Source: a virus (taxonomy: Duplodnaviria; Heunggongvirae; Uroviricota; Caudoviricetes). Taken from it: a stretch of DNA of 37,506 nt. The translations under genes and the position numbers were made by a program. Below, one piece after another: positions 1 through 37,506 of the stretch (positions within the stretch are counted from its first letter, which is position 1; the number at the start of each line of letters is the position of its first letter). Under the pieces are notes generated by a model. That model searched no databases. It saw nothing but the letters and a program-made list of their open reading frames with translations, and was not told where the DNA came from. The DNA lies in IMG/VR virus record IMGVR_UViG_2718218098_000004; one strand, 5' to 3'.

Positions 1-2157
1 TTACAGCGTTGGGAAGTTTGTTGATAATGGTACTATTGCATATTCAATTTTTGTTGGTGGCTGATTTGCCGCGCTGAATGTTGAAAGGGCCTCAAGCACA
101 ATATACCCACTTCCATTGTATCCGGCTTTAAAGCAACTTTGCAGGTTTGCAATGGAAGTATCTCCTGGGTTTAAACGCTGGTCAATAGGGGGTTTAAGGT
201 CAGTTGCGTCGGCTCTTGCTGTTGCGTCATGCGCACCAGAAGACATGATATATGTAGCATAATTATTTTTTACACCTCCAGTCACTTTTATGTGGAGAAG
301 GTAAAGAGTGCGATCAGATGTAGAACCAGTCAATATCTGTTTATCAAGAGTAATTCGTACCTTTGAGCCATCAGATAACACAGGTAAAGACTTGCTTAAC
401 ATTGCTACGCCATTAACAGTATTATCATAACCATTTCCGATATAGTTACCTGAACCTACAAAAGCTGAGTTCATTCGCCAGATATCTTCTGCCGTAAATA
501 ACCCTGACGTAATGAAGTTACCTGTCCATACGTTTCTGTTTCTTTCTGGTCTTGCATTAAGCACCATTCCAACACCCCCGGCCATGAAGTTGCCAGATAT
601 AACTGCTCCTGACATATCGGTAGTGTTGATGCATTGGAGTCTTAGGTCTTTGTTAACACCAGGATCAAGAACCATTTGCATGGTATTGCTGTTGATACTA
701 ATTCCGGCACACCACGTGCCATTAAAACCGTTGTTATTGTTGTTTAACGCCTGTGAAGCGATGAAATTAAATATCCTCTGTTCTGAAGGATTTGTAGCAC
801 CTTTATAGTAGAAAACATTTCCTGTAATACTAACAAGAGAAGTTCTAAGGAATATAGCGAAATCGTTAAGCGGGTTTTCCTCAAAATGATAGATATTGTT
901 AGAAATAACTGAACGCCCACCAAGACCGACTCTAGTACTACCATCAAATTGCAATGACATCATTTTATTAGCTGTATTGACAAATCTGTTGGAAGTTATG
1001 TTTATTTCAAGCCCCCCAGTAAATGTATCCATCTCACACGCAGACTCAGCATTCCTGTTCATAAGTAAATTTCCAGAGAAAGCGCCTCCTATCGTCGATC
1101 CTCCGATTTTTATAATATCTGCATTCGGACCGGTCTGCATAAAAACATCAAAGGTGTTATTCGTTATGTGGAACATTGACTTGCGAGGAGTTCCAATGTC
1201 GACGGATGCAGTCGTGTTGCCAAGAATCATCAGATATGGATATACCTCACCCTGTTCACCTGACATTCCTGCATCAGAGATATACTGATCTGTGTTGTCA
1301 TCAGTCTTGCAGTAGTTATTATCAACTGAAATATGTACGCTTGTTGGGTCCTGACAGTTAACCATGATGTAGCCAACACCGCAGTTAAAGCATTGCATAT
1401 CTTTTATCACCACGCGCGTTGGTAAATTCGCCAGCCCATCAGGGTAATCATTGAAAATTACCTGAGGACGCTGGGTGTGGTATGCATTTGCGGTGAACTT
1501 ACCGCCGATAATCTCTACTGATTTTGCGCCAAGCGGATGGAAAATATAATCAATGCCATTGAAGGTAAATTCTCCAGTAGAAGCATCGATAATGATGTCT
1601 CCTGGGATGGTGATGGGGGCTGTTACATCGTACACACCTGATGCTACAACTCTCGTTTTGTTTGCAACCGCATAATTTACAGCTGCCTGTAATTTTTCTG
1701 ACGCATTACTTCCGGGGAATACCTCGGGGACAACCCATTTGATGGCATCCTGTACCGTGCCATATGGCATAATCCCAACAAGACCAGCGCCGTCTTGATT
1801 AGAAAGCCTAATCTCAAATTGATCAGGGTCGTACTTCAGCACATTAGGGAAATAGAACTGCTGTGATCCATATGCATCGTACACAGACATAGAATGACCT
1901 TGCACAGTTACAAACTTGGCAATCTGTCCGTTATATACCGGATATCCAGCAGCATTAATGATGATTGGTTGCGAAACAGGAACGTGAGAGCCATCTTCGT
2001 TCTCTACATAAACCTGAATCTGGTTTTCTGGATTTACGGGGTCCGTGTCAATTTTACCGATATAAATTTTGCCATTGGCAACCGCTTTAAAAGAACGCGC
2101 CATAGTGAAAAGTTGCGAAGGCATCGATACGATCACATTGGCTGTAATGTCTGTCAT
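1..2157 (-). CDS. Tailspike protein (P22 gene 9 family): conserved N-terminal head-binding domain fused to a divergent receptor-binding body
   Basis: First ~110 aa (MTDITANV...YDPDQF) match the head-binding domain shared by P22/Sf6/HK620 tailspikes as recalled; remainder differs from the P22 and HK620 bodies; GGAG upstream of ATG at 2155-2157. Confidence 0.9.
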   Translation of the reverse strand: MTDITANVIVSMPSQLFTMARSFKAVANGKIYIGKIDTDPVNPENQIQVYVENEDGSHVPVSQPIIINAAGYPVYNGQIAKFVTVQGHSMSVYDAYGSQQFYFPNVLKYDPDQFEIRLSNQDGAGLVGIMPYGTVQDAIKWVVPEVFPGSNASEKLQAAVNYAVANKTRVVASGVYDVTAPITIPGDIIIDASTGEFTFNGIDYIFHPLGAKSVEIIGGKFTANAYHTQRPQVIFNDYPDGLANLPTRVVIKDMQCFNCGVGYIMVNCQDPTSVHISVDNNYCKTDDNTDQYISDAGMSGEQGEVYPYLMILGNTTASVDIGTPRKSMFHITNNTFDVFMQTGPNADIIKIGGSTIGGAFSGNLLMNRNAESACEMDTFTGGLEINITSNRFVNTANKMMSLQFDGSTRVGLGGRSVISNNIYHFEENPLNDFAIFLRTSLVSITGNVFYYKGATNPSEQRIFNFIASQALNNNNNGFNGTWCAGISINSNTMQMVLDPGVNKDLRLQCINTTDMSGAVISGNFMAGGVGMVLNARPERNRNVWTGNFITSGLFTAEDIWRMNSAFVGSGNYIGNGYDNTVNGVAMLSKSLPVLSDGSKVRITLDKQILTGSTSDRTLYLLHIKVTGGVKNNYATYIMSSGAHDATARADATDLKPPIDQRLNPGDTSIANLQSCFKAGYNGSGYIVLEALSTFSAANQPPTKIEYAIVPLSTNFPTL

Positions 2158-2216
2158 TTAATTTGCTCCAGATACAAGGAATCGCCGCAGCGTGGCTACG
2201 GTTGGTGTTTGTTGCA

Positions 2217-2229
2217 TACCGAAACGGTA
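2217..2229. promoter_or_regulatory. Inverted repeat TACCG-AAA-CGGTA in the mnt-tailspike intergenic region; candidate operator for the Mnt-like repressor
   Basis: 5-bp arms read directly; sits just upstream of a possible mnt promoter (TTGTTG-17-TACGAT, 2233-2261). Confidence 0.35.
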
Positions 2230-2292
2230 CGATTGTTGATTTGTACAGTAGGTTTTACGATGCCATTCCACCCAACTGGTGAGGCATCAAGG

Positions 2293-2553
2293 ATGTACAG
2301 CAAATACGACGAGGCGCAGTTTCACTTGAGACTTCCGCATGAACTTCACGCGAAAATTAAGCAGCGTGCGAAGATGAATAACAGGTCGCTGAACTCAGAG
2401 ATAATTGCAGCGATTGAAGAATCATTGGATAAACAAAGCTCTGCATCAGTTTACATTGACGATGCAGAGCGTATGGCAGAACAACAATCTGATATGGTTA
2501 AGAAAATTGTCTTTGATACGCTCAAGGAGCTATATAAAAAAGACAGCAGCTAA
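2293..2553 (+). CDS. mnt: Mnt-like ribbon-helix-helix repressor (86 aa)
   Basis: C-terminal segment NDAERMAEQQSDMVKKIVFDTLKELYKK closely resembles P22 Mnt; N-terminal beta-strand region FHLRLP is RHH-like but diverged; only the last 86 codons of track ORF 1894-2553 are used because the upstream part overlaps the tailspike gene. Confidence 0.75.
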   Translation: MYSKYDEAQFHLRLPHELHAKIKQRAKMNNRSLNSEIIAAIEESLDKQSSASVYIDDAERMAEQQSDMVKKIVFDTLKELYKKDSS

Positions 2554-2573
2554 CCATCAGTTACGGAGGATTT

Positions 2574-2651
2574 ATGCAAAGAGATATGCTGAACATTGCG
2601 TTCTACATATTTGGTTTTTGGACGTTCCTGGTGTTTGCGAAGCTATTCTGA
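2574..2651 (+). CDS. Candidate 25-aa hydrophobic peptide MQRDMLNIAFYIFGFWTFLVFAKLF directly downstream of mnt
   Basis: GGAGG 3 nt before ATG at 2574; one predicted transmembrane helix; overlaps the 3' end of the convergent ejection-protein gene by 9 nt; below the 60-aa track cutoff. Confidence 0.3.
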   Translation: MQRDMLNIAFYIFGFWTFLVFAKLF

Positions 2652-5036
2652 CAACGCATCAGACTTGGCACCCTGAGTAAGGGCGTTAATGGCCTTTTGC
2701 GCCTGCTGCATGGCTTTCTCAAACGCTGTTGATCCGCGTGGGGTGTTTGCCATTCGGAGCATTGCATTTCTGAATGGCTCGCTCTCATAGGCGCGAGTAA
2801 GAAGTCCGTAGCTTACTGCTGCGCCAGTTGTCGCCGGGTTCATTGCCGTCCCATATCCGATAATGAACGGGATGGTTTGCTGCCCTGTTGGTGTTGTTAC
2901 TGCCGCTTTTGCTGCCTGCTGAGTGGACTGAAGGTAGTTTTTCAATCCTTTCAGATAAGCGGCTTCCTGACCTTTAAATGTGATGCCAGTCTGGTTTTGC
3001 AGGATGTTAAGCTGTCGAAGGAACTGGTCAGGTGAACCACCTGATTTCTCTATCGCCTTTCCAATGATGCCATTGCGCATTTGCGCTCTTCCAACGCGAC
3101 CAACTGAGTTATACAGCGTCTTAATTTCCGATTTGTTCTTGCTGAATAGCATGTTGTTGACAACTTCCGGCGTCAGGTCGCCTTTCATGAGAACATTCTT
3201 CAGCCTGGTATTCTTTAGTTTCGCCGCTTCGTCAGCGTATACGGCATTGGCCTGCTGATATTTACGGAGAGTATCGTTGCCAAGATTCTGACCAATGGCA
3301 CCATTGATATCGTCTGTCATCGCCTTGTAAACGCGCTGAATGGCAGCATCGGAACGGTTTGGTAACACTGGTCGTTCACCCTTCACGTCCATTCTGAACT
3401 GGCTGCGCAGATCGCTTAATTGCTTCAAATCCAGATTTACCGGACCATCAGGACCAGCATTGCGAACAAGCTCATCACGATATGACTGAAGTTTTGAAAT
3501 AGTCTCGTTATCAGCAACCTTACCAAGCTTCTGCAGGTTAGATATTTCTGTATCAATCTGCTGAATTGCTCGCGCAGGCTGAATGTTTACTCCAGCCATA
3601 GCATTCTGAACCTGCTCCAGTCGATTACCGGCGGCACGACGAATTCCTGATGTTTTCGCTTTAAGGCTGTCAATAACAACAGATGGATCATACTCACCGA
3701 ATTTATCAGCAAATCTCTGCACCAACTGGCTTCTCGCTTCCTGTTGCGTTGCTCTCATCCCGCTTGTGCCAGCCAGGGGGATATTTTCCGCTGTCGTCTG
3801 CGCCATTTTCCCGACGCGGGAAGTAGGCTGTAACAGGTCTGTGGTGTGCAGAGGAACTCCTTCACGCTCTGCAAATCTGATAGCCTGCTGCGCTTCTGGC
3901 GCAATAGCACCACGAACGCCACGATAAGCAGCACCTAATCCACGTCCGGCAGCGTTAATAGCACCGCCAGCCAGCACACCAACGCCTAAATCGGTAGCGA
4001 GTGCTTCCGCATCATCTTTCATACTGTTTGCAGCAAGTGATCCAACTGCGTTTTCTGCGAGAAGGCGAGTTGCCCCCTGAGCAATTCGACCAGCAAGTGT
4101 TGGTGCCTGTGTTGCCGCTCTCTCAACGCCAGCAGGAGTGAGGTAAGGCAATGCTTCAGCAAATACCCTCCCCTCTGTCGTTTGTGGAGTCAGCGCGCCT
4201 TGCTGAAGGCCAAAGTCCTGCTCTAATCCCTGCGTTGTTACTCGTGGTGCTGGTTGATATGTACCATCGCCAATGCCGAGTTTACCGCCAGCCCAAGCCG
4301 CCGCGCTTGTTACAGCATCAGTGAGTTCAGCAGGTATGTTCGCTACGTTGATTCCTGCCTGTAGTAAGCCGCGCCCGGTTTCAGCAAGTCCATTACCAAG
4401 GTCAGACATTATTCCGCCTTGCTGCTGAACAGGTTTCGGTGCGACAGAACTTACGGGTTGAGGTGGCTGCTGACTGGCTGCCTGCTGCTCAATCTGAGCA
4501 AATGGATTATTTGGGTCTGACTGCACGCCTGATGCCGATACTTGTTCGGATGACTGTGCTTCCAGTTGTGCAAACGGGTTGTTAGGGTCTTGCTGAGGAT
4601 GTACCTTTGCAGAGGTGGCGCGCTGTTCGACTGTTGAGTCTGTCACCGGGTCACCCGCCCATTGAGCAAAGCGATCATCAACGTAACCGCGGCCTTCAGG
4701 TCCTGGCGTATATTCACCACGCTTTGCCTTCATAACGTTGCCGGGACCGTCGTGATAAGCCTGAAGAGCGTCACGCCAGTTACCAAACTGCTGGTACATC
4801 TTTGCCAGATAGCGCGCGCCAGCGTCAGCCTGATATTCGGGGTTTTGCATTTGCTCATCGGTATAACCCATATCACGCCATGTCCCAGGCATGACCTGAG
4901 TCAATCCTACAGCCCCGGCGGAGCTTACTGCGGCAGGGTTGTAAGAAGACTCCTTGGCACCCAGTGCAGTCATCAACCCTTCTGGCACACCGTAACGTGC
5001 GCCAGCCTGCTCTAACAAATCACGGTAATTAGCCAT
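2643..5036 (-). CDS. Ejection/DNA-transfer protein at the P22 gp16 position, with an N-terminal lytic transglycosylase (SLT) domain
   Basis: Position after the gp20-like gene; N-terminus carries SLT-like motifs (AKESSYNP, GLTQVMPGTW, AGARYL); internal duplicated DPNNPFAQ(L/I)E motif. Confidence 0.8.
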   Translation of the reverse strand: MANYRDLLEQAGARYGVPEGLMTALGAKESSYNPAAVSSAGAVGLTQVMPGTWRDMGYTDEQMQNPEYQADAGARYLAKMYQQFGNWRDALQAYHDGPGNVMKAKRGEYTPGPEGRGYVDDRFAQWAGDPVTDSTVEQRATSAKVHPQQDPNNPFAQLEAQSSEQVSASGVQSDPNNPFAQIEQQAASQQPPQPVSSVAPKPVQQQGGIMSDLGNGLAETGRGLLQAGINVANIPAELTDAVTSAAAWAGGKLGIGDGTYQPAPRVTTQGLEQDFGLQQGALTPQTTEGRVFAEALPYLTPAGVERAATQAPTLAGRIAQGATRLLAENAVGSLAANSMKDDAEALATDLGVGVLAGGAINAAGRGLGAAYRGVRGAIAPEAQQAIRFAEREGVPLHTTDLLQPTSRVGKMAQTTAENIPLAGTSGMRATQQEARSQLVQRFADKFGEYDPSVVIDSLKAKTSGIRRAAGNRLEQVQNAMAGVNIQPARAIQQIDTEISNLQKLGKVADNETISKLQSYRDELVRNAGPDGPVNLDLKQLSDLRSQFRMDVKGERPVLPNRSDAAIQRVYKAMTDDINGAIGQNLGNDTLRKYQQANAVYADEAAKLKNTRLKNVLMKGDLTPEVVNNMLFSKNKSEIKTLYNSVGRVGRAQMRNGIIGKAIEKSGGSPDQFLRQLNILQNQTGITFKGQEAAYLKGLKNYLQSTQQAAKAAVTTPTGQQTIPFIIGYGTAMNPATTGAAVSYGLLTRAYESEPFRNAMLRMANTPRGSTAFEKAMQQAQKAINALTQGAKSDALSE
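4490..4600. repeat. Imperfect tandem duplication inside the gp16-like gene (period about 72 nt)
   Basis: gcaaatggattatttgggtc at 4498-4517 and gcaaacgggttgttagggtc at 4570-4589, encoding the repeated DPNNPFAQ peptide. Confidence 0.5.
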
Positions 5037-6368
5037 TTACTGCCCCAAAGATGGAAGATATCCGTAGCGATTAATGAAGTCGATTGACAGCTCGGGGTGC
5101 TGCTTCAGGTAATCTATAGAAGCCTGAGGCGCTTCCACTCGCTTGATACCGTTTTGCTGAACGTACTTACCAACCGCCTCATTACGCTTCTGGTTGAGCG
5201 TGTTCAGGATGACGCCAGCGTTGCGACGAAAGGACTCCTCGCTCTGCGAGTTCTGCAGCGAACCAACAGCCTGGTCGAGCTTTTTGCCCTCGGCATCAGA
5301 AAGTGCGCCCATGCCTCGCATGGCCTGAACCGCTGTCAGGTATGCTTGTGATTTAAAGGTATCAAGTCGTGCCTGAGTGTCTGCAGCCTGTGAGCCTGGA
5401 ACGTTGGGGATTACTCCACGTAAGCCTGTAATGCTCTTAAGTGAAGGAGAACTAACGATATCGTTCAGAGTGAACATGCTGGTTGTGAGGGTGTTGATGC
5501 CGTCTTTGTAGCCATCATTTAGCGCTTGCTGCTTCTGCTGCAACTGCTGGTTGTTGGCTGCTATGCGGCTCTGTATTTCCTGGCGCTTCAGGTCGTTAGT
5601 TTCTGCTGATAGCATCCGGTCAAGGCGCTTATTTTCGTTGTTAATGCGGTTTGTTTCTGCGTCCAGATTAATGCGCTGCTGACCTAAATTCGCCTGGATA
5701 TCTTGTCCGCGCATTGTGATTGCCTGATTCCGAGCGGCGGTTTGCGAATCCAGATCCTGACCGCGCATGGTAACCTGGCGACCCTGCATTTTATCCTGTA
5801 GGTCAAAGTATTTTTCTGGCCCGAGACTGTTCATCCCCAGGTGATCGACAAATTCGCCGAACTGCCGCGGGTTCTGTTGGTACATCTGAGCGACGTCATG
5901 AGGATTAACGCCAACACGAGCTAACTCACCGGCGTTGTTTTGCAGCCATGATTGCATTGCTTCTGGAGACGATGACGCAAGGCGTGCGCCAGCCGCTAAG
6001 GTGCCGATAGAATTACGCTGCTCTTCATCGATGAATCCCATGCCTTTACGAACGGATTCAATCTGGTCTGGATATTGAGTAGCCAACTGACGCAAAGCTC
6101 CGCGATCACCAGAAGCATAAGCATTAGCGTATGCCTGCTGAAATTCTTTCTGCCGCTGAGCCTGCTTTTCCTGCTGAAACACCCCCGCAATACCTGAAAG
6201 GCCTTGCAAAGCAGTCAGCCCAACATTGTTAGCGCCTGAACGCTCAATATCATTGTTCTGCCTGATAAGCTGAAGCGTATTGCCGATGTCATTTACGCTC
6301 GGAGCGTTTGAGTTGACGCCGCCGATACCAGCCAACAATCCGCCGTTTGTTCCTTGCCAAGTAGCCAT
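5037..6368 (-). CDS. Ejection protein, P22 gp20-like
   Basis: Size (443 aa) and position between the gp7-like and gp16-like genes; N-terminus MATWQGTNGGLLAGIGG resembles P22 gp20 as recalled. Confidence 0.75.
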   Translation of the reverse strand: MATWQGTNGGLLAGIGGVNSNAPSVNDIGNTLQLIRQNNDIERSGANNVGLTALQGLSGIAGVFQQEKQAQRQKEFQQAYANAYASGDRGALRQLATQYPDQIESVRKGMGFIDEEQRNSIGTLAAGARLASSSPEAMQSWLQNNAGELARVGVNPHDVAQMYQQNPRQFGEFVDHLGMNSLGPEKYFDLQDKMQGRQVTMRGQDLDSQTAARNQAITMRGQDIQANLGQQRINLDAETNRINNENKRLDRMLSAETNDLKRQEIQSRIAANNQQLQQKQQALNDGYKDGINTLTTSMFTLNDIVSSPSLKSITGLRGVIPNVPGSQAADTQARLDTFKSQAYLTAVQAMRGMGALSDAEGKKLDQAVGSLQNSQSEESFRRNAGVILNTLNQKRNEAVGKYVQQNGIKRVEAPQASIDYLKQHPELSIDFINRYGYLPSLGQ

Positions 6369-6377
6369 GATTACCCC

Positions 6378-7070
6378 TTAAAACAACGAGCCAAGCAATC
6401 CGATACCAGCACCAATGCCAGCGCCCCAAGGCGTTGATGTTCCCAAAAGGCTGGCAAGACCTGCACCGGCAATCGCACCGGACGTTCCGCCGCTAATTGC
6501 TGTCTGAAGACTTGATGGTTTGTTGGCATTAGCAGCGGCAAGAGCTGCGCTTTGCTGTGCAATGCTGCTCATGTTGTTGGCGTACGTCTGCCCGGCGTTT
6601 GCCTGACCTTGCAGAGCACCAAGCCCAACGTTTGCCAGATTGTTGTAATTGCTCATCTGGTTTGATAACCAAGACTGACCGAGAGTCGGCGCGATCGTAG
6701 CCAGTTGATTGCTTGTGGCTGTCGAACCAAGTCCTCCCGTAGCCTCCGCAGCAGCAAGACTCTGGTAACGAGCCTGACCTGCAAGGTCTTTATACTGCTG
6801 AGAGTTGTAATACTGATTAAGTGCCTGCCCCTGACCTTCTAAACTGGAAAGGTTCTGAAGCTGGTTAACATACTGCTCCGCAAGCGGCGTGAACGGAGCA
6901 AGGTTTTTCATGATCGTCTGCCACTGCTGATTTTGCAGGTCTGCGGCATACTTCTGGGCTTCTGCTGCATACTTTGCGCTTTTATCAGAGCTACCACCTT
7001 TCCCGCCTTTTTCATGGCACCAAGGTTCCTCGCCGCGCAGTTTTCTGCCCAGCTTAAATGCATATAACAT
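6378..7070 (-). CDS. Ejection protein, P22 gp7-like
   Basis: 230 aa; N-terminus MLYAFKLGRKLRGEEP...EKGGKGGSS resembles P22 gp7; Gly/Ala-rich C-terminus. Confidence 0.75.
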   Translation of the reverse strand: MLYAFKLGRKLRGEEPWCHEKGGKGGSSDKSAKYAAEAQKYAADLQNQQWQTIMKNLAPFTPLAEQYVNQLQNLSSLEGQGQALNQYYNSQQYKDLAGQARYQSLAAAEATGGLGSTATSNQLATIAPTLGQSWLSNQMSNYNNLANVGLGALQGQANAGQTYANNMSSIAQQSAALAAANANKPSSLQTAISGGTSGAIAGAGLASLLGTSTPWGAGIGAGIGLLGSLF

Positions 7071-7072
7071 GG

Positions 7073-7531
7073 CTATCTCCCGTGATTCAGGAAGTCGATT
7101 AGTTCTTCGCGTGTGGCGCTGTAAAAAGTCACGTCATCCACGCCTTTAAAGTATTTCTTGATGGTTCCGACACGCTTAAGGCCAATCATTGCGCAGTAAA
7201 TCTGCCCGTGGCGGAATTTGCGTGCGGCGAACGATGTGACGCACTGAACGGTGGTGTTAGTCAGAATGTATCGCCAGAACGCCAGCCCGATTTCCTTGCT
7301 GAAGCCGCGAATCTCTGGCAGGTACATGGCGTGGCAATCGAATGTCAGCGGCTGAATCTCCTGATAGTAAACAATGCCGCCAAACTGACCGTGCACGTTA
7401 ACCTCAAAGTAACGGCATTCAGGCTTGTAGTCGTATCCATCACCGTTGTTGCTCCCGGCAATAATGTCAGGGTGATTTCCGACTGCTTCGATCAGGTCGA
7501 TGTTTCGCGTTGGTTTGAACTGAATCATCAC
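7073..7531 (-). CDS. P22 gp14-like morphogenesis protein
   Basis: 152 aa, syntenic between the tail-needle and gp7-like genes; ATGA overlap with the upstream gene. Confidence 0.65.
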
Positions 7532-8376
7532 TGCTCCGCGATTATCTTGATGGTTGTGGCAGTAAACGCCGCCCCATTTGACTGAATGGTTAACGTACTG
7601 CCATTTGTGGCAAGAAAGCCGTCTTTATCCACGCTGAAGAACGTAGCTAACAGGATGTTATCGGTTGTTGTAGCCGAGTTACGACTGCTTACCAGTGTGT
7701 CAGGAACAGAGCCGGAAAAGGTTAGCTGCATTGATCTGTTGGCGGTTCCGCTGGGCCACGTCCCGACGATCGACAGCTTGAAGAACAAGGTTTTGTTCTC
7801 GTTGAACACAACCATCTTGTTGTTAACGGTGTCGAAGAATGGTGCCAACGAGCCTGATGACGGCGTGAGCGTTTTCAGTAGGCTAACAAGGTTGGTCGGC
7901 GCTGTCGGGATGGTTACAGATACACCAGAGTAAACAACCTCTGACTTCTTGCGTGTGGTTGCATACTCCAGAGCATCAATGCGCGTTTCATGGTCTGAAA
8001 CCTGCGACTCCAGCGCCTGAACTCTGGTATCAAGCGACGCAATATCGCTTTCATTCTGAGTGATTCGTGTTTCATGTTCCTGAAGAGTTGATTCTGCCTG
8101 GCTGATTCGCTCCTCATGATTAACAAGCGTTGCTTCCGCAACAGAAATTCGCTGCTCATGGTCAGCGAGAATCACATCCTGCTCATCGTTCCTGACTTGT
8201 GCGTCATAAGCGCCCTGTCCGGCCTCGTTGGCCTTGTTCGCCACGTTACCAACATCAGTACCCTGTGCGATAACGTACAGCAGATATGACTGCGAGAAGA
8301 TATTGCGTGGAAGAACTGATGTATCGAGCCGCGTAGCCTGGACGATTACCGGCACATTGAGATTCGAATCAGCCAT
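7528..8376 (-). CDS. Tail needle protein (P22 gp26 family) with an extended C-terminal knob-like domain
   Basis: N-terminus [43 protein letters not shown] matches gp26; central heptad-like HE(E/T)RI repeats; 282 aa versus about 233 in P22. Confidence 0.85.
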
Positions 8377-9794
8377 TACTCAATCCTTATCTGGCAGCCA
8401 GAAAGAGTGACAGGTGACTTCGTGATAACGCGCAATTTGAAGCCAACATTTTTCCTGATGCGCCCTACTCGCTTCCATAAAACACGTTTGTCGTAAACGA
8501 ACGGTTCATTCTGCTCAATCATCTGCTCACGCCCGTAATTGATGCCGTCAGTGGTTGCAGAGAGGAACAGGCGGTCGGCGTACTGAGCTACGCCAGTGGA
8601 TGATTCCACCTCCAGATCGAAGCATCTGGCGTTATCCGCTTTGAACAACGGAGTAAACAGAAGGTGTTCCTGTTGCTTGTCGTACTGGCTGCTGATGTCG
8701 AACTGCAATTTCCCGGTCACCGATTCCAGCTTATCGCCGCACGTTATCTGATTGCCTTCGTAAATGAAGTCGATAGCGCGGTACACATCGTCATACAGGC
8801 CTGTTTTCAACACACACCATTGCGGACCATTAGAGCTTGAAGATGCATCGTATACGAGGACATGGCGCGGAAGATGGATAATCAGCAACTCATGCGCATC
8901 AAAGCGCAGCGATTCCATCACACCATCAGCCAGTTCATCAGCAGTGTAGGAGCGTAGTATTTTCTCAATGCTCGCGCTGGCGATTGGTGATACCTGACCG
9001 GAGCCGATGATGTATACAGACGGCGCACCCGTTGCCGGATTGCTGATGAACGCATACGAATCAGCAAACGGCGTTTTGCAGTAAGTCCCGGCAATGCCTT
9101 TCTGCACCATTAACGATGGCTGGGCGACATACAAAGCGGCACCTACAGTGGTTGCGCCAGTCAGGGAGAAATATTCAATCGTCGATGAACCAAAGCAGAC
9201 GATGAAGTCTCGCCATGTGCCGATGCCGATGATTCCGTCAGGCTGAGACTCGGCACGATATTGTGCGCTGTAGCGGTCAGGGTGCGATTCGTCTTCGAGG
9301 TCAGTGATAAACCATGAATCAGTTCCGTCTTTTGACCACGCATAACGCCCACGTAAGCGCGTAATGTCACGAACAGAACCTAGCTCATACTGCGTAAATC
9401 CACTGTCTGTAGGCCAGTTTGAGACGGTTTTAACCGTGCCATCATAGCGATACTCGACCAGTTGACCATTAACGCCTACCGCCTGTGATGTCCGACCATG
9501 CGCCATTGATACACGACCACTTCCGGCGACGTCACCGACTTCGCTTTCGCCTTTGTAGAGCTTGCCGCCACACACGCGATAAACAGCACTCTGCGCCATG
9601 TTGTACTCGACGCCTCGAGATATACCGTTCACATCAGAACGTTTGGCAATGCCCGGGAATGAGCGAAGATATCCGCTGCTGTTCAGGATTTCTTTGGGTG
9701 TAGCCAACATATTCACTGGCAGATAGTCGATATAGTCGGCGTTTCGAAAGTCTTTGCCGACACCTTTCATAAGCGGAAGTTGCTGAATCGGCAT
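8376..9794 (-). CDS. Tail accessory / head completion protein, P22 gp10-like
   Basis: 472 aa, same length class and position as P22 gp10. Confidence 0.85.
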
Positions 9795-10294
9795 TATTCG
9801 CTCCCGTTATCGCAAGGTTCCTTTCGGTGGAAGTAATTCCAACCATTCCACTTCGCCAACTGGTTACCACTACCAACAGGCATACGGTTTGGATAACCGG
9901 ACTTACATTTAGCGGCTTTTGCTCTGTCCATTGCAGACAGTTTGACGAGTCGCTCTTTCCCGTATCTGGCAGTGGTTATAAGTTTTGCAGACGCTTCCAG
10001 CGCATAATCCGGAGCAATGCGGCAGGCAAGGTTGAAAATGACGGCATTGATAGCGTTATTTGATAAGCCGTGTTCATCGCCAGGATCTGGAGCGACATCT
10101 GCATCAGCGAAAATGTAGCCAACGTTGATACCTGGTGACTCATCACCGCCAAGCCATTCAGCCATCATCATTTCAAGGTCATTGACGCCATCTTCCATGG
10201 ACTGCGGTTCGACATCGGTTAACGTGGCATTTGATGCCACACCGAGCTTACGTAATGCTGCAAGAACTAAATCACCCTTCGTTGTCAGGTTCAT
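9794..10294 (-). CDS. Tail accessory protein, P22 gp4-like (167 aa)
   Basis: [31 protein letters not shown] resembles P22 gp4; start moved to the internal ATG at 10292-10294 (MNLTTKGDL) to match gp4 length; the track ORF's upstream MQSQSQ codons belong to the hexanucleotide repeat in another gene's frame. Confidence 0.85.
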
Positions 10295-10877
10295 CTGCTG
10301 CCGCCTTAGGTTTTCGACCAGGCTTTTTACGCTGTTTTTCTTCTGGCTCTGGCTCTGGCTCTGGCTCTGCAATAGCCGGACGCAAACTCAGGAGTCGTCC
10401 AAGAACATCATTTGCTTCATGACCATCCCACTCTTTCCCGAACTCAAGCTCAGTACCTTCAGGAAGGAACTCGATTTCTTCAACAGGTAGGTGATAAGTG
10501 ATTTCGCCTTCTGGAGTGGTGATACCAGCAATGATCCAGCCATCCCACTCTTCACCGTCACTGTGTTTGCGAGACCACCACGAAAGCTCAGCGTAAGCAT
10601 GCATCAGCGATGAGAAGAGGCGCACTCGGTGAGCGTAAAGCTCGTTAAAAGTGTGATAACCGTCGGACACTTCGCCCATATCAACTGGGTAAGTTTCACC
10701 TCCGCCAACACTCCCAATTTGATCACCAACAAGAGGATCATCAGGAACATCGTCAGGGTGCTTATACCAGCCATTTGCTAAGTGCACAGCTACATCATCA
10801 GGATCAACGGTTTTCGTTTTCAGCTTGCGTCCCCAGATTTTGGTATCTCCGCCAGCCTGAAAAATCATTACGCTCAT
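10272..10877 (-). CDS. Hypothetical acidic protein (about 202 aa) between coat and gp4-like genes, with a C-terminal (PE)n and Lys/Arg-rich tail
   Basis: ATG at 10875-10877 preceded by GGAGAT; track ORF start at 11057 would overlap the coat gene so the internal start is preferred; no family recognised. Confidence 0.6.
10345..10368. repeat. Hexanucleotide microsatellite (GGCTCT)x4, encoding PEPEPEPE on the minus strand
   Basis: Perfect tandem copies read directly. Confidence 0.9.
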
Positions 10878-10886
10878 TGGTATCTC

Positions 10887-10915
10887 CAATAGAAAAGGGA
10901 GCCGAAGCTCCCTCT
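10887..10915 (-). terminator. Intrinsic terminator/attenuator hairpin just downstream of the coat gene
   Basis: Minus-strand RNA GGGAGC-UUCG-GCUCCC (6-bp stem, UUCG tetraloop) followed by UUUUCUAUU, then the SD and ATG of the next gene. Confidence 0.6.
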
Positions 10916-10920
10916 GGTTA

Positions 10921-12216
10921 TCACGCAGCCTGGTTAGGCAGACCAACGCCAATTGCCTCTGGTCGTACAGCACATGCTGAATACCACACAGCAATACGGC
11001 ACTTACCAGACAGAGTGTTGATATCACCCTGCGTTGCGAAGATGCCGTTAACACCAATACCAGGAATGCTGAAGGAAGACGTTTTCATGCCAGCAAACAG
11101 TTCATGGGTTACCGGGATCGGCTGAGACAGCAGACGGATTGAGTCATCAGCCCAGAACACGTTAGCGGTGGTTGTTGCCACGTTCAGAACGTTTACCGGA
11201 GTGGTATCAGCAAGAGATGTGTTTACATTAGCGTAAGCCTTCTCTTCTTTTGTCAGTGACGCGTCATCCAGTGCAATCGGTTTCGGCGTGATTTCGATAT
11301 GAGTACCATCGATCACACGGGTGATTGAGAAAGTCGCATCATCAGTCAGCACGTTCTTCGCCATCTGAGACAGGAATTTCACACCAGTGAAGCTGATTTT
11401 GTCGCCGCGCTTAAATCCGGTGGTGGAGGATAAGGTCACCGTTGCAACACGGTTGTCGACGTTCTCTTTGTTACCATCGGTATCAAGGGTGTATGCCTGC
11501 GGCTTAAACTTCTGCGCACCAGAAACAGTTACACCAGTAGCGGTTGACTTGGTAACTGCAGGAAGTTTCGGTGAGCGAAGAATTTCATCAAAGCCAGCAA
11601 TCTGACGCTGAATAGTACCGTTGCGATAAGCTTCTTCAGGAACGCGCCCAAAGATGTCACCATCTACCAGGTTACGGCCTGCTTTGCGGTAATCGTCAGG
11701 GTTCAGGAAGTAACTGATGCCCATGTCGCGGTTGAGTTCGCGGGAGAACATCAGGCGCTCTGCATCAGACACAAAATCCCAGCCAGACAGGCCAGTAGAT
11801 GGACCAATTGCGCGGGTATCGTGAACAACAAGTGAGCCCATTTCAGTTGCCTGTTTGGCAATCGCTGACTCAATGTTATTCGCCAGTTTTTTGGCAGATG
11901 CCTGGATGCGGCGACGGTAAGAACGCTCATCACGCAGGTCATCTGCACGAAGCTCGAAGAAATCGTTATCCGGATCGCCCATGTTGCATTTCACGGAGAG
12001 TTCCAGAATCCCGGTTGCGTTGCCAGTTAAATCCCAGCCAGTCTGGGTTGGCGCTTCCTGCTCAACAGGCATCCACACGGTGTTGCTTGAACGTTGCATG
12101 GATTCTGCCGGAGGGGTGTATTTTGTCACTTTGGACGCCATTGGCGTCAGGTTCTGGACGGTTTCGATGATTTCATCCAGAGCATACGTGACCAGTTGAC
12201 CTTCATTTAATGCCAT
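10921..12216 (-). CDS. Major capsid (coat) protein, P22 gp5 family
   Basis: 431 aa; near-collinear with P22 coat as recalled (MALNEGQ...[10 protein letters not shown]). Confidence 0.95.
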
Positions 12217-13127
12217 TATCGAATTCCTTTATTCAGTTGCGCCTTGAGCTTGCGGTATGTCTCTACATCCCCTTTGTTTGCTGCCGCTTCCATCTGCTTT
12301 TCAATCGCAGATATATTTGCAGCAACAGCGTGTCCCTGAATGGGTTCATCAGGTAGCGGGGCTTCTGAAACAGGTTTGGCTCGAGGCTTGAGAGTTAAAC
12401 GTTCTGACAGTCGAGTGAGTTCAATCAGCGCGGATTGCCCGTCCATCGCCAGCAACTGGCGTGTTTTCTCAGGATTAGCACCAAGGTGATACATGAGAGC
12501 GGCGGATTTCTCCGGGAAGAGGCGCATGATGTCGGCACCGACTGCTGGCGGCACCAGTTGCATGAATGCATCCTCTTTCTCCTGATAGTCAGGGATATTG
12601 AGCTTTTCCGCTGCGTCGTAGTGCTTACGGGCTGCCTCGACGTATTGCGCTGATTGCTGGGTGAACTCCTGAGTTTTGCGACCCTGCTCGGCGACAGCCT
12701 GGCTTCGTGCGTCCATAGCCTTGATCTGCCATTCACTGTTTGCCTGCTGGAAGGCAGCCAGTGCGCGGCTCTGGTCATAGTCGTACTTAGCCAGTGCATC
12801 TTCGGAAAGATAATCGTTAGGGTCTGGTTGTTTTGGTAACTCAGGGTTCACCCGCAGGTGCTCCGGCAACTCTCCACGCTTAACCGCTTCCATCTGCTGC
12901 TCAAGCTCACGCTGGCGTTTGCGTTCGATGCGGCGACGGGCAAATTCAGCATTAGTTGCCGGGTCTTGTTTTGGTTTCTCATCGTCTTTCAGGACAATCT
13001 CGAAGCCTTCTTCCTGACCTGCGTTGTCGTTGGCATTATCGACAACTAAGCCATCAGCAGATGCCGCTGCATGATTGCCAGGCAGGGTTAATTCTTCAGA
13101 AGCCTGAATGTCGGTGGTTTGTTCCAT
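12216..13127 (-). CDS. Scaffolding protein, P22 gp8 family
   Basis: 303 aa; strong similarity to P22 gp8 along the whole length; ATGA overlap with the coat gene. Confidence 0.9.
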
Positions 13128-13140
13128 GATTAACTCTCTC

Positions 13141-15306
13141 TTATTGAGGTGTCTCGGCTACTCCGCCGGAGGGGATTTGAACTTGACGCATAAGATTCGC
13201 GAAATCCATGCGTTGTGAATGAGTCTGGTCTGCATCTTTAAGAAGCAGCTCAGCGTTAGCACGAGCATCTTTGCTGCGCTGTTGCTGGAATTGACCTACG
13301 AGCTTGAGGTACTCACGCAGTTCTGCCTGCTTGTCGAGGTCCATATTGTTGAAGATTTCTGCAATCTTCGCGGCGTTGAGTTGGTTTTGAGCTTCAACCT
13401 TGGCAGCTTCAACCTGAATCTGCGCCTGTTGGTTCTCTGCCTTGAGCAATTCAGCCTGACCTTGCAGAAGGATACCCTGCGCCTGAATTTGCTCTGCTGA
13501 TGGCTGCTGCGGCTGTTGTTGTGCCTGCTGCACCATCTCCATCTCTTCAGGTGTTTCTGGTTTCTTCAGCCCCATCATCACCAGTTGCTTGTTCGCGTAC
13601 TCTCGCATCATCTCGACGCCTTTACCGTCAAGCAGCGTGAAGTATTGCAGCATCAGCATCTGGAACTCTGGAGTACCTTGCGGAACCTTGGTGAGCAACT
13701 CCTGAATCTCTGCGCGGTTCTGTTCCTTCATACTCTGGAAGGATGGTCCTACGTCTGTATAGCACTCATAGCGACCGCGAATGTCGTTGAGTGTGACCAC
13801 ATTGCCGGACTGGTAATCGACAACTTGCGCATAGAGTTGAACGTCTTTCTCGCTTCCATCTTCAAGTGTCAGCGTTACATGACGAGGAACGTCATAAATA
13901 TCGTTGACCATTGAGGCATAAATCTCGCCATCACGTCGCATTGCGGTAGCTAGGTTATCCTGAAACACGTATGTCTCAAGGTCTGCCCGCATGTTCAGTT
14001 GATTGACGGTATCGAAAGCGACCTGAGAGTTTGCTGCCTGCGCATCCACACCAAGACTAGCCACCTCTTTCACTGCGTTGGTGGCAGCCTCAAGCATATA
14101 AGCGTTGGCTTGCGGCACTTCAGGGTTTTCCATGTAGGAGATTGGACCAATCGGCAGGTCGTTACCGTTTTCATCGGTCTTGTTCTGCAGATAGTACGGA
14201 TAGTCGTCATTTCCACCGTACATGTATTCGTAGCCTTCGATTTGCTCAGGGAAGAAGGTCGGTTTCTTCTTCGGTGAACGAGCAACAATATCGGCGTTGA
14301 ATGACATGATCATGTTACGAAGGCGCTGACCGTCTTTCGTCAGCCTTACCACTCCTCCGTAGCACTCCTTGTCACCAGCGAATGACCATTCGCCGTACAC
14401 AGGAACGATTGGGATATGCTCTCCGGCTATCTTCTCTCGGTCCTTCAGTATCTGCGTGCAGGTGATGATCGACTTATACACACGCCGACGCTTCACCTTG
14501 CGCTCTGCTACCTTAATGAATCCACGATTAGCCAGGTCGTCGATAACGTCTTTAATATCCTGCTGGTAATAGCTGACTGGCTCACCTGTCAACGGGTCTC
14601 GGTATATGAAGACTTTCTCTTTCTTCTCTTCGACCTCGTAATACTCAGCGACGTAGACGACATCATTCGATACCCACGGAAACAGCCATGTATCGTTCGG
14701 ATTCTGGAAAGATGGCAAGGTATCCGGATCAATACCGTAATCCTCTGCGAACTCTTTCCAGCCATTGCGTGACAAGGCGTTAATCACCGTGCAGTGCTTA
14801 GCGTCGCTCTTATCCATCTGCTTGCTGTTGGCGTCCCATATGACGTGTGAGCAGGCTTCATGGATTGGCAGGCGTCGGATTACCTGATTGTTGCTTGTTG
14901 GATCGTTGTCTTCGTACTGCGTGACCAGACGCCATGCACCAACTCCGGACTCTATCTGCTCACGAACTCCAACGTTAACGGCAATCTTTGCCGTGTTATG
15001 GCGCATATCAGTACGATACATCCCCATCAACACATCGGCAGCATCAGGATTAGCGCCGTCTTTTGGTCGGAAGAGAACGTCGATAGGGTTCCGGCGCATC
15101 TCTGCGACCAGTTTCCTGACCACCGGGCGAACAACATCGAATTGTCCGCGATATTGCAGGGTGGTGTAGTTTGATAGCCAGTCATCCCATTGCGACACTC
15201 GGCTAAAATACAGGTCATTTGTCGCCTCGGTTCTGGCTTCATCGCTCGCCATCCAGTCCGCGTCAAACTTACACAGAATGGAGTTGAGTCTGTTTTCGTC
15301 GGCCAT
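13141..15306 (-). CDS. Portal protein, P22 gp1 family
   Basis: 721 aa; similarity to the P22 portal along the whole length, including the C-terminal helical barrel region. Confidence 0.95.
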
Positions 15307-16806
15307 TTAAGTTCTCCGTGCGATGGGCCTGATTGGGGCTGGTATCTTTTTCTCTTTGGGTTTTTTGATGTCGCGCATCATTTTTGCGAAGCGGCGCATC
15401 ATGTATGCATAGCGAACGGCGGATAGCACGTCGTCGTTAAGCTTGACGATTTTCCCGTTTTCATCGCGGTGATAGAGGCGGAACTCCTCAAAGAATGGCT
15501 CACAGGTGTTGAATACTTTGAAGCGACCATCAAGCATCATGTCGCGCAATTCAGTGATTCCAGGCTCCACCGCGTTACCGCCATCAGGCCATGTCGCATG
15601 CTCCTGCAACATCATAAAACCAGCATCTGCATACTGCCCTTTGAGCTGCTCACCGCCGCCCTTCTCGTGCTGGTTTCCGTCATGAGGCCATGCTGTTGGC
15701 ACTTTATGCGCCCATGATTTAACAGCTCCCCATGCCTGAACGGCTGTTTTTTCTTTCGCCTTCCACACGCGTGAAACGTAGATTGTGTCTGCGTCCTTAT
15801 CCCACCAAAGCTGAACCTGCGCCTGTGGGTGATCCCATCCGAAATCCATCCCGCCAATTACGTAGAAGTGATCAGGACACTCGAACGGCTGACACTTAAT
15901 CGTCTCTTCCGGTATCTGGAAGATTCGACCACTACCCATCGTAGGAATGCCGCGAGCACGCGCCTCTCTCTCATGCTCTGGATAGGATGCGATGATTTGC
16001 TCTTTCTGCTCGTCGGTATAGTGCTCAGCGTCATAGATGGTCATGTTGACCACTTTCTGCGACTTGCTGGGATTCTTCAGGAACTTGGTAACAACGTCAG
16101 ACATCCCCATCAGCGGGGTAAACGTCAGAATTGAGAATTGCCCGTATTTGTTGGTACGGGTAAGACCTTCACCATAAATGCTGTATGGTGGTTCTTCATC
16201 AAACCACACGCCGTGGATTGTGTCACCCTGCCAGCGTGCACGGCCTTGCGAGTATGGTTTGAAGTAGCAGATTGAAATGCCATCTTCAACGCCATCAGCC
16301 GTGTGATGCTTAACCAGAAGATGATCAACAAGGTTCGGAAAGAAAGGAGACTTCTTCCAGCTAATGATGTCCTCTTTCGGTATGGAACCATAGCCTGGCT
16401 CACCATTCTCTTCGATACGACCGCACAGGATGCGTTGAGTCGTTTTGGTTACAGTCTCGTTTGTCTCGCCACCAATCCAAAAGACAACAGGCTCGTAGAA
16501 ACGCTTACCTTTCCACTCACCGCCATATTTACCATCAGCAGGATAGCCTTTTGTGCCCGGATAACGCCCTGTAAGGTGAAACGCGACTTCAGCAGCACCA
16601 GTAAATGACTTACCAAGCTGGTTACCAGCCATAAAACATCGCTCTGGATAGTCATGTCCGGCGTCGATGAACTCACGCTGTTTGCTGTATGGCGTAAATT
16701 CATATAGCAGGTGTGTGTTCCGGTAGTTCTCTTCTTCTTCGAGTAGCTCGAGCAATTCGATTTGCTCTTCGTCGCTCAGGTTATCAAGAATCGCGTCCAG
16801 TTCCAC
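15307..16806 (-). CDS. Terminase large subunit, P22 gp2 family
   Basis: 499 aa; N-terminus [31 protein letters not shown]; adjacent to the portal gene. Confidence 0.95.
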
Positions 16807-17278
16807 GGTTGAATAGCTCCTTGATACGAGAGCGCCGCTTATCGCGATCTCCCTTATCAGGTGTCACGTCTTCAACTTGCGACTGCTCTTTGAGGCCCAA
16901 ATCACGGGCGATGATGTTAGCGTTGAGAAGGTCAGCGGCTGCGCCAGAGAATTTCTGGTCGTAGATGACCTGTTCTGCTCGCGTAACGACTTCAGATAAA
17001 TCTTCTCGCAGGCGATATGTGCGCCATGTTTCAAGCGTCACATCAATGAACAGAGTGAGTCCGGTAATGGTCATCGCTCGCATCTTGGCGATAGGCTCTT
17101 GTATCACTTCACCCTGATACGAGAACGCCTTCATCTCCCATAGCGGGTTAGCTTCAACCCACTCGAAGTATTCACAACAAGCAGCCCACAGCGCCTCGGG
17201 CGATTCGAATTTAGGGTTTCGCCCATGACTACTGCGGGCCTCCCAAAATCGGTTGCCCTTTGGTGCTGCCATATTCAT
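16784..17278 (-). CDS. Terminase small subunit, P22 gp3 family
   Basis: Sequence from [22 protein letters not shown] appears essentially identical to P22 gp3 as recalled; true start may be the ATG at 17270-17272, giving 162 aa. Confidence 0.9.
16978..17005 (-). other. P22-type pac site inside the small terminase gene
   Basis: Minus strand reads GAAGATTTATCTGAAGTCGTTACGCGAG, matching the P22 pac sequence as I recall it. Confidence 0.5.
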
Positions 17279-17295
17279 CTCACTTAATCGTTATT

Positions 17296-17475
17296 TCAGG
17301 TTAAGGACTCTTTCGCGCCTTCAATCAGTGACTGCTTCAGCAATTCGAGTGTGCCAATCGCCTCGCATAAACTGATTTCACCATCGTAATCATGGATGGC
17401 GCTTTCCATCCGCTCGTATAGCTCTTGAGTAATTGGGAATTTCTTCTCCTTACCCAAATTGATTACGCGGCTCAC
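17296..17475 (-). CDS. Candidate small ORF (59 aa, GTG start) upstream of the small terminase gene
   Basis: GGAG 6 nt before GTG; below track cutoff; function unknown. Confidence 0.3.
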   Translation of the reverse strand: MSRVINLGKEKKFPITQELYERMESAIHDYDGEISLCEAIGTLELLKQSLIEGAKESLT

Positions 17476-17551
17476 ATCATGCTCCGGTAGTGAACAGGTC
17501 TAACGCTTCCTTCGATTTACGCACCGCTTCGATAGTGCGGGTCGTGATATC

Positions 17552-17719
17552 TTAATTAGCGCCGCCTGACTGGAAGTGAATTTTGAATAGCTCAAGCTTC
17601 AACTCGTCAGTGCCGATGAATTGAAATGCTTCTTCTGCGGCTGCGTTCTGGTTCATGACCAGTTTGTAAATCTCTAACTGGAATTTCTGTTCTTCAGTCA
17701 TGGGAATAATCTCTGCCAT
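17552..17719 (-). CDS. Candidate small ORF (55 aa, MAEIIPMTEEQKFQLEIYKLVMNQ...)
   Basis: GGAG 6 nt before ATG at 17717-17719; reading continues in frame for 24 more codons after the TAA, so it may be a nonsense-interrupted remnant. Confidence 0.3.
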   Translation of the reverse strand: MAEIIPMTEEQKFQLEIYKLVMNQNAAAEEAFQFIGTDELKLELFKIHFQSGGAN

Positions 17720-17822
17720 TGTTGGCTCCATTTATCCGTTAAAAGGGATATCAGTTAAGTTATCCCGTGTAGGGTATAAGCCATTATCAAAGCCACTCTG
17801 TAGGGAATGGCTTTTGTGATGG

Positions 17823-17850
17823 CAATAAAAAAGGCCGCCTGAGCGACCTT
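17823..17850 (-). terminator. Intrinsic terminator downstream of the 72-aa DUF551-like gene
   Basis: Minus-strand RNA AAGGUCGC-UCAG-GCGGCCUU (8-bp stem with one G-U) followed by UUUUUUAU. Confidence 0.6.
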
Positions 17851-17866
17851 TCATTTTTCATCCGTT

Positions 17867-18085
17867 TTAATCATCTGGGTAATTAAGCGGCATCCAGTGT
17901 GTAACCTTGCTTGCTCCTGAATCGATGAATGCCTTGGTTCTCTGCCAGTAAGAGCCCATACATGATAGTTTGAACACGTCACCAGTATCAGTAAGAGCTA
18001 TAACCTCTTTAGACCACATCCCTTCTTTGCTTTCTGGTAGCCGGTGTTCAACATTGATCCATTGGTTTCCGTTATCATCCATCAC
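17867..18085 (-). CDS. Small DUF551-like phage protein (72 aa)
   Basis: C-terminal VTHWMPL motif shared with the 216-aa protein at 35279-35929. Confidence 0.55.
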   Translation of the reverse strand: MMDDNGNQWINVEHRLPESKEGMWSKEVIALTDTGDVFKLSCMGSYWQRTKAFIDSGASKVTHWMPLNYPDD

Positions 18086-18427
18086 AACCTCGTCTAGTTG
18101 TTCGCCATAGATTCAGTGGCAGGCGGTGACGAGTCCGCTTTTCGGGAGCTACCCTAGCCACTGCTTGATTCTATCCGATGTCTTTCCATCAGTCCGCCAC
18201 CACAAAGAATCTTTTTTGCCATAAGGCAGGAGGTTCATCTTTCAGTGGCTGCCAGTGTTATTTCCCCACTTACTGGCTTGGGTTGTTTCGCTGTACTGCC
18301 GTAACTGGTGGTGCACAGATTTAGTTAAATCTGTTCTCGCCTGAACTATCTTTTACATACCCGGATTGTGGGGATGTAAATCACGGTTTCATTATCAAGC
18401 CCACCCGTAGATAGGCTTTGTAATGAC

Positions 18428-18616
18428 TTACCCCAGCTTTGCTCGCACCAGCGCATCTTTAGCTTCGAGCAGCTTGCGGAGACCTGCTGACTTTTCAGCA
18501 CTGTCCGGCAGTGATTCATCCATCAGTATCGCAAGGTCACCGATTGGCTTACTTATTTCCTGCAGATGCGCAGGGAGGTGTTGATAAGCGAAATACTTCA
18601 TGATTGGAGATGACAT
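18428..18616 (-). CDS. Hypothetical protein (62 aa) downstream of Rz/Rz1
   Basis: GAGGG 7 nt before ATG at 18614-18616; no family recognised. Confidence 0.45.
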   Translation of the reverse strand: MSSPIMKYFAYQHLPAHLQEISKPIGDLAILMDESLPDSAEKSAGLRKLLEAKDALVRAKLG

Positions 18617-18631
18617 TATTTACCCTCGGTT

Positions 18632-18658
18632 AGTAAAAAGCCTCGCTATTACGAGGCT
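18632..18658 (-). terminator. Terminator-like hairpin immediately after the lysis cassette
   Basis: Minus-strand stem AGCCUCG/CGAGGCU (7 bp) with a 6-nt loop, followed by UUUUUACUAA. Confidence 0.5.
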
Positions 18659-18666
18659 ATGATTGT

Positions 18667-19134
18667 TCATTTCAGGCACTGCGTGTTGATGTATTCCTGC
18701 AGCGCTCTCAGTGATGTTTGGTCGCTGATGATTCCGGATCTGATACTGAGAACGTTTCGTCCAGCAACTGGAGAGAGTTCGACGGTGGCATCATTGCCCA
18801 TGCCGGAGGTGCGGGAGGTTTCGGCTGAGGATGGCACAGGGCATTTTCCTTTGACGAGCACCCTGCCACCATTATCAAGCTTGCGCCGAAGAGCATCATT
18901 TTCAGCTTTCGCATCAGCTAACTCCTTCGTGTATTTAGCATCGAGTGCATCAGCAGCACGCTGGCGTTGCTGCATGTCAGTAATGGTGGCGGTCGCCTGC
19001 TTCAGCTCACTGACTTTTTTATCACGCTGTTCTTTGTAGGCGATGGCGTTATCACGGTAATGATTAACAGCCCATGACAGGCAGACGATGATGCAGATAA
19101 CCAGAGCGGAGATAATCGCGGTTACTCTGCTCAT
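18667..19134 (-). CDS. Rz: Rz inner-membrane spanin (i-spanin)
   Basis: From [31 protein letters not shown] the sequence closely resembles lambda Rz; ATGA overlap with the endolysin stop. Confidence 0.9.
18708..18914 (-). CDS. Rz1: Rz1 outer-membrane lipoprotein spanin (o-spanin), embedded in the +1 frame of Rz
   Basis: MRKLKMML...VAGCSS lipobox and proline-rich PPAPPAW segment, as in lambda Rz1. Confidence 0.8.
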
Positions 19135-19634
19135 TGCTGCCCCCACAAACAGACTTCACGCTCAATCTCGCGGCGAGTCATCAGCCCTTTCCATTGCTTA
19201 CCGCCAGCGTATGTCCAGCGACGTAGCTGATCACATGCGCCTTTGATATCGCCCTGGTTTATTTTGCGAAGAAGCGTCGATGTTCTGAAATTGCCAGCAC
19301 CCACGTTGTAAACGAATGAGTAAAGAGCGCCGCGCATTGTTTCCGGTATATCGACTTTGATGTACGGGTTAATTTGTCTGGCGACCGTGGCAAGGTCTTT
19401 ATTCAGGAGGGCTTTGCATTCTGCTTCGGTATACGTTTTACCGAGCATAATGTCTTTTCCGGTATGCCCGTAACATACAGTCCATACACCAACGATATCT
19501 TTATATGGTATGTAGCTGACGCCTTCTAGGCCATCGTTACCACTTGGGCCAGTGATTAACACAGATGCTATAGCAATAGCCCCGCCACTTATCGCCGCTA
19601 TTACGCTATTTCGTAGTGCCGGTGACATTGCCAT
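19131..19634 (-). CDS. SAR endolysin (GH24 lysozyme with signal-anchor-release domain), phage 21 R-like
   Basis: Gly/Ala-rich N-terminal SAR segment followed by the E-D-T catalytic region [23 protein letters not shown]; resembles phage 21 R as recalled. Confidence 0.9.
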
Positions 19635-19809
19635 TCAATCTGTCCTCGCGCTCTTTGCGCTTGTAGTACCAGTTGATGCCAAATGTGCCGACAGTACAAA
19701 GAATACCAATGATGACAGCCCAGTCATTCAGGGAGAGAATGCCACCCATCGCAGTCAGTCCTCCGAAGCTGTAACTGAACCATTCTCTGATTTTGTCCAT
19801 ACGGTACAT
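19606..19809 (-). CDS. Class II holin (pinholin-like) with dual-start motif
   Basis: 67 aa, two predicted TMDs, N-terminal M-Y-R-M-D-K analogous to the Met1/Met4 dual start of phage 21 S; 3' end overlaps the endolysin start. Confidence 0.8.
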
Positions 19810-19936
19810 GCTCTACCCCTTCATTGAGGGGATTTGCTCTATTTAATTAGGAATAAGGTCGATTACTGATAGAACAAATCCAGGCTACTGTGTTTAGTAA
19901 TCAGATTTGTTCGTGACCGATATGCACGGGCAAAAC

Positions 19937-19966
19937 GGCAGGAGGTTGTTAGCGCAACCTCTTTCC
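19937..19966 (-). terminator. Second hairpin in the late leader
   Basis: Minus-strand stem GAGGUUG/CAACCUC extendable to about 12 bp with two mismatches, followed by GUUUUGCCC. Confidence 0.35.
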
Positions 19967-20102
19967 ACCCGCTTTCACGAAGCCAGCCATTGCGCTGGTT
20001 TTCTTTTATGCAAAGCACACCGCACCGTAGCCACAGCAGATAAGGTGATTATTTTTGTCTGTCTGGTATTTGGTTTGATGTGCTTTCAGAAAGGCCGTGC
20101 TT

Positions 20103-20137
20103 AAAACGCAAAAAGCCCCGAGCTATTAACTCAGGGC
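20103..20137 (-). terminator. tR'-like intrinsic terminator about 40 nt downstream of the PR'-like promoter
   Basis: Minus-strand RNA GCCCUGAG-UUAAUAG-CUCGGGGC (8 bp, one G-U) followed by UUUUUGCGUUUU. Confidence 0.6.
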
Positions 20138-20173
20138 TTTATTTAACGAGTGCATTTATCCATCGTTGGGTCA

Positions 20174-20202
20174 AATTTACCCAACTTTATTCAAAAAGTC
20201 AA
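20174..20202 (-). promoter_or_regulatory. Late promoter PR'-like (-35 TTGACT, 17-bp spacer, -10 TAAATT), expected to overlap the Q-utilisation site
   Basis: Hexamers read on the minus strand immediately downstream of the Q gene stop; matches the lambda PR' hexamers as recalled. Confidence 0.7.
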
Positions 20203-20244
20203 TATTATGCCGTTAATATGTTGCCATCCGTGGCAATCATGCTC

Positions 20245-20868
20245 CTAACGTGTGACCGCATTCAAAATGTTGTCTGCGATTGACTCTTCTTTGTGGCATT
20301 GCACCACCAGGGCGTCATACAGCGGCTTAACAGTGCGTGACCAGGTGGGTTGGGTAAGATTTGGGATTAGCATCGTCACAGCGCGATATGCGGCGCTTGC
20401 TGGCATCCTTGAATAGCCGACACCTTTGCATCTTCCGCACTCTTTCTCAACAACTCTCCCCCACTGCTCTGTTTTTGCTATATCAACTGCCCGACCTGTA
20501 CCGTGGCAATCTCTGCATCTTGCGCCCGGCGTCGCGGCACTACGGCAATAATCCGCATAAGCGAATGTTGCGAGCACTTGCAGCACCTTTGCCTTAGTAT
20601 TTCCTTCGAGCTTTGCCACACCCCGGTATTTCCCCGATACCTTGTGTGCAAATTGCATCAGATAGTTGATAGCCTTTTGTTTGTCGTTCTGGCTGAGTTC
20701 GTGCTTACCGCAGAATGCAGCCATACCGAATCCGGCTTGTGATTGCGCCATCCCCATAGCAGCCATCACATCAGTACCGGAAAGAGAGTCAGAAGCCGTA
20801 GCCCGTGGTGAGTCGCTCATCATCGGGCTTTTTGGCGAATGAAATTTAGCTACGCTTTCGAGTCTCAT
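20245..20868 (-). CDS. Q: Late antiterminator Q (lambda Q-like)
   Basis: 207 aa; sequence appears collinear with lambda Q as recalled, including the Cys-rich zinc-binding region. Confidence 0.9.
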   Translation of the reverse strand: MRLESVAKFHSPKSPMMSDSPRATASDSLSGTDVMAAMGMAQSQAGFGMAAFCGKHELSQNDKQKAINYLMQFAHKVSGKYRGVAKLEGNTKAKVLQVLATFAYADYCRSAATPGARCRDCHGTGRAVDIAKTEQWGRVVEKECGRCKGVGYSRMPASAAYRAVTMLIPNLTQPTWSRTVKPLYDALVVQCHKEESIADNILNAVTR

Positions 20869-21053
20869 CGTCTTCCTCTCTTGCCCTGTTTGACCATCAG
20901 GACGCCGTTAACTATTACGTGACGTTCGCCTTTGCTGTCTCGGTTGTACTTGAGCACCGTTCCTCTTGCGCAGGAAAGCATCCTCGCCACTTCGGTCTGA
21001 TTGCCTCGTGTCTGTATAAGAAGCTCTGGTATCGTTTGAATTGTGGCGTTCAT
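20865..21053 (-). CDS. ninH: NinH-like small DNA-binding protein
   Basis: IPELLIQTRGNQTEVARMLSCARGTVLKY resembles lambda NinH; ATGA-type overlap with Q. Confidence 0.65.
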   Translation of the reverse strand: MNATIQTIPELLIQTRGNQTEVARMLSCARGTVLKYNRDSKGERHVIVNGVLMVKQGKRGRR

Positions 21054-21412
21054 ACGTTCTCCAGTTCGGTGATTTTTATTCCAAGCCGTCCGCCTGGTAC
21101 TTTCACACCACGAATTACGCGAATGTCATCGAATTGCTCGTCGTCTTCCGCAAATCCGGCGTGGATAAGGGAGTCGAGTAAACCTTTCAGGATGTTATCG
21201 AGGTCTCGGCGGCGGGAGTCTGGAACGTCTGCGATGACTTTGATGCGGAGTCGTGATTTGGTGAAAATGTCTAACTTAAGTTGGCGGATGATTTGCTGAA
21301 CGTCTTTTCGGTATTTCTGGCCTTTATCGCTGATGTAGTATTGGCTTCCCCGTCTTCGCCAGTAGGTATTCACCGACGGCGGGTATGGAAGCACAAACTG
21401 ATATTCGTTCAT
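21050..21412 (-). CDS. rusA: RusA-family Holliday junction resolvase
   Basis: 120 aa; motif DSRRRDLDNILKGLLDSL and overall collinearity with E. coli RusA. Confidence 0.9.
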   Translation of the reverse strand: MNEYQFVLPYPPSVNTYWRRRGSQYYISDKGQKYRKDVQQIIRQLKLDIFTKSRLRIKVIADVPDSRRRDLDNILKGLLDSLIHAGFAEDDEQFDDIRVIRGVKVPGGRLGIKITELENV

Positions 21413-21699
21413 GGCTTAATCTTCCCCTCCTTCAGCAGTATCGCCTGCGTCCTGATCACGCCTTCAAGGTGGTAAAGTCTGGCGTCTTTGTTGTCGAGAT
21501 TATGGGTGCGTCGGTCGATTTCATCGTGACACGCGCTACAAGCCCATGCGCCGATCAGGTCGTCAGGCTTCATTCCCGTTCCGCAAATTCCAGCCATCCG
21601 GTAATGTGCCAGAACTGTAGTTTCAGGATTGCCATTGCATATGCCGTAAATACGTACCTGGCATTCTCTGCCGCGTGCTTCTTTGCGTAGGTTAGCCAT
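21409..21699 (-). CDS. YbcO-like protein (DUF1364), putative zinc-binding nuclease
   Basis: MANLRKEARGRECQVRI...CSACHDEIDRRTH resembles DLP12 YbcO as recalled. Confidence 0.65.
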   Translation of the reverse strand: MANLRKEARGRECQVRIYGICNGNPETTVLAHYRMAGICGTGMKPDDLIGAWACSACHDEIDRRTHNLDNKDARLYHLEGVIRTQAILLKEGKIKP

Positions 21700-22421
21700 T
21701 AAGCAGCCTCCCCTGTTACTTTCAGCATTCCGTTATCGAGCAGCTTTCTGGTCAGCCACTGTTGACCACGCCCGGTGATTTTTGTGGTGAACGATATCTG
21801 TATTCCGTGATTTGTGTTGACCGCTGTTTCTTTCACTGTGAAATAGCCGCGATCCATATATTCCTGCATTGGCACATTGCGCCGGGAACCTGAAGCAATA
21901 AGGATTTTGTGATCGCGCATCCACGCAAACAGTTTGTTTGGACCAATTCCAACAACCTTTGCAAAGTTTCCAATCAAAATTCCACTGGCCTCGCCAACGC
22001 GATCGGCAAACTCAACTTTAGGTGCGGCAATTGCGAGCTGGTTTTCCAGCTGCATTTTCTGCTCAGCAAGATCAGCAGCAAGGCGCAACGCTTCCGGTAG
22101 CGTTTTGGGGATATTAACCGCAGCTTCTTCAAGCTCTCGCCAACGGTCAACAAGGCGAGCGGTGAACTCTGGCGACAACTGGGCAACAACGACAATACTG
22201 TCTCGCTTACCTTGTTCGCCCTCGAAGACGTAATGCTCGTACTGAACATTGAACCCTAAGTTATTGATTCTTTCGGAAACCTCAATTTGAGGAAGCCGGA
22301 TAACACCATTTTTAGCCAGCGTTTCGATGGTACGTTTCACATTGTCATGACGCTTACCCACCAACTCAGCGATTTCAATGCTTGTCATTTTGATGACATT
22401 GCCATTTATTAACTCATTCAT
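21699..22421 (-). CDS. Rha-family regulatory protein with C-terminal KilAC/ANT antirepressor-like domain
   Basis: N-terminal MTSIEIAELVGKRHDNVKRTIETL (Rha-like HTH) and C-terminal GNFAKVVGIGPNKLFAWMRDHKIL (KilAC-like). Confidence 0.7.
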   Translation of the reverse strand: MNELINGNVIKMTSIEIAELVGKRHDNVKRTIETLAKNGVIRLPQIEVSERINNLGFNVQYEHYVFEGEQGKRDSIVVVAQLSPEFTARLVDRWRELEEAAVNIPKTLPEALRLAADLAEQKMQLENQLAIAAPKVEFADRVGEASGILIGNFAKVVGIGPNKLFAWMRDHKILIASGSRRNVPMQEYMDRGYFTVKETAVNTNHGIQISFTTKITGRGQQWLTRKLLDNGMLKVTGEAA

Positions 22422-22590
22422 CGTCTTCTTCCTCGTACATTGAGCTATTCGGATCGCTCATCAGTTCTGCGCAGCAGTGCTCACACACGTGAACTTCCAG
22501 CACATGCAGCTTCTGACCGCAGTTAGCGCACGTTAAAGCCCGCTCGACGCTTTCTTTCTGGTATTGAAGGGATTGGGATGGGCTAAGCAT
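22414..22590 (-). CDS. ninF: NinF-like small zinc-binding protein
   Basis: From [40 protein letters not shown] resembles lambda NinF; start at the internal ATG at 22588-22590. Confidence 0.7.
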   Translation of the reverse strand: MLSPSQSLQYQKESVERALTCANCGQKLHVLEVHVCEHCCAELMSDPNSSMYEEEDDE

Positions 22591-22990
22591 GGCTTTCACC
22601 ATTAAAAAGTCGCTTGTAAGCATCGATGTCTCGTTTTGCTTCACCGAGCTTTCGTCTTAATTCCATGTTTTCTGATTCAAGCTTTTCCATGTCTTGTTGG
22701 TATCGATCGCGGTGTTCTTTCCATGCTTTTCGATACGCCTTCATGTATGTCGTTTTGGCCTTTCTCTTTGCCTGACGAACTGCGTGGTGGTTTTTCACAA
22801 ACCAGTCAGGGTCGTTAAATGCTGCTCTGGCGCATGTATACCAATAATTTGTTGCCTCCCTGTTTAGCCAATAAATACTGATAAATGGCAACCGGATAGA
22901 CACCATTTTTCGTTGTGACTCTTTCTCGCCAAACATGTGGCCTTTTTTGATGCTAAGGCCAAATCCAGGTTGAATTAAAAGCATTGTCAT
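22583..22990 (-). CDS. Hypothetical nin-region protein (135 aa) with coiled-coil C-terminus
   Basis: ATGA overlap with the ninE stop at 22987-22990; no family recognised. Confidence 0.5.
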
Positions 22991-23163
22991 TTCCTCGCAC
23001 GATGTCTTAGCCACCGGATATCCCACAGGTGAGCCGTGTAATTGAAGGTTTTTACGTCAGATTCTTTTGGGATTGGCTTGCGTTTATTTCTGGAGCGTTT
23101 CGTTGGAAGGTATTTGCAGTTTTCACAGATGATATCGGTGAAACTTCGTCGCTGTCGCCTCAT
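22987..23163 (-). CDS. ninE: NinE-like protein
   Basis: [58 protein letters not shown] resembles lambda NinE; start at the internal ATG overlapping the upstream stop. Confidence 0.7.
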
Positions 23164-23687
23164 GCCGCCCTCCTGACGCCCTGCCCGATCGCCATCAATG
23201 CCGCTTTGGATACGGTAGTAAACATCCGTCGAGGACTGATGAACGGTCGCCAAATCAGCAGCATGGAACCTTTGCTGTTTCCCTTCTTCTCCAGCCCTGT
23301 CGATGGTTCGATAAAATTAATCCGTCCATCAGTGATAATACGAACTTCGTCAACACTCTCCAGAGCCTTGCTGAACCATCCGACAGACATATCCTCTGGC
23401 ACAAGCATCACTACCGTCTGTCGCTGTTGTATGCACTGCTCAGCGGCTTTTTCCACCCACGGCCTGATATTGCTGTACGGTGGGTTATTCCAGATTGCAC
23501 CGTGGCTTACCCACTCAGAATTGAGCGCGTCGTCGGCCTCAGTTAGCCAGTGAGCACACAGAGCATTTTTGTCGCTCGCTGCCGAATCCAGCCAGAATCC
23601 AAACTCAATATCCAGTGCATCAAAAAGCCAAAGCGGCGTTTGCCAGCAGTCCTTGTCGTGTGCTGGCGTATTTGATTTGATAGTCAT
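23160..23687 (-). CDS. Phage Dam-like DNA N6-adenine methyltransferase
   Basis: NPPY catalytic motif (IWNNPPYSN) and [10 protein letters not shown] region; start at the ATG at 23685-23687 (ATGA overlap with ninB). Confidence 0.75.
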
Positions 23688-24124
23688 GCAGCCCGATCTC
23701 CCCATCTCGCTTTCCACTCCAGAGCCAGTCTCGCTTCGTCTGACCACTTAACGCCACGCTCTGTACCGAATGCCTGTATAAGCTCTAATAGCTCCGCAAA
23801 TTCTCCTACACGCATCCTGCTGGTTGACTGGCCTATTACCACAAAGCCATTCCCGGCAAGGTTAGGAACAACATCCTGCTGCTTTAATGCTGCGGTAAAC
23901 ACACACTTCCAGCTTTCTGCATCCAGCCAGCGACCATGCCATTCAACCTGACGAGAGACGTCACCAAGGCAAGCCCAAAGCTTTCGATTCTGGTCTAAGC
24001 TGCGGTTGCGTTCCTGAATGGTTACTACGATTGGTTTGGTTGGGTCTGGAAGGATTTGCTGTACTGCGTGAATAGCGTTTTGCTGATGTGCTGGAGATCG
24101 AATTTCAAAGGTTAGTTTTTTCAT
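23684..24124 (-). CDS. ninB: NinB recombination protein
   Basis: 146 aa, collinear with lambda NinB as recalled. Confidence 0.85.
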   Translation of the reverse strand: MKKLTFEIRSPAHQQNAIHAVQQILPDPTKPIVVTIQERNRSLDQNRKLWACLGDVSRQVEWHGRWLDAESWKCVFTAALKQQDVVPNLAGNGFVVIGQSTSRMRVGEFAELLELIQAFGTERGVKWSDEARLALEWKARWGDRAA

Positions 24125-24138
24125 GACTCCCTCTCCCC

Positions 24139-24171
24139 CAAATAAAAAGGCCTGCGATTACCAGCAGGCCT
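24139..24171 (-). terminator. tR2-like intrinsic terminator between the helicase gene and the nin region
   Basis: Minus-strand RNA AGGCCUGC-UGGUAAUC-GCAGGCCU (perfect 8-bp stem) followed by UUUUAUU; same position as lambda tR2. Confidence 0.7.
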
Positions 24172-24199
24172 GTTATTAGCTCAGTGATGTAGATGGTCA

Positions 24200-25636
24200 T
24201 CAGAATCCTCCTTTCTTCTTGGACTGCGGTTCCTCGCGTTCACGGCGGCGCATTTCAGCAGACTGTTGGTCTGTGTCATAAATAGCGCCATTTGCCTGAA
24301 TGCAATACACCGTGCCGGTATTGCCATGACGATTGAGACGAAGGATTAGTTCGGTTTCACCAGGTGGAACACTGTCATCAAAAGCACCTTCACGATGGAT
24401 CCCCACCCAATAATCGCAATCCTGTTCAATCTGCCCTGTATCTCGTGAGTCACTTGGTAATGGGCGTTTATTGGTTCGGCTTTCCAGTGCGCGGTTAAGC
24501 TGTGTCAGAAGCACAACAACGCAATCAAGCTCTTTGGCAATGTTCTTCAGTCCTTTGGTGATCATGCCGTAAGCAAGGTCGTTGCGATCGGCCTTCTCAG
24601 CGGTCATTAGTGTCAGGTAATCGACCAGAATCATGCCAACACATCCTTTTTCTCGCTTGATTCGACGGCTTTCGCTGACGATTTGAGCCAGAGATAATCC
24701 AGGCGTGTCGTCGATGTAAAGCAGGTCGATTTCACTCAAGCGATTGGCTGTTTCGATCGCCCTGTTGAAGTCACCATCGTAATCACCCTGATAGCCGTCA
24801 TCAGCGTCATTTGTCGCCGGAAGGTAAAAAATATTCGGGTTAACACCTGACTTCTGTCCTACCAGTTTTTCCAGTATCTGGTCACCGGGCATTTCAAGGC
24901 TGAACATCAGAGCGGGCTTTTTCTCATGCACTGCGCAGTTGATTGCCATCTGGCTGTATAGCGTCGTTTTCCCCATCTTAGGGCGAGCGCCAATGACAAA
25001 CAGAGAGCCTTTCACCAGGCCTTTCGGTGACAGCATCCTGTCCAGCGATGGGATCCCTGTGCTCATTCCTCGTTGTTCGCCTGACGGGTCAAATCGCTTC
25101 TCAAGGTCGCTAACCCAGTCTTCCATGACCTCACCAAATGAGCGAAGGCCGCGACGCGATCCGGTTTTTGCATGGTCTGTCAGTTGCGTGAAAATCGACT
25201 GAATAGCTTCGTACTTCTGCGTTGCAGTCATTCCGTTGCGGGAATAGAGCAATTCCGTCGCTTCAGTCATGCGGTTGATGGCGTAGCGTTCCATTGCGGT
25301 TTCACGAACCTGCATTGCATAGGCAACGATGTTTGCTGCGCTTGGCGTGTTCTTTGCGATCTCAGCGATATAAGCAAAACCGCCAACAGACACCGTTAAC
25401 GATTTACGCTCCAGTTCATCGAAAAGCGTCAGGCCATCTACTGGCTTTTGCTCCCGGTGCATTCTGGTTATTTCTTCGAAAAGGATTTTGTGTGGTCGGC
25501 TGTAAAATGAATCGGGCTTCAGCATCGCCAGAACTTTCTGGACGCGCTCACTGCTGTCATCATCCAGAAGCAATCCACCAATCACCGCCTGCTCTGCCTC
25601 GATGCTATGGGGCGGCGCATAAAAATTATCGGTCAT
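24200..25636 (-). CDS. Replicative DNA helicase (DnaB family; P22 gene 12-like)
   Basis: DnaB N-terminal domain plus Walker A GARPKMGKTT; start placed at the ATG at 25634-25636 preceded by GAGG. Confidence 0.9.
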   Translation of the reverse strand: MTDNFYAPPHSIEAEQAVIGGLLLDDDSSERVQKVLAMLKPDSFYSRPHKILFEEITRMHREQKPVDGLTLFDELERKSLTVSVGGFAYIAEIAKNTPSAANIVAYAMQVRETAMERYAINRMTEATELLYSRNGMTATQKYEAIQSIFTQLTDHAKTGSRRGLRSFGEVMEDWVSDLEKRFDPSGEQRGMSTGIPSLDRMLSPKGLVKGSLFVIGARPKMGKTTLYSQMAINCAVHEKKPALMFSLEMPGDQILEKLVGQKSGVNPNIFYLPATNDADDGYQGDYDGDFNRAIETANRLSEIDLLYIDDTPGLSLAQIVSESRRIKREKGCVGMILVDYLTLMTAEKADRNDLAYGMITKGLKNIAKELDCVVVLLTQLNRALESRTNKRPLPSDSRDTGQIEQDCDYWVGIHREGAFDDSVPPGETELILRLNRHGNTGTVYCIQANGAIYDTDQQSAEMRRREREEPQSKKKGGF

Positions 25637-26453
25637 CGTGTTCACCCTCACGAACTTTCAGGTAGGTATTGTCGTTAAGCAGGAAATCAAATCCCTTTTT
25701 GTGCCAGACGGTTCCGCGTTGATGGTTTGGACGCTCTTCGAACATCCATCGGCAATTTTCGCCTACGTAGCTCAAATAATTTCTCCAGTCCTGCATCGTG
25801 AACCCATGTCCGTCAAGCTGGCGGGTTATCACTCCGGCTTTGCGCCAGAACGTTCGGATCTGGTTTTTACGCTTGTCATTCAGTGCGCGGATTCTTGGCG
25901 CTTCAGGAAGGATTTCGTGGTAAGCATCGACAACATCCTGACAGCTAACGGAAGGTTTTTTCTTGTCAGACTTTTTGTCTGCTGTGGCACTCTCTAATAC
26001 GTCAGTATTAGAGATATTATTTATATTATTGTTTATGGACAACCGTTGGACAACCGTTGGACAATCTCCGCTGAGAGCCGCACCATTACTGGTGTTTGCG
26101 TTGGACAACCGTTGGGCAACCGTTGGAAAATTTTTTGCCTGAAAATCGTCATATTTAACGATTGTAAACAGGCTAAATTTCTTCCCCATCGAGCAAATAT
26201 TAAGCATCCCTTTCGACTCAAAAGTCCGTAATAAGCTCCGAACTTTGTTGTCGGGGATGAATGTTTCTCTGACCAGCGACGGGCGTCCAGTTATCATCTG
26301 ACCGCGATCAACAGTTATCGGACCGATATCCGTATTGACGACAGTAGATTCGTGATTAGCCTTGAGGATTAAGTGAAGCCAAAGATGTACTGCCTGAGAG
26401 TCCTTATAGAGCCTGCTGTCCATAAACTGGCGGTGTATAGAGACATACCCCAT
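25626..26453 (-). CDS. Replication initiator protein (lambda O / P22 gene 18 analogue) containing the origin iterons
   Basis: Position between c1 and helicase; iterons inside the coding frame (PTVAQRLS / PTVVQRLS repeats); AGGAGG 8 nt before the ATG at 26451-26453. Confidence 0.8.
   Translation of the reverse strand: MGYVSIHRQFMDSRLYKDSQAVHLWLHLILKANHESTVVNTDIGPITVDRGQMITGRPSLVRETFIPDNKVRSLLRTFESKGMLNICSMGKKFSLFTIVKYDDFQAKNFPTVAQRLSNANTSNGAALSGDCPTVVQRLSINNNINNISNTDVLESATADKKSDKKKPSVSCQDVVDAYHEILPEAPRIRALNDKRKNQIRTFWRKAGVITRQLDGHGFTMQDWRNYLSYVGENCRWMFEERPNHQRGTVWHKKGFDFLLNDNTYLKVREGEHDDR
25985..26036. other. AT-rich region flanking the iterons (candidate DNA-unwinding element of the origin)
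   Basis: Run of A/T-rich sequence (aatacgtcagtattagagatattatttatattattgtttatgg) next to the iteron block. Confidence 0.5.
26038..26127. repeat. Origin iterons: four direct copies of CAACCGTTGG(A) in two tandem pairs about 45 bp apart
   Basis: Copies at 26040-26050, 26051-26061, 26106-26115, 26117-26127. Confidence 0.75.
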
Positions 26454-26538
26454 ACTGGATGCCTCCTGATTTTGTACAGGGTTATGCCTGTAATCAGCTA
26501 ACTTAACGACGCCCATGTTTCACTCCTGCTTTGGCTAG

Positions 26539-26664
26539 TCAGTAAACACCAACAAGGCGCTCTGCGAACGCCCTGTTATTTGCTGCGGCTACCACTAATC
26601 CCTCAGGTGAATCAGGGTGTCGAATCTCTTCTTTTTCCTGGTATTTCTTACGACGTTTTGTCAT
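26539..26664 (-). CDS. Candidate small ORF (41 aa) between c1 and the initiator gene
   Basis: GGAG 6 nt before ATG at 26662-26664; P22 has a small ORF at the same position as I recall. Confidence 0.3.
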   Translation of the reverse strand: MTKRRKKYQEKEEIRHPDSPEGLVVAAANNRAFAERLVGVY

Positions 26665-26698
26665 AATTACTCCTGTGGATTGATCCACTCTTTCTACA

Positions 26699-26977
26699 TC
26701 AGGCCTCGAAGAATTCGCCGTTCTTCGGGGCTTTTTCTTTTGTCAGCATTCTGGCTACTTTCTTAGCCAGTTCCGCCAACTCCTCGTCTTCAACACCCCA
26801 TTCAAGAACAGCCAGAAGCATTCCCATTTTGGGGATGAAGCTGTCTTTCCATCGCGAAATTTGCGATTCATTAATCCCTAACGCGTCGGCAACCTTTCGC
26901 TGACCACGTACAGCAATTCGATTCAGGATGTTGCTTGTAATTGCATTCGCTTTCTTGCGAGTACTTGTAAGTTCCAT
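26699..26977 (-). CDS. c1: CII-family transcriptional activator (P22 C1-like)
   Basis: From MELTSTRKKANAITSNILNRIAVRGQRKVADALGINESQISRWK resembles P22 C1 / lambda CII; start at the ATG at 26975-26977. Confidence 0.85.
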   Translation of the reverse strand: MELTSTRKKANAITSNILNRIAVRGQRKVADALGINESQISRWKDSFIPKMGMLLAVLEWGVEDEELAELAKKVARMLTKEKAPKNGEFFEA

Positions 26978-27034
26978 ATGTAAGTATTTCCTTAACAAAT
27001 AAGAAGTTATGCGCATCAACTTATGCGCGTTGTA

Positions 27035-27078
27035 TTCCCGCATTTCGGCGGGAATGAGGACCATGACTGTTAAAGAGC
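27035..27078 (-). promoter_or_regulatory. nutR: boxA GCTCTTTAACA followed by boxB hairpin UCCCGC-CGAAAU-GCGGGA in the cro-c1 interval
   Basis: Identical boxA and boxB sequences recur on the plus strand downstream of PL. Confidence 0.7.
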
Positions 27079-27085
27079 AATTTGC

Positions 27086-27271
27086 TTATGCCGCTTTGCG
27101 GTAAGCGCTTTCTTGATACTTCAGGGCGCCAGCTGTAACGACTTCCAGTCGATAGGCGTCTTTCTCTGGGATGACTTCCTTCCACTGAGAGACTGCTGCG
27201 TCGCTAATGCCTAACGCTTTAGCTACAGCACGCTGGGTTCCGAAGTGGTCGATAACATCTTTCTTGTACAT
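27086..27271 (-). CDS. cro: Cro repressor (P22 Cro-like)
   Basis: 61 aa, near-identical to P22 Cro as recalled (MYKKDVIDHFGTQRAVAKALGISDAAVSQWKEVIPEKDAYRLE). Confidence 0.9.
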   Translation of the reverse strand: MYKKDVIDHFGTQRAVAKALGISDAAVSQWKEVIPEKDAYRLEVVTAGALKYQESAYRKAA

Positions 27272-27285
27272 AGACTCGCTCCGAA

Positions 27286-27351
27286 ATTAAAGAACACTTA
27301 AATTATCCACTAAAGGAATCTTAAGTCAAGTTTATTTAAGATGTCTTAACT
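27286..27351. promoter_or_regulatory. Right operator: three 18-bp P22-type sites, OR1 27286-27303, OR2 27309-27326, OR3 27334-27351
   Basis: Each fits ANTNAAG-N4-CTTNANT: ATTAAAGAACACTTAAAT, ACTAAAGGAATCTTAAGT, ATTTAAGATGTCTTAACT. Confidence 0.8.
27301..27329 (-). promoter_or_regulatory. PR promoter for cro (-35 TTGACT, 17-bp spacer, -10 ATAATT), overlapping OR1 and OR2
   Basis: Hexamers read on the minus strand upstream of cro. Confidence 0.7.
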
Positions 27352-28002
27352 ATGAAAACTCAATTGATGGGAGAGCGCATTCGCGCTCGGAGAAAAGAAC
27401 TCAAGATCAGGCAGGCCGCACTTGGAAAGATGGTCGGCGTGTCTAATGTTGCCATATCTCAGTGGGAACGCTCTGAGACAGAGCCAAATGGAGAGAATCT
27501 TCTCGCCCTGGCTAATGCGTTGAAGTGTTCCCCTGACTATCTGATGAAAGGAGAGGAAAGTCTTTCAAACATTGCCTATCACAGTAGGCATGATCCAAGA
27601 GGGTCATACCCTCTGATTAGCTGGGTGAGCGCAGGATGCTGGATGGAAGCTGTAGAACCATATCATAAGCGTGCAATAGATAACTGGTACGATACAACCG
27701 TAGCCTGTTCAGAAGATTCGTTTTGGTTGGACGTGAAGGGAGACTCAATGACGGCTCCGGCCGGTCTCAGTATCCCTGAAGGAATGATAATACTCGTCGA
27801 TCCTGAAGTAGAGCCGCGTAACGGGAAACTGGTAGTTGCAAAGCTCGAAGGAGAAAACGAGGCAACTTTCAAGAAGTTAGTTATTGATGCAGGCAGGAAG
27901 TTTCTAAAACCACTTAACCCACAATATCCGATGATCGAGATCAACGGAAACTGCAAAATCATCGGCGTAGTTGTCGATGCAAAACTAGCAAACCTTCCAT
28001 AA
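27352..28002 (+). CDS. c2: C2 repressor (P22 C2, lambda CI family) with LexA-like autocleavage domain
   Basis: 216 aa, near-collinear with P22 C2 as recalled, including the HTH GKMVGVSNVAISQWERSE and the C-terminal peptidase region. Confidence 0.95.
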   Translation: MKTQLMGERIRARRKELKIRQAALGKMVGVSNVAISQWERSETEPNGENLLALANALKCSPDYLMKGEESLSNIAYHSRHDPRGSYPLISWVSAGCWMEAVEPYHKRAIDNWYDTTVACSEDSFWLDVKGDSMTAPAGLSIPEGMIILVDPEVEPRNGKLVVAKLEGENEATFKKLVIDAGRKFLKPLNPQYPMIEINGNCKIIGVVVDAKLANLP

Positions 28003-28028
28003 GGGGGCATTCGCCCCTTTTTTTTATT
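28003..28028 (+). terminator. Intrinsic terminator immediately after c2
   Basis: Stem GGGGGC/GCCCC(U) with loop AUUC followed by nine U residues. Confidence 0.8.
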
Positions 28029-28093
28029 TCCTTTAAAAATCAAAGCCAAACTTAAGTTACGAAAGAAAATTTAAGTTTTCTTCAAAAATACTC

Positions 28094-28122
28094 TTGACCA
28101 TTAATTAAAGAGATCTTAAATT
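28094..28122 (+). promoter_or_regulatory. PL promoter (-35 TTGACC, 17-bp spacer, -10 TAAATT) with OL1 operator ATTAAAGAGATCTTAAAT (28104-28121) in the spacer
   Basis: Hexamers and an 18-bp site fitting the same pattern as the OR sites; a weaker OL2 candidate lies at 28069-28086. Confidence 0.7.
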
Positions 28123-28168
28123 TAAGCCATCAGCAGGACGCTGGAAGCCAAACGGAACAGATTGGCAG

Positions 28169-28209
28169 GCTCTTTAACATTGATGGGATTGTCCCGCCGA
28201 AATGCGGGA
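28169..28209 (+). promoter_or_regulatory. nutL: boxA GCTCTTTAACA (28169-28179) and boxB hairpin UCCCGC-CGAAAU-GCGGGA (28192-28209), about 40 nt downstream of PL
   Basis: Same boxA and boxB as nutR. Confidence 0.7.
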
Positions 28210-28773
28210 ACTGAGTTTAACCAAACAGGAGGTGCCGTAATGGTGCACTAACGCGGTTAGACCGCAGCCGAAAGGCAATGCAGCAGTAATGATGCTGCCC
28301 CGAGTCGCGTAATGGCGAGCAGGTTTAGCAGGCCGATGTGAGGGTAAATAAGGGAACATGCTCCGGAAAGGCAGCGCGAATGCCAGACGCGCACCGGTTA
28401 TCAGCGGCTAATAAGCGACAGAGACTCAAGGGCATGAGCGCGCTCACTGCGAGAGTGTGAGTCAAATAGTAGTTGGCTTTGGGGTGACGTGAAGTGCAGC
28501 TGCACGACGGCAACCGGAAGATAAGCACCCGGCGCGTCACCGCCAAAGTCAATTCCATAGGCGTTATGCAGCCGCCACCATATTCAAGAAAGCTGCACAA
28601 GAGGTAGGAGGATTTATGTGAATGCATAACTTCAAAACCGAGGTTAATTAAATCTCTCGATCCGAGCATCAACCTATTAGGTGGCGAGATGCTCTTTCTG
28701 CCCCTCAGTTCGAGGGGCCAGAAACCACTTTGCAATCACTATCAATTCCAAAGTTGTTTCATCGGAGGTCAAC

Positions 28774-29073
28774 ATGACAGTAGTCATTACATATCTGGCT
28801 GACGATAACGCCAGAAATCGCCGCAGAGCACGCAGACAGGCTCAACGTGAACAGACGATGCAAGAGCAGCGACTGGCGCGAAAAATTGCGCTAAAGCTCT
28901 CTGGTTGCGTCAGAGCAGATAAAGCAGCATCACTCGGAAGCCTTTGCTGCAAGAAGAAAGAAGAAGTCGAGCGTAAACAGAACCGTATTTACTACCGCAA
29001 GCCACGCAGTGAAATGGGGGTGACTTGTGTTGGTCGCCAGAAAATGAAATTAGGCAGCAAACCACTTATTTGA
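28774..29073 (+). CDS. N: N-family transcription antiterminator (99 aa) with arginine-rich motif
   Basis: N-terminal NARNRRRARRQAQREQ; C-terminal RKQNRIYYRKPRSEMGVTCVGRQKMKLGSKPLI resembles lambda / phage 21 N; GGAGG 5 nt before the ATG at 28774. Confidence 0.85.
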   Translation: MTVVITYLADDNARNRRRARRQAQREQTMQEQRLARKIALKLSGCVRADKAASLGSLCCKKKEEVERKQNRIYYRKPRSEMGVTCVGRQKMKLGSKPLI

Positions 29074-29083
29074 GGACTGATAT

Positions 29084-29326
29084 ATGAGAGTAAAATTTAT
29101 GGGCGCAAGCCCATTAAGCGGTCGTATTTTTCAAGGAACATTAAACACTGAAAAAGGAATGTGGGTGGGAAAGAAAGAAGATGTCACCGAGCAAGCAGTT
29201 AAGGCAGTAGCCGAACACATGATGATAAAAGAACAGAAATATGCATACGAAACGAAGGATGGAAAATGGCTGATAATAAGTCATCAAATAGTTGATAAAT
29301 TACCAGAAGAGTTTGTTGATGGTTAA
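29084..29326 (+). CDS. Hypothetical protein (80 aa) directly after N
   Basis: GAGGA upstream of ATG; no family recognised. Confidence 0.5.
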   Translation: MRVKFMGASPLSGRIFQGTLNTEKGMWVGKKEDVTEQAVKAVAEHMMIKEQKYAYETKDGKWLIISHQIVDKLPEEFVDG

Positions 29327-29454
29327 ATTTGCTTTGGAATAAGCAACAGAATAAACACTGCACTGTGTATTCATTCCAACGAGTGAATACACGGAGCAAT
29401 GTCGCTCGTAACTAAACAGGAGCCGACTTGTTCTGATTATTGGAAATCTTCTTT

Positions 29455-29481
29455 GCCCTCCAGTGTGAGGGCAATTTTTTT
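29455..29481 (+). terminator. tL1-like intrinsic terminator between the 80-aa and 322-aa genes
   Basis: Stem GCCCTC/GAGGGC with loop CAGTGT followed by AATTTTTTT. Confidence 0.65.
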
Positions 29482-29493
29482 GATGGAGGATAT

Positions 29494-30462
29494 ATGAGTG
29501 AAGTAACAGATTTAGTTGTTATTGAAAAAGCAAATGCAATGACTGTATTTCAGTCTGCCGACCAGATTGAAGAAATCCTTCAAAAGGTTGAACGTGAAGT
29601 TATGTCCTTTGTGCCTGATATCACAACGGCAAAGGGCAGAAAGGAGATCGCTTCTCTGGCGTATAAAGTTGCGCAGACGAAAACATATCTCGATGGTCTT
29701 GGCAAAGACCTTGTTGCTGAACTGAAGGAAATTCCAAAGCTAATTGATGCTAACCGCAAGACAGTGCGTGATCGCCTTGATGAGCTGAAAGCCAAGGCGC
29801 GCCAGCCTCTTACTGATTATGAGGAAGAACAGGCGCGGATTAAAGCCGAAGAAGAAGCTAAGGCAGCAGCTGAAGCTCTCGCAAAGCAAATTGAGTCTGA
29901 CCATGAAATAGCGATTTTGATGGATCGCGAATTTGACCGCCAAAGAGAAGAGGCAAGACTCAAAGCGGAGCAGGAAAAGCGAGAGCATGAAGAACGCTTA
30001 AAAAGAGAAGCTGAAGAGAAAGCCAGAGCAGAAGCCGAAGCAAAGGCAAAAGCCGAAATTGAAGCAGCAGCAAGGCGAGAAGCAGAAGCTAAGGCCGCAG
30101 CGGAACGTGCAGAGCGTGAACGCATTGAAGCCGAGCAACGAGCACAGCGCGAAGCAAAAGAGGCAGCAGAACGAGCTGAAAGAGAAAAGCAGGCAGCAAT
30201 TGAAGCAGAACGCAGAAAAGCACAGGAGGAGGCTGAACGAATCCGTCGCGAGGCTGAAGCAAAAGAGCAAGCCAGAATAGCAGAAGAAAAAAGAATCAAG
30301 GACGAAGAAGAGCGTAGAGCAAAGGATAAAGCTCACCGGAAAGAAGTAAATAACAAAATACTTGCTGACCTTATCAAGGTTGGTGCATCAGAAGATGTTG
30401 CTAAAAATATCATAACAGCCATCGTAAAAGGCGAAGTATTCGCAACAAAAATAACCTACTAA
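29494..30462 (+). CDS. Hypothetical protein (322 aa) with a long E/R/K/A-rich helical central region
   Basis: GGAGGA before the ATG at 29494; central segment is a highly charged repeat (AEAKAKAEIEAAARREAEAK...) typical of a single alpha helix or coiled coil; globular N- and C-terminal regions unrecognised. Confidence 0.6.
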   Translation: MSEVTDLVVIEKANAMTVFQSADQIEEILQKVEREVMSFVPDITTAKGRKEIASLAYKVAQTKTYLDGLGKDLVAELKEIPKLIDANRKTVRDRLDELKAKARQPLTDYEEEQARIKAEEEAKAAAEALAKQIESDHEIAILMDREFDRQREEARLKAEQEKREHEERLKREAEEKARAEAEAKAKAEIEAAARREAEAKAAAERAERERIEAEQRAQREAKEAAERAEREKQAAIEAERRKAQEEAERIRREAEAKEQARIAEEKRIKDEEERRAKDKAHRKEVNNKILADLIKVGASEDVAKNIITAIVKGEVFATKITY

Positions 30463-30486
30463 TAAAACCAACATAAGGAACCACCC

Positions 30487-30618
30487 ATGATTTACGCAAT
30501 CGCGGGAGGCGCTCGCATGGGTGCCTTCCAATTAAATGAATCTTTACTTGAACGAGTCACCCGTAAATTACGTGACGGATGGAAAAGAGTTGAGGTCTTA
30601 TTATGCGCAATGAAATAG
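30487..30618 (+). CDS. cIII: CIII-like FtsH inhibitor (43 aa)
   Basis: MIYAIAGG...ESLLERVTRKLRDGWKR resembles the lambda/P22 CIII core amphipathic helix; below track cutoff; C-terminus shorter than lambda CIII. Confidence 0.7.
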   Translation: MIYAIAGGARMGAFQLNESLLERVTRKLRDGWKRVEVLLCAMK

Positions 30619-30755
30619 CCATTAATCACCAGATGCTTCGTGCTGCACAAAACAAAGCAGTAATAGCCCGATTTATTGGTGATTCCAAAATGTGGCTTGA
30701 AGCAAATAAAGCGATGAAATCAGCTATCAACCTTCCGTGGTATCGCAGGAAATGA
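30603..30755 (+). CDS. kil: Kil-like small protein (50 aa)
   Basis: Position after cIII and motif ARFIGDSKM resembling lambda Kil as recalled; GAGG upstream. Confidence 0.5.
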   Translation: MRNEIAINHQMLRAAQNKAVIARFIGDSKMWLEANKAMKSAINLPWYRRK

Positions 30756-30922
30756 GTTTTACAGATAACTGGTCAGACGAAGAATTCATTCGTCAGATGA
30801 AAGATTTAATCGGTAACGAAGGAGATATGCATGTCACTTGCAACCACAGTGAAGGAGAGCAAGTTACAGAGACGCATGTACACGCAGCAGGCGTTAATGT
30901 ATCGCCAGAAGGGAGATCGTGA
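30752..30922 (+). CDS. Candidate small ORF (56 aa, acidic)
   Basis: ATGA overlap with the kil stop; overlaps the next candidate ORF in a different frame. Confidence 0.3.
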   Translation: MSFTDNWSDEEFIRQMKDLIGNEGDMHVTCNHSEGEQVTETHVHAAGVNVSPEGRS

Positions 30923-31001
30923 AGGTGTTCGCGTATTTTTAAATGCGGCAAAGACTGAAGTATTAAATCAGCGTTATTTCCTTGGGCCATGTCCATTCTG
31001 A
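30831..31001 (+). CDS. Candidate small ORF (56 aa, basic)
   Basis: AAGGAG 5 nt before the ATG at 30831; ends 8 nt before the Erf-like gene. Confidence 0.35.
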   Translation: MSLATTVKESKLQRRMYTQQALMYRQKGDREGVRVFLNAAKTEVLNQRYFLGPCPF

Positions 31002-31009
31002 GGTGAATT

Positions 31010-31717
31010 ATGAATTTGAATAAATTCGATGAGCCATTCAGCCCTGAAGATATCGAATGGCGAATACAGCAAAGCGGTAAAACACGCGATGGAAAGGTGT
31101 GGGCTATGGTGCTGGCTTATGTCACGAACAGGGCAATCATGAAACGCCTGGACGATGTTTGCGGCAAAGCAGGATGGCGCAATGAATACCGCGATATTCC
31201 CAACCACGGCGGAGTTGAATGCGGCATATCAATCAAGATTGATTCCGAATGGGTAACCAAATGGGATGCTGCTGAAAACACGCAGGTAGAAGCCGTCAAA
31301 GGTGGTCGTTCCGGTGCAATGAAGCGCGCAGCCGTTCAGTGGGGAATCGGTCGGTATCTGTATAACATTGAGGAAGGTTTCGCACAAACATCTCTCGATA
31401 AAAAGCAGGGATGGCACAGGGCAAAACTCAAGGATGGAACAGGATTTTACTGGCTCCCTCCATCGCTGCCGGGATGGGCAATCCCAGCATCAGATAACAA
31501 ACCATCACCAGAAAATACCAACCAGAAATCTCCATCGGTTGACTGCGAGCAAATACTGAAAGACTTCAGCGATTATGCGTCAACAGAAACTGACAAGAAA
31601 AAACTCATCGAGCGTTATCAGCGTGACTGGCAATTAATGGCTGGCAACGAGGAGGCGCAGGCTAAATGCGTTCAGGTAATGAACATCAGAGTTAACGAAC
31701 TAAAACAGGCGGCATAA
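31010..31717 (+). CDS. Single-strand annealing protein: Rad52/Sak-like N-terminal domain with P22 Erf-like C-terminal domain
   Basis: N-terminal region carries the Rad52-type KRAAVQWGIGRYLY motif; C-terminal SVDCEQILKDFSDYASTETDKKKLIERYQRDWQL...CVQVMNIRVNELKQAA resembles the P22 Erf C-terminus as recalled. Confidence 0.8.
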   Translation: MNLNKFDEPFSPEDIEWRIQQSGKTRDGKVWAMVLAYVTNRAIMKRLDDVCGKAGWRNEYRDIPNHGGVECGISIKIDSEWVTKWDAAENTQVEAVKGGRSGAMKRAAVQWGIGRYLYNIEEGFAQTSLDKKQGWHRAKLKDGTGFYWLPPSLPGWAIPASDNKPSPENTNQKSPSVDCEQILKDFSDYASTETDKKKLIERYQRDWQLMAGNEEAQAKCVQVMNIRVNELKQAA

Positions 31718-32185
31718 ATGTCTCACTTGGACGGAATTATTAAAAGATTCGAGTCCAGCTACAAAGTTAATGAAACAACAGGTTGCTGGGAGTCTACCTA
31801 TTCAAAAAACAAAGGAGGATACACAAAATTTGTAGCCTTTGGCGTAACAATGCTTTCTCATCGGGTTGCTTTTGAGCTTTATCACTCCCCCATCCCATCT
31901 GGGAAGATGGTTTGCCACAAATGCGATAACCCATGCTGCGTTAATCCTGAACATCTCTTTTTAGGTAGCGCGCAAGAAAACATGGACGACAAGATAGCAA
32001 AAGGAAGGCATCGTGGAGCCAAAAAAGGTCATGCTCATCATGGTGCAAAATTAACAGAGTGGCAGGTTATAGAAATTAGGAAAAGACTCTCTGAAAAAGA
32101 GAGTCAGTACAAGATAGCAAAAGACATGGGTGTATCTCAATCAATTATAAGCAACATAAAAACTGGCAAGAGGTGGAGCAAATGA
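31718..32185 (+). CDS. HNH endonuclease with C-terminal HTH-like region
   Basis: HNH core [27 protein letters not shown]; ATGA-coupled on both sides. Confidence 0.8.
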
Positions 32186-32697
32186 GTTCTCGCGGGATAA
32201 ATAAGGTGATCATTATTGGTCGCCTTGGGCATGATCCAGAAATCAGATATTCACCATCAGGAACGGCATTTGCAAACCTTACAGTTGCTACGTCAGAACA
32301 ATGGCGTGATAAGCAAACTGGAGAGCAAAAGGAGCAGACGGAGTGGCACCGCGTGGTAATGAGCGGGAAGCTGGCAGAAATTGCCAGCGAATATCTGCGA
32401 AAAGGCTCTGAGGTTTATCTTGAAGGCAAATTGCGGACAAGAAAATGGCAGGATCAAAGCGGACAGGATCGGTTCACTACCGAAGTTATCGTAGGCGTTG
32501 GTGGAACCATGCAAATGCTTGGTGGCAAGCAAGGAAGCAATGAACAGTCTTCACCTCAGCGAAATAACGGCCAGCAACAAAGACAGCAATCTCAGCAGCA
32601 TGGGAATTACGGCGAACCACCTATGAACTTCGACGATGAAATCCCCTTTGCACCAGTAACTCTCCCCTTCCCTCGTCACGCTATTCACGCAATTTAA
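32182..32697 (+). CDS. ssb: Single-stranded DNA-binding protein with a 15-residue extension after the DDEIPF tip
   Basis: OB-fold region near-collinear with E. coli SSB ([15 protein letters not shown]...TEWHRVV...[27 protein letters not shown]); start at ATG 32182 preceded by GAGGTGGAG. Confidence 0.9.
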
Positions 32698-32705
32698 GGA
32701 CTTAC

Positions 32706-33254
32706 ATGAATCACTTGATGGTTGACCTTGAAACAATGGGCAACGGGCCATACGCGCCAGTTATTTCTATTGGGGCGGTATTCTTTGACCCGAATACCGG
32801 AGAAACAGGAGAAGAGTTCTCGGTAAATATCTCGCTTGAATCATCAATGCGATATCGAGCGCGTCCTGACGCTTCAACGATTTTATGGTGGCTGGAACAG
32901 AGTGAAGAAGCCAGAAAATCGCTAACCAGCAACACTCAGGAGCTTTCAACGGCTCTTTCATGGTTATCTGAATTCATCATAAAGAACGCTAACCACAAAT
33001 TCGTTCAGGTTTGGGGGAATGGAGCATCATTTGACTGCGTTATTCTCCGAAACAGTTATTCGCTGACAGGGCAGCCAGTTCCGTGGCAGTGGTGGAATGA
33101 CCGCGACGTAAGAACAATCGTCGAACTTGGGAAGGTAATAGGATTCGACCCTAAGCGAGATATGCCATTCAAAGGAACTCGCCACAACGCGCTTGATGAT
33201 GCCATTCACCAAGCCAAATACGTTTCAGCGATCTGGAAAAAGTTAGCTAAATAA
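32706..33254 (+). CDS. DnaQ-like 3'-5' exonuclease (DEDDh family)
   Basis: Exo motifs VDLETMG and HNALDDA; AAGGA upstream. Confidence 0.75.
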   Translation: MNHLMVDLETMGNGPYAPVISIGAVFFDPNTGETGEEFSVNISLESSMRYRARPDASTILWWLEQSEEARKSLTSNTQELSTALSWLSEFIIKNANHKFVQVWGNGASFDCVILRNSYSLTGQPVPWQWWNDRDVRTIVELGKVIGFDPKRDMPFKGTRHNALDDAIHQAKYVSAIWKKLAK

Positions 33255-33270
33255 TCAACAGGAGAAAACC

Positions 33271-33567
33271 ATGCCAGCGCCTCTGTATGGTGCGGATGAC
33301 GCGCGCCGCTGTTCCGGCAATTCCGTATCGGAGGTGCTGGATAAATTCAGAAAAAACTACGATCGGATAATGTCGCTACCGCAGGAAACGAAAGAGGAAA
33401 AGGAGTTTCGCCACTGCATATGGCTTGCAGAGAAAGAAGAACGCGAGCGAATTTACCAGACATCAATCCGACCATTCCGCAAAGCCACATACACCCACTT
33501 CCCTGAATATATCGACCCGCGCCTGCGTAATTACCGCTCACGCTATGGCGCTATCAGTAATGACTGA
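33271..33567 (+). CDS. Hypothetical protein (98 aa)
   Basis: AGGAG upstream; no family recognised. Confidence 0.5.
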
Positions 33568-33577
33568 GGAATTTACC

Positions 33578-33742
33578 ATGAGAGGACTTGCATACAATCC
33601 CGGCATTCTTCCGGCAGAAATGATTATTCGCCAACGCGTAAAGCCAATGCCATCGAGAGAGGAATTGCTTAAGAGAAATTCTTTTCCATCAGTAAATCAA
33701 AACAAATATCTGAATGCGATGTGGCGGAGTGGGAAGAAATGA
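33578..33742 (+). CDS. Hypothetical small protein (54 aa)
   Basis: GAGGAA 6 nt before the ATG at 33578; ATGA overlap with the next gene. Confidence 0.4.
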
Positions 33743-34281
33743 AACAAATGTCACTAATTGAGATGGATGGATTTCTGAAAGGTAAATGCATCCCACGAGA
33801 TTTAAAGGTTAACGAAACAAACGCTGAATATCTGGTGCGTAAATTTGCTGAAGCGGAGGCCAAGATTTCAGCTCTGTCCGAGGACCAACAGAAAGCGATT
33901 GAGTCAATTAAGCAGGCTGATGCAGCTGTTAAGTTGGCACACGAGAAGTTTTCGGCGCTGGCGGCGGAGAATGCGGGGCTGAAACACGCAATGGCCGTAA
34001 CTCTTGAGCATGTGTCGGTCACGGATGCAGGGCAGGCCGGAGTTGCTGCAATGATTATCAACGATGCCCTGCACCACAGCGAAAACCCAGCCACCGATGC
34101 TTTCATGGCTGAAGTACGGGCCAGCGAACTTGATAGCTTGGCTGGCTTGGCTGAAACAATGTTGGTCAAATTCTCCAATCAGCAGTGCTCATCTGATATG
34201 CATGAGGTTGTTGGCTGGAAGATGGTTCTCCAGCAGGCCAATAATCGCGCCGCCCAGCTTCGCAAAGGAGGCAACCAGTGA
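33739..34281 (+). CDS. Hypothetical protein (180 aa), helical
   Basis: Start at the ATG overlapping the upstream stop; no family recognised. Confidence 0.55.
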
Positions 34282-34577
34282 GTGTATATCTCATTGATAA
34301 ACGCCGACGTGGGCAACAAATACCACCTGTAGGAATTCCGAATCACACATGGTTTTGCGTACTTGATATCGGTGGCATGGATAAGTTTGTTGACACTCGT
34401 CATTACTGCGATACCGCAACAGCTACTCCGGCGAAAGCAAAGAAAATGGCTGCTCTGATAGAAAACTGGACTCCACCTGATGGTTGGTGCAATGGGAATG
34501 ATCGAGATTGGCACGAAAAAATGAAGGGCTATATCTGCGATTTTTTACGTAAATGCAACGGATTCAGGGTGATGTGA
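34278..34577 (+). CDS. Hypothetical Cys-containing protein (99 aa, GTG start)
   Basis: AAGGAGG 7 nt before the GTG; GTGA overlap with the upstream stop. Confidence 0.5.
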   Translation: MSVYLIDKRRRGQQIPPVGIPNHTWFCVLDIGGMDKFVDTRHYCDTATATPAKAKKMAALIENWTPPDGWCNGNDRDWHEKMKGYICDFLRKCNGFRVM

Positions 34578-34578
34578 C

Positions 34579-35277
34579 ATGAGCAATATTGACTATCAGT
34601 CACTGCGTGAAAAGGCAGAGAAAGCAACGTGTGGTGTGTGGTCGCTCGAATATGGAGAGGAGAGATTTGATGCTGGTGATGCGCTAATTCATCGTGAAGT
34701 TGTTGGATATCTTCCCATTTGCAGAATTGAAGGAGCGCATCCTGAAAGCGGTTTCGATGAAGATTTCCAAATGGAACAGCAGGCCAATGCTGAATTCATC
34801 GCTGCAGCCAATCCGGCTACTGTGCTGGCACTGCTGGATGAACGGGAAAGAAACCAGCAATACATCAAAAGCCGTGATCAGGAGAACGAGGATATTGCGC
34901 TTACGGTAGGGAAGCTGCTAATCGAAAACGGCCGGCTTGTTGCCGATACGCTACGCCACTTAGCTGATAACGAAATCGACTCTGATTATTTTGCTATCAC
35001 CTCAACGAATGAGAACGGTACTGAAATTGATCATGAGATGGCTATTACCGATTACGCACTGCAAGCTGCCGGAACTGTAGACGAATTGGTTGCGGCGTTG
35101 GAATCCGCAGAGAAGCGCATTGCAGAACTGGAAGCACGGGAAATATCGCTCCCAGAACGTAGCAGCATGCTTCATCGAACAGATTTTCACGAGGATTACC
35201 AAACGGTAATGGCATACAAAGTTTCTGAAGTCATCGATGCAATCCGCGCTACTGGCATTCGCATCAAAGGAGAGTGA
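34579..35277 (+). CDS. Ead/Ea22-like early protein
   Basis: N-terminus MSNIDYQSLREKAEKATCGVWSLEYGEERFDAG resembles Ead/Ea22-like proteins of enterobacterial prophages as recalled. Confidence 0.6.
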   Translation: MSNIDYQSLREKAEKATCGVWSLEYGEERFDAGDALIHREVVGYLPICRIEGAHPESGFDEDFQMEQQANAEFIAAANPATVLALLDERERNQQYIKSRDQENEDIALTVGKLLIENGRLVADTLRHLADNEIDSDYFAITSTNENGTEIDHEMAITDYALQAAGTVDELVAALESAEKRIAELEAREISLPERSSMLHRTDFHEDYQTVMAYKVSEVIDAIRATGIRIKGE

Positions 35278-35278
35278 T

Positions 35279-35929
35279 ATGAGCACTATCACTAAAGAAC
35301 GTATCGAATTGTTCATTAAATCCCCGCTTGAAAACGGGCTTACTCGTGGCGAACAAATGGAACTGGCACGAATTGCACTGGCATCACTGGAACGCGAACT
35401 GATTCGCCACGAGCATGCCAAATGGTCTGACTCCACATTTGGCTGCGTTGGCCCCATTGGTCCACTGAAACACCTCTCAAAAGAGGCCCTGGAAGCCGCA
35501 GCCGAACCTGACGATCTCAGCGAGTGGGCTGATATGCAGTTCCTGTTGTGGGATGCACAGCGCCGTGCTGGCATCAGCGATGCTGAAATTAACGTTGCTA
35601 TGGAAGATAAATTGAAGATCAACATGGAGCGCCAGTGGCCTGAGCCAAAAGATGGTGAGCCTCGCTTGCACATTAAAGAACCCGGCAACTCTCCGGTAAC
35701 TCCGGATGGTTGGATAAGCTGTAGTGATCGAATGCCTGAAAAGGGCCAGAACGTGCTTATTTCGGTGAATTTCGATAGCTCTCTGGTTGAACCGCTAATA
35801 TGCTCCGCACGCTATACAGGAAGCACATTCCGGCGAGGAGAAGCAACGATTAAGCCGGGTAATGGTATTGAGCAGGCAACTCACTGGATGCCTCTACCAG
35901 AACCGCCTCAGGAGGTTAACCGTGGCTAA
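35279..35929 (+). CDS. DUF551-domain protein (216 aa)
   Basis: C-terminal ATHWMPLPEPP motif; start at ATG 35279 preceded by GGAGAG. Confidence 0.6.
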   Translation: MSTITKERIELFIKSPLENGLTRGEQMELARIALASLERELIRHEHAKWSDSTFGCVGPIGPLKHLSKEALEAAAEPDDLSEWADMQFLLWDAQRRAGISDAEINVAMEDKLKINMERQWPEPKDGEPRLHIKEPGNSPVTPDGWISCSDRMPEKGQNVLISVNFDSSLVEPLICSARYTGSTFRRGEATIKPGNGIEQATHWMPLPEPPQEVNRG

Positions 35930-35961
35930 CCTGCAACTTGCCGTTAAAGGTGAATAACAAT

Positions 35962-35988
35962 CCTCGCACTCGCGGGGATTTCTTTTAT
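35962..35988 (+). terminator. Terminator-like hairpin after the DUF551 gene
   Basis: Stem CCUCGC/GCGGGG (one G-U) with loop ACUC followed by AUUUCUUUUAUCU. Confidence 0.45.
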
Positions 35989-36029
35989 CTGAACTCGCTA
36001 CGGCGGGTTTTGTTTTATGGAGATGATAA

Positions 36030-36197
36030 ATGCACTTCCGAGTCACAGGTGAATGGAATGGAGAGCCATTCGACAGGGTTATCGAAGCAGAGGACATCAA
36101 CGACTGCTATAACCACTGGATGATATGGGCGCAGATAGCGCATGCAGACGTAACCAATATTCGAATTGAAGAACTGAAAGAACACCAAACCGCCTGA
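36030..36197 (+). CDS. Candidate small ORF (55 aa)
   Basis: GGAGATG upstream of ATG; stop codon lies in the loop of the strong terminator at 36188-36212; looks more protein-like than the overlapping track ORF 35938-36123. Confidence 0.35.
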   Translation: MHFRVTGEWNGEPFDRVIEAEDINDCYNHWMIWAQIAHADVTNIRIEELKEHQTA

Positions 36198-36212
36198 TGG
36201 CGGTTTTTTCTT
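36188..36212 (+). terminator. Strong intrinsic terminator at the end of the early-left operon, upstream of xis
   Basis: Stem AACCGCC/GGCGGUU (7 bp) with loop UGAU followed by UUUUUCUU. Confidence 0.8.
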
Positions 36213-36236
36213 GCGTGTAATTGCGGAGACTTTGCG

Positions 36237-36455
36237 ATGTACTTGACACTTCAGGAGTGGAACGCACGCCAGCGACGTCCAAGAAGCCTTGAAACAGTTC
36301 GTCGATGGGTTCGGGAATGCAGGATATTCCCACCTCCGGTTAAGGATGGAAGAGAGTATCTGTTCCACGAATCAGCGGTAAAAGTTGACTTAAATCGACC
36401 AGTAACAGGTAGCCTTTTGAAGAGGATCAGAAATGGGAAGAAGGCGAAGTCATGA
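36237..36455 (+). CDS. xis: Excisionase (lambda Xis-like)
   Basis: 72 aa, near-identical to lambda Xis as recalled. Confidence 0.9.
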   Translation: MYLTLQEWNARQRRPRSLETVRRWVRECRIFPPPVKDGREYLFHESAVKVDLNRPVTGSLLKRIRNGKKAKS

Positions 36456-37506
36456 GCGCCGGGATTTACCCCCTAACCTTTATATAAGAAACAATGGATA
36501 TTACTGCTACAGGGACCCAAGGACGGGTAAAGAGTTTGGATTAGGCCGAGACAGGAGGATAGCAATCACTGAAGCAATACAGGCCAATATTGAGTTACTC
36601 TCAGACAGCGGACGCAAATCACTGATAGACAGAATTAAAGGCGGTGACGCAATCACTCTTCATGTGTGGCTTGACCGATATGAAAGAATCCTCACCGAAA
36701 GGGGGATCAGGCCGAAAACTCTACTCGACTACGCCAGCAAAATCAGGGCAATCCGAAGAAAATTGCCGGACAAACCGCTCACTGACATATCAACGAAAGA
36801 TGTGGCAGCAATGCTAAACACCTACGTAGCAGAAGGTAAAGCAGCTTCCGCAAAATTAATCAGGTCAACCCTTGTTGACGTTTTTCGTGAAGCAATAGCC
36901 GAGGGGCATGTGGCAACGAATCCGGTAACAGCAACCCGTACAGCAAAGTCAGAAGTAAGGCGCTCAAGGCTGACAGCTAATGAGTATGTCGAGATTTACC
37001 ATGCAGCCGAACCTCTCCCAATCTGGCTGAGGCTGGCAATGGATTTGGCTGTCGTTACAGGGCAGAGAGTGGGCGATTTGTGCAAAATGAAGTGGTCAGA
37101 CATAAACGACAACCATCTTCACATTGAGCAGGGTAAAACAGGGGTTAAGCTCGCCATTCCGCTGACGCTAGCGATTGACGCGCTCAATATCTCATTGGCT
37201 GATACACTACAGAAATGCAGGGAGGCCAGCAGCAGTGAAACTATAATCGCATCAAAGCATCACGATCCGCTTTCCCCGAAAACAGTATCAAAGTATTTTA
37301 CAAAGGCGAGAAATGCATCTGGACTCTCATTTGATGGAAACCCGCCAACATTCCATGAACTGCGTAGCCTGTCAGCGAGGCTATACCGGAACCAGATTGG
37401 CGATAAGTTTGCTCAACGTCTTCTCGGGCATAAATCAGATTCAATGGCGGCGCGGTATAGGGACAGCCGTGGACGGGAATGGGACAAAATTGAAATCGAC
37501 AAATGA
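36433..37506 (+). CDS. int: Tyrosine integrase (lambda Int-like)
   Basis: 357 aa; N-terminus MGRRRSHERRDLPPNLYIRNNGYYCYRDPRTGKEFGLGRDRRIA and the catalytic C-terminal region (HELRSLSARLY...LLGHKSD) resemble lambda Int; overlaps xis by 23 nt as in lambda. Confidence 0.95.
   Translation: MGRRRSHERRDLPPNLYIRNNGYYCYRDPRTGKEFGLGRDRRIAITEAIQANIELLSDSGRKSLIDRIKGGDAITLHVWLDRYERILTERGIRPKTLLDYASKIRAIRRKLPDKPLTDISTKDVAAMLNTYVAEGKAASAKLIRSTLVDVFREAIAEGHVATNPVTATRTAKSEVRRSRLTANEYVEIYHAAEPLPIWLRLAMDLAVVTGQRVGDLCKMKWSDINDNHLHIEQGKTGVKLAIPLTLAIDALNISLADTLQKCREASSSETIIASKHHDPLSPKTVSKYFTKARNASGLSFDGNPPTFHELRSLSARLYRNQIGDKFAQRLLGHKSDSMAARYRDSRGREWDKIEIDK

Follow-up and report, generated by a model that had tools for sequence, protein, structure and literature searches.

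The first 2,157 nucleotides of the DNA stretch analysed here (37,506 nucleotides in total; hereafter the window) encode, on the minus strand (1..2157), the complete 718-amino-acid tailspike of a P22-like temperate podovirus, i.e. its receptor-binding and receptor-destroying protein, and we estimate that the full reading of this gene, including specificity for the O153/O178 O-antigen, holds with a probability of about 0.72. Judging by its host association, the body of the spike most likely recognises the O-antigen of the O153/O178 genotype. The tailspike as such is an ordinary kind of gene; its body represents a rare, uncharacterised and already catalogued beta-helix family.

As seen in the list of open reading frames and their translations, the gene starts with an ATG and ends in a stop codon that occupies window positions 1-3. 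The reading frame is far beyond what chance would produce, given its annotation and conservation in further genomes and a dN/dS against relatives that is well below 1. It is 100% identical to positions 955340-957496 of NZ_CP010196.1, where it is annotated as a 'phage head-binding domain-containing protein' (WP_073528019.1). All 2,157 bases are found at 100% identity in Escherichia coli M9 and M6 (isolated from mouse) and at 93.4% in E62 (rat), and at the megablast level the full gene is absent from all other complete E. coli genomes (n = 5,426 searched). The window corresponds exactly to the M9/M6 prophage, from the integrase gene (36433-37506) through the tailspike stop codon, and in these two strains the prophage is inserted between torS (a pseudogene here) and torT. 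In the annotations of M9 and E62, the genes follow one another as they do in P22-like prophages: portal, scaffold, coat, gp4, gp10, needle, ejection proteins, Arc-family repressor and tailspike. The tailspike is the last gene of the late region and is located past the ejection-protein genes and an immI (arc/mnt) remnant within the P22-type virion module. Promoter and terminator scans around the tailspike gene returned counts that were not above those of shuffled sequences. A 12-bp inverted repeat can be spotted by eye 3' of the tailspike stop codon; its loop is 13 nt long, and the scanner accepts loops of 3-8 nt.

Residues 1-113 (1819..2157, minus strand) constitute a P22-type head-binding (virion-attachment) domain. 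PF09008 (Head_binding), the single Pfam domain found in the protein, matches over its full 113-position profile (E = 4.5e-66; 220 bits, the cut-off being 24). In good agreement, a phmmer search against all PDB sequences returned N-terminal matches only, to Sf6 gp14 (7sg7, residues 1-119), to the P22 tailspike (8tvr and 2xc1, residues 1-142) and to head-binding fragments. An earlier note on this DNA, which had placed such a domain in the first ~110 residues, was therefore correct on this point. As their homology with the corresponding domains of P22 and Sf6 shows, residues 1-113 dock the spike onto the tail hub.

The junction and neck that follow (residues 114-137; 1747..1818, minus strand) contain a recombination joint directly after the motif DPDQF. 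When the body was compared by BLASTP with its 35 relatives, nearly all hybrids shared the sequence from query residues 114-118 onwards, behind unrelated N-termini; in the case of the siphovirus swi2, the alignment begins at residue 114. The same segment has a low pLDDT (52-64) in our AlphaFold2 model. Residues 114-118 are thus the classical adaptor/body recombination point, and, together with two internal breakpoints described below, this joint bears out the proposition that the region is a recombination hotspot.

Past the joint, similarity to well-known tailspikes disappears. No Pfam family matches the body (residues 114-718), and phmmer against all PDB sequences left the remaining ~600 residues without any match; specifically, it detected no significant similarity to P22 and Sf6 beyond residue ~118. 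In direct BLASTP comparisons with the HK620 and Sf101 tailspikes, similarity likewise collapses at residue ~118, after DPDQF, and the identity to the body of HK620, an endo-N-acetylglucosaminidase specific for O18A1, is ~10%. The impression of the earlier note that the body resembles neither P22 nor HK620 is therefore confirmed, and holds for Sf6 and Sf101 as well. The same note had described the body as rich in Gly, Asn, Ser and Thr, in the manner of a beta-helix glycanase, and its composition is indeed of this kind (G 9.8%, N 9.6%, T 7.9% and S 7.4%). We modelled residues 114-718 as a monomer with AlphaFold2 on the basis of 24 aligned homologues. The resulting model (mean pLDDT 83.7, pTM 0.83) has a long succession of short beta-strands and, at its C-terminal end, a beta-rich domain, and Foldseek searches with it against PDB and BFVD returned only tailspikes and depolymerases, at ~10% identity and with a TM score of at most 0.47, HK620 being the best match. 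Taken together, the model and its matches argue for a glycanase-like fold: the predicted fold class is clearly that of a beta-helix, the body is without a close structural relative, and its chemistry is not settled by the fold. We place the predicted right-handed parallel beta-helix, the putative O-antigen-binding and -cleaving domain, at residues ~150-565 (463..1710, minus strand) and the C-terminal beta-rich domain at residues ~566-718 (4..462, minus strand), with all these boundaries being approximate; the latter domain would be a beta-sandwich of the type that caps tailspike trimers. Pfam detects no SGNH/GDSL hydrolase domain, as found in G7C gp63.1-like deacetylases, in the tailspike.

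The body is nevertheless not unprecedented. It belongs to phrog_29018 (PHROGs v4, 'unknown function'), with residues 19-716 matching positions 1-691 of the 694-position profile (E = 0, 1192 bits), and the same profile is matched by the bodies of eight relatives with other adaptors. Among 5.8 billion clusters searched, 35 relatives of the body were detected, in ~35 clusters at 90% identity, and an exhaustive search with a profile, covering 1.84 billion representatives, gave only 57 matches at E ≤ 1e-3, 12 of them at E ≤ 1e-30. On the distant relatives Pfam is mostly silent, with one PF12708 match and one GDSL fusion. The body is also present in records that bear the labels Citrobacter freundii (AP025035.1; 88% identical) and Hafnia paralvei (39-51% identical). 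The earlier note had called the body unrecognised; this stands in so far as it has no characterised match, and does not stand in so far as the family was already on record. No characterised tailspike proved to be nearly identical: the closest phage protein, at 89%, is the uncharacterised gp01 of swi2.

The siphovirus vB_EcoS_swi2 (genus Swiduovirus) is the sole isolated phage that carries the body. Its gp01, which also belongs to phrog_29018, aligns without gaps over residues 114-718, but has a PF18668 TSP1/Gp66-type adaptor in front and sits on a siphovirus tail. Our literature search found no study that deals with swi2 gp01, with the body family or with a tailspike for O178, and the host serotype of swi2 is not recorded. 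Altogether, the body is found behind at least six types of N-terminal adaptor, including phrog_1640 (relative P0003), phrog_7992/18484 (P0016), phrog_24271/12242 (P0021 and P0022) and a phrog_24092-type tail-fibre N-terminus (P0025); P0013 is located in a swi2-like siphovirus tail module. An SGNH domain is present as a C-terminal extension in P0013 and P0019, and lies N-terminal to the body in P0046. The body is a mobile cassette: recombination at the neck joins it to different virion adaptors, and further recombination takes place within it.

The internal mosaicism is most evident when M9 is compared with E62. The two genes are 99-100% identical in the regions that flank a central patch (gene nt ~1025-1340, residues ~342-447; 818..1133, minus strand), and within the patch identity drops, with sharp bounds, to 71% at the DNA and 78% at the amino acid level. 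A second, milder exception (89%) lies in the last 88 codons. Since synonymous sites in the central patch are saturated (pS 0.78, pN 0.15) and the flanks are nearly identical (dS 0.008-0.056), we read the patch as an old, diverged allele that was brought in by recombination; rapid local evolution was considered as its origin and rejected on the same grounds. Compared with the M9 patch, other members of the family are 75-79% identical and those of the O178-type sub-lineage 57-61%, the only 100% match being cluster P0001. The patch is also the part of swi2 gp01 that diverges most from M9 (70% DNA identity), and here E62 and swi2 share 90% DNA identity. Another approximate breakpoint lies at residue ~290 (1288..1290, minus strand): the megablast matches to the E. 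coli genomes 2012C-4431, CM185151 and BKQWHE end at window position 1288, and the breakpoint was confirmed by BLASTP and by sliding-window identity. Together with relatives P0019 and P0020, these three genomes make up an O178:H19-type sub-lineage that is ~99% identical to M9 up to residue ~290 (~96-100% at the DNA level) and only 53-65% identical beyond it.

The central patch holds the three residues that we consider the best candidates for catalytic carboxylates as judged by conservation alone, D347, E375 and D377, and all three are retained. Across 45 very distant relatives, conservation is concentrated in a core of residues ~345-530, which is under purifying selection and contains a ladder of Asn residues (N345, N363, N367, N369, N390, N394, N421, N447, N491 and N523). 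D347 (1117..1119, minus strand), a candidate catalytic or substrate-binding carboxylate within the motif N-A-D-I-I-K, is Asp in 43 of the 45 distant and in all 37 of 37 close relatives, and the adjacent K350 is kept in 44 of the 45 distant ones. E375 and D377, candidate catalytic carboxylates encoded by the E375-M376-D377 codons (1027..1035, minus strand) within the motif NRNAESACEMDTFTGG, differ in the depth of their conservation: D377 is Asp in 45/45 distant and 38/38 close relatives, and E375 is invariant within the close family. D347 and D377 are 30 residues apart, roughly one turn of the helix, a spacing that we take to resemble that of the catalytic pairs of HK620 (D339/E372) and P22. 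When the family profile was aligned to HK620 with hhalign, only the head-binding domain and the neck aligned, and the catalytic residues were not equated with D339/E372.

The evidence for the target of the spike comes from the hosts. The O-antigen cluster of M9, in the gndA-galF interval, contains wzx and wzy genes annotated as 'O153/O178 family' and, upstream of galF, a gnu epimerase gene. The latter is a marker of the GalNAc-initiated O178 unit, and the O153/O178 repeat unit includes Ribf, GlcNAc and GalNAc (PMC7685785). The M9 wzy is present in only 16 of the 5,426 complete E. coli genomes, and the body is present in six, with megablast and sensitive blastn in agreement: M9, M6, E62, the O178:H19 strain 2012C-4431, CM185151 and BKQWHE. 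All six body carriers fall within the 16 genomes with the O153/O178 wzy (hypergeometric P = 2.3e-16), which supports the proposition that this region sets O-antigen specificity. Note that the presence of a prophage documents past infection and says nothing of the surface glycan used; inferring the serogroup specificity of tailspikes from prophage hosts is an accepted approach (PMC10408124). DebRoy et al., moreover, contest that the gene cluster of O178 is also that of true O153, and the copies in records labelled Citrobacter and Hafnia are a further caveat to the O153/O178 assignment. Could the association with O153/O178 be a by-product of host ancestry or ecology, with the real receptor unrelated to serogroup? 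The six carrier genomes represent perhaps 3-5 independent lineages, with M6 and M9 being near-clones, and the three O178:H19-type carriers have identical wzy and acyltransferase sequences, all of which would suit such an explanation. However, the carriers were isolated from mouse, from rat (China) and from humans, their prophages occupy two att sites (torS-torT and argW) and have different integrases, the wzy sequence varies from 99.3% to 100% identity, and two strongly diverged sub-lineages of the body (~60% identical after residue 290) are both found with one serogroup genotype. Even when only three independent lineages are counted, the association retains P ~1e-8, and we regard a mere by-product as very improbable.

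The conserved carboxylates, when considered together with the serogroup association, suggest that the tailspike is probably an O153/O178-specific endoglycosidase. That the body might only bind the O-antigen or another receptor, without enzymatic activity, is unlikely, given that D347, K350 and D377 are kept in 43-45 of the 45 very distant relatives, E375 is invariant in the close family and the core is subject to purifying selection; furthermore, all characterised P22-like tailspikes of this architecture (P22, Sf6 and HK620) are known to be endoglycosidases. A polysaccharide lyase or epimerase-like enzyme directed at an acidic surface polymer (colanic acid or a K capsule, for instance), rather than at the O-antigen, appears slightly less probable still. 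The body resembles polysaccharide lyase tailspikes in fold (K5 lyase, PL6-like), a similarity that is generic. If the spike is indeed an O-antigen endoglycosidase, its body would bind the O153/O178-genotype O-antigen along the helix and cleave it, and this cleavage would let the virion progress down to the outer membrane. The O153/O178 repeat is reportedly made of Ribf, Gal and GlcNAc/GalNAc, without uronic acid (work of Ratnayake in 1994 and Ali in 2005). Because a polymer of Ribf, Gal, GlcNAc and GalNAc would thus offer no uronic acid for beta-elimination, we infer that cleavage would proceed by hydrolysis rather than by lyase action.

The only tailspike for which we found experimentally demonstrated degradation of O153 is TSP3 of Agtrevirus AV101 (WJJ54145.1; PMC10791037). 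The two proteins are alike in that both are modular beta-helix tailspikes with a receptor-binding domain that is shared with E. coli prophages, and their nominal target serogroups may match or be related. They differ in that there is no significant sequence similarity between them: BLASTP gives E = 0.12, hhalign aligns only the neck, with a probability of 59%, and AV101 is absent from the tblastn matches at E ≤ 1, though present in the phage collection searched. A link between the body and AV101 TSP3 was rejected on the basis of BLASTP and hhalign, and, given the lack of similarity, the body would therefore be an independent solution. Alternatively, the 'O153' of AV101 may be the other O153 genotype of DebRoy et al.

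Among characterised systems, the endorhamnosidase gp14 of Sf6 is one of the closest. Over residues 1-119 the two head-binding domains are nearly identical (7sg7), gp14 has the same architecture of adaptor, beta-helix and C-terminal domain, and in both systems the tailspike stands beside an O-antigen acyltransferase in a conversion slot near att. This neighbour in Sf6 is the O-acetyltransferase oac; in Sf101, too, an O-acetyltransferase occupies the equivalent slot next to the tailspike. In contrast, the bodies of Sf6 gp14 and the M9 tailspike are without detectable sequence similarity, Sf6 targets the Shigella flexneri Y O-antigen and the M9 tailspike is predicted to target O153/O178, and Sf6 Oac has an AT3 domain only, whereas the M9 companion is a two-domain AT3+SGNH enzyme.

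This companion gene (NZ_CP010196.1 957545-959500) is convergent with the tailspike gene, lies 48 bp past the tailspike stop codon, i.e. outside the window, and encodes a 651-amino-acid acyltransferase with AT3 (PF01757) and SGNH (PF19040) domains. It is 97% identical in E62, and M9-type AT3+SGNH genes are found in three complete genomes only, which are exactly the carriers of the M9/E62-type spike. The partner of the O178:H19-type spike is an unrelated 335-amino-acid AT3-only enzyme, again in exactly its three genomes. A third arrangement is seen in P0019, which combines the head-binding domain and an O178-type body with a C-terminal GDSL/SGNH esterase of ~235 amino acids, an extension that recurs in the siphovirus-type P0013. 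The P0019 spike adjoins an AT3-SGNH enzyme that shares its AT3 half with the M9 enzyme (~98% identity) and has a swapped SGNH half (~35-40%, both values as read off the alignment). There are thus three cassette pairings: the M9/E62 body with AT3-SGNH(a), the O178:H19 body with AT3-only, and the O178-type body fused to the SGNH esterase with AT3-SGNH(b). Judging by the analogous oac of Sf6, the AT3+SGNH enzyme probably acetylates the O-antigen of the lysogen, which would deny it to phages with the same spike. We tentatively raise the possibility, which we consider rather doubtful, that each body belongs together with the O-acyltransferase next to it as a 'cut and mask' cassette, the two parts being matched and diversifying jointly on one O-antigen genotype. 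In this small sample, the fusion of an esterase to the spike suggests a possible counter-measure against receptor masking.

The accepted view of how tailspikes work is unchanged by these data, and the outcome, a testable prediction of O153/O178 specificity together with candidate catalytic residues, is tidy more than surprising. Shiga-toxin-producing and enterotoxigenic E. coli are found among serogroups O178 and O153, and a serogroup-specific tailspike would be a ready reagent for typing, for detection and for use as a depolymerase. As the body family is unrelated in sequence to AV101 TSP3, it would therefore add an independent receptor-binding scaffold for the O153 antigen. Furthermore, the family provides a natural example of tailspike modularity at three levels: swaps between podovirus, siphovirus and other adaptors, replacement of a patch near the putative active site, and co-inheritance with an acyltransferase. 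Finally, if the idea of matched cutting and masking is true, the pairings would record an arms race of acetylation and de-acetylation in which esterase-fused spikes strip the mask, and prophage-encoded acetylation could be part of the reason for the contested serological separation of O153 from O178.

The gene facing the tailspike in the M9 genome lies outside the window. It encodes a 651-aa acyltransferase that combines an AT3 with an SGNH domain, is convergent to the tailspike gene and occupies the lysogenic-conversion slot, 48 bp past window position 1 (9997-11952 of the M9 locus L002, which includes this flank; NZ_CP010196.1 957545-959500). Among the 5,426 complete genomes searched, this AT3-SGNH enzyme is present in three, and these are exactly the carriers of the M9/E62-type tailspike. 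The O178:H19-type tailspike has a different partner, a 335-aa AT3-only acyltransferase that is unrelated to the AT3-SGNH enzyme and is likewise confined to exactly the three genomes with that tailspike type. Between the stop codons of the convergent tailspike and acyltransferase genes of M9 sits a perfect 12-bp inverted repeat (TTGTGCGCACTA, a 13-nt loop, TAGTGCGCACAA; L002 11963-11999, outside the window), which is likely to act as a bidirectional terminator. A consensus terminator scan did not pick up this repeat past the tailspike stop codon because of the length of its loop.

As for the tailspike itself, one PHROGs family, phrog_8280, outscores the families that match the head-binding domain alone by about 90 bits; its label is 'tail spike protein with colonic acid degradation activity'. 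Since the alignment with phrog_8280 covers tailspike residues 1-510, the match hints that the body is remotely homologous to that of another P22-like tailspike family.

Adjoining the acyltransferase gene of M9, and outside the window, 84 bp from the 3' end of an argW-type intS have been retained (L002 9759-9842), and this remnant also matches the locus of the O178:H19 strain 2012C-4431. The M9 prophage, however, is located at torS-torT and carries an integrase (window 36433-37506) that differs from the argW-type intS; judged from this remnant, its integrase module has been exchanged. The torS gene adjoining the prophage, interrupted by an internal stop codon, is a pseudogene. On the other side of the tailspike gene, the ejection protein at the gp20 position (window 2643-5036, minus strand), annotated with a lytic transglycosylase domain, is 797 aa long, compared with 665 aa in the related prophage of strain E62. 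Window positions ~4424-5832 have no blastn match to the E62 prophage, which is elsewhere ~95% identical, and at the sequence level this gap marks another module replaced relative to E62. Between the tailspike and ejection-protein genes lies an Arc/Mnt-family repressor gene (window 2293-2553, plus strand), a remnant of the immI region, that is kept in E62 and beside the relatives' spike P0019 and is absent at the locus of the O178:H19 strain. Upstream of the terminase genes, a DUF2560-family gene (window 17477-17719, minus strand) has an internal stop codon according to the M9 record, which annotates it as a pseudogene.

A genome labelled Citrobacter freundii (AP025035.1, locus L015) carries an 88%-identical tailspike adjoining torS (6001-8157), and the position of the AT3-SGNH acyltransferase is filled only by a 316-aa SGNH-only ORF (8210-9160), so that its conversion gene may be truncated. 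In some relatives, spikes of both podovirus and siphovirus type bear a GDSL/SGNH esterase of ~235 aa C-terminal to the same beta-helix body (residues ~725-959 of P0013 and ~712-946 of P0019; spike genes at L013 2625-5465 and L011 10001-12880); in the distant relative P0046 the esterase is placed N-terminal to the helix. These fusions may be deacetylase-plus-glycanase spikes. The acyltransferase adjoining the esterase-fused spike at L013 (5535-7484) was compared with that of M9 (L002 9997-11949): as read off the alignment, its AT3 membrane half is ~98% identical, whereas its periplasmic SGNH half is far more diverged (~35-40%), which points to a domain swap inside the conversion enzyme itself.

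Follow-up and report, generated by a model that had tools for sequence, protein, structure and literature searches.

A Mnt module and a conserved, unannotated membrane peptide gene beside gene 16 of a P22-like prophage, with a proposed role in superinfection exclusion

Organization of the interval between the tailspike gene and gene 16

We analyzed a 37,506-nucleotide Caudoviricetes sequence (IMG/VR record IMGVR_UViG_2718218098_000004), which we refer to as the window, and focused on positions 2158-2651, where the tailspike gene gives way to the gene for a DNA-ejection protein. All the elements that a sequence-only reading had described in this interval were found where it placed them, and we recognize the following features in and around it.

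1-2157, minus strand: tailspike gene, 718 aa (ORF list; Pfam Head_binding, E 4.5e-66; PGAP annotation of the identical M9 prophage)
2158-2213, no strand: tailspike-proximal leader module, with the tailspike ribosome-binding site (megablast; alignment)
2215-2231, no strand: candidate Mnt operator, CATACCGAAACGGTACG (conserved island; alignment with P22 Omnt; covariation with the beta-strand)
2233-2261, plus strand: candidate Pmnt promoter, -35 TTGTTG at 2233-2238, 17-nt spacer, -10 TACGAT at 2256-2261 (comparative alignment)
2239-2266, minus strand: weak candidate Pant-like promoter toward the tailspike gene (read from the sequence; analogy to P22 Pant/Omnt)
2293-2553, plus strand: mnt homologue, 86 aa (Pfam; PHROG 795; P22 Mnt alignment; PGAP start in M9; start-codon test)
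2565-2569, plus strand: peptide ribosome-binding site GGAGG, 4 nt before the ATG (sequence)
2574-2651, plus strand: unannotated gene for a predicted single-pass membrane peptide of 25 aa (conservation, pN/pS, homology boundary, hydrophobicity)
2643-5036, minus strand: gp16-like DNA-ejection protein, 797 aa (Pfam SLT; BLASTP; MAFFT with BTP1 and P22 gp16)

The N-terminal domain of the tailspike is of the P22 head-binding type, and mnt is its divergent neighbour. Between them, the leader module is common to many P22-like prophages, with or without mnt; megablast pieces covering query positions 1-45 or 1-56 recur in hundreds of E. coli genomes. On the other side, the gp16-like protein has an SLT lytic transglycosylase domain at residues 1-207, as Sf101 does, and its residues 208-797 share 97% identity with Sf6 gp13 (BLASTP). 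A tblastn search with P22 proteins found no match to arc, ant, sieA or orf59a in the window, and the PGAP annotation of the identical prophage of E. coli M9 agrees; the earlier observation that arc and ant are absent is thereby borne out.

This arrangement had first been read as a special replacement of the P22 locus, a claim that did not hold, as Mnt-only 'ant morons' have been described in ST64T, ST104 and L (Villafane 2008, PMC2629481; Zaworski 2020, PMC8022706). Since it has already been described for ST64T and L, the Mnt-only region is ordinary, and the new part is the peptide; neither the peptide nor the operator classes presented below are described in those two papers. We explain the interval best as a minimal 'ant moron', carried by a P22-like E. 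coli prophage and composed of two independent modules, Mnt and the peptide gene. In relatives, the slot 3′ of mnt is repeatedly occupied by genes for envelope proteins, namely lipoproteins and SieA. A 161-aa ORF found between mnt and the peptide gene in some relatives was considered as a SieA homologue and rejected; it encodes a lipoprotein of PHROG 6067.

A Mnt homologue with its own recognition strand and a candidate operator

The mnt product has both domains expected of a Mnt protein: an N-terminal ribbon-helix-helix (Pfam Arc PF03869, E 8.3e-15, 54.8 bits against a cut-off of 20.4) and a C-terminal tetramerisation domain (Pfam Repressor_Mnt PF11423, E 3.3e-14, residues 57-82). It is 48% identical to P22 Mnt, with nearly identical C-termini, whereas the recognition strand reads AQFHLRLP rather than the PHFNFRMP of P22 Mnt. 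These results uphold the initial description of a Mnt-like protein with a diverged recognition strand, and the homologue is best explained as a distinct specificity class, as judged from its recognition strand. We place its start at 2293, behind a GAGG ribosome-binding site at 2281-2284. The in-frame ATG at 2260, annotated as the mnt start in Sf101, was rejected because the upstream ATG is out of frame in Serratia and followed by a stop in Buttiauxella; it also falls within the -10 of candidate Pmnt. These comparisons, and a Citrobacter case, come from a search of genome contigs with Mnt that yielded five loci.

Upstream of mnt lies a palindrome, TACCGAAACGGTA, at 2217-2229, with half-site centres 11 bp apart, which the sequence-only reading had suggested could be an operator. 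Taken alone this palindrome is at chance level, given that TACC-N5-GGTA is expected 0.57 times per shuffled window; it is meaningful because it is conserved, and conserved in position. It forms an island, CATACC-N-AAA-Y-GGTAC, between variable flanks and is kept in Escherichia, Buttiauxella and Serratia; the Buttiauxella copy is perfect (GTACCAAAATGGTAC), and the Citrobacter copy is degenerate and lies next to an mnt pseudogene. Moreover, the 17-bp site containing it aligns column for column with P22 Omnt. Across phages the operator covaries with the recognition strand: PHFNFRMP is found with GGTCCACCGTGGACC, PQFNLRLP with AGACCACGGTGGTCT and AQFHLRLP with ATACCGAAAYGGTAC. The comparison thus gives three putative natural pairs of recognition strand and operator for Mnt, a classic ribbon-helix-helix model protein. 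We conclude that the palindrome is very probably the core of the Mnt operator, a 17-bp site that is the positional orthologue of P22 Omnt, and the earlier suggestion gains support from conservation, alignment and covariation alike. The motif was not found in the arc-ant promoters of JEP4 and NCCP13717. A second Mnt target in the window was considered and rejected, as the 17-mer occurs once and the other TACC-N5-GGTA copy, at 11194, is at chance level.

The candidate operator abuts the -35 of candidate Pmnt. The pattern TTGnnn-17-TAnnAT is kept in position in most Mnt types examined (the spacer is 15 nt in the L007 type) and is also that of the annotated P22 Pmnt, TTGAGA-17-TATCAT; Pmnt fell below the threshold of a generic sigma-70 promoter scan. 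On the opposite strand, a Pant-like promoter can be read with -35 ATGGCA (reverse complement of 2261-2266) and -10 ACAAAT (reverse complement of 2239-2244), separated by a 16-nt spacer that includes TGn; its predicted start, near 2231, would fall within the candidate operator. It matches 8 of 12 positions and is absent from the scan output. Consensus scans gave nothing useful for Pmnt, the Pant-like promoter or the Sf6-type context, and our promoter calls therefore rest on comparative alignment.

By analogy with P22, Mnt would bind the 17-bp operator at 2215-2231 and so act beside the -35 of its own promoter. Because arc and ant are missing, two jobs would remain for it: regulating the divergent promoter region beside the tailspike gene, and setting lysogen-phase transcription for any gene downstream of mnt. 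The sequence-only reading had proposed control of either tailspike-proximal transcription or the downstream peptide. The first is weakly supported, by the partial Pant-like match; the second fares better, in that Pmnt should drive the peptide gene.

A conserved peptide gene downstream of mnt

The second ORF of the mnt operon encodes the 25-aa peptide MQRDMLNIAFYIFGFWTFLVFAKLF. It starts 20 nt past the mnt stop codon with no terminator between, and it runs tail-to-tail into the gp16-like gene, with whose end it shares its final 9 nt. In the predicted fold, the ribosome-binding site and AUG are mostly unpaired. A single helix is predicted, and the 19-residue Kyte-Doolittle mean (1.66, with a range of 1.66-1.84) indicates a hydrophobic stretch long enough for a membrane helix; the hydrophobic peptide with a strong Shine-Dalgarno sequence that had been noticed directly after mnt is thus confirmed as a feature of the locus. 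The ORF is never predicted by gene callers and is annotated nowhere. Searches of Pfam, PHROGs, NCBIfam and PADLOC returned no family match, an exact look-up among 15 billion proteins returned no match, and a homology search with a 40-aa read-through variant matched one 52-aa protein.

Despite this absence from annotations, the peptide gene is widespread. About 190 viral contigs and 38 phage genomes carry it intact, and strain W is among the at least 81 complete E. coli genomes that have it; homologues occur in ST64T, L, BTP1 and VSe13. To compare the interval across relatives, we used 131 loci gathered by an anchor outside the peptide ORF, and an intact ORF in register was present in 126 of them, contrary to the possibility, raised at the outset, that it would not be conserved. 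The family is 23-25 aa long and shares the N-terminal motif M-x-R-D-x-L-N-x-x-F-x-I-F-G. A Salmonella subfamily is intact at all 65 of its loci, with TATAAT and GGAGG conserved and the spacer between them variable.

Several lines of evidence indicate that it is the protein that has been kept. The ORF has a pN/pS of 0.29, a value as low as which was obtained in 2 of 1000 permutations (p ~0.002), which is evidence of protein-level purifying selection. There are zero stop codons among its 52 distinct nucleotide versions, although this is not significant alone (239 of 1000 permutations were also stop-free), and third-position enrichment is mild (14, 9 and 18 variable sites at codon positions one to three). 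Between the window and BTP1 peptides, 9 of the 14 N-terminal residues are identical though synonymous sites are saturated. Finally, the gene occurs in at least four upstream contexts, each supplying its own ribosome-binding site, and in four of them homology begins 1-2 nt before the ATG. The peptide gene is invariably tail-to-tail with a gene 16 of the Sf6/L/BTP1 type; physical adjacency alone could account for this linkage.

An alternative is that the ORF is untranslated and that these 70 bp are kept as a nucleic-acid element, for example a recombination boundary sequence or the 3′ end of gene 16 mRNA. In favour of this, the conserved stretch is short and lies beside gene 16 in every case, lambdoid phages carry conserved boundary sequences (one is annotated in CUS-3), and both the silence of gene callers and the non-significant lack of stop codons are compatible with it. 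Against it stand the pN/pS value, the amino acids kept across subfamilies despite saturated synonymous change, and a ribosome-binding site and ATG that persist in independent contexts, where the edge of homology coincides with the ATG. An RNA element in place of the peptide was also rejected on structural grounds: folding of 2545-2665 gave no significant structure (z-scores of -0.28 and +0.12 for the two strands), and no terminator was found. We regard the nucleic-acid element as improbable. The evidence supports the peptide ORF as a real gene that Mnt's promoter should drive in the window, and as the second gene of the mnt operon it would therefore be expressed by the prophage.

Superinfection exclusion at the corresponding locus of BTP1

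The Salmonella phage homologue in BTP1 lies in a region with a published phenotype. A cloned 786-nt BTP1 fragment gives total immunity to BTP1 infection and leaves induction of the resident prophage unaffected; the locus, STnc6030, is transcribed in lysogens and was published as a non-coding antisense RNA that blocks superinfection, with escape mutations in gp16 (Owen et al. 2020, PMC7067206). The ORF search in that study was limited to more than 60 aa (PMC7067206). We mapped its primers to L175 2095-2880, a segment that includes the whole peptide ORF with its TATAAT and ribosome-binding site, and the transcripts behind the major Northern bands (~500 nt) would stop shortly past the peptide stop codon. 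As the BTP1 counterpart lies within the published antisense transcript, the peptide may be the real blocking agent.

The four BTP1 escape SNPs are all non-synonymous and fall within 13 codons, gp16 residues 583-595. This segment aligns with the part of P22 gp16 that bears the SieA-escape change P546S (G532W lies 10 residues upstream), and its homologue in the gp16-like protein of the window is IPFIIGYGTAMNPATT (MAFFT). The probable role of the peptide is superinfection exclusion: like a miniature SieA that shares no homology with it, the peptide would sit in the inner membrane and keep related incoming phages from delivering their DNA by way of gp16. Its probable target is the gp16-like protein, and the window copy would be a prophage-expressed mini exclusion protein driven by Pmnt. 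Only the N-terminal 14 residues are well shared between the window and BTP1 peptides, and the function of the two may therefore differ.

The main competing explanation is that BTP1 exclusion is exerted by antisense RNA as published, and that the small ORF, as a gene in its own right, plays some unrelated part in the membrane, for example modulating a host protein, or does nothing of importance. Phage-specific exclusion by a fragment antisense to gene 16 and the tailspike gene fits this model, as does the escape of P22, which lacks nucleotide similarity and is not excluded by the BTP1 fragment (PMC7067206); the escape SNPs do fall in a region complementary to the cloned RNA. An RNA perfectly complementary over more than 300 nt should nevertheless keep its antisense action when one base is mismatched, whereas all four SNPs alter the gp16 protein, clustered in the 13 codons homologous to the SieA-escape segment. 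An RNA acting against late mRNA should also harm the induced resident prophage, and no harm was seen. The major ~500-nt transcripts would stop short of the 'seed' region, situated at a distance of 649-686 nt from the 5′ end, and protein-level selection on the ORF likewise argues against an antisense-only reading. We consider the published mechanism an unlikely, though serious, explanation, and infer that exclusion is exerted by the peptide and not by the RNA, and that the E. coli version would do the same.

A second alternative is that the peptide resembles a type I toxin, held in check by late-operon transcripts antisense to it or by a small RNA that has escaped notice, and serves abortive infection or prophage maintenance. 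A hydrophobic peptide of 23-25 aa encoded convergently with, and overlapping, an opposite-strand gene would suit such a role, and the BTP1 region is dense in sense and antisense transcription. On the other hand, we found neither a dedicated antisense small-RNA promoter nor a structured 5′ UTR, the only antisense being the late operon message; the BTP1 transcript is high in healthy lysogens and constitutive plasmid expression is tolerated (PMC7067206), which argues against strong toxicity. Since induction of the resident prophage is unaffected, a block to entry is favoured over cell killing, and we assign the type I reading little probability.

The sequence-only reading had also likened the locus to a toxin-antitoxin or exclusion module. 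Its exclusion half is supported, indirectly, by the STnc6030 data; the co-occurrence data contradict the other half, in which Mnt would neutralise or tightly repress a toxic membrane peptide. Such an addiction pair is very improbable: a small hydrophobic ORF 20 nt downstream of a ribbon-helix-helix gene has a pair-like order, and Mnt gives weak, sub-threshold matches to antitoxin-type ribbon-helix-helix models (HicB, FitA, RelB-like), but the pairing is rejected because the peptide occurs both with and without mnt. Window-type mnt is missing within 1.5 kb of at least 37 of the 128 peptide loci; the peptide is intact at 27 Sf6-type loci and at least 12 lipoprotein-context loci, none of those checked having a window-type mnt within 1.5 kb, and Sf6 and BTP1 are examples. 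Conversely, window-type mnt occurs without the peptide in Sf101, JEP4 and L016, a terminator and an opposite-strand gene separate the two in L and ST64T, and the peptide lies outside the toxin families recognised by Pfam, PHROGs, NCBIfam and PADLOC. The mnt and peptide genes are independent modules.

Taking together the gene anatomy, conservation, ORF selection, operator covariation and module independence observed here, the best explanation of the interval as a whole, which we think probable, is a Mnt module joined to a prophage-expressed peptide that causes superinfection exclusion. More tentatively, at somewhat under an even chance, we propose that a peptide of 23-25 aa, and not antisense RNA, is the effector of STnc6030, and that its family, including the E. 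coli, Sf6, L and ST64T copies, would be the smallest known phage exclusion protein: a single-helix inner-membrane protein that disables incoming gp16 and is genetically tethered to the adjacent gp16 allele.

Implications

If this is correct, a published phage-defence mechanism, listed as antisense RNA in a 2025 review, may be mis-assigned. A conserved micro-protein would explain two puzzles of STnc6030, the unaffected resident prophage and the single non-synonymous escape changes in gp16. Sf6, L, ST64T and BTP1, together with the at least 81 complete E. coli genomes that include strain W, would gain an unannotated gene; in Sf6, described as lacking an 'ant moron', the gap would not be empty. 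A 25-residue peptide that targets an ejection protein would, if true, also be a tractable tool for studying the passage of short-tailed phage DNA across the inner membrane.

Comparison with known systems

Like immI of P22, the window has a two-domain Mnt (Arc and Repressor_Mnt) whose gene occupies the same place and is transcribed away from the tailspike gene, and a 17-bp symmetric site that aligns with the P22 one and directly adjoins the -35 of a TTGnnn-17-TAnnAT promoter. It differs from P22 in pairing AQFHLRLP with ATACCGAAAYGGTAC where P22 pairs PHFNFRMP with GGTCCACCGTGGACC, and in the gene downstream of mnt, which encodes a membrane peptide rather than orf59a. Because the window lacks arc, ant and sar, the classical Mnt target is missing. 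ST64T, ST104 and L share with the window a divergent tailspike gene and mnt that flank an operator-like palindrome, the lack of arc and ant, and a peptide homologue next to gene 16. Their Mnt proteins belong to another specificity class, however, and in L and ST64T a terminator and orf62 separate mnt from a peptide gene with its own TATAAT, whereas in the window the peptide gene is fused into the mnt operon.

STnc6030 of BTP1 has the same position between gene 16 and the tailspike gene, on the opposite strand, and contains a small ORF homologue (23 aa) with a ribosome-binding site, which overlaps gene 16 tail-to-tail in the same way; homology between the gene 16 products extends through the escape segment. 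BTP1 lacks mnt, its peptide differs in the C-terminal half and in length (23 against 25 aa in the window), and its long transcript arises from a promoter ~310 nt inside the tailspike gene. That promoter, TTGAAT-17-TTCAAT in BTP1 and ST64T, is not conserved in the window (TCTCAA...TTCAGC), where Pmnt is the likely driver.

Type I toxins and bacterial small membrane proteins resemble the peptide in having fewer than 30 aa, a single hydrophobic helix and a short polar head, and in being missed by automated annotation. Unlike type I toxins, the peptide has no dedicated antisense small RNA that we could find, and no toxicity is evident from the BTP1 over-expression data; unlike both groups, its gene is strictly linked to a phage ejection-protein gene.

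A further parallel is SieA of P22 (Leavitt et al. 2024, PMC10883804). No sequence similarity was detected: tblastn with P22 SieA gave no significant match in the window, the motif FxRYPxEAxxFNK is absent, and none of the PHROG families matches the peptide, not even the SieA family phrog_7745, which P22 SieA does match. SieA is also far larger: it has 162-164 aa and is predicted to form three helices, whereas the peptide has 25 aa and a single predicted helix. Escape from SieA requires changes in gp20 as well. Like the window peptide, however, SieA is encoded between gene 16 and gene 9. It is expressed by the prophage, and for the peptide lysogen expression is known from the region of the BTP1 homologue (PMC7067206); SieA is a membrane protein, and the window peptide is a predicted membrane peptide. 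In gp16, changes that allow escape from SieA fall in the same aligned segment as those that allow escape from the BTP1 locus.

A P22-like prophage interval with mnt but no arc or ant

The window makes up one entire P22-like prophage (Lederbergvirus) with 100% identity to a prophage of E. coli M9, in which the copy (record L017, 917000-960500) is integrated between torS and torT. In the M9 record the annotated torS and the DUF2560 gene of the prophage each have an internal stop, and an acyltransferase gene lies past the tailspike, outside the window. The late operon occupies the minus strand in the window's orientation, and the 485 bp that separate the tailspike from the gp16-like gene are the counterpart of the "ant moron", a variable region in P22-like phages (Villafane 2008, PMC2629481).

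Features of the interval and its flanks
1-2157, minus strand: tailspike
2217-2229: palindrome TACCGAAACGGTA
2293-2553, plus strand: mnt homologue ORF, 86 aa (Pfam Arc and Repressor_Mnt)
2574-2651, plus strand: 25-aa ORF, 20 nt after mnt, with GGAGG 4 nt ahead of the ATG
2643-5036, minus strand: gp16-like ejection gene

All elements picked out by the sequence-only reading (the Mnt-like RHH protein, the 25-aa ORF with its Shine-Dalgarno sequence, the palindrome and the missing arc and ant) are confirmed. The Mnt homologue is 48% identical to P22 Mnt; tblastn of P22 Arc, Ant, SieA and Orf59a against the window returned nothing significant, and the PGAP annotation contains no second Arc-family gene. 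The sole antirepressor-like gene, situated in the nin region (~21699-22421), encodes a KilAC-domain protein with weak similarity to the P22 Ant C-terminus (E 0.095), and no Mnt site was found near it. The suggested special replacement of the P22 locus has precedents: Mnt-only regions were already known from ST64T, ST104 and L (PMC2629481; PMC8022706); the authors of the phage L study suggested that their mnt is a remnant or the bearer of a new function. Conservation of Mnt together with its putative site across genera argues for function.

A putative Mnt operator

A bare 5+3+5 palindrome is at chance level, TACC-N5-GGTA being expected 0.57 times per shuffled window; as a candidate site, the palindrome becomes convincing through comparison across relatives. 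Megablast indicated that 2212-2561 travels as a single module containing both palindrome and mnt, and CATACC-N-AAA-Y-GGTAC is invariant in nine relatives in which the left flank is swapped out. Among 80 viral loci with the window's Mnt type, 67 have CATACCGAAATGGTACT, and the perfectly symmetric site of the window is a minority form (2/80). The Buttiauxella site is a perfect GTACCAAAATGGTAC, the Serratia site ATACCTAAACGGTAC; at a Citrobacter locus with an mnt pseudogene, the right arm has decayed. When the 90 nt upstream of mnt were aligned for nine phages, the window site coincided in its columns with Omnt as annotated in P22. Directly after the site, most types examined have TTGnnn-17 nt-TAnnAT (15 nt in the type of relative L007), the P22 instance of which is the annotated Pmnt. 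The palindrome also varies together with the Mnt recognition strand in the three classes compared.

Mnt recognition strands and their palindromes
PHFNFRMP (P22, epsilon34): GGTCCACCGTGGACC
PQFNLRLP (ST64T, SE1, Gally): AGACCACGGTGGTCT
AQFHLRLP (window, Buttiauxella, Serratia): ATACCGAAAYGGTAC

Because the palindrome follows the recognition strand, and N-terminal residues set the specificity of Arc and Mnt (Knight and Sauer 1989, as cited in PMC3413123), we take 2215-2231 as the putative Mnt operator, in agreement with the earlier proposal. TTGTTG (2233-2238), a 17-nt spacer and TACGAT (2256-2261) would then form a candidate Pmnt. The in-frame ATG that the Sf101 annotation uses, at 2260 in the window, sits within the -10 hexamer of this promoter; it was rejected as the mnt start, since its counterpart is out of frame in Serratia and meets a stop codon in Buttiauxella. 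The Sf101 mnt CDS (L002 4047-4340) has a false 11-aa N-terminal extension beginning inside the Pmnt -10. RefSeq (Sf101, P22, ST64T, SE1) and PHROG 795 name Mnt "partition protein ATPase", a mislabel.

It had also been suggested that Mnt may steer tailspike-proximal transcription. On the opposite strand, where P22 has Pant, a Pant-like promoter can be read (ATGGCA, a 16-nt spacer with TGn, ACAAAT) that would start within the operator, but it matches only 8/12 positions and was not reported by the promoter scan. Mnt may control transcription running into the tailspike, but support for this is weak.

In CUS-3 (L173 311-568, 592-840), two mnt-like genes stand in tandem, of which the second has a P22-type recognition strand and no P22-type operator directly upstream. 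In JEP4 (L013 3418-5337) and a further relative (L015 3405-5327), an operon of arc, a Rha/P22AR antirepressor and KilA converges on an mnt of the window's type; because its promoter is distant and without a TACC-N5-GGTA site, this Mnt class seems not to regulate it.

An unannotated gene for a predicted membrane peptide

By Megablast, 2573-2720 is a separate module that occurs in Sf6 and many mnt-less prophages; in the first ten loci inspected the ORF was intact, with homology starting 1-2 nt ahead of the ATG. To obtain an unbiased set, loci were collected through an anchor in gene 16 coding sequence that does not overlap the ORF (n=131). The 25-codon ORF was intact and in register in 126; of the other five, one was shifted by an indel elsewhere, two had the stop changed to Arg and two held unrelated DNA. 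Across 52 distinct nucleotide versions, pS was 0.24 and pN 0.07 in the ORF frame, and a ratio as low as the observed 0.29 arose in 2/1000 permutations of the observed substitutions to random columns. Stop codons were absent from the ORF frame and present in other frames, although this absence alone is not significant (239/1000 permutations). A suitably spaced ribosome-binding site is supplied by each of four different upstream contexts.

Ribosome-binding sites by upstream context
After mnt: GGAGG
After the 161-aa lipoprotein gene: AAGG
Sf6-type, without mnt: GAGG or GAGA
One other context: GGAGG

The hydrophobic stretch of the peptide qualifies as a membrane helix, and RNA folds on both strands were no better than shuffled controls. 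Judged by conservation, substitution pattern and ribosome-binding sites, the 25-aa ORF, a candidate in the sequence-only reading, is a real gene. It is missing from Pfam, PHROGs, NCBIfam, PADLOC and a 15-billion-protein collection, and is unannotated in 38 phage records and, of the 81 E. coli genomes with the ORF, in every listed record; the one called protein is a 52-aa read-through variant, and we found no published mention.

The window copy has Trp16 (TGG), nearly all relatives Cys16 (TGC), and other variants Tyr or Phe. In four degraded prophages (L005, L009, L010, L011), IS1 has truncated the tailspike and gene 16 is frameshifted or split, yet the ORF is retained intact, which is anecdotal given the small mutational target. 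The Sf6 intergenic region (L003 2907-3002) contains the inverted repeat CCGGACA-N10-TGTCCGG and the direct repeat TCCGGAC; it has no consensus -35 for the peptide gene.

Independence of the peptide from mnt

An RHH regulator beside a small membrane peptide had suggested a toxin-antitoxin pair. Among 128 peptide loci, the ORF lies directly after mnt in 69 and after a lipoprotein gene in 28, with 27 Sf6-type loci and 4 others; at least 37/128 have no window-type mnt within 1.5 kb, and Sf101, JEP4 and L016 have window-type mnt without the peptide. As the two genes occur apart in both directions, this pairing was rejected.

The slot after mnt is often filled by envelope proteins, namely SieA in P22 and lipoproteins in E. 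coli prophages, Buttiauxella, Proteus phage Brookers and phage Gally. One of these is a 161-aa lipoprotein with an LLVGC lipobox (PHROG 6067), to which the Buttiauxella, Brookers and Gally lipoproteins are unrelated. The post-mnt lipoproteins are probably further envelope or exclusion morons.

Lipoprotein genes downstream of mnt in relatives' records
L007: 3417-3902
L016: 3417-3902
L167: 1964-2479 and 1440-1859
L164: just after mnt
L171: 861-1337

Homologues in Salmonella phages and the BTP1 exclusion locus

Salmonella phage VSe13 encodes a divergent 25-aa homologue; ST64T, L and ST104 share a 23-aa subfamily (MNRDLLNFAFLIFGIVVGRLLFA), and BTP1 encodes MERDLLNFVFLIFGLVVGKLLFA, all tail-to-tail with gene 16. 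The 23-aa subfamily occurs in 29 phage records and is intact in 65/65 viral contigs found, most of which have a perfect TATAAT ~22 nt upstream of the ATG and then a GGAGG-type site, separated by a spacer of variable sequence; Sf6 has TATGAT at this place, 22 nt ahead of the ATG. Between window and BTP1, 9/14 residues are identical (M-x-R-D-x-L-N-x-x-F-x-I-F-G) and synonymous sites in codons 2-14 are saturated (7.5 of 7.5); the C-terminal halves of the two subfamilies differ. The careful phage L annotation lists only mnt and orf62 in the region, and Sf6 is said in the literature to be without an "ant moron".

[quoted passage not shown] 2020, PMC7067206). Coding potential was excluded in that study by considering only ORFs >60 aa, and a 2025 review continues to class STnc6030 as antisense RNA. 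Because the published cloning primers (supplement) map to 2095-2880 of the BTP1 record (L175), the clone contains the entire 23-aa ORF (2501-2572) with TATAAT and GGAGG; it is the clone's only ATG-initiated reading frame and has a strong ribosome-binding site. The major ~500-nt Northern species would end near 2595, just beyond the ORF stop codon, and no major transcript is long enough to extend to the "seed". The four escape SNPs (D23580 404,041-404,078; L175 2744-2781) lie 172-209 nt beyond the ORF and alter gp16 residues 583-595, ILGIGTVTNPALV. Single, clustered, non-synonymous escapes, an unaffected induced prophage and short transcripts are hard to fit to the antisense model; all three would be expected if a membrane protein blocked the DNA entry that depends on gp16.

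A membrane peptide of this kind would be placed under Mnt in the window. The distant STnc6030 promoter has no conserved counterpart there; since the ORF follows mnt by 20 nt with no terminator between them, the candidate Pmnt should express it in the lysogen. We propose that Mnt here is mainly the regulator and promoter, in the lysogen, of a putative exclusion peptide. The window's gp16-like protein is a chimera: residues 1-207 are identical to the N-terminus of Sf101 gp13 and form an SLT lytic transglycosylase domain, and residues 208-797 (590 residues) have 97% identity to Sf6 gp13. Its homology to BTP1 gp16 extends through the escape segment. In a MAFFT alignment, that BTP1 segment pairs with the P22 gp16 segment bearing P546S, with G532W 10 residues upstream; P546S and G532W are the pair of gp16 substitutions contributing to P22 escape from SieA, an inner-membrane protein (Leavitt 2024, PMC10883804).

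Follow-up and report, generated by a model that had tools for sequence, protein, structure and literature searches.

This locus raises the question of whether a P22-like phage carries a peptidoglycan-cutting enzyme on one of its ejection proteins and, if so, what the remainder of that protein contributes. The window, meaning the whole stretch of DNA analysed, comprises 37,506 nucleotides of IMG/VR record IMGVR_UViG_2718218098_000004 and derives from a P22-like phage (Lederbergvirus). The gene under study occupies positions 2643..5036 on the minus strand and encodes 797 amino acids plus a stop codon. Its placement at the gp16 position of the virion operon, as an ejection (DNA transfer) protein gene, follows from the open reading frame list, from synteny and from a profile match to PHROG 770, 'DNA transfer protein', covering residues 108-797 with an E-value of 1.4e-239. 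The operon runs in the order gp10, gp26, gp14, gp7, gp20, the 797-residue gene and the tailspike, and the succession gp7-gp20-gp16 upstream of the tailspike is that of the P22 gp16 / Sf6 gp13 family. As originally predicted, the product is the largest of three ejection proteins, gp7 (6378-7070) having 230 residues and the gp20 homologue (5037..6368, minus strand; Pfam Inj_translocase, E 1.1e-67) having 443. In the junction sequence the gp20 stop codon is followed immediately, and in frame, by the gp16 ATG. The protein has three parts, namely an SLT domain, a linker rich in glutamine, proline and serine, and a body of the Sf6 gp13 / P22 gp16 type.

The SLT domain spans residues 1-127 (4656..5036, minus strand), as delimited by Pfam PF01464, alignment with Slt70, the AlphaFold model and Foldseek. 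The Pfam SLT profile matches residues 7-110 with 88.6 bits against a cut-off of 21.3 (E 2.8e-25). The strings that had suggested the domain, AKESSYNP, GLTQVMPGTW and AGARYL, lie at residues 27-34, 44-53 and 72-77. In the alignments, Glu29-Ser30 stands opposite Glu478-Ser479 of Slt70 and Glu37-Ser38 of T7 gp16, making Glu29 (GAG codon at 4950..4952, minus strand) the predicted catalytic residue, with Ser30 next to it. The stretch G44-L-T-Q47 falls opposite GLMQ of Slt70, and A93-Y-H-D-G97 opposite AYNAG, with histidine in place of the Slt70 asparagine in this third motif, a substitution kept throughout the phage clade. Across an alignment of 95 homologues, E29, S30, G44, Q47, Y94 and G97 are invariant, which settles the proposed check on the catalytic glutamate in its favour. 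The AlphaFold model is confident over the domain, with a block-mean pLDDT of at least 89 in each 10-residue block of residues 1-110, 81 at 111-120 and 71 at 121-130. Foldseek matches it with probability 1.0 to LtgA, Slt70 and MltE (5mpq, 1qte, 2y8p), as well as to the T7 gp16 structures 7eyb_I, 7k5c_B and 9jyy_I, and the model has the goose-lysozyme-like all-alpha fold. Profile, alignment and model together identify residues 1-127 as a family-1 lytic transglycosylase domain with its active-site motifs intact and with predicted catalytic activity, bearing out the SLT assignment. The fold and the motifs E-S, GLxQ and AYxxG are shared with E. coli Slt70 and the other family-1 (GH23) enzymes. Unlike Slt70, the phage protein lacks a superhelical U/L domain, a signal peptide and a lipobox, and its SLT domain would arrive in the periplasm from the cell exterior, by way of the phage tail.

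The body, residues 208-797 (2646..4415, minus strand), is 97% identical to residues 76-665 of Sf6 gp13 and 78% identical to residues 62-655 of BTP1 gp16, which confirms the gp16-position assignment. It has no match in Pfam or NCBIfam, and none among PDB sequences, T7 gp16 structures included, at E-values up to 0.01. Gene position and PHROG 770 membership are likewise common to Sf6 gp13 and P22/BTP1 gp16. These proteins differ from the present one in having no SLT domain, their N-terminal modules being of 75 residues (MAKAWKDV...) or of 61 residues (MKVTANGKTFTF... plus an (EQQ)n run). The gene is mosaic, with the junction to the Sf6-type body at the end of the linker. The segment absent from Sf6 and common to Sf101 extends over 4424..5832 and comprises the part of gp20 from about residue 179 onwards together with gp16 residues 1-204, its limits having been set by blastn of window positions 1-10000 against Sf6, Sf101, IME10, VSe13 and BTP1. 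The 'transglycosylase' gp13 of Sf101 (AII27837.1) is 100% identical over the N-terminal 206 residues; Sf101-type proteins differ in carrying this same module on another body (911 aa). Over its full length the gene shares 97% DNA identity with IME10, whose records leave it unannotated. Together with Sf101 and IME10, the closest known relatives are Huey, Dewey, APC_JM3.2 and E. coli prophage proteins that bear the name 'lytic transglycosylase domain-containing protein'. An SLT domain joined to the body also occurs at the same gene position in Skarprettervirus, Murrayvirus and Kosakonia phages. The domain is present in every member examined of the neighbouring genera, and within Lederbergvirus in a minority of phages and prophages. 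The gp13 of VSe13, annotated as 'lytic transglycosylase domain-containing protein', was considered as the bearer of a different SLT domain and rejected, since it has none and its annotated name was propagated from the shared body.

A close functional parallel is T7 gp16 (internal virion protein D), likewise the largest ejection protein of its phage, with an SLT domain at the N-terminus and a gene that immediately follows the one for the periplasmic-tunnel protein. The two proteins share 28% identity over 130 residues (BLASTP, E 2e-10), with E37 of T7 aligned on E29, and they share the structural match and an extended linker after the SLT domain. They differ in length (1318 against 797 residues) and in the body, for which no relationship is detectable, the match of the query to PHROG 342 being confined to residues 3-189. 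T7 gp16 mutants are impaired at 20 C and on stationary-phase cells. By analogy, the protein would work like the N-terminal part of T7 gp16 (gp16-N), yet it lies outside the T7 gp16 family.

Between domain and body lies the linker, residues 128-207 (4416..4655, minus strand), defined by composition (20% Gln, 14% Pro, 12.5% Ser) and by a pLDDT of 50-70, with three short helices predicted by AlphaFold. It holds the peptide DPNNPFAQ exactly twice, at residues 150-157 (4589-4566) and 174-181 (4517-4494), with a period of 72 nt. The first extended copy, DPNNPFAQLE, covers residues 150-159 (4560..4589, minus strand), with a predicted helix starting at P154; the second, DPNNPFAQIE, covers residues 174-183 (4488..4517, minus strand), with a predicted helix at 178-187. 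By manual count, 13 of 24 residues are common to the two 24-residue units. In alignment A1, which spans genera, N153, F155 and Q157 do not vary. Between orthologue pairs, the motif shows 212 synonymous and 36 non-synonymous codon differences, and the 14-codon spacer 43 synonymous and 191 non-synonymous, so that, as judged from codon counts, the motif pair is under purifying selection at the peptide level. When the 48-residue region holding the motifs was compared by tblastn with 50,697 phage records, only the family of the protein itself matched.

The original prediction had described an imperfect tandem duplication at about 4490-4600 and a likely site of length variation. The position and the two copies were right, while the duplication exists at the peptide level only, neither Tandem Repeats Finder (minimum score 30) nor a seed-9 direct-repeat search over the gene having found a DNA-level repeat at the motif. 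Copy number was surveyed in 5426 complete E. coli genomes, 70 of which carry an SLT-bearing gene of the Lederbergvirus type, and in 10 phage records. Two copies at fixed spacing were found in 67 of the 70 genomes, and the 10 phage records show this arrangement too, as do relatives from IMG/VR with as little as 59% identity. Of the three E. coli exceptions, the two inspected (H124 and H125), short matches taken up as candidate copy-number variants, proved to be decayed, truncated prophage remnants beside pseudogenes. The intact members of the family that were examined, whose identity ranges from 100% to 59%, all have two copies at 24-residue spacing, and the proposed length variation at the repeat is refuted. 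A slippage-prone duplication whose copy number differs between strains and tunes linker length might be suspected from the adjacency of the units within a low-complexity linker, and from the neighbouring Gln/Pro stretch just downstream of the repeat, which varies by 1-2 residues in more distant relatives. Against it stand the fixed spacing and the DNA itself, in which the 10-codon motif copies are identical at only 21 of 30 nt, with seven of the eight differing codons synonymous, and the wider repeat unit at 35 of 66 nt. Because the copies have diverged at synonymous sites, they offer no substrate for slippage, and this explanation retains almost no probability, being already refuted at the available sampling depth. 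The repeat is instead read as an old duplication, retained by selection on the peptide rather than maintained as a mutable tract. Wholesale exchange of the N-terminal module is another source of length change.

Taken as a whole, the locus is best explained, with good confidence, as encoding a three-part ejection protein whose SLT domain cuts murein at entry. Together with gp7 and gp20, the protein would be carried in the head and leave by the tail ahead of the DNA. That the SLT activity is delivered along with the ejected proteins, as had been suggested, is a sound expectation from T7 gp16. In the periplasm the SLT domain may cut glycan strands locally, allowing a gp20/gp16 conduit to cross the murein layer, the job performed by the N-terminal domain of T7 gp16, which has a role in crossing highly cross-linked murein (PMC8954989; PMC5380687). 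The linker would act as a flexible tether on which a short capped helix, DPNN-PFAQ(L/I)E, occurs twice, and residues 208-797 may form the inner end of the channel that carries the DNA across the envelope. P22, BTP1, Sf6 and VSe13, like most P22-like phages, have no SLT domain, so the domain is not essential to the channel. In P22, gp4 is the only virion-associated muralytic protein reported (PMC5380687). It resembles the present protein in providing a muralytic function within a P22-type virion, and differs in being a neck/adaptor protein that is not ejected and has no SLT domain.

Two other roles for the SLT domain were weighed against cutting at entry. The domain might be mainly structural, forming tunnel 'wings' as in the T7 structure or serving as a packaging handle, with catalysis dispensable or lost. 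The existence of many P22-like phages that manage without it is compatible with such a role, as is the finding that the T7 transglycosylase is needed only with highly cross-linked murein (PMC8954989). The active-site motifs, however, are all intact and invariant over wide divergence, which is unexpected for a mere scaffold, and a purely structural domain is accordingly judged unlikely. An auxiliary lysis enzyme acting at the end of infection has a precedent in the SLT domains of some phage endolysins (PHROG 669 match). Here the domain forms part of a virion ejection protein encoded in the structural operon, the protein has no signal sequence, and the phage has a complete lysis cassette of its own, with holin, GH24 lysozyme and Rz at 18667-19809, so a part in late lysis is highly improbable. 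Cutting at entry remains the preferred role.

The fusion of an SLT domain to an ejection protein is not new, being annotated publicly and its principle having been set by T7 gp16. NCBI lists the identical 797-residue protein under APL02658.1 and further accessions, with the name 'lytic transglycosylase domain-containing protein', and its cluster at 90% identity has 1295 members. A 2022 review nevertheless states that P22-like phages lack such muralytic activity, and the SLT domain described here corrects that statement in the specialist literature. The literature searched gave no account of an SLT domain in a P22-like gp16, although Casjens & Thuman-Commike 2011 might mention one. The present phage and Sf6, with bodies 97% identical and with and without the SLT domain, form a natural pair for asking when virion-borne muralytic activity pays.

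A further proposal, which supplements the entry explanation rather than replacing it, concerns the paired motif. The twin DPNNPFAQ(L/I)E helices could tentatively be docking sites by which the gp16 N-terminal module attaches to gp20, through the C-terminal part or the tail of the latter, either in the assembled periplasmic conduit or inside the capsid. If the helices were a docking element, the gp20 C-terminus and the gp16 N-terminus should co-evolve and be exchanged as one cassette. Consistent with this, the single block that differs from Sf6 is the one joining gp20 from about residue 179 to gp16 residues 1-204, and the motif peptide is conserved while the spacer is free to change. Other genera have the N-x-F-x-Q core after the SLT domain, in two copies of which the second lies at the extreme N-terminus. 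The gp20 C-terminal tail, here DFINRYGYLPSLGQ (5040..5081, minus strand), tracks the type of gp16 N-terminal module at all loci examined. Tails of the YG(Y/F)LP type pair with gp16 N-x-F-x-Q motifs, even across genera, NWRKN pairs with GPWxxYQ, and GIQFTVE pairs with the P22-type module. SNFSSLWGD pairs with the Sf6-type module at 60 of 60 loci, although the gp20 middles are unrelated. In T7, gp15 is bound by the stretch of gp16 that immediately follows the SLT domain, residues 157-228 (PMC8954989). This stretch holds KPFAKDF at 204-210, with LETFGG just before, at 154-159.

Several observations weaken the docking proposal. Linkage by itself could give the pattern, since the parts inherited together lie side by side, and Gln-rich linkers may be the sole permissive points for recombination. 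The likeness to the T7 sequence was judged by eye only, and the motif helices have low confidence in the AlphaFold model (pLDDT 50-60). In P22-like phages the paired helices may, as a minority possibility, correspond to the 'molecular tape' of T7 gp16 and act as a two-site clamp on the gp20 C-terminal tail or domain. Equally speculative is a broader form of the motif, aromatic-x-x-hydrophobic, occurring twice near the N-terminus of gp16-type proteins. Just as provisionally, the gp20 C-terminal tail and the gp16 N-terminal module may constitute a co-evolving interface cassette, swapped at Gln-rich linkers in both proteins. If the proposal were true, sequence could show where the periplasmic tunnel is attached to the inner-membrane component in P22-like, Skarpretter-like and Murrayvirus phages. 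A specific and cheaply testable idea on how ejection proteins dock comes from the conserved motif pair and from the fact that it is inherited together with the gp20 tail.

The 797-aa protein encoded at the gp16 position (2643-5036, minus strand) begins with an SLT domain that is genuine and, judged from sequence and predicted fold, looks active. Pfam places the domain at residues 7-110 with 88.6 bits against a cut-off of 21.3 (E 2.8e-25), and the best sequence match among solved structures is E. coli Slt70, whose catalytic Glu478-Ser479 aligns with Glu29-Ser30, its GLMQIMPGT with GLTQVMPGT, and its AYNAGPG with AYHDGPG. In an alignment with 94 homologues at 30-46% identity, residues E29, S30, A42, G44, Q47, Y94, and G97 are invariant. 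The AlphaFold model built on this alignment exhibits block-mean pLDDT values of at least 89 for residues 1-110 and of 81 for residues 111-120. Foldseek against the PDB returned LtgA, Slt70, MltE, MltC, and MltF, all with probability 1.0, and T7 gp16 chains 7eyb_I, 7k5c_B, and 9jyy_I at ranks 38, 43, and 50 with the same probability. BLASTP aligned the N-terminus of T7 gp16 (28% identity over 130 residues, E 2e-10), placing T7 Glu37, which Moak and Molineux reportedly mutated, on Glu29. The domain search, the Slt70 and T7 gp16 alignments, the model, and the structural matches all support the SLT domain of the original prediction, with Glu29 conserved rather than lost.

The window holds the genome of a temperate, P22-like phage, whose minus-strand virion operon comprises the gp10 homologue (8376-9794), a tail needle of 282 aa with an Sf6-type knob, PF16532 (7528-8376), gp14 (7073-7531), gp7 (6378-7070), gp20 (5037-6368), the gp16-position gene, and, last in operon order, the tailspike (1-2157). 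Of the three ejection-protein genes, the 797-aa ORF is the longest, and it occupies the position of P22 gene 16 and Sf6 gene 13. Its ATG (5036), in frame with gp20, comes immediately after that gene's stop codon, and a GGGG Shine-Dalgarno sequence lies within the final codons of gp20. A plus-strand Mnt-type repressor gene (2293-2553, Pfam Arc and Repressor_Mnt) separates the gp16-position gene from the tailspike, and this 486-nt gap has no room for an arc or ant gene.

PHROG 770, 'DNA transfer protein', spans residues 108-797. Residues 208-797 are 97% identical to residues 76-665 of Sf6 gp13 and 78% identical to residues 62-655 of BTP1 gp16; Pfam finds no SLT domain in Sf6 gp13 or VSe13 gp13. 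For residues 1-206 the match is the N-terminus of the Sf101 'transglycosylase' (100% identity), a protein with a different and longer body (911 aa). At the DNA level, the difference from Sf6 is a single block (4424-5832), covering gp16 residues 1-204 and the remainder of gp20 from about residue 179 onward, and the Sf101 match (97.9% identity over 4419-7528) runs across it. IME10 shows 97% identity over the entire gp16-position gene, to an unannotated stretch; the 797-aa orthologue is unannotated in all three IME10 records (L001:5001-7394; NC_019501 31064-33457). The IME10 match is interrupted at 7530-8174, a further mosaic junction in the tail needle region, and the IME10 tail needle is shorter (702 nt) although the phage is otherwise very similar.

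Judged by its gene position, its homologues, and analogy, the protein would travel inside the head and leave the virion together with gp7 and gp20, ahead of the DNA, after which the SLT domain would open murein locally, allowing the conduit to pass. By analogy, such a role at entry is the most likely one, T7 gp16-N having been described in the same local murein opening, which matters with highly cross-linked murein (PMC8954989; PMC5380687). A contribution of the domain to lysis is unlikely, as the phage has a separate and complete lysis cassette (18667-19809, minus strand) with an HP1-family holin, a GH24 lysozyme, and Rz with an embedded Rz1-like ORF. The GH24 lysozyme has a hydrophobic N-terminal segment, possibly of the signal-anchor-release type. 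The entry mechanism would be the ordinary one of T7, and the SLT domain is accessory, since many P22-like phages are without it.

The linker (20% Gln, 14% Pro, and 12.5% Ser) holds DPNNPFAQLE (residues 150-159, window 4560-4589) and DPNNPFAQIE (residues 174-183, window 4488-4517) at a spacing of 24 residues. The predicted duplication is therefore right at the protein level, as a peptide repeat, whereas no DNA-level repeat is detectable at the motif pair: 21 nt are identical between the two 30-nt copies, and 7 of 8 differing codons are synonymous. Codon changes within the motifs, counted over eight diverged orthologues, are 212 synonymous versus 36 non-synonymous, whereas those in the 14-codon spacer, which is constant in length, are 43 versus 191. 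The pair is an old duplication kept by peptide-level selection.

Copy number and spacing were examined in E. coli complete genomes, phage records, and IMG/VR relatives, and the repeat proved invariant across homologues in all three collections, refuting the proposal that it is a likely site of length variation. Among 70 module-carrying E. coli genomes, 67 match over at least 80% of a 700-nt query, each match listed being one unbroken piece with an identity of at least 99%. Of the three exceptions, two were inspected, and both are decayed prophage remnants rather than copy-number variants. The 10 module-bearing phage records are all 99.5-100% identical over the covered part, and intact IMG/VR relatives of the family, whose identity ranges between 100% and 59%, all carry two copies at equal spacing. 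Just downstream, a Gln/Pro run does differ in length by 1-2 residues; some relatives have an insertion of about 95 residues after the N-terminal module, and entire N-terminal modules are also exchanged.

In a cross-genus alignment, N153, F155, and Q157 of the first copy are invariant. Relatives in other genera carry GN(V/F)FDQFG(D/E) at this place and a second copy, MAN(V/I/F)FDQFDQ, at the extreme N-terminus, while other lineages have the paired variants NFAATFG and NKFASQFG, NMFAKY and NMFGQY, or GPWEKYQ and GPWSNYQ. The conserved feature is accordingly a pair of short aromatic-x-x-hydrophobic motifs close to the N-terminus rather than their placement relative to SLT. Over about 120 distinct contigs (loci L001-L169, some contigs represented twice), the last residues of gp20 (window 5040-5081, minus strand) follow the type of gp16 N-terminal module. 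The tail YG(Y/F)LP pairs with the SLT plus N-x-F-x-Q type, even across genera whose gp20 C-terminal halves share only 23-30% identity; NWRKN pairs with the GPWxxYQ type, GIQFTVE with the P22 type, and SNFSSLWGD with the Sf6 type at 60 of 60 loci, despite at least three unrelated gp20 middles. Recombination junctions fall in Gln-rich stretches of both gp20 and gp16, not at the gene boundary. In T7 gp16, residues 157-228, directly after the SLT domain, form a 'molecular tape' binding gp15 (PMC8954989). The Phe-rich strings LETFGG (154-159, just before the tape), KPFAKDF (204-210, inside it), and STFFGF (225-230) of T7 (L089:96-845, residues 154-230) resemble, by eye only, NPFAQL, NVFDQFG, and NKFASQFG of SLT-type gp16 proteins. 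These patterns hint that the motif pair might dock gp16 onto gp20, a tentative reading that we consider rather improbable; linkage alone could produce the pairing of gp20 tails with gp16 modules, because the parts inherited together are neighbours in the DNA.

SLT-bearing gp16 is already known at the annotation level, since NCBI lists the exact sequence (APL02658.1 and others) under the name 'lytic transglycosylase domain-containing protein', within a 90%-identity cluster of 1295 members, the Sf101 copy is annotated 'transglycosylase', and SLT-plus-body proteins occupy this gene position in Skarprettervirus, Murrayvirus, and Kosakonia phages. No discussion of the domain in P22-like gp16 was found in the literature searched, and a review statement that P22-like phages lack its activity is true of P22, Sf6, HK620, and CUS-3, not of the whole group. 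What this adds is a modest correction of the review literature, together with one docking hypothesis that can be tested. The NCBI name is also given to VSe13 gp13 (L007:2722-4719, 665 aa) and to the gp16 or gp16-fragment proteins P0039 (392 aa) and P0043 (241 aa), both from Cronobacter and starting with an Sf6-type module, and P0132, of Sf6-type length (665 aa). The SLT domain that it implies for VSe13 gp13 was rejected on the Pfam result, and on all four the name appears to have been propagated from the shared body.

The extra domain of about 95 residues (..GNIDIHNRPVVKN.DGSISTVRSMSTNIDGREVLIPTV..HLGIF..) is found in SLT-type (886 aa) and Sf6-type (759 aa) gp16 alike, at residues ~184-280 in locus L056 and ~55-150 in loci L113, L119, and L169. 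Behind its first 30 residues, P22/BTP1-type gp16 has a genuine low-complexity run, (EQQ)n (L090:1318-1527, BTP1), and this run rather than the DPNNPFAQ pair is the kind of place where length would be expected to vary; BTP1 gp16 has 655 aa and P22 gp16 609 aa (PMC8954989).

Follow-up and report, generated by a model that had tools for sequence, protein, structure and literature searches.

The P22-like E. coli prophage analysed here raises the question of what an acidic protein with a Glu-Pro tract does between the coat and gp4 genes. In the window, that is, the whole stretch of 37,506 nt that was analysed, this slot is flanked by a P22-type coat gene (10921..12216) and by gp4 (9794..10294 in the RefSeq annotation, with its ATG at 10294..10292), both on the minus strand, as are all features described below. 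The slot ORF (10272..10877) was translated into 201 aa plus the stop, corresponding to the 202 codons counted in the initial annotation. Its ATG (10877..10875) and a Shine-Dalgarno sequence, GGAG, located 6 nt 5′ of it (10884..10887), were read directly from the sequence, and its 3′-end overlapped the gp4 start by 23 nt (10272..10294), an overlap that was found identically in ST64T and P22. A stem-loop, GGGAGC-UUCG-GCUCCC followed by UUUUCU, was identified from the sequence and RNA folding between the coat stop codon and the slot ORF (10891..10912); P22 carries an annotated putative stem-loop at the matching place (6102-6119), and phage Dewey also has a matching post-coat stem-loop. The protein is acidic (pI 4.62; 41 D+E versus 20 K+R; net charge about -21), and its translation contained the (EP)n tract and the Lys/Arg-rich end as initially described.

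We then examined whether the gene is maintained in relatives. Conservation of the start codon and ORF, on which the initial annotation had made its claim depend, was borne out: neither was disrupted in E. coli relatives (28 from IMG/VR, 6 from RefSeq), in the 42 orthologues from Salmonella or in those from other enterobacteria. All sequences checked encode an uninterrupted product of 195-203 aa from a common start, and the dN/dS over the whole gene was ~0.13. In public annotations, PGAP calls of the gene were inconsistent, giving products of 110 aa or 133 aa, split partial pseudogenes, or the full length, and some RefSeq annotations, with their 110-aa calls and 'pseudogene' fragments, suggest a non-functional chance ORF or decaying remnant. 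However, the uniformly intact ORFs with a shared start, the strong purifying selection on the central domain described below, a confident AF2 model, and full-length Pfam and PHROG matches all contradict this reading, which conservation and selection together already refute and to which we give a negligible probability. The erratic PGAP calls are annotation artefacts. Likewise, a 192-aa ORF starting at a TTG (9794..10372) was rejected as a gene of its own, as it represents gp4 read upstream through the repeat in another frame.

The gene turned out to belong to a family that is already known. It is the E. coli counterpart of epsilon34 gene 6 and of Orf186 of ST64T and phage L (PHROG 3769), a profile that matched at full length (E=7.2e-100; aa 1-199 versus profile positions 1-186 of 186), and its identity to Orf186 was 62% over aa 1-165. 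Epsilon34 gene 6, Orf186 of ST64T and phage L, and ST104 ORF54 share with it the slot, the gp4 overlap, the N-terminal module, the WDGH domain and the basic tail, and the position directly after a P22-type coat gene and overlapping the gp4 start was common to the window, ST64T and metagenomic relatives. The Salmonella Orf186-type proteins are 186 aa long and carry a single EP, whereas in E. coli the tract is (EP)1-5 and the acidic linker is longer. The initial comparison with P22, in which only a small ORF had been noted at this place, was correct, since P22 has only the 69-aa orf69 there. We found that orf69 and an unannotated 84-aa ORF of Dewey/IME10 are short forms of the slot gene (PHROG 1175, matched at full length by both). 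These and the 76-98-aa ORFs of Dewey/IME10 and many prophages occupy the same slot with the N-terminal module and basic tail, but lack the WDGH domain entirely, in contrast to the long form of the window. Thus, the slot and ORF of the initial annotation stood, while the known family with its long and short forms had been missed. As first stated, the finding is an ordinary one, as P22 workers know the family as variable and dispensable and the domain is already in Pfam. The P22 counterpart of epsilon34 gene 6 is non-essential (PMC2629481), and this dispensability in the laboratory fits an accessory role without proving one. We are nearly certain that the slot gene is a genuine, conserved and dispensable accessory gene of this P22-like E. 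coli prophage.

Comparison of the two forms showed a modular layout: the N-terminal module comes first, then, where present, the WDGH domain, then the (EP)n spacer, and the protein closes with a basic tail whose coding sequence overlaps the gp4 start. The N-terminal module (aa 1-45; 10743..10877) is common to the short forms (PHROG 1175 match at aa 1-44) and was modelled by AF2 as a beta-hairpin plus helix with a pLDDT of 82-90; its tblastn matches were confined to the coat-gp4 slot of P22-like phages. It is followed by an acidic disordered linker (aa 46-67; 10677..10742; pLDDT <50 for aa 48-63), which showed a dN/dS of 0.3-0.9 and variable length in the alignment. The WDGH domain (Pfam PF25311) covers aa 68-165 (10383..10676), and the (EP)4 spacer covers aa 171-178. 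The AT-hook-like basic tail (aa 181-191; 10305..10337) spans the gp4 Shine-Dalgarno sequence AAGG and is identical in the short form, and its conservation may partly be due to this overlapping ribosome-binding site. The slot-native N-terminal module and basic tail form the core of the protein, which alone constitutes P22 orf69 and the Dewey-type short forms, and a WDGH cassette has been inserted into this core, with the (EP)n spacer connecting the domain to the tail. Long and short slot proteins differ by the insertion of one domain cassette. This insertion accounts for widespread misannotation, in which short forms go unannotated, gp4 models run on through the repeat, or the long form is called a pseudogene; some short forms were even misnamed 'dihydrolipoamide acetyltransferase'.

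The spacer is encoded by a hexanucleotide microsatellite, which on the coding strand is (GAGCCA)4. Tandem Repeats Finder reported period 6, 4.7 copies and 100% matches at 10342..10369, within which (GGCTCT)4 extends exactly over 10345-10368, and the coding strand reads A-(EP)4-EE followed by 11 further residues. It was the sole perfect repeat with at least 4 copies in the 37.5-kb window, and its run of ~22 consecutive lag-6 matches was far above chance. The initial proposal that the copy number can change in frame was confirmed: 1-5 copies were found across 35 intact E. coli long forms, with every ORF intact, and 2-12 copies in the short forms, and the tract was length-polymorphic even between near-identical prophages. 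In contrast, the single-EP Salmonella orthologues without the microsatellite (n=42) showed zero length variation. On/off phase variation at a contingency locus was rejected, as the unit is 6 nt and 35/35 long-form alleles were in frame and intact, and an effect of copy number on the spacing of the gp4 ribosome-binding site was also rejected, as the repeat is positioned 5′ of the gp4 Shine-Dalgarno sequence and leaves the spacing unaffected. The spacer length drifts freely, and we propose that this is because only its extended, acidic and proline-rich character matters.

The repeat also coincides with a mosaic junction. The Dewey-type short form shares the (EP)n microsatellite, and the DNA of its tail and gp4 side is 97% identical to the window, an identity to phage Dewey that stops exactly at 10369. 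Against the relative L052, dS dropped from 1.13 in the WDGH domain to 0.21 in the tail. The repeat also serves as a joining point for modules in mosaic recombination.

The position of the gene within the capsid-assembly block had been taken to suggest a moron or a virion-associated protein. The gene is not a moron in the strict sense, for which an extra gene would have a promoter and a terminator of its own and be expressed from the prophage. A scan of both strands of 9600-11400 found no sigma-70-like promoter (0 versus 2.0 expected from shuffles), although this was a consensus scan only, which leaves room for weak or other promoter types. No terminator was found by the scan downstream of the slot ORF, which ends 23 nt inside gp4. 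The scan called no terminator at the post-coat stem-loop either, yet this structure was seen by eye and in the folds. Transcription of the slot gene would come from late transcripts passing the post-coat stem-loop within the late operon, and translation would start from its own GGAG/ATG and terminate within gp4.

For virion association, the N-terminal module and AT-hook-like tail would bind the capsid or packaged DNA, so that the protein is packaged or aids head completion, with the WDGH domain perhaps delivered together with the DNA. The fixed coat-gp4 position in P22-like phages of Salmonella, E. coli, Proteus and Pseudomonas, the translational link to gp4, the AT-hook-like tail with an RGRP core in some orthologues, and a WDGH gene among the head genes of a Streptococcus phage are consistent with such a role. 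However, the differences between virion gels of epsilon34, which has a full-length gene 6, and P22, in which gene 6 is deleted, are limited to gp13, the tailspike and a ~15-kDa band, with no ~21-kDa band named among them (PMC2629481). In addition, the gene is non-essential in P22, most WDGH genes lie elsewhere in early accessory regions, and the tail of the window protein is without the RGRP core. The virion-associated function initially suggested was thus not supported, and we consider it improbable.

A profile search of the globular part, as recommended in the initial annotation, gave the catalogued domain WDGH, which that annotation had missed. The match spanned profile positions 1-97 of 97 and reached 134.7 bits (E=1.4e-39), above the gathering threshold of 27, and at E<=1 the slot protein contained no other Pfam domain. 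The domain was under strong purifying selection (dN/dS ~0.05) and was modelled by AF2 with a pLDDT >95. Residues D72, G73, H75, Y81, H83, R84, S102, Y128, W150, D151, G152 and R161 were invariant, and the signatures SDGYHTF, ELYxHR, H-x-DG, TYHLP, WDGH and the R of the last helix were all present in the window protein and were invariant or nearly so in alignments of 85, 73 and 130 members; the signature WWS was present as well. The family is large, with 4456 clusters at 50% identity, and occurs in phages that infect enterobacteria, Bacillus, Listeria, streptococci, lactococci, actinobacteria and cyanobacteria. Many of its members stand alone, with a length of 110-160 aa.

Comparison with characterised proteins gave mostly negative results. 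NCBIfam and PADLOC scans of the slot protein returned no match, and the literature search for WDGH or PF25311 found nothing relevant. A scan of genome contigs gave only 4 loci and contributed little. Among PDB sequences, the best phmmer relative was a poly(ADP-ribose) glycohydrolase at E=1.2, which we dismissed as noise, and the profile search returned nothing. A 2H-phosphoesterase was also rejected, as the H-x-T/S motifs are out of register and the window protein has H-E-A after WDGH. The window protein was negative for the profiles of Tad2 (PF11195), Sequestin (PF21825) and Acb2-Tad1 (PF24729); neither sequence nor fold likeness of WDGH to Tad1, Tad2, Acb2, Acb4, Sequestin, Lockin or Acb5 was detected, and the solved sponge structures compared showed no fold similarity. 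More generally, WDGH had no structural relative among solved proteins. Identity of WDGH with Lockin, Acb5, TadIV-1 or the aRES-countering Macro phosphatase was ruled out by fold, size or distribution: Lockin is mostly beta, hexameric and absent from INPHARED, and Acb5 occurs mainly in Streptomyces and Mycobacterium phages.

The fusions of the domain were more informative. Among the 215 WDGH members scanned, all Pfam partners of known function were counter-defence domains, namely Sequestin (PF21825, 8 proteins), Lar restriction alleviation (PF14354, 3) and a Tad2-like domain (PF11195, 1), although the Tad2-like Pfam family is broad and recognised anti-defence partners occurred in only ~6% of the scanned members. 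The single Tad2-like fusion is within a Tad2-WDGH-Sequestin protein, whose gene lies between the lysis genes and terminase of a Serratia prophage. WDGH genes adjoined an Acb2_Tad1_hairpin gene and lay within 4 kb of Tad2-like and Sequestin genes in three neighbourhoods (L103, L106, L108), which come from related 60-kb phages and are not independent. Sequestin itself was found as an anti-Thoeris sponge by the reasoning that it is fused to Tad2/Acb4 (bioRxiv 10.1101/2025.07.12.664507), while a preprint on Tad2/Acb2 diversity held no relevant fusion data. We propose a counter-defence role for WDGH because the same fusion logic applies as for the Sequestin sponges.

The same data bear on whether WDGH is instead a small domain with an enzymatic or binding role in phage or host nucleotide metabolism or in the takeover of the host, without any link to immunity, the sponge fusions then reflecting only general shuffling of small accessory domains. 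Its many near-invariant His, Asp and Arg residues would suit catalysis, the WDGH genes of large Bacillus and Listeria phages lie within long runs of small, early, uncharacterised genes, and two further partners, DUF551 and DUF6877, have no known role. However, no metabolic, replication or structural Pfam domain was a fusion partner among the 215 members, and sponge genes recurred as WDGH neighbours, which makes this reading unlikely.

Two tandem-WDGH proteins, which are probably related to each other, showed complementary decay. The first half retains H75/H83 but has lost H129, WDGH and R161, while the second half has lost H75/H83 and retains the remainder. Because of this complementary motif loss, we infer a composite site between subunits, in which H75/H83 of one subunit would face H105, D107, Y128, H129, W150-D151-G152-H153 and R161 of the other. 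WDGH would then be the working part of the slot protein, acting as a dimer or higher oligomer, and the interface site would bind a small immune signal derived from a nucleotide, of the Thoeris/CBASS type, which it would either cleave or sequester; this signal would be produced as the late proteins build up. The late-region placement has precedent, because the Serratia Tad2-WDGH-Sequestin gene lies between lysis genes and terminase and, in Streptococcus phage Javan318, the WDGH gene lies among the head genes.

Our best reading is that the slot protein may be expressed late and serve in counter-defence, using a composite site at the dimer interface. The chances of a counter-defence role as such appear roughly balanced, and the full explanation, which joins an accessory late gene and a modular protein to WDGH counter-defence via the composite site and a nucleotide-type signal, falls a little short of that. 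More tentatively, WDGH might be a widespread, uncharacterised family of phage counter-defence proteins neutralising a nucleotide immune signal via an inter-subunit His/Asp/Arg/Trp site; in P22-like phages, its carrier would be the slot-specific frame (N-terminal module, (EP)n and basic tail), produced alongside the capsid proteins by which such immunity is triggered. That the protein is specifically a sponge or hydrolase of a nucleotide signal is doubtful. Several points speak against the full explanation. WDGH is net acidic (family median pI 5.3) versus the positive pockets of known sponges, and its five near-invariant His and three Asp would fit another metal enzyme equally well. Moreover, most known anti-defence genes are early and the slot gene is in the late operon, and the model leaves the N-terminal module and basic tail unexplained.

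Counter-defence could also proceed by another mechanism, in which the acidic protein would mimic DNA or would directly inhibit another protein, with restriction or a sensor of coat or portal protein as possible targets. The net charge and low pI of the slot protein, the family-wide acidity of WDGH and the three relatives fused to the Lar domain point in this direction, and a protein made next to the coat protein would be well suited to masking a capsid sensor. However, conservation falls on His, Arg and aromatic residues and not on a patterned acidic surface, the poorly conserved linkers hold most of the extra negative charge, and the fold matched neither Ocr nor ArdA nor any anti-CRISPR. We therefore regard this mechanism as a poor candidate. 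That WDGH is a counter-defence domain is a concrete and cheap hypothesis exposed by the comparison and, if confirmed, would annotate thousands of phage proteins and offer a new tool for Thoeris/CBASS-type signalling.

Finally, we compared the slot protein with known systems. Like the immune-signal sponges and cleaving enzymes Tad1, Tad2, Acb2, Acb4, Sequestin, Lockin and Acb5, WDGH is small (often stand-alone, at ~110-160 aa) and phage-restricted. Judging from the decay pattern of the tandem proteins, its site may be inter-subunit, as in the sponges and Acb5. PF25311 members are mostly stand-alone or have other partners at either terminus and are encoded in early accessory regions, whereas only in the P22-like group is the domain embedded in a frame of N-terminal module, (EP)n and basic tail. 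AT-hook motifs have an R-G-R-P core with K/R flanks; the tail of the slot protein, KKPGRKPKA, is likewise basic and contains Pro and Gly, but reads G-R-K-P in place of R-G-R-P. Orthologue tails include KKPGPKPKA, KRGRKPKA and the canonical KKRGRPTKV and KKRGRPAKV, and the R-G-R-P core was present only in some orthologues (P0033, P0045, L101). TonB has rigid (EP)n and (KP)n spacers, and the E2 chains of 2-oxo-acid dehydrogenases have Ala/Pro/Glu-rich linkers. The slot protein resembles both in that alternating Glu-Pro leads into a Lys/Pro-rich stretch, giving an extended spacer between modules, but, unlike in TonB and E2, its tract arises from a perfect hexanucleotide microsatellite and is length-polymorphic. 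It thus provides a clean natural case of an in-frame coding microsatellite with drifting length, for which the invariant relatives lacking the repeat serve as a built-in control.

The slot between the P22-type coat gene (10921..12216, minus strand) and gp4 (9794..10294, minus strand) is occupied by an ORF (10272..10877, minus strand) with 201 codons and a terminal stop. It starts with the ATG at 10877, with GGAG six bases before it, and its end runs 23 nt into gp4. An E. coli prophage of the P22-like type makes up the window, which is 100% identical to strains M9 and M6, from mouse. The initial annotation had described an acidic protein with a hexamer repeat, and both features were confirmed (pI 4.62, D+E 41 versus K+R 20; (GGCTCT)4 at 10345-10368). 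Sequence and RNA folding placed a stem-loop, GGGAGC-UUCG-GCUCCC followed by UUUUCU, at 10891-10912 (minus strand), between the coat stop and the slot ORF. This GC-rich element with a UUCG tetraloop and a U-run directly follows the coat stop and is conserved in phage Dewey, and a putative stem-loop is annotated at the equivalent place in P22. A consensus terminator scan did not call the window element, which might act by dampening transcription or by making the coat mRNA more stable. Elsewhere in the window, a gene of the DUF2560 family (about 17477..17719, minus strand), located upstream of the small terminase, is flagged in the identical E. coli M9 record as a pseudogene containing an internal stop.

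A PHROG 3769 match spanned the whole slot protein (E=7e-100), and the Pfam WDGH domain (PF25311) matched aa 68-165 with 134.7 bits against a cut-off of 27. By tblastn, aa 1-165 showed 62% identity to Orf186 of phages L and ST64T, and further homologues at 62% identity were gene 6 of epsilon34 and g341c, ORF54 of ST104 and a BTP1 homologue, each located between coat and gene 4. The epsilon34 genome paper reports that gene 6 homologues vary in length, that the one in P22 has lost a substantial internal portion, and that the gene, whose role is given as unknown, is non-essential for P22 in the laboratory (PMC2629481). The slot gene is therefore an already known gene with no function assigned, and the window carries a new member of a known, uncharacterised family. 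The slot protein had no NCBIfam or PADLOC matches and no sequence relative in the PDB by single-sequence or profile search, while BFVD returned other WDGH proteins only and a literature search for WDGH or PF25311 found no paper naming either. PGAP/RefSeq calls were erratic in the E. coli genomes (L001-L007), ranging from 110 aa, 133 aa or two 'partial pseudogene' pieces to full length, with an intact ORF in every underlying sequence.

The alignment of P22 orf69 with the window protein covered aa 1-44 and skipped from there to the basic tail (KPRKGRKPKAVSDADKD). In phages Dewey, IME10 and HZ41, coat and gp4 are 97% identical to the window and ~510 nt are absent in the middle; the Dewey slot holds an unannotated 84-aa ORF in which a divergent N-module is followed by (EP)5 and then by the same tail sequence as in the window. 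Both orf69 and the Dewey ORF were full-length PHROG 1175 matches. These comparisons therefore define a layout of N-module, optional WDGH cassette, (EP)n and basic tail, with long forms carrying WDGH and short forms (76-98 aa) lacking it; the latter abound in prophages of E. coli and Salmonella, and some are misnamed 'dihydrolipoamide acetyltransferase' because of their EP run. The 84-aa ORF is unannotated in Dewey, IME10 and HZ41 because the gp4 annotation was extended through the repeat. The Dewey record PQ850600 (L010 595..1188) prolongs gp4 upstream in another frame as a 197-aa 'head-tail adaptor', and ORF finders likewise prolong the window gp4 through the microsatellite (9794..10372, minus strand); the true gp4 start is the ATG at 10294, giving 166 aa.

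An AlphaFold2 model built from an 85-sequence alignment predicted the N-module (aa 1-45) as a beta-hairpin plus helix (pLDDT 82-90), a disordered linker (aa 46-67; pLDDT <50 for aa 48-63), an alpha/beta WDGH domain (aa 68-165; pLDDT >95) and a disordered tail (aa 166-201). The N-module was found by tblastn only in the coat-gp4 slot of P22-like phages, Proteus and Pseudomonas phages included. The basic tail is AT-hook-like, with the canonical RGRP core in some orthologues only, and part of its coding sequence is shared with the gp4 ribosome-binding site.

Tandem Repeats Finder reported a perfect period-6 repeat of 4.7 copies (10342-10369) encoding A-(EP)4-EE on the coding strand. The window has no other perfect repeat with at least four copies. 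The slippage predicted for this hexamer was verified in the long forms of E. coli, taken from six RefSeq genomes, 28 IMG/VR contigs and the window: one copy occurred in 10 alleles, two in 13 (one variant EPQP), three in 8 (two interrupted, EPESEP), four in 4, the window among them, and five in 3, with every ORF intact at 195-203 aa. Salmonella Orf186 served as a natural control, since all 42 loci have a single EP and exactly 186 aa, which shows the repeat to be the source of the length changes. The (E/D-P) run varied from 2 to 12 in short forms, and remoter orthologues had EP tracts that differed in length, or low-complexity spacers of other kinds. When alleles were ordered by neighbour-joining of the flanks, copy numbers were interleaved, which suggests recurrent copy-number change, in a picture blurred by mosaicism. 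With a 6-nt unit located upstream of the gp4 ribosome-binding site, slippage leaves the gene switched on and gp4 spacing unchanged, and we read the (EP)n tract as an extended acidic spacer of nearly neutral length. Identity to Dewey ends exactly at 10369 and restarts at 10883, and in the comparison with locus L052 dS is 1.13 across WDGH and just 0.21 in the tail; the repeat marks a mosaic junction, a clean example of a coding microsatellite at such a site that adds to the moderate interest of the locus. Two further repeats were noted in the window. An 11-nt repeat (TGGACAACCGT) forms a pair of arrays with 2.6 copies apiece (26036..26064 and 26099..26127) inside a gene annotated 'DNA replication protein' (about 25626..26516, minus strand); the arrays look like lambda-type origin iterons, and a degenerate AGAAGC repeat (period 6, about 14 copies, 63% matches; 30006..30089) in a 322-aa hypothetical early-left gene (about 29494..30462, plus strand) may be another coding low-complexity tract.

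Codon comparisons with the orthologues L052, L055 and L101 (56-80% protein identity) gave dN/dS of about 0.05 for WDGH, 0.15-0.34 for the N-module, 0.3-0.9 for the acidic linker and 0.13-0.5 for the tail. These ratios indicate a functional gene with WDGH as its most constrained part; a non-functional ORF was refuted, with next to no probability left to it, and we are nearly certain that this is a real accessory gene. The 'virion-associated or moron' role proposed initially was not supported as stated. A virion- or assembly-associated, DNA-binding protein would fit the AT-hook-like tail and the slot-restricted N-module; we consider this role improbable.

With clustering at 50% identity, the profile search returned 4456 WDGH clusters at E<=1e-3, of which 1199 reached E<=1e-30, and many of the best 130 matches were stand-alone proteins of <=160 aa. 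The domain occurs in about 200 sequenced phages, with Listeria A511-like, Bacillus Tsamsa-like, jumbo Klebsiella and Serratia, streptococcal, lactococcal, actinobacterial and cyanobacterial phages represented, and is joined to many different N- and C-terminal partners. A Pfam scan of 215 members identified the anti-Thoeris sponge Sequestin (crAss001_48, PF21825) in eight, the restriction alleviation protein Lar (PF14354) in three, and in one each the anti-Thoeris sponge Tad2-like (PF11195; a Tad2-WDGH-Sequestin protein), DUF551 (PF04448) and DUF6877 (PF21793), the last two with no role known. Among these members all partners of known function are counter-defence, and anti-defence partners occur in about 6%. 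A weak Trypan_PARP match was rejected as due to repeat composition alone. Many WDGH proteins (P0052, P0062, P0070, P0076, P0080, P0098, P0105 and relatives) end in an extra conserved domain, about 90 aa long and with the motif YQYAA..N..RG..H.DG...I....dY...RA.IA.D, that Pfam does not match and that is another uncharacterised WDGH partner. Sequestin, a 3'cADPR sponge, was itself found via unknown Pfam families fused to Tad2 or Acb4 (bioRxiv 10.1101/2025.07.12.664507); WDGH corresponds neither to Lockin or Acb5 of that study nor to TadIV-1 or the aRES-countering Macro phosphatase.

Sponge genes were also found near WDGH genes in three contigs from related phages: in L103 the WDGH gene adjoins an Acb2_Tad1_hairpin gene and a Tad2-like+Sequestin gene lies 3 kb off, in L106 a Tad2-like gene precedes the WDGH gene by about 2 kb, and in L108 a Sequestin gene does so by about 4 kb. 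In these ~50-60 kb temperate contigs the sponge genes (L103 2031..3122 and 6523..6846; L106 3217..3858; L108 1633..2211) share one early accessory operon with WDGH and with a Phage_Mu_Gp12 gene, an arrangement that looks like an anti-defence island worth mining. Late-region placement has precedents in a Serratia prophage, where the Tad2-WDGH-Sequestin gene lies between lysis cassette and terminase, and in Streptococcus phage Javan318, with WDGH amid head genes. In Bacillus phage Nate (L011 3845..5045), the WDGH gene, gp134, runs into the beginning of the next gene, gp135, which belongs to the NADAR family. NADAR enzymes act on ADP-ribose-type adducts, and this pairing may bear on the ligand class.

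Near-invariant WDGH residues are S71, D72, G73, H75, E79, Y81, H83, R84, W100, S102, H105, D107, Y128, H129, W150, D151, G152, H153 and R161, a dense His, Asp, Arg and aromatic set typical of a ligand or catalytic site. An unrelated small enzyme or binding domain could carry such a set too; given partners that are counter-defence wherever their function is known, we regard this as unlikely. In two tandem-WDGH proteins, probably related to each other, copy 1 retains H75 and H83, with H129, the WDGH motif and R161 gone, and copy 2 lacks H75 and H83 and retains all others. From this complementary decay, the simplest reading is a dimer-interface site, in which the first helix of one domain would combine with sheet and loop motifs of its partner.

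We propose that an accessory late-operon protein carries WDGH as a counter-defence cassette on a slot-specific frame with a variable-length spacer, and that WDGH probably binds or cleaves a nucleotide-derived immune signal. We judge a counter-defence domain to be about evenly balanced, and the narrower role of nucleotide-signal sponge or hydrolase to be a tentative possibility. Weighing against this proposal are the acidity of WDGH (median pI 5.3), late expression, the small share of members with anti-defence partners (about 6%), and an N-module and AT-hook-like tail whose role it leaves unexplained. Acidity would suit a counter-defence protein that mimics DNA or inhibits another protein directly, a reading that the dense His, Arg and aromatic set leaves rather doubtful. 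The moderate interest of the locus lies chiefly in the possibility, open to test, that WDGH is a counter-defence domain so far unrecognised, and in the coding microsatellite at its module junction. The composite site inferred for WDGH would resemble those of the known sponges and Acb5, which likewise lie at subunit interfaces.

Follow-up and report, generated by a model that had tools for sequence, protein, structure and literature searches.

The window analyzed here (the whole 37,506-nucleotide stretch of IMG/VR record IMGVR_UViG_2718218098_000004) is a P22-like (Lederbergvirus) E. coli prophage, and its closest public genomes are the P22-like coliphages N7, IME10, and CUS-3 (97–99% identity). 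Two short elements, one on each strand, lie within an immunity region with the canonical lambdoid layout (Table 1). The segment that spans the cII-like, cro, and repressor genes up to PL is 82% identical to P22 immC, and this homology ends at about 28157. The terminator scan recognized no tR1 by sequence downstream of the minus-strand element; a tR1 there may be Rho-dependent, and such a terminator is unreadable from sequence.

Table 1. Genes, promoters, nut sites, and leader features around the immunity region (positions in the window)
Feature	Position	Strand	Evidence or remark
O-like replication gene	25626-26516	-	
Small ORF	26539-26688	-	
c1 (cII-like activator) gene, first gene downstream of nutR	26699-26977	-	Pfam Phage_CII, E = 1e-42
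nutR boxB hairpin, UCCCGC-CGAAAU-GCGGGA	27036-27053	-	Identical to annotated HK620 nutR
nutR boxA, GCTCTTTAACA	27068-27078	-	Exact match; identical to boxA of phage 21 nutL and nutR; 10/11 bases shared with P22 nutL
cro	27086-27271	-	Pfam P22_Cro, E = 9e-28
PR-like promoter, TTGACT-16-GATAAT, driving cro, nutR, and the c1 (cII-like) gene	27302-27329	-	Consensus scan, 10/12 matches; collinear with annotated P22 PR
Prophage repressor gene (P22 c2/lambda cI type)	27352-28002	+	Pfam HTH_3 and Peptidase_S24
Terminator right after the repressor gene	28001-28020	+	Consensus scan
PL-like promoter, TTGACC-17-TAAATT	28094-28122	+	Consensus scan; collinear with annotated P22 PL
nutL boxA, GCTCTTTAACA	28169-28179	+	Exact match; about 40 nt from inferred PL start
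nutL boxB hairpin, UCCCGC-CGAAAU-GCGGGA	28192-28209	+	Identical to annotated HK620 nutL
Inserted structured leader RNA with 5′ Shine-Dalgarno (SD) sequence and mini-ORF; in the N leader, outside the nut site	28224-28462	+	Covariation model
Mini-ORF, AUG GUG CAC UAA	28241-28252	+	Preceded by SD
Long hairpin in the N leader (about 20 bp)	28471-28553	+	-41 kcal/mol, z = -3.3
N gene (99 aa): arginine-rich motif at residues 11-27, then phage 21/lambda-like body	28774-29073	+	PHROG 271
Intrinsic terminator past N and the DUF7446 gene; candidate tL1-type target of N-modified polymerase	29453-29474	+	8-bp stem (5 G-C pairs), then T7

The pattern GCTCTTTAACA-N(8–20)-TCCCGCCGAAATGCGGGA, a boxA followed by a boxB hairpin, has exactly two matches in the window, at 28169–28209 on the plus strand and 27036–27078 on the minus strand. 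It had no match in 100 dinucleotide-preserving shuffles, and none is expected by chance. When searched separately, the 18-nt hairpin has just these two copies in the window at up to 3 mismatches, and the 11-nt boxA only two at up to 1 mismatch. In addition, a repeat search independently found the boxA and boxB parts as inverted repeats (I1, 19 nt, 100%; I3, 18 nt, 89%). The first-pass annotation had reported an identical boxA and boxB once per strand, and these searches confirm it; its plus-strand coordinates were right, and the only numerical slip is the start of the minus-strand copy, which lies at 27036 rather than 27035.

A 6-bp stem closing a 6-nt loop is the predicted fold of the 18-mer (-9.7 kcal/mol, z = -2.9), and flanking AU/AU bases lengthen the nutR stem to 8 bp by two more A-U pairs. 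The isolated hairpin alone stands out, as the whole nut contexts fold no more stably than shuffled sequences (z = -0.15 and -1.17). The boxA–boxB spacer is 12 nt in nutL and 14 nt in nutR, which have total lengths of 41 nt and 43 nt, respectively. The nut sites match no Rfam family, either in a gathering search of the whole window or in an E≤10 search of 26950–28800; the latter returned only chance-level hits, in the cI–PL spacer and at 28700–28763.

In both copies, the boxA consensus precedes the short boxB hairpin within the spacing of about 8–15 nt expected of lambdoid nut sites, and each copy reads in the same sense as the transcript crossing it, PL for the plus strand and PR for the minus strand. 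One site lies between PL and N, and the other between cro and the cII-like gene, the gene identities being given by Pfam. The minus-strand copy begins 8 nt past the cro stop codon and ends about 60 nt before the cII-like start codon. Its earlier description as lying “between cro and c1” is right in the P22 nomenclature only, where c1 is the homologue of lambda cII. The placement of the plus-strand copy about 40 nt downstream of PL agrees with a transcript start near 28129, obtained by alignment to the annotated PL and transcript start of P22. The proposed correspondence to lambdoid nutL and nutR thus holds, in view of the sense orientation on the PL and PR transcripts and the identity to annotated features of HK620. 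The sequence, position, and orientation of the two sites and their identity to annotated nut sites are established. We conclude with high confidence that they represent nutL and nutR and belong to an “HK620 type” of lambda-style N antitermination module, which this P22-like E. coli prophage carries.

The N protein (99 residues) matches PHROG 271, “anti-termination protein N-like” (E = 3e-37). Residues 34–99 are 94% identical to phage 21 N, and in the antitermination complex structure 6GOV, residues 63–99 align to the C-terminus of lambda N, the part that binds polymerase (E = 1.5e-4), with a weak alignment also over residues 13–27. The homology of the N body is therefore established, and N has both the conserved C-terminal RNA-polymerase-binding segment and the N-terminal arginine-rich motif of lambdoid N proteins. 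N scores 19.5 bits against Pfam N_peptide, under the curated cut-off of 27.9, and matches no NCBIfam model; the family assignment accordingly rests on the direct homology to the N proteins of phage 21 and lambda. Residues 1–33 (MTVVITYLADDNARNRRRARRQAQREQTMQEQR) are common to the N proteins of HK620, HK140, HK630, and mEpX2, and not to that of phage 21. The phage 21 identity, the 6GOV match, and this HK620-type segment bear out the view of N as a mosaic, in which a distinctive arginine-rich N-terminus is joined to a lambda/phage 21-like C-terminus. The motif at residues 12–27, NARNRRRARRQAQREQ, aligns gap-free with those of phage 21 (TAKSRYKARRAEL), P22 (NAKTRRHERRRKL), and lambda (DAQTRRRERRAEK), and in this alignment it has no Trp corresponding to residue 18 of the lambda-type N.

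How might the HK620-type loop be recognized? The first-pass annotation had noted that it differs from the lambda type, and the alignment with known N/boxB pairs that it had proposed upholds this: CGAAAU is distinct from lambda GAAAA/GAAGA, P22 GACAA, and phage 21 CUAACC. A lambda-type boxB has a G-A-A-R-A loop on a 5-bp stem closed by U-A, whereas the window boxB has a 6-nt loop on a 6-bp GC-rich stem. It also departs from the C[UAAC]C hexaloop of the phage 21 type, being C[GAAA]U, although the layout is alike, with a 4-nt turn and a pyrimidine-pyrimidine flank. In published structures, N peptides read GNRA-like penta- and hexaloops: in the phage 21 complex, the UAAC of the CUAACC hexaloop forms a GNRA-like turn flanked by a C-C pair, while the P22 and lambda boxBs form pentaloops with one extruded base (PMC12550061). 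Another source, PMC6023938, contains nothing about loop types. The C-GAAA-U loop is most simply read, from its sequence, as a genuine GAAA tetraloop of the GNRA class, flanked by a non-canonical C·U pair.

In the lambda system, boxA is the binding sequence for host NusB/NusE (S10), and the N-modified polymerase ignores terminators. By analogy, we infer N binding, Nus dependence, and the terminators overcome for the HK620-type module, together with the loop geometry, and propose the following course of events. On the PL and PR transcripts, boxA would recruit NusB/NusE (S10), and boxB would follow 12–14 nt later. The arginine-rich helix of N (residues ~11–30, core NARNRRRARR) would then bind boxB, while the phage 21/lambda-like middle and C-terminal parts of N would bind NusA and RNA polymerase. 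The resulting looped complex would allow the polymerase to read through downstream terminators, namely the intrinsic one after N and a presumed Rho-dependent tR1 after nutR.

Does boxB travel with the arginine-rich motif? Among about 200 related loci, the boxB hairpin never varies. In the 86 loci retrieved through N, it is invariant in about 170 copies, and changes occur only in the spacer and at one boxA base. As the hairpin is invariant, its stem displays no base-pair covariation. The motif linked to it, ...NARNRRRARR..., is found whatever the repressor type or the rest of N. The neighboring immunity types include P22-c2-like, HK620-cI-like, and, in one locus, lambda-cI-like, and by nutR–nutL distance the loci form at least five classes (about 1090, 1631, 1675, 2220, and 2800–2925 nt). 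These several size classes, together with the lambda-like cI in one locus, indicate that the module is independent of repressor specificity. Moreover, N proteins with three different bodies have the same ~30 N-terminal residues: a phage 21/lambda-like body (the window prophage and CUS-3), a hybrid with a P22/H-19B-like end (HK620), and a body that is P22-like from residue 31 (mEpX2).

The association holds from both sides. All 26 of the nutL-carrying phage records in GenBank also carry the motif (23 by tblastn; mEpX2, with 3 records, by direct translation). In a reciprocal scan of 120 loci seeded on the 18-nt hairpin alone, each nutL copy with enough downstream DNA precedes an N with the core (N/T)A(R/K)NRRR(A/E)RR. 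The first-pass annotation had held that a role in antitermination would be refuted if close relatives with the same N lacked the element; in this comparison, the testable nutL copies all precede a motif-bearing N. On a finer scale, the motif and boxB do not covary: boxB is unchanged with the variants R20H, A23T/D, A13T, and R17S, and with the diverged motif TAKNRRRERR. Two controls agree with this linkage. In phage 21, the same N body and a homologous boxA and spacer go with a different motif and different hairpins, and in P22, whose immunity region is related, both the N and the hairpins differ.

The sole true exception is mEp213, which has a lambda-type nutL and a lambda-like N, plus an intact second N of the HK620 type further downstream. 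This second N has no cognate nut site: all that precedes it is a broken hairpin, GCCCTCCGAAATGCGGGA, lacking a boxA; thus, the pairing is not absolute. Five other apparent exceptions were rejected. In one locus the contig end cuts the region and boxA has one substitution (L022), in another the upstream region is rearranged (L037), and in a third the hairpin is unrelated and boxA is absent (L222). The fourth is only a pattern miss rather than a pairing failure (L307), and mEpX2 escaped tblastn simply because of the divergence of its N beyond residue 30.

The strict co-inheritance of hairpin and motif is established, and the same boxB and the same motif occur in all testable loci, forming an HK620-type specificity group. 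This is good comparative evidence, drawn from sequences, for a cognate N–boxB pair whose loop is of a type of its own. Across different repressors and three N bodies, the hairpin has been inherited jointly with the first ~30 residues of N, which pins the probable specificity determinant to that short segment.

Is this specificity private? The HK620-type pair may constitute a fourth natural class of N-peptide/boxB, never biochemically characterized, in which a Trp-less helix reads a GAAA tetraloop with a C·U flank and no extruded base, and which does not cross-react with lambda, P22, or phage 21; we put the chances of this at about even. Full-text searches of the literature found no experimental work, whether binding or reporter assays, on the HK620-type N or boxB. 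The sites could instead be true nut sites with a shared specificity, such that this N also acts on lambda- or P22-type boxB, or their N proteins act on the HK620-type boxB. The motif core A-x-N-RRR-A-RR is indeed close to lambda A-Q-T-RRR-E-RR and P22 A-K-T-RRH-E-RR in the gap-free alignment, all of these loops would fold in a GNRA-like manner, and mEp213, where the HK620-type N is a second N beside a lambda-type nutL without an intact cognate boxB, hints at cross-use. Franklin (2004) and Cocozaki et al. (2008) reportedly described overlapping boxB requirements for lambda and P22. However, in more than 100 testable loci the HK620-type boxB never occurs with another motif at nutL, and the motif occurs without this boxB only in mEp213. 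The lack of a Trp18 counterpart in the motif and of a fifth, extruded base in the loop also speaks against cross-use, and we regard a shared specificity as rather unlikely.

Two further explanations deny the sites their role in N binding, or make it secondary. The conserved segments might mainly be “boundary sequences”, patches of homology at module junctions that are kept for mosaic recombination rather than for an RNA function. The CUS-3 record labels the whole cI-to-N interval “bsq5; boundary sequence”, and junctions do lie right at the sites, as the P22 homology stops at about 28157 and boxB itself contains the mEp213 junction. This explanation nevertheless leaves several features without a cause: the element is duplicated in inverted, transcript-sense orientation exactly where nutL and nutR would lie, boxA fits the consensus, the hairpin is stable, and the motif is co-inherited. 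We consider it very improbable; moreover, recombination and RNA roles are not mutually exclusive. Slightly less credible still is the idea that the hairpins are terminators or RNase processing sites. They are stable and GC-rich (-9.7 kcal/mol), but neither copy precedes a U-run, the terminator scan called neither, and a terminator 40 nt past PL and before N would be self-defeating. The nut-site reading stays the preferred one. If the pair also proves to be private, it would be usable as it stands for orthogonal RNA tethering and would give studies of the evolution of motif–RNA specificity a natural intermediate.

The N leader contains further RNA structures. Two insertions flank a conserved long hairpin and together account for a leader of 564 nt, as compared to 107 nt in HK620. 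This hairpin was found by BLAST in 64 of the loci compared, and by its location it is the positional analogue of the RNase III hairpin in the lambda N leader. The first insertion, of roughly 240 nt, starts 15 nt past the nutL boxB and is absent from HK620, N7, and CUS-3. It has no Rfam match even at E≤10 and no annotation in any record. At least 120 viral contigs contain homologues, as do phages of Escherichia, Klebsiella, Hafnia, and Providencia, and the set analyzed here comprises 105 unique homologues. The SD and AUG are present in 93 of these 105 copies, and a stop follows after only 1–3 codons in 87.

Downstream of the mini-ORF, a 9-helix model with 38 pairs is 97% paired in 65 sequences below 93% identity, as compared to 28–37% for shifted-pairing controls. 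Compensatory changes occur in 21 of the 38 pairs, and none of 500 shuffles was as good. As a single sequence, the inserted RNA has an unremarkable fold (z = -0.8); the support for its structure comes from covariation, not from single-sequence stability. A coding interpretation was rejected, as the variability has no 3-periodicity (0.178/0.193/0.179) and 21 pairs have compensatory changes. The prophage sRNAs of Tree et al. 2014 were also rejected as candidates, since they are 51–60 nt long and unrelated.

The inserted RNA lies on the strand of the flanking operon in all nine annotated phage genomes examined. A nutL-like boxA precedes it in 9 of 103 copies, and an intrinsic terminator directly precedes it in 26 of 103, where it lies in what is apparently the late-promoter (PR′) leader. 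In the Klebsiella phage RothC, for instance, a homologue is located just after Q. The inserted RNA could represent a new family of cis-acting leader RNAs in antiterminated phage operons. Ideas for its role as a 5′ leader module of such operons include an mRNA stabilizer, a ribosome-loading start-stop, and an anti-Rho element, and it may merit a separate follow-up.

Among GenBank phage records, 26 contain the nutL segment, some of them from Stx1a- and Stx2c-converting phages, and so do 498 of 5,426 complete E. coli genomes (about 9%). The module is thus already known and common: it has been annotated in HK620 since 2001 and is widespread in E. coli prophages. The mosaic of a P22-like immunity region and a phage 21-like N body is likewise already in GenBank, as CUS-3, IME10, and N7. 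The main finding, that the prophage uses a standard N/nut early antitermination switch, therefore adds very little that is new. Its value is modest: it offers a clean natural experiment in mosaicism, and it marks an uncharacterized boxB loop type for work on RNA–protein recognition. The adjacent unannotated structured RNA, with its conserved start-stop mini-ORF, is probably the more interesting lead.

Among the known systems, lambda shares with the window the circuit logic, the homologous C-terminal RNA-polymerase-binding segment (6GOV), and the motif core A-x-x-RRR-x-RR. It differs in its weaker boxA, CGCTCTTA, its 5-bp stem, and its GAAAA/GAAGA pentaloop, and the window motif lacks the counterpart of Trp18. 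In P22, the N-terminus of gp24 begins with MTV(V)ITY, as does the window N, and immC is 82% identical. The P22 nutR hairpin, ACCGC-C[GACAA]C-GCGGU, looks like a close cousin of the window boxB, having the CCGC/GCGG stem core and the pyrimidine flank in common with it. However, P22 has a GACAA pentaloop with an extruded C, its other hairpin is GCGCU-GACAA-AGCGC, its motif is NAKTRRHERRRKLAIER, and most of its N body is unrelated.

Phage 21 has nearly the same N body (residues 34–99), an identical boxA, spacers homologous to those of the window, and the same hexaloop layout, with a 4-nt turn and a pyrimidine-pyrimidine flank. Judged by its sequence, the window boxA is the strong consensus found in this phage. 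In contrast, the phage 21 motif, GTAKSRYKARRAELIAERR, differs from that of the window, and its hairpins, UCUCAAC-CUAACC-GUUGAGA and UCACCU-CUAACC-GGGUGA, have the loop C[UAAC]C and stems unlike those of the window.

The closest match is HK620 (NC_002730). Its repressor differs from the window repressor, and the C-terminus of its N is P22/H-19B-like, whereas that of the window N is phage 21/lambda-like, as in CUS-3 and IME10. Within residues 1–33, the two N proteins differ at a single position (T31 in the window, A31 in HK620), and their arginine-rich cores are identical. Related carriers of the HK620-type nutL, nutR, and N are HK140, HK630, mEpX2, CUS-3, IME10, and N7, and in HK140, HK630, and mEpX2 the window sites match features labeled “putative Nut” or “putative Nut boxA site”. 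In HK620 itself, the gene order is the same as in the window, and the sites annotated as “nutL; putative N-utilization leftward” and “nutR; putative N-utilization rightward” are base-for-base identical to those described here.

Between the boxB hairpin of nutL and the N start codon, the window carries an inserted structured RNA element of about 240 nt, which starts 15 nt past nutL boxB. The 5′ part of this element, comprising a Shine–Dalgarno sequence, an AUG codon and a mini-ORF of 1-3 codons, is conserved among the homologues. The region 3′ of the mini-ORF has a nine-helix RNA structure that is 97% paired. This structure is supported by covariation: compensatory changes were found in 21 of the 38 pairs, and equally good shuffles were obtained in 0 of 500. 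At least 120 viral contigs carry the element, and the hosts of these phages include Escherichia, Klebsiella, Hafnia and Providencia. The element is located 3′ of nutL-like sites, or immediately 3′ of late-leader terminators. HK620, N7 and CUS-3 all lack it. It has no family in Rfam 15, and is unannotated in RefSeq, where it is present in 62 of 5426 E. coli genomes. The gathering-level Rfam search of the whole window returned no match besides the int-alpA RNA.

Features of the N leader, the operator regions and the int-alpA locus in the window
Feature	Position	Strand	Description
Inserted structured RNA element	28224-28462	+	~240 nt
Mini-ORF of the RNA element	28241-28252	+	AUG GUG CAC UAA
Long N-leader hairpin	28471-28553	+	~20 bp; -41 kcal/mol, z = -3.3
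Second N-leader insertion	28560-28773	+	Variable, ~213 nt; 3′ of the long hairpin, ahead of the N ribosome-binding site
Repeated, partly palindromic AATTAAAG...CTTAAATT segment	27285-27347		Flanks PR
Repeated, partly palindromic AATTAAAG...CTTAAATT segment	28065-28123		Flanks PL
Strong terminator-like hairpin	26701-26733	+	On the strand opposite the cII-like gene, over its 3′ end
int-alpA RNA (RF02996)	18102-18164	-	Rfam, 45.1 bits; gathering score 35.8

Among the relatives, the N start codon lies 107 to 564 nt away from boxB. The second leader insertion is found with 78-99% similarity in a subset of them; in CUS-3 it is taken in by the feature “bsq5; boundary sequence”, while in HK140 it is overlapped by an annotated 42-aa hypothetical ORF.

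How do N and its nut site vary in other phages? Phage mEp213 (NC_019720; locus L086, 1718-3773) possesses two N genes. The first is lambda-like and follows a nutL of the lambda type (GCCCTGAAGAAGGGC). Some 1.5 kb further downstream lies the second, an intact N of the HK620 type; the structured RNA element precedes it, but of the nut site there is just a broken boxB (GCCCTCCGAAATGCGGGA), without boxA. The recombination joint lies within boxB. Hafnia phage yong1 (locus L090, about 2440-3198) presents a further variant, in which the boxA GCTCTTTAAAAA, the hairpin GUAUGCC-GAGA-GGUGUAC, the same structured RNA element as in the window and an N-like protein follow in this order. The motif of this protein (MNAKQRCKLRRLERRSEER...GRQKIRGKSIPLI) differs from that of the HK620-type N. 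The yong1 hairpin has a true GNRA (GAGA) tetraloop, which suggests that tetraloop boxBs also occur outside the HK620 type. In the IMG/VR contigs L302 and L312, N is a pseudogene with the frame truncated after about 40-55 aa, the HK620-type motif is kept, and nutL is intact.

The long N-leader hairpin, with BLAST matches in 64 of the loci searched, is analogous in position to the RNase III-sensitive hairpin in the N leader of lambda, and by this analogy it may act in N autoregulation. The annotated oop terminator of P22 occupies the same position as the terminator-like hairpin, and the repeated segments around PR and PL are the counterparts of the P22-type OR and OL operators, respectively.

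Follow-up and report, generated by a model that had tools for sequence, protein, structure and literature searches.

The window analysed here, a 37,506-nucleotide stretch of DNA from a P22-like prophage (IMG/VR record IMGVR_UViG_2718218098_000004), contains a lambdoid early-left region in which the repressor gene cI (27352-28002, encoding a product with Peptidase_S24 and HTH domains) and its terminator hairpin (28001-28020) are immediately followed by the PL promoter, nutL and, after a leader of ~645 nt, the N gene (Table 1). PL aligns at 99% identity with the pL annotated in HK620, lies in an area homologous to the annotated pL/OL region of that phage and has the features of a cI-controlled sigma-70 promoter, its transcript starting at ~28129. 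Within nutL, a consensus boxA (GGCTCTTTAACA, 28168-28179) precedes the boxB hairpin (TCCCGC-cgaaat-GCGGGA, 28192-28209), and the site as a whole is 99% identical to the annotated nutL of HK620. The N product carries an arginine-rich motif, NARNRRRARRQAQR, and has a weak match to Pfam N_peptide; HK620, HK140 and mEp213 possess the same gene, also under the annotation N. Promoter, boxA/boxB and a downstream arginine-rich N, the three components of a PL-nutL-N leader, are therefore all present.

The first-pass annotation of this DNA had described the interval as a long, palindrome-rich PL-to-N leader that includes nutL, and these claims held: the measured length and the coordinates agree with it, boxA and boxB could be read directly from the sequence and are homologous to annotated nutL, and every palindrome or hairpin it listed was found (GAGCGCGCTC at 28436-28445, GTGCAGCTGCAC at 28494-28505, GCAGCA/TGCTGC at 28280-28298, GAGCATC/GATGCTC at 28664-28694 and GCCCCTC/GAGGGGC at 28700-28718). 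The entire leader folds better than dinucleotide shuffles (z -3.23, 0/20). A plus-strand scan for intrinsic terminators (a G+C-rich hairpin followed by a U run) returned the cI terminator alone; the hairpin at 28700-28718 has CAGAAACC next to it on its 3' side and is not terminator-like.

Table 1. Features of the early-left leader and of its two inserted modules (window coordinates; slashes separate the two arms of a helix)
Feature	Position	Strand	Remarks
PL promoter	28094-28122	+	TTGACC, 17-nt spacer, TAAATT; sole promoter-scan match in 27900-29200
nutL	28168-28209	+	read from sequence; corresponds to annotated HK620 nutL, L005:1547-1588
Module A	28212-28462	+	251-bp insertion relative to HK620 and HK140, bracketed TGAGT...TGAGT
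Module A RNA	28226-28464	+	full-length match of covariance model R1, SD to terminal hairpin
Module A head	28227-28251	+	SD AGGAGG 28227-28232; mini-ORF ATG GTG CAC TAA 28240-28251
P1	28253-56/28262-65	+	pair counts
P2	28267-69/28274-76	+	GAAA loop; 3/3 pairs vary on both sides
P3	28280-85/28293-98	+	conserved loop GUNAUGA; 6/6 pairs vary on both sides
Three-way junction domain	28299-28344	+	encloses P4 and P5
Junction helix	28299-28301/28340-28344	+	CCC with GAGGG region; inferred register in this subfamily
P4	28305-08/28315-18	+	third pair GC 45, UA 17, AU 8, CG 7
P5	28322-24/28332-34	+	third pair UG 47, AU 31, GC 7
Pseudoknot	28327-28329/28360-28362	+	AGC of P5 loop with GCU; partner just 5' of P6
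P6	28363-66/28394-97	+	encloses P7
P7	28374-78/28388-92	+	loop GAAnGCCAGA; 5/5 pairs compensatory
P10	28407-09/28414-16	+	
P8	28425-28/28435-38	+	near-invariant loop AGGGCA
P9	28443-47/28457-61	+	terminal hairpin
Ancestral hairpin	28471-28554	+	HK620-type, long and irregular, ~21 bp; putative RNase III processing site
Module B	28554-28758	+	205-bp insertion relative to HK620 and mEp213
Module B hairpin	28568-72/28592-96	+	GCAGC/GCTGC; inverted-repeat search
Module B SD and minicistron	28606-28611; 28616-28621	+	AGGAGG; start-stop ATG TGA
Module B hairpin	28664-70/28688-94	+	GAGCATC/GATGCTC; inverted-repeat search
Module B hairpin	28700-06/28712-18	+	GCCCCTC/GAGGGGC; inverted-repeat search
Module B hairpin	28721-36/28745-60	+	GAAACCACTTTGCAAT/ATTCCAAAGTTGTTTC; ends 3 nt ahead of N SD
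N ribosome-binding site	28764-28768	+	GGAGG
N gene	28774-29073	+	99 aa; phrog_271 'anti-termination protein N-like', E 2.9e-37

Nucleotide comparison with related phages, which had been proposed as a way of telling a conserved module from an insertion, revealed two insertions relative to HK620. In pairwise BLAST mapping the leader corresponds to that of HK620, whose counterpart spans only ~190 nt, plus modules A and B, and the HK620-type core is split into 28123-28211, 28463-28553 and 28759-28773. The extra length of the leader is thus due to the insertion of two RNA cassettes, which make it three times longer than a lambda-type N leader while its core is otherwise ordinary; each cassette moreover adds an SD and a start-stop or three-codon minicistron of its own. 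The cassettes come and go separately: mEp213, Stx2c phages and the Hafnia phage yong1 have A without B, HK140 and CUS-3 have B without A, HK620 has neither, and the prophages of strains 55989, M6 and M9 have both, the full A+B leader being present in only 16 of 5426 E. coli genomes. Short direct repeats flank the junctions of both insertions (TGAGT for A; for B a 17-nt imperfect repeat, at 28549-28565 and 28742-28758), and a search for terminal inverted repeats at the two modules found none. The leader is therefore best described as a mosaic, an HK620-type leader with two independently distributed cassettes, and not as one long structure that evolved as a unit.

Between the two insertions lies the hairpin inherited from the HK620-type leader. 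The segment that contains it (28462-28556) has an RNA fold of -41 kcal/mol (z -4.38, with 0/200 shuffles as stable) and is 98% identical in HK620, in which it lies right next to the N ribosome-binding site; the tip of the hairpin carries GTGCAGCTGCAC and CCGG...CCGG sub-hairpins. An imperfect double-stranded hairpin of at least 20 bp is thus found between nutL and the N ribosome-binding site, and by analogy it looks like the RNase III site in the N leader of lambda, with which this leader shares the order PL, boxA/boxB, long double-stranded hairpin and N ribosome-binding site.

The first-pass annotation had allowed plus-strand reading frames of only a handful of codons, and this proved incorrect: GTG- or ATG-initiated ORFs of 40 (28338-28460), 37 (28494-28607) and 37 codons (28689-28802) are present, and N can be extended in frame to a GTG at 28681, none of these showing coding constraint. 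The two minus-strand ORFs that it had dismissed as non-coding, 28174-28359 and 28325-28735, do exist, and its view of them was borne out, as neither has a family match and substitutions in the longer one show no codon-position bias. No ORF of the interval, on either strand, matched Pfam or PHROGs, and PGAP called no CDS between cI and N in four genomes. The possibility of a real or degraded protein gene, represented by the 136-aa minus-strand ORF that PGAP annotates in IHE3034 or by the 42-aa HK140_048, draws on the facts that a minus-strand ORF of 129-136 aa is open in both the window and IHE3034 and that stop-free minus-strand runs are long in many copies of module A (median 59 codons). However, the ORFs of the window and IHE3034 align over 82 aa only, the divergent part being unconserved; the substitutions in the 136-aa ORF are spread evenly over codon positions 1, 2 and 3 (17/12/14); the ORF straddles three segments, each of which relatives have or lack independently of the others; across module A, at most 16 of 109 family members keep any given frame open on either strand, 1-nt indels being common among the copies; and composition-matched shuffles are stop-free 42% of the time over 106 nt. 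We regard a protein gene as extremely improbable, and these analyses together show the interval to be non-coding. The earlier preference for a structured regulatory RNA over a protein gene is upheld both by the lack of degraded-gene homology in these searches and by the abundance of compensatory changes in relatives described below.

Module A belongs to a family of ~235-nt RNAs of which at least 249 copies, comprising 202 different sequences, occur in Enterobacterales prophages. The copy in the window was recognized by nhmmer (E 8.6e-67) and by the covariance model R1 (237.4 bits, E 1.6e-76, model positions 1-238), for which cmsearch found no other match in the window. Among IMG/VR contigs, at least 120 match one anchor pattern and at least 120 a second one independent of the first; the two anchors being internal to the element, copies diverged in both would escape this search, as would any residing outside Enterobacterales. 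Sixty-eight species-representative genomes have the module, 66 of them Enterobacterales and two being contigs labelled otherwise, and 21 other pattern matches, lacking the remainder of the element, are what chance would yield. Against Rfam 15 (4227 models, among them C4, IsrK, the group I intron, ribozymes and riboswitches), positions 28000-28900 gave nothing above 14 bits at E<=10, and six other family members gave no match over the element at E<=1; the sole match in the window to reach a gathering threshold was int-alpA, at 18102-18164. Likewise, the known prophage sRNAs AgvB, AsxR, Pas and STnc100, which occupy the PR' moron site and are represented in Rfam, have no match here. A literature search found no published equivalent, which is weak evidence with most subscription journals outside its reach. 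Module A thus represents a new RNA family, apparently undescribed, within a known kind of leader.

At its 5' end the module carries a ribosome-binding head. The three-codon mini-ORF behind a perfect AGGAGG, noticed in the initial reading of the sequence, is present as described and recurs throughout the family: a start codon occupies the homologous site in 99 of 109 members (82 of 89 in a second alignment), 86 of 99 have an SD-like motif (81 of 89 in the second set), and the mini-ORF has three or fewer sense codons in 91 of 99 (74 of 82 in the second set). Its peptide is not conserved (MKQ, MVH, MKH, MHQ, ML and others), 7-14 copies are bare start-stops, and its stop codon lies 2 nt ahead of the first hairpin. 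Judged by this conservation, the mini-ORF is a defining part of cassette A and not an incidental one.

The covariance-model scan and the alignment of related prophages, both suggested at the outset as checks, turned up abundant compensatory changes downstream of this head. In a MAFFT alignment, 94.5% of cells were paired, compared to 85.0% in shuffled controls (0/500 as high), and 24 of 35 pairs were compensatory. In an alignment of 92 sequences, mostly outside the seed, to the covariance model, and hence fitted to its own model, the respective values were 94.7% and 82.4%, with 31 of 43 pairs compensatory, 385 compensatory cells vs. 91, and slid controls pairing at only 30-39%. The junction helix and the pseudoknot lie outside the fitted model and were picked post hoc from this alignment; they paired in 95.8% of cells vs. 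86.3% (0/500). The junction helix is C-G in 56 copies and U-A in 28, and in the pseudoknot, 98.6% of whose cells are paired, the first pair is AU 53, UA 8, CG 5 and GC 3 times. A scan from an independent anchor further recovered the changes CUCA/UGAG to CCCA/UGGG in P8 and CCAC/GUGG to CUAC/GUAG in P9. The predicted architecture of ten helices, a junction helix and a pseudoknot is thereby supported by covariation, and G-U pairs outnumber A-C pairs (92 vs. 22), pointing to an RNA read from the sense strand. The folding energy of module A alone is no better than that of shuffles (z -0.64; other strand, z -0.42), and the structure is therefore argued from covariation and not from energy. Its weak spots are position 1 of P1, unpaired in about one third of the copies, and the third pair of P10. 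The near-invariant loops, in turn, persist across genera, from Escherichia to Xenorhabdus and Providencia.

Several other pairings were considered and set aside. The long-range pairing of 28253-55 with 28439-41 proposed by RNAalifold involves G/A and C/U variation that is near independent; GUCGC (28304-08) finds a distal complementary GCGAC in 66 of 95 copies, compared to 44% for foreign arms, which is unconvincing; and the partner positions of a GAGUC-GACUC pairing vary without covariation. As for the palindrome GAGCGCGCTC, it is present in the window as noted in the first-pass annotation but is not a conserved family feature, most copies reading GAGCG(C/T)GGCC, and it amounts to the 3' arm of P8 abutting the 5' arm of P9 and nothing more.

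The genomic surroundings of module A vary considerably. The upstream neighbour is cI in ~34 loci, a Q antiterminator in ~28 and a spanin-like lysis-cassette gene in ~10, while in 11 further loci it is an unannotated 97-aa ORF, which in phage 733R5 follows the lysis genes; the downstream neighbour is N, a holin or, in phage 733R5, an 81-aa ORF preceding terminase. Where no N gene is nearby, the module stands after Q ahead of holins, as in Klebsiella phage RothC, or of tRNAs, or after lysis genes ahead of terminase. Cassette A is therefore not specific to N, being found also in late-operon leaders and after the lysis genes of unrelated phages. The module usually runs in the direction of its neighbours, and flanking ORFs are co-oriented (+,+) at 97 loci and (-,-) at 11, with about one quarter of loci having at least one oppositely oriented flanking ORF under crude ORF calling. 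Sequence conservation starts at the SD, the upstream flanks differing by context, and no promoter of its own was found, the promoter scan of the region giving PL alone. tRNA genes lie directly downstream in 6 of 184 copies; ARAGORN found no tRNA or tmRNA in the window.

Module B is different. The covariance model of A has no match on module B or on loci with B only, so a homology between the two was rejected. HK140, CUS-3 and 159 of 5426 E. coli genomes carry B, every time directly upstream of an N gene. The sequence AGGAGGATTTATGTGAAT is invariant between the variant shared by the window and HK140 and that of CUS-3, which are 78% identical overall; further B variants were retrieved using the SD-ATG-TGA 18-mer as the search pattern and therefore add no evidence of this invariance. 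The module folds with a z of -2.75, and the CUS-3 variant keeps remodelled stems, e.g. CCCCG-TCTAATTGG-CGGGG. Since it is confined to N leaders, cassette B probably tunes N expression in cis, and would do so via its start-stop minicistron and the hairpin whose end lies 3 nt ahead of the N ribosome-binding site.

Could the whole 645-nt interval likewise be a cis-regulatory N leader, with all its structures, module A included, serving to control N synthesis by RNase III processing, by autoregulation of N through nutL and by translational effects of the upstream minicistrons? In lambda, N-leader processing by RNase III and autoregulation of N were reportedly described by Court and colleagues, and the position of the interval between nutL and N, the likeness of the ancestral hairpin (z -4.38) to the lambda RNase III site, the occurrence of module B exclusively upstream of N genes and the closeness of its terminal hairpin to the N SD all fit such a reading. 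However, module A is found, with the same sequence and structure, at loci without N, and HK620 and HK140 have the same N gene without module A; the reading therefore suits B and the long hairpin but not A, and for the interval as a whole we consider it unlikely. A cis role of another sort, in which module A affects transcription or RNA survival as a put-like antiterminator or as an insulator against Rho or RNase E, formed by a parked ribosome and a compact G-rich fold, would be in keeping with its mostly sense orientation in long antiterminated operons, often right after a promoter or antitermination site, and with the intrinsic terminators located just upstream of one quarter of its copies and just downstream of 18%. 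The RNA is G-rich and U-poor (GC skew +0.15 to +0.19) and should therefore be a poor Rho loading site, and the put RNAs of HK022, just downstream of PL and PR, provide a precedent. Still, the phages that carry the module already encode N and/or Q, its position behind the lysis genes, one of its contexts, is remote from every promoter, and an element of ~235 nt, folded into some ten helices and a pseudoknot and furnished with near-invariant loops, far exceeds what insulation needs, leaving this an improbable explanation.

The head of the module calls to mind a toxic minigene of the lambda bar type, which would deplete tRNA or ribosomes by peptidyl-tRNA drop-off or slow termination and so aid host shutoff, the fold acting as a stabiliser; a strong SD and an ORF of one to three codons are kept in most copies, the bar minigenes likewise lie on PL transcripts, and minigenes of two to three codons are said, from the work of Guarneros, Buckingham and Ehrenberg, to be the most toxic. 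This is harder to reconcile with sense codons that are not conserved, with the 7-14 bare start-stop copies, from which no peptidyl-tRNA would be made, and with near-invariant loops in a ~200-nt fold, which a stabiliser role leaves unexplained, and we judge it quite improbable. Less plausible again is that A and B are selfish or neutral insertions, whether MITE-like or debris of illegitimate recombination, with hairpins that serve as single-stranded DNA or recombination signals. The short direct repeats that bracket both modules and their patchy distribution among close relatives would suit such an origin, but the modules lack terminal inverted repeats, more than 200 distinct copies of A keep their helices by compensatory change and their loops invariant across genera, the excess of G-U over A-C pairs and the co-orientation with transcription indicate a sense-strand RNA, and a conserved SD-ATG-stop would be meaningless in DNA. 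The chance that this origin accounts for the modules is therefore very small.

The put RNAs of HK022 are ~70 nt long, form two hairpins, have no ribosome-binding site and belong to a phage without N. Module A resembles them in being structured, in its location immediately downstream of a lambdoid early promoter and in a presumed action within the nascent transcript, whereas its ~235 nt, its mini-ORF, its coexistence with N or Q and its promoter-distant copies set it apart by description; it does not have the ~70-nt, two-hairpin form of an N-lacking phage. Lambda bar requires one particular codon, AUA, and no structured RNA is attached to it. Both bar and module A place an SD and a two- or three-codon ORF on the PL transcript, an early one, but module A does not have the specific last codon AUA; its codons are variable, some copies are bare start-stops, and the ORF is joined firmly to a fold that is conserved. 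A likeness may also be drawn to orphan structured phage RNAs discovered through comparative genomics, namely int-alpA and, on a larger scale, GOLLD and ROOL, which are, like module A, conserved prophage folds without an assigned function, recognised only through covariation and occupying non-coding slots between gene blocks, sometimes beside tRNA genes; module A differs from them in sequence and structure and has no Rfam match, and we know of no description of an integral ribosome-binding site and mini-ORF in these motifs. Finally, the start-stop and very short upstream ORFs known from ribosome profiling in E. coli stand singly in the 5' UTRs of cellular genes. The ATG TGA of module B and the 7-14 start-stop copies of module A are like these in form and unlike them in constituting the conserved head of a mobile RNA cassette.

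Considering this evidence, we lean, with modest confidence, towards an early-left leader that is a mosaic in which cassette A may be an autonomous, ribosome-engaging RNA of lytic growth, and cassette B a device for tuning N in cis. The interval is the 5' untranslated leader of the early-left transcript from PL, comprising nutL, the ancestral hairpin and the two cassettes that flank it. Cassette A would be transcribed solely as a passenger of antiterminated lytic operons, from sites just after PL/nutL, just after Q/PR'/tR' or after the lysis genes. During lytic growth it would form, or be processed into, a stable RNA particle, whose 5' end would be occupied by a ribosome and whose 3' end would be closed by P9, and its conserved loops would target some conserved component of the host, for which the translation apparatus is the most plausible candidate, regardless of the genes nearby. 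The analysis establishes that the interval is non-coding and of mosaic origin, and it establishes the module A family with its fold, conserved mini-ORF, orientation and contexts; translation of the mini-ORF, processing and stability of the RNA, its partner and any effect on phage fitness are things we infer. The conserved SD-AUG could alternatively serve RNA-RNA pairing, or have an effect in cis on the downstream mRNA, rather than a role in trans.

A bolder proposal, which we put forward as a distinctly doubtful one, is that module A is the first of a new class of phage RNAs that act on the ribosome, docking via the SD-AUG-stop head and presenting invariant loops such as GAAnGCCAGA, GUNAUGA and CUCA-AGGGCA-UGAG. 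In lytic growth these loops might capture, tag or reprogramme the translation machinery of the host, or weaken a defence linked to the ribosome. Module A would in that case be an RNA-only factor of host takeover or counter-defence that moves between phages as a cassette. If it should turn out to be merely cis-stabilising, it would still be a useful new RNA family, of modest importance.

Early regulation in lambdoid phages ranks with the most thoroughly studied systems of biology, and yet a 235-nt RNA with an architecture on the level of riboswitches or ribozymes resides in a lambdoid leader with no name, Rfam model or annotation. It indicates that 'morons' can be RNA cassettes and that variation in the length of N leaders is modular. 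The fusion of a structured RNA to a conserved ribosome-binding site and an ORF of one to three codons is unusual and offers an experimental handle, and natural comparators that grow on E. coli K-12 are at hand in mEp213, which has only A, HK140, which has only B, and HK620, which lacks both; with phages and strains thus ready-made, the question is directly testable.

The window derives from a P22-like (Lederbergvirus-type) prophage, the features of which are collected in the table. Its PL/nutL stretch is 98-99% identical to that of phage HK620, in which pL, OL1-3 and nutL are annotated, and thus we assigned the aligned stretch as the nutL equivalent. The leader separating the early promoter PL from the antiterminator gene N measures ~645 nt, versus ~190 nt in HK620, and BLAST mapping of its segments against five related phages indicated that it is a mosaic, namely an HK620-type leader plus two inserted modules, A and B. 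The first-pass annotation had asked whether the interval is a conserved module or an insertion: both modules are absent from HK620 and hence insertions, while A is also a conserved family elsewhere. Module A is flanked by TGAGT...TGAGT and module B by an imperfect 17-nt direct repeat. HK140 and CUS-3 carry B without A, and the converse holds for mEp213, two Stx2c phages and Hafnia phage yong1; among 5426 complete E. coli genomes, A occurs in 113, B in 159 and the complete A+B leader in only 16. The common segment between the modules folds as an irregular ~21-bp hairpin, which in HK620 directly adjoins the N ribosome-binding site. Judged by its fold, this is a putative RNase III site, similar in position and shape to that of the lambda N leader, which we take to be its counterpart. 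Module A hence sits beside an ordinary nutL/RNase III-type leader and a second, N-specific cassette.

Features of the window, with the corresponding HK620 segments
Feature	Coordinates	Strand	Remarks
Structural, lysis and Q genes	1-20868	minus	
int-alpA motif (RF02996)	18102-18164	minus	45.1 bits, gathering score 35.8; between lysis and small terminase genes
cII	26699-27064	minus	replication genes likewise minus
cro	27086-27271	minus	
cI	27352-28002	plus	HTH and Peptidase_S24 domains
Hairpin terminator	28001-28020		3' of cI
PL promoter	28094-28122		TTGACC-17-TAAATT; sole promoter-like site in a scan of 27900-29200
Leader segment	28122-28211		HK620 1501-1590
nutL	28168-28209		boxA GGCTCTTTAACA, boxB TCCCGC-cgaaat-GCGGGA
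Module A	28212-28462		absent from HK620
R1 match	28226-28464		only match in window, 237 bits
Putative junction helix	28299-28301 with ~28340-28344		CCY with RGG; C-G 56, U-A 28
Putative pseudoknot	28327-29 with 28360-62		P5 loop AGC with GCU; A-U 53, U-A 8, C-G 5, G-C 3
Middle segment	28463-28553		HK620 1591-1681
Module B	28554-28758		absent from HK620
ATG TGA in module B	28616-28621		follows SD
GTG extension of N	28681-29073	plus	31 additional codons, across module B hairpins
16-nt hairpin in module B	28721-36/28745-60		ends 3 nt 5' of N SD
Leader segment	28759-28900		HK620 1681-1822
N	28774-29073	plus	phrog_271, E 2.9e-37; remaining PL operon also plus
DUF7446 gene	29084-29326	plus	E 9e-29; phrog_1578, function-unknown family; directly 3' of N
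340-aa ORF	29440-30462	plus	

The palindromes and hairpins listed in the first-pass annotation were all located, and the leader as a whole folds more stably than its shuffles (z -3.23), though unevenly by segment (-4.38 for 28462-28556, -2.75 for module B and -0.64 for module A). The compensatory base changes which that annotation had proposed to seek in related prophages were indeed found in module A. In a MAFFT alignment of 85 sequences (<93% identical), 35 pairs in nine helices were paired in 94.5% of cases versus 85.0% in shuffles (0/500 as high), with compensatory changes in 24 pairs (223 cells versus 46). Aligning 92 distinct sequences to R1, a covariance model of the module A RNA (238 positions and 43 pairs, built from 36 sequences), gave 94.7% versus 82.4% (0/500) and compensation in 31 of the 43 pairs (385 cells versus 91), and shifting the partners by 1-3 columns left ~30% and 30-39% paired in the two tests, respectively. 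Helices P8 and P9, exact in 126 of 157 copies, are near-invariant even where not selected by an anchor, and their variants are compensatory (CUCA/UGAG to CCCA/UGGG, CCAC/GUGG to CUAC/GUAG). Scanning the R1 alignment for further covarying columns yielded six extra pairs outside the model (95.8% versus 86.3%, 0/500; 47 compensatory cells versus 13). The putative contacts, a junction helix that would close a three-way junction around P4 and P5 and a pseudoknot, are good leads rather than proof, since they were chosen post hoc. G-U pairs outnumber A-C pairs (92 versus 22) and the flanking ORFs are oriented (+,+) in 97 loci versus (-,-) in 11, and therefore the sense transcript is the folding species; its fold is kept by selection in more than 200 variants. 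Module A is also purine-rich (G 32%, U 17%), a usual trait of stable structured RNAs. The object of interest is thus not the length of the N leader but an RNA cassette of ~235 nt that is mobile and has its mini-ORF built in.

Sensitive BLAST revealed unannotated homologues of module A, 77-83% identical, in unrelated phages, where their positions are unrelated too: 3' of the lysis genes in vB_EcoS-733R5 (a phage of E. coli), directly after gene Q in Klebsiella phage RothC, with tRNA genes following, within the PL operon in Providencia phage PSTCR7lys, and preceding a terminator in Klebsiella phage phiKO2. The pattern CTCAAGGGCATNNGCGNNNNCACT occurred in more than 120 IMG/VR contigs among the matches listed and in 89 species-representative genomes, 68 of which contain the whole element; in the other 21, from unrelated phyla, the remainder of the element is absent, about the number expected by chance for an 18-base pattern. 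A second, independent anchor, GCACCGGTTATNAGCGG, recovered mostly the same loci. Of the 68 genomes, 66 are Enterobacterales (Escherichia, Citrobacter, Kluyvera, Enterobacter, Klebsiella, Morganella, Proteus, Providencia, Xenorhabdus, Pectobacterium, Rahnella, Edwardsiella, Tatumella and others). The remaining two, a Vagococcus sp. WN89Y contig (L182) and a Bacillales MAG (L211), hold full-length copies (169 and 209 bits) and probably reflect contamination or mis-binning rather than a real extension of host range. R1 matched 93 times in 98 sources, most of them genomes and contigs outside its seed, at 44-260 bits (84 above 150 bits), and none in HK620, HK140, CUS-3 or IHE3034. Altogether, we count at least 249 copies and at least 202 distinct near-full-length sequences. 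Only 17 of the 50,697 phage genomes deposited contain the element, which probably explains why it went unnoticed. Two copies per genome were seen in Pseudocitrobacter vendiensis, Kluyvera sichuanensis, Morganella morganii H1r and Xenorhabdus budapestensis, and Xenorhabdus yunnanensis (L209) has two nhmmer matches within 7.7 kb. One member (L297 2623-3042, minus; 176 bits) takes up 420 nt over the full model, with a ~180-nt insertion within its fold that may be a nested element or a variable arm that has expanded.

Clustering the ORFs that flank 184 copies, together with annotated phages, defined three recurrent slots: the PL leader, in the order cI, PL, nutL, A, N (cI upstream in ~34 copies, N downstream in ~28); the late leader, between the Q antiterminator and holin or tRNA genes (~28 copies); and the region after the lysis cassette, downstream of spanin-like genes (~10 copies) or of an unannotated 97-aa ORF (11 copies) that lies 3' of the lysis genes in 733R5, and upstream of an 81-aa ORF, followed in 733R5 by terminase. 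Late-leader copies often lie directly 3' of an intrinsic terminator, probably tR', and across 147 copies a terminator-like hairpin lies within 110 nt upstream in 37 and downstream in 27, versus 10% of control windows. All three slots belong to operons that the lysogen keeps silent, and the cassette brings no promoter along; therefore its RNA would be expected only in lytic development. Module A is thus a passenger of lytic operons, independent of the neighboring genes. In mEp213 (L002), two N-type antiterminator genes are annotated in the PL operon (394-726 and 1879-2151), and module A (1537-1775) lies between them along with three small ORFs, so that there it does not directly follow nutL. 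The window's int-alpA motif occupies the same kind of slot as module A in 733R5; lambdoid and P22-like genomes therefore seem to place different orphan structured RNAs in equivalent slots.

Conservation of module A begins at a Shine-Dalgarno (SD) sequence, upstream of which copies differ by context, and the AGGAGG and the mini-ORF ATG GTG CAC TAA were present where first reported. A start codon occupies the homologous site in 99 of 109 distinct copies (96 ATG), 86 of the 99 with an SD-like motif and 91 with an ORF of at most three sense codons (one codon in 14, two in 17, three in 60); among R1 matches the figures are 82/89, 81/89 and 74/82. The peptides vary (M, MK, MKQ, MVH, MKH, MHQ and others), and therefore selection acts on initiation and immediate termination, not on the product. 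The mini-ORF is an integral part of the element, and the head of module A a conserved ribosome-loading site. Its stop codon lies 2 nt 5' of hairpin P1, which a ribosome initiating or terminating there would touch or melt.

That the leader encodes a protein is the reading we least prefer. Plus-strand ORFs of 40, 37 and 37 codons and an in-frame GTG extension of N do exist, so it was too strong to say earlier that plus-strand frames are never longer than a handful of codons; no coding constraint was seen in any of them. PGAP left the interval from cI to N free of CDSs in strains M9, 55989, M172-1 and CUVET19-1937, and the five leader ORFs (three minus, two plus) matched nothing in Pfam or PHROGs, which also answers the earlier question of a degraded gene. 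Whichever frame or strand is taken, a whole-element open frame is found in at most 16 of 109 distinct copies of module A, among which one-nucleotide indels are common; long minus-strand stop-free runs are an effect of composition, as stops are likewise missing from 42% of shuffled 106-nt segments. With helices that covary and no frame kept, the proposal of a structured non-coding RNA is supported. A PGAP-annotated 129-aa protein in IHE3034 (WP_011478232.1; L225 734-1123, minus) overlies the RNA cassette; it aligns with the 136-aa minus-strand ORF of the window over only 82 residues, substitutions separating the two B variants are spread 17/12/14 over codon positions 1, 2 and 3, and so, lacking coding constraint, it is probably spurious. 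Other "hypothetical protein" CDSs over RNA cassettes are RothC (L011) 2416-2752 (minus; XDI99235/6) and HK140_048 (HK140, L001 1622-1747, plus), both to be read in the context of the lack of any conserved frame in module A.

Rfam 15 held no match to the window leader at E<=10 or to six other module A members at E<=1, ARAGORN found no tRNA or tmRNA in the window, and a search of the accessible full-text literature found no description of this RNA; therefore we regard module A as a family of its own, new but belonging to the known genre of orphan structured phage RNAs. Prophage sRNAs already described, namely AgvB, AsxR, the Pas sRNAs and STnc100, are located elsewhere and have their own Rfam models. 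We are highly confident of the structural and family claims. As for function, the best explanation would be an RNA particle that works autonomously in the lytic phase, with a ribosome covering its 5' end and P9 closing its 3' end; its invariant loops may act on a conserved partner in the host, the translation machinery being the most plausible one. This full statement we favor by a narrow measure of confidence, which chiefly weighs an autonomous RNA function involving the ribosome against cis alternatives.

Next in preference comes a purely cis function in the N leader, which suits module B and the long hairpin and fits module A poorly. B occurs as two main variants, one shared by the window and HK140 and one of the CUS-3 type (78% identical), between which AGGAGGATTTATGTGAAT, an SD followed by ATG TGA, is invariant, and its hairpins are kept but remodelled (GCCCCTC-AGTTC-GAGGGGC to CCCCG-TCTAATTGG-CGGGG). 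Its ~10 variants in IMG/VR all lie directly 5' of N genes, of three types, a distribution and diversity too small for a strong covariation test; three more pattern matches were unrelated sequences. Given this confinement and the hairpin near the N SD, B looks to be a cis-acting part of the N leader. Below the cis function we would place, in descending order, a put-like or anti-Rho insulation element, a bar-like minigene and a selfish insertion. The autonomous particle can be set against these readings in a straightforward manner, as the laboratory phages mEp213, HK140 and HK620 naturally differ in their cassettes.

N of the window matches only positions 58-170 of the 176-position PHROG N-like profile, and therefore many database N proteins may have been annotated from spurious upstream starts similar to the GTG extension. 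The slot after N is occupied by other small genes in related prophages. The 340-aa ORF has a very long central region rich in Glu/Ala/Lys/Arg (EEEAKAAAEALAK...), probably a coiled-coil, and its repetitive composition generates several long spurious overlapping ORFs on both strands.

Follow-up and report, generated by a model that had tools for sequence, protein, structure and literature searches.

A conserved tail follows the acidic tip of many temperate-phage single-stranded DNA-binding proteins and borders a putative homing site

The SSB (single-stranded DNA-binding protein) encoded in the window, that is, the whole 37,506-nucleotide stretch of viral DNA analyzed here (IMG/VR record IMGVR_UViG_2718218098_000004; Caudoviricetes), carries beyond its acidic tip a C-terminal tail of 15 residues, which sequence comparison identifies as a conserved feature common to many temperate-phage SSBs. 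The tail is ordinary in the databases, yet unrecognized as a feature and so far undescribed, no description of it having been found in the literature. In related phages an endonuclease gene lies precisely between the codons of the tip and those of the tail, and the window holds the uninterrupted, and probably ancestral, allele of what appears to be a homing site.

The features of the ssb gene and its product are as follows.

32182..32697, + strand: ssb gene, 171 amino acids, stop codon included in the coordinates (ATG at 32182, TAA at 32695-32697)
32197..32496, + strand: OB-fold single-stranded DNA-binding domain, residues 6-105 (Pfam PF00436, E = 2.4e-38; AF2 pLDDT 67-83)
32518..32616, + strand: Gln/Gly-rich disordered linker, residues 113-145 (pLDDT below 50; more variable than any other region of the alignment, with pN/pS at 0.54)
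32617..32649, + strand: acidic tip, residues 146-156, internal in the window SSB (nearly invariant among tail-bearing homologues)
32650..32694, + strand: 15-residue tail, residues 157-171 (kept in 116 of 120 clusters; outside SSB profiles; pLDDT 31-43)
32649..32650, + strand: tip/tail boundary, the site of endonuclease-gene insertion in related phages, empty in the window

The open reading frame at 32182-32697 was present as the first-pass annotation had described it, running past DDEIPF (residues 151-156) for 15 more codons: the Phe codon of this motif occupies 32647-32649, and 15 sense codons (32650-32694) follow it. A GTG at 32173 is an alternative start for this frame; the ATG at 32182 was taken as the start because homologues begin MASRGVNK and because RefSeq annotates an identical 516-nt gene (WP_073527999.1). 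A gene identical to the window ssb is annotated in a P22-like prophage of Escherichia coli strain M9.

Homology places the protein among the bacterial-type SSBs and in the lambdoid SSB-1 group. It matched the E. coli SSB structure 1eqq over the OB fold with an E value of 2.4e-63, and it scored 179.9 bits against TIGR00621, compared to a cutoff of 53.95. As in E. coli SSB, with which the OB fold aligned residue for residue over about 135 amino acids, this N-terminal domain is followed by a Gln/Gly-rich disordered linker and then by an acidic tip of the form D-D-[DE]-I-P-F. The two proteins differ in their ends. While in E. coli SSB the DDDIPF of the SSB-Ct is terminal and acts as the interaction hub, in the window SSB the IPF is not the extreme C-terminus, and its Phe has no free alpha-carboxylate, since 15 residues follow. 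Every NCBIfam SSB profile extending as far as the C-terminus stops at residue 156, on the IPF, so that residues 157-171 are unmatched and the tail falls outside all curated profiles of the family. In the AF2 model, residues 115-171 had pLDDT values below 50, and the tail is predicted to be disordered. No conformation with the tail docked on its own OB fold was observed in this model, which is a monomer of a tetramer and hence a weak test of such docking.

The gene lies within the early-left recombination (Rec) module, together with the following neighbors.

31010..31717, + strand: Rad52/Rad22-family single-strand annealing protein of the Rec module (Pfam PF04098, E = 1.7e-25), the upstream neighbor in 86 related loci
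31718..32185, + strand: HNH_3 endonuclease gene at the ssb start codon, in an ATGA overlap (Pfam HNH_3, E = 1.1e-13)
32182..32202, + strand: recoded first seven codons of ssb, MSSRGIN versus MASRGVN in the alignment, adjoining the HNH_3 insertion
32706..33254, + strand: Rv2179c/DnaQ-like 3'-5' exonuclease of the Rec module (Pfam PF16473, E = 2.9e-73), in the same arrangement as in epsilon34
33271..33567, + strand: Abc2 anti-RecBCD protein of the Rec module (Pfam PF11043, E = 4.1e-61)

The gene order of annealing protein, HNH_3, SSB, exonuclease, and Abc2 is shared with the E. coli M9 prophage and with epsilon34. The locus is a lambdoid Rec module as catalogued in a recent survey, which names the SSB-1 family and states that it has not been studied experimentally (Genome Res 2025, PMC12315714). 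Similarly to the SSB-1 prototypes of that survey, Sf6 gp27 and ES18 gp48, the window ssb lies between an annealing protein and Abc2, with the annealing and anti-RecBCD functions encoded alongside, and its product belongs to the same family, being 94 to 99% identical to Sf6 gp27 up to the tip. Unlike it, both prototypes are tail-less, and each is followed by an endonuclease gene. The HNH_3 gene at the start of the window ssb was absent from that position in HK75, Sf6, and ES18 and present in eight other loci. Next to it, the Ser, Arg, and Gly codons at the start of ssb were all changed, and bases 1-16 of the query were unmatched in most homologues.

A stretch of 15 stop-free codons is expected by chance about half of the time [(61/64)^15 = 0.49], so that the open frame by itself is uninformative; the significance of the tail comes from its conservation across clusters and genomes. 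The alignment with homologues that the first-pass annotation had proposed as a check showed the extension to be conserved, with an identical or similar tail in 116 of the 120 closest protein clusters at 90% identity, from E. coli, Klebsiella, Citrobacter, Salmonella, and Phytobacter. The substitutions in these clusters were conservative (A/S, V/I, A/T/V, H/Y, and I/L) and are summarized by [AS]P[VI]TLPFPRH[ATV][IVM][HY][AV][IL]. HZ41, ECP1, HK75, mEp235, mEpX2, epsilon34, g341c, and other isolated phages matched the window ssb through its last base; the DNA of the HK75 gene is only about 72% identical to that of the window, yet its translation ends in the tail. Among 5,426 complete E. coli genomes, the 48-nt tail was found at 432 places in 404 of them (∼7%). 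About 118 of these places coincided with endonuclease genes (106 of the Sf6 type and 12 of the Huey type), which leaves about 310 in which the tail is attached to an SSB.

Viral contigs were scanned in two ways, one scan requiring the fixed tail and the other being anchored on MDFDDDIPF plus [A/S..]-P after the IPF. The tip-anchored scan rendered at least about 30 distinct tails, all of 14 or 15 residues; the variants among the matches listed include APIGLMYPRHLINVI, APIGLQYPALLNCI, APIGLPYPRHAIYVI, APIGLQFPALVHCMG, and APVGLMHNNNLMHCI. Farther away, the SSB of Pseudoalteromonas piscicida (WP_045988842) carries the tail APIGLQYPALLSVM. Tails with both amino acid and synonymous changes, and of constant length, were observed in sequences from Klebsiella, Citrobacter, Salmonella, Cronobacter, Phytobacter, and Pseudoalteromonas. 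The motif of the family, including its diverged versions in more distant SSBs of gammaproteobacterial phages, reads AP[IV][GT]L.[FYH]P and closes with a stretch that is mostly hydrophobic, for a length of 14 to 15 residues in all. Besides the C-termini of SSBs and endonucleases, it appeared in one other context (two chance-like matches) in 1.4 million translated residues. When 150 representatives of SSB clusters at 50% identity were inspected, 79 ended at IPF-like tips and 9 were extended, 3 or 4 of the latter fitting the tail motif; on these comparisons, tail-bearing SSBs form a minority branch of the family, but a real one. Conjugative-plasmid SSBs were rejected as carriers, since the five plasmid records that matched were all of about 30 to 48 kb and non-mobilizable and are probably phage genomes.

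A recent loss of the stop codon after the IPF, or a sequencing error, private to the window copy, had been offered in the first-pass annotation as an alternative, and the facts that all the curated SSB profiles end at the IPF and that most SSBs do so too (the 79 of 150 representatives above) would fit it. This alternative is refuted, its probability being practically nil: the identical tail is present in hundreds of independently sequenced genomes, viable isolated phages and prophages among them, and other genera carry diverged tails of constant length. By the criterion that the first-pass annotation itself had set, an extension common among functional phage SSBs, the window copy is no oddity. 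The suggestion that the extension is an adaptation that buries the tip stands only insofar as the tail is a conserved feature of a whole SSB subfamily, in which it would remove the free alpha-carboxylate.

When 41 tail-bearing proteins were aligned, residues P158, L161, F163, R165, and H166 were invariant and a further six positions of the tail nearly so, while the linker varied. Nei-Gojobori pN/pS was 0.32 for the tail, between the values of the OB fold (0.23) and the linker (0.54), and some tails showed four to six synonymous changes with no amino acid change. Length, frame, and stop position of the tail were constant among homologues. The tip, although internal in the tail-bearing proteins, was as conserved as in host SSBs.

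A different picture was obtained within those E. coli-type alleles whose tip and tail peptides are identical, in which synonymous diversity was 0.059 in the tail versus 0.38 in the tip and OB fold. Since this low diversity extends into the gene downstream of ssb, it points to a recently spread 3' block and shared ancestry, and identity among E. coli phages is not evidence of selection; the case for a protein-level constraint on the tail rests on the comparison between genera. The same low diversity would suit a reason at the nucleotide level for keeping the tail codons, such as a mosaic boundary sequence serving module exchange, a site recognized by an endonuclease, or a signal acting on the downstream gene, with the peptide itself neutral, and so would the mosaic junctions that bound the block (with abc2, an exonuclease, or an endonuclease 3' of it) and the boundary sequences annotated elsewhere in Sf6. 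We consider this rather improbable, given that the low diversity reflects the ancestry of a larger block and that across genera the nucleotides diverge whereas length, frame, stop position, and motif are kept; besides, a phage has no reason to conserve a cleavage site. An RNA or DNA element was also rejected as the explanation of the tail, since no RNA structure (fold z = 0.11), no Rfam match, and no promoter or terminator was found there. A programmed frameshift at CCC-TTT-G giving a canonical end was likewise discarded, since inspection by eye showed no IPF end in either the -1 or the +1 frame.

The tail-less relatives are informative about the history of the gene. In Sf6 and Huey, the SSB ends with IPF and a stop codon, and a gene of roughly 155 to 159 codons starts about 10 to 15 nt later. 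The last 14 codons of this gene are those of the tail, nucleotide for nucleotide, so that the same 45 nt form its 3' end; the GenBank record of Sf6 already notes that gp26 shares 14 contiguous amino acids with E. coli SSB. The inserted gp26-type gene thus provides the stop that ends the SSB after the IPF, and its own reading frame runs on into the tail codons, which encode its C-terminus. The link between endonuclease genes and the tip/tail boundary was not part of the first-pass annotation. Besides Sf6 and Huey, 25 viral contigs had such a gene between IPF and PVTL..., a position at which HK75 and the window are continuous. All 27 occupied alleles had an altered tip, NFDDSDIPF* or NFDDEIPF* (the asterisk denoting the stop), on three different SSB backbones, and the empty alleles read DFDDDIPFA at the boundary. 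In ES18 and in Salmonella phage 146851_sal5, the SSB also ends with IPF and a stop codon, an unrelated HNH_3 endonuclease gene comes next, and the tail is gone.

Degenerate copies were found as well. They comprise chimeras formed by deletion between SSB and endonuclease or between endonuclease and exonuclease, which are annotated as SSB or exonuclease, and an internally deleted endonuclease remnant in Klebsiella phage phiKp_30; in E. coli LH10-b-1, a prophage deletion has its endpoint at the position of the tip/tail boundary. The locus therefore combines, as homing sites do, precise insertion at one position of a conserved gene, an altered target in occupied alleles, and degenerate copies. These sequence patterns suggest that the gp26-type gene behaves like a selfish element, its cleavage activity and homing being putative, and that the window is probably the ancestral, uninterrupted allele of the homing site. 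Given that each of the tail-less copies examined in the clade had an endonuclease gene, or a remnant of one, directly after the IPF, the most economical history has the tail-bearing gene as the ancestor and its conserved tip-coding sequence as a repeated target.

The gp26-type protein is probably an HNH enzyme, to judge from its fold and motif. Its family has the invariant motif AHHCDY.KP..V.WLC..CH..WH, and the best fold matches of gp26 were HNH/beta-beta-alpha-Me nucleases, with weak scores. By sequence, gp26 gave no Pfam match even at E values up to 5 and no PDB match, and an hhalign comparison with HNH_3 was not significant. The AF2 model of gp26 had a mean pLDDT of 94, with values of 96 or more up to about residue 140 and of about 57 in the 14 tail residues. 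These 14, at the C-terminal end, were the only residues of the protein between pLDDT 50 and 70. In keeping with this, the phrog_2340 profile covers only residues 1-143. Homologues of gp26 were found in 559 phage records (Vibrio, Staphylococcus, Erwinia, Bacillus, and others), and those examined, from Vibrio, Pectobacterium, Pantoea, Hafnia, and others, end in ...KPIY, ...KPIYPEDxxx, or similar, without the tail. On the strength of these comparisons, the tail is native to the SSB and not to the endonuclease. The '...YPDEE' that precedes the tail in the endonuclease was considered as a remnant of the 'FDDE' of the SSB tip and rejected, since homologues elsewhere natively end in ...KPIYPEDxx or ...KPLYPDEPKSA.

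The opposite history would make the tail a scar, that is, the native C-terminus of a gp26-type protein fused in frame to ssb after deletion of the endonuclease gene. It could draw on the sharing of the 45 nt with the Sf6 and Huey endonuclease genes, on the very low synonymous diversity of the tail DNA in E. coli-type alleles, and on the tip of the window itself, whose variant, NFDDEIPF, is one found next to endonuclease genes. We regard it as very unlikely, because the tail is foreign to the endonuclease family, whose members in other contexts lack it and whose profile stops before it, because the SSBs that carry the tail show much greater diversity than the endonucleases that carry it, and because the deletions observed are imprecise chimeras and not clean excisions. 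Diverged tails (APIGL...) also exist without any such gene.

With moderate confidence, we interpret the window gene as an uninterrupted, probably ancestral allele of a tail-bearing temperate-phage SSB subfamily in which the tip would be masked and the tail would act as a short linear motif, a function that we infer from the comparisons above. All SSB-Ct pockets characterized hold the terminal Phe by its alpha-carboxylate, and the masking step relies on such general knowledge. The 15 added residues would remove the free carboxylate and turn the tip into an internal peptide. SSB-Ct sites combine a hydrophobic pocket that takes up the terminal Phe, a basic lip anchoring the alpha-carboxyl group of this residue, and a basic ridge that accommodates the Asp residues, and removal of the terminal Phe abolishes SSB-Ct binding (PMC10164576). 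Canonical docking on the host proteins ExoI, RecQ, PriA, chi, RecO, and RecG would be expected to fail, and the phage SSB could coat the intermediates of recombination or replication while host nucleases and helicases are not recruited. Instead, the tail, probably in conjunction with the tip, which is still invariant, would be a short linear motif for another conserved, probably host-encoded, partner. Insertion of the endonuclease gene would flip the phage back to a canonical-ended SSB.

Several observations bear on the kind of partner. The neighbors of tail-bearing ssb genes include Rad52, ERF, AAA_24/Sak4, YqaJ, RdgC, and Rv2179c/DnaQ-like genes, a range that led us to discard the idea of a tail tied to one phage-encoded partner, and the tail can occur on an SSB with a linker similar to the one in E. 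coli SSB (L184). Given this diversity, the possibility of an E. coli-like linker, and the predicted disorder, the tail would be a modular short linear motif and not the adaptor of one annealase. Since the tip is invariant though internal, it is presumably still used, and pure masking would be an incomplete account; processing after the Phe or a composite motif would agree with the data just as well, and a contact between tip and OB fold, an intramolecular contact known for SSB, is a further possibility. The phages in which the tail is cut off (Sf6, IME10, N7, and Huey) or absent (ES18) are viable, which makes the tail dispensable. A bolder proposal, about which we are doubtful, is that the tail is a portable docking or masking peptide that uncouples the phage SSB from the host SSB interactome and either points it to a different conserved host target or turns it into a dominant-negative subunit of mixed tetramers with host SSB, homing endonucleases acting as the switch between 'insulated' and 'host-connected' SSBs.

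Two further accounts of the peptide have to be weighed against the reading of a masked tip with a short linear motif. The tail might be removable or destabilizing, either as a pro-peptide, cleaved off behind Phe156 so that a canonical tip is freed when due, or as a hydrophobic C-terminal degron that shortens the life of the SSB and of the endonuclease that borrows it. The invariance of the internal tip and of the Ala-Pro directly after the Phe would agree with this, as would the last five residues, which are mostly non-polar in all variants (AIHAI, LINVI, AIYVI, and LLNCI); proteases of E. coli are known to recognize non-polar C-termini and MuA-like ...AI ends as signals. However, no protease site or degron family was matched in any test, and the best-conserved part of the tail is the proximal AP[IV][GT]L.[FY]P and not the extreme end, so that we think this explanation unlikely. 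Docking on one conserved host protein, e.g., the beta sliding clamp, would make sense of a short, disordered peptide with a conserved hydrophobic pattern that occurs independently of the recombinase family of the phage and that can sit, as in L184, on an SSB with an E. coli-like linker. P-[IV]-x-L-x-[FY] also resembles the clamp-binding hexapeptide Q-L-x-L-x-[LF]. The beta-clamp-binding motif is QL[SD]LF or QLxLxL, with Gln at position 1, whereas every variant of the tail has Pro in place of this defining Gln, and we judge such docking quite improbable.

The nearest functional precedent for the tail is the SSB of HK620, whose last six residues recruit the cognate annealase Sak4 on single-stranded DNA (PMC5928155). 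Like the window protein, it is a phage SSB within a recombination module; unlike it, it belongs to a distant, different family and has NDYPPF at its true C-terminus, with no extension. Naturally tip-less SSB paralogues also exist, e.g., SsbB of Bacillus subtilis. The window SSB would resemble SsbB as a second SSB in the cell that does not recruit the usual partners, and it differs from it in keeping an invariant tip and adding a conserved peptide after it. As for the insertions, free-standing homing endonuclease genes are known to split or re-terminate host genes, as mobE does in nrdA of Aeromonas phage Aeh1. The gp26-type genes share with them a sporadic occurrence at a single exact position of genomes that are collinear otherwise, altered target flanks, and degenerate copies. 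They differ in that the host protein regains its textbook end through the insertion, with the endonuclease taking over the 14 severed codons as its own C-terminus, and in that cleavage and homing are putative here. To our knowledge, no endonuclease has been described that restores the canonical end of a host protein while adopting its severed codons.

Most of the present understanding of how bacterial SSB organizes the proteins of replication, repair, and recombination builds on the rule that the tip must be the free C-terminus. A large natural family that keeps a perfect tip buried under a conserved peptide, in well-known laboratory phages too, would be a widespread natural 'capped tip' and would surprise SSB specialists. 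For annotation, current pipelines largely miss both the tail and the Sf6-type endonuclease gene, and for recombineering the finding bears on which SSB tails suit which annealases. In evolutionary terms, it suggests that a selfish endonuclease is able to reshape the end of a gene of the essential type. Closely related phages that differ solely in having the tail attached (HK75, mEp235, and epsilon34), cut off (Sf6 and Huey), or absent (ES18) constitute a natural experiment, and comparing the tail-attached phages with the tail-less ones could show which steps of recombination and replication need, or avoid, the partners of host SSB.

The 5' end of ssb was aligned with those of HK75, Sf6 and ES18, in all of which the stop codon of the annealing-protein gene is directly followed by ssb, with no gene between them.

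31718-32202 of the window, plus strand: HNH_3 endonuclease gene and recoded ssb start

The HNH_3 gene (155 aa) is a second endonuclease gene at this locus, and its insertion point is exactly the ssb start codon. The first seven ssb codons, which adjoin it, were found to be recoded (ATGAGTTCTCGCGGGATAAAT in the window versus ATGGCAAGCAGAGGCGTAAAT), the Ser, Arg and Gly codons among them carrying synonymous changes. Such recoding beside the HNH_3 gene has the appearance of target-site immunity, here affecting the 5' end of ssb, the gene that also contains the tip/tail site. An ORF listing of the window gives an alternative start at GTG 32173 (MEQMSSRG...); homologues and RefSeq support ATG 32182 as the ssb start, which overlaps the HNH_3 stop codon as ATGA.

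At the other end of the gene, the combination of tip and tail proved to be a rare allele.

32617-32697 of the window, plus strand: NFDDEIPF tip followed by the tail

NFDDEIPF plus tail was seldom seen (2 of 129 among the tail matches listed), and the protein cluster holding this combination, P0002, has 10 members. Elsewhere, NFDDEIPF is the tip adjoining endonuclease genes, as in ES18 and Huey, and therefore the window allele may have arisen by recombination of an ssb linked to an endonuclease gene with one that carries the tail.

Rearranged, decayed and fused versions of the region were also observed.

L193 1801-1848, E. coli LH10-b-1: prophage rearrangement
L197 1440-1650, Klebsiella phage phiKp_30 (isolated phage): endonuclease remnant
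Protein clusters P0300, P0297, P0339, P0346 and P0349: in-frame deletion chimeras

In the LH10-b-1 prophage, the tail directly abuts an acyltransferase gene that is truncated and lies on the other strand, and the breakpoint, at query base 470, coincides with the tip/tail boundary, a position compatible with a double-strand break there. In phiKp_30, an endonuclease gene remnant of ∼190 nt with an internal deletion lies between the SSB (...DDSDIPF*) and the tail (...PRHAAYAI). In one kind of chimera, the SSB OB fold runs into the endonuclease's C-terminal half and then the tail; in the other, the endonuclease N terminus continues into the C terminus of the exonuclease. A shared IVG motif is the site of one junction. 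NCBI names P0297 and P0300 "single-stranded DNA-binding protein" and P0339 "3'-5' exonuclease."

Complete E. coli genomes in RefSeq contain the Sf6-type endonuclease gene itself at 106 places, with no annotated feature for it in 12 of the 12 records listed (e.g., H146 to H156), and the Huey-type gene is annotated there as "hypothetical protein."

Two Vibrio phages, examined from a group of more than 200 matching records, have an interrupted ssb tip.

L132 1090-1120, Vibrio phage 252E42.2: interrupted ssb tip
L192 785-820, Vibrio phage D79: interrupted ssb tip

Both ssb genes end in ...DFDDD-RS-TAG-DIPF-TAA, a 9-nt insert (CGGTCTTAG) placing an in-frame stop immediately before DIPF, and a gp26-family endonuclease gene lies 84 nt downstream. 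These phages would produce either an SSB without IPF or a product of TAG readthrough.

Distant SSB clusters (P0153, P0194, P0213 and P0248) carry different extensions past IPF, seemingly unrelated to the tail (IPFAPVPFY, IPFAPEFR and IPFSNYELRSVI); IPFMGLGYDTARSAIYAL could be distantly related to it. In the viral contig L184, the SSB (189 aa) has a linker like that of the E. coli chromosomal SSB (GGWGQPQQPQGGNQFSGGAQSRPQQ...) plus the 15-residue tail. The presence of the tail there, on an E. coli SSB-like linker, shows it to be modular.
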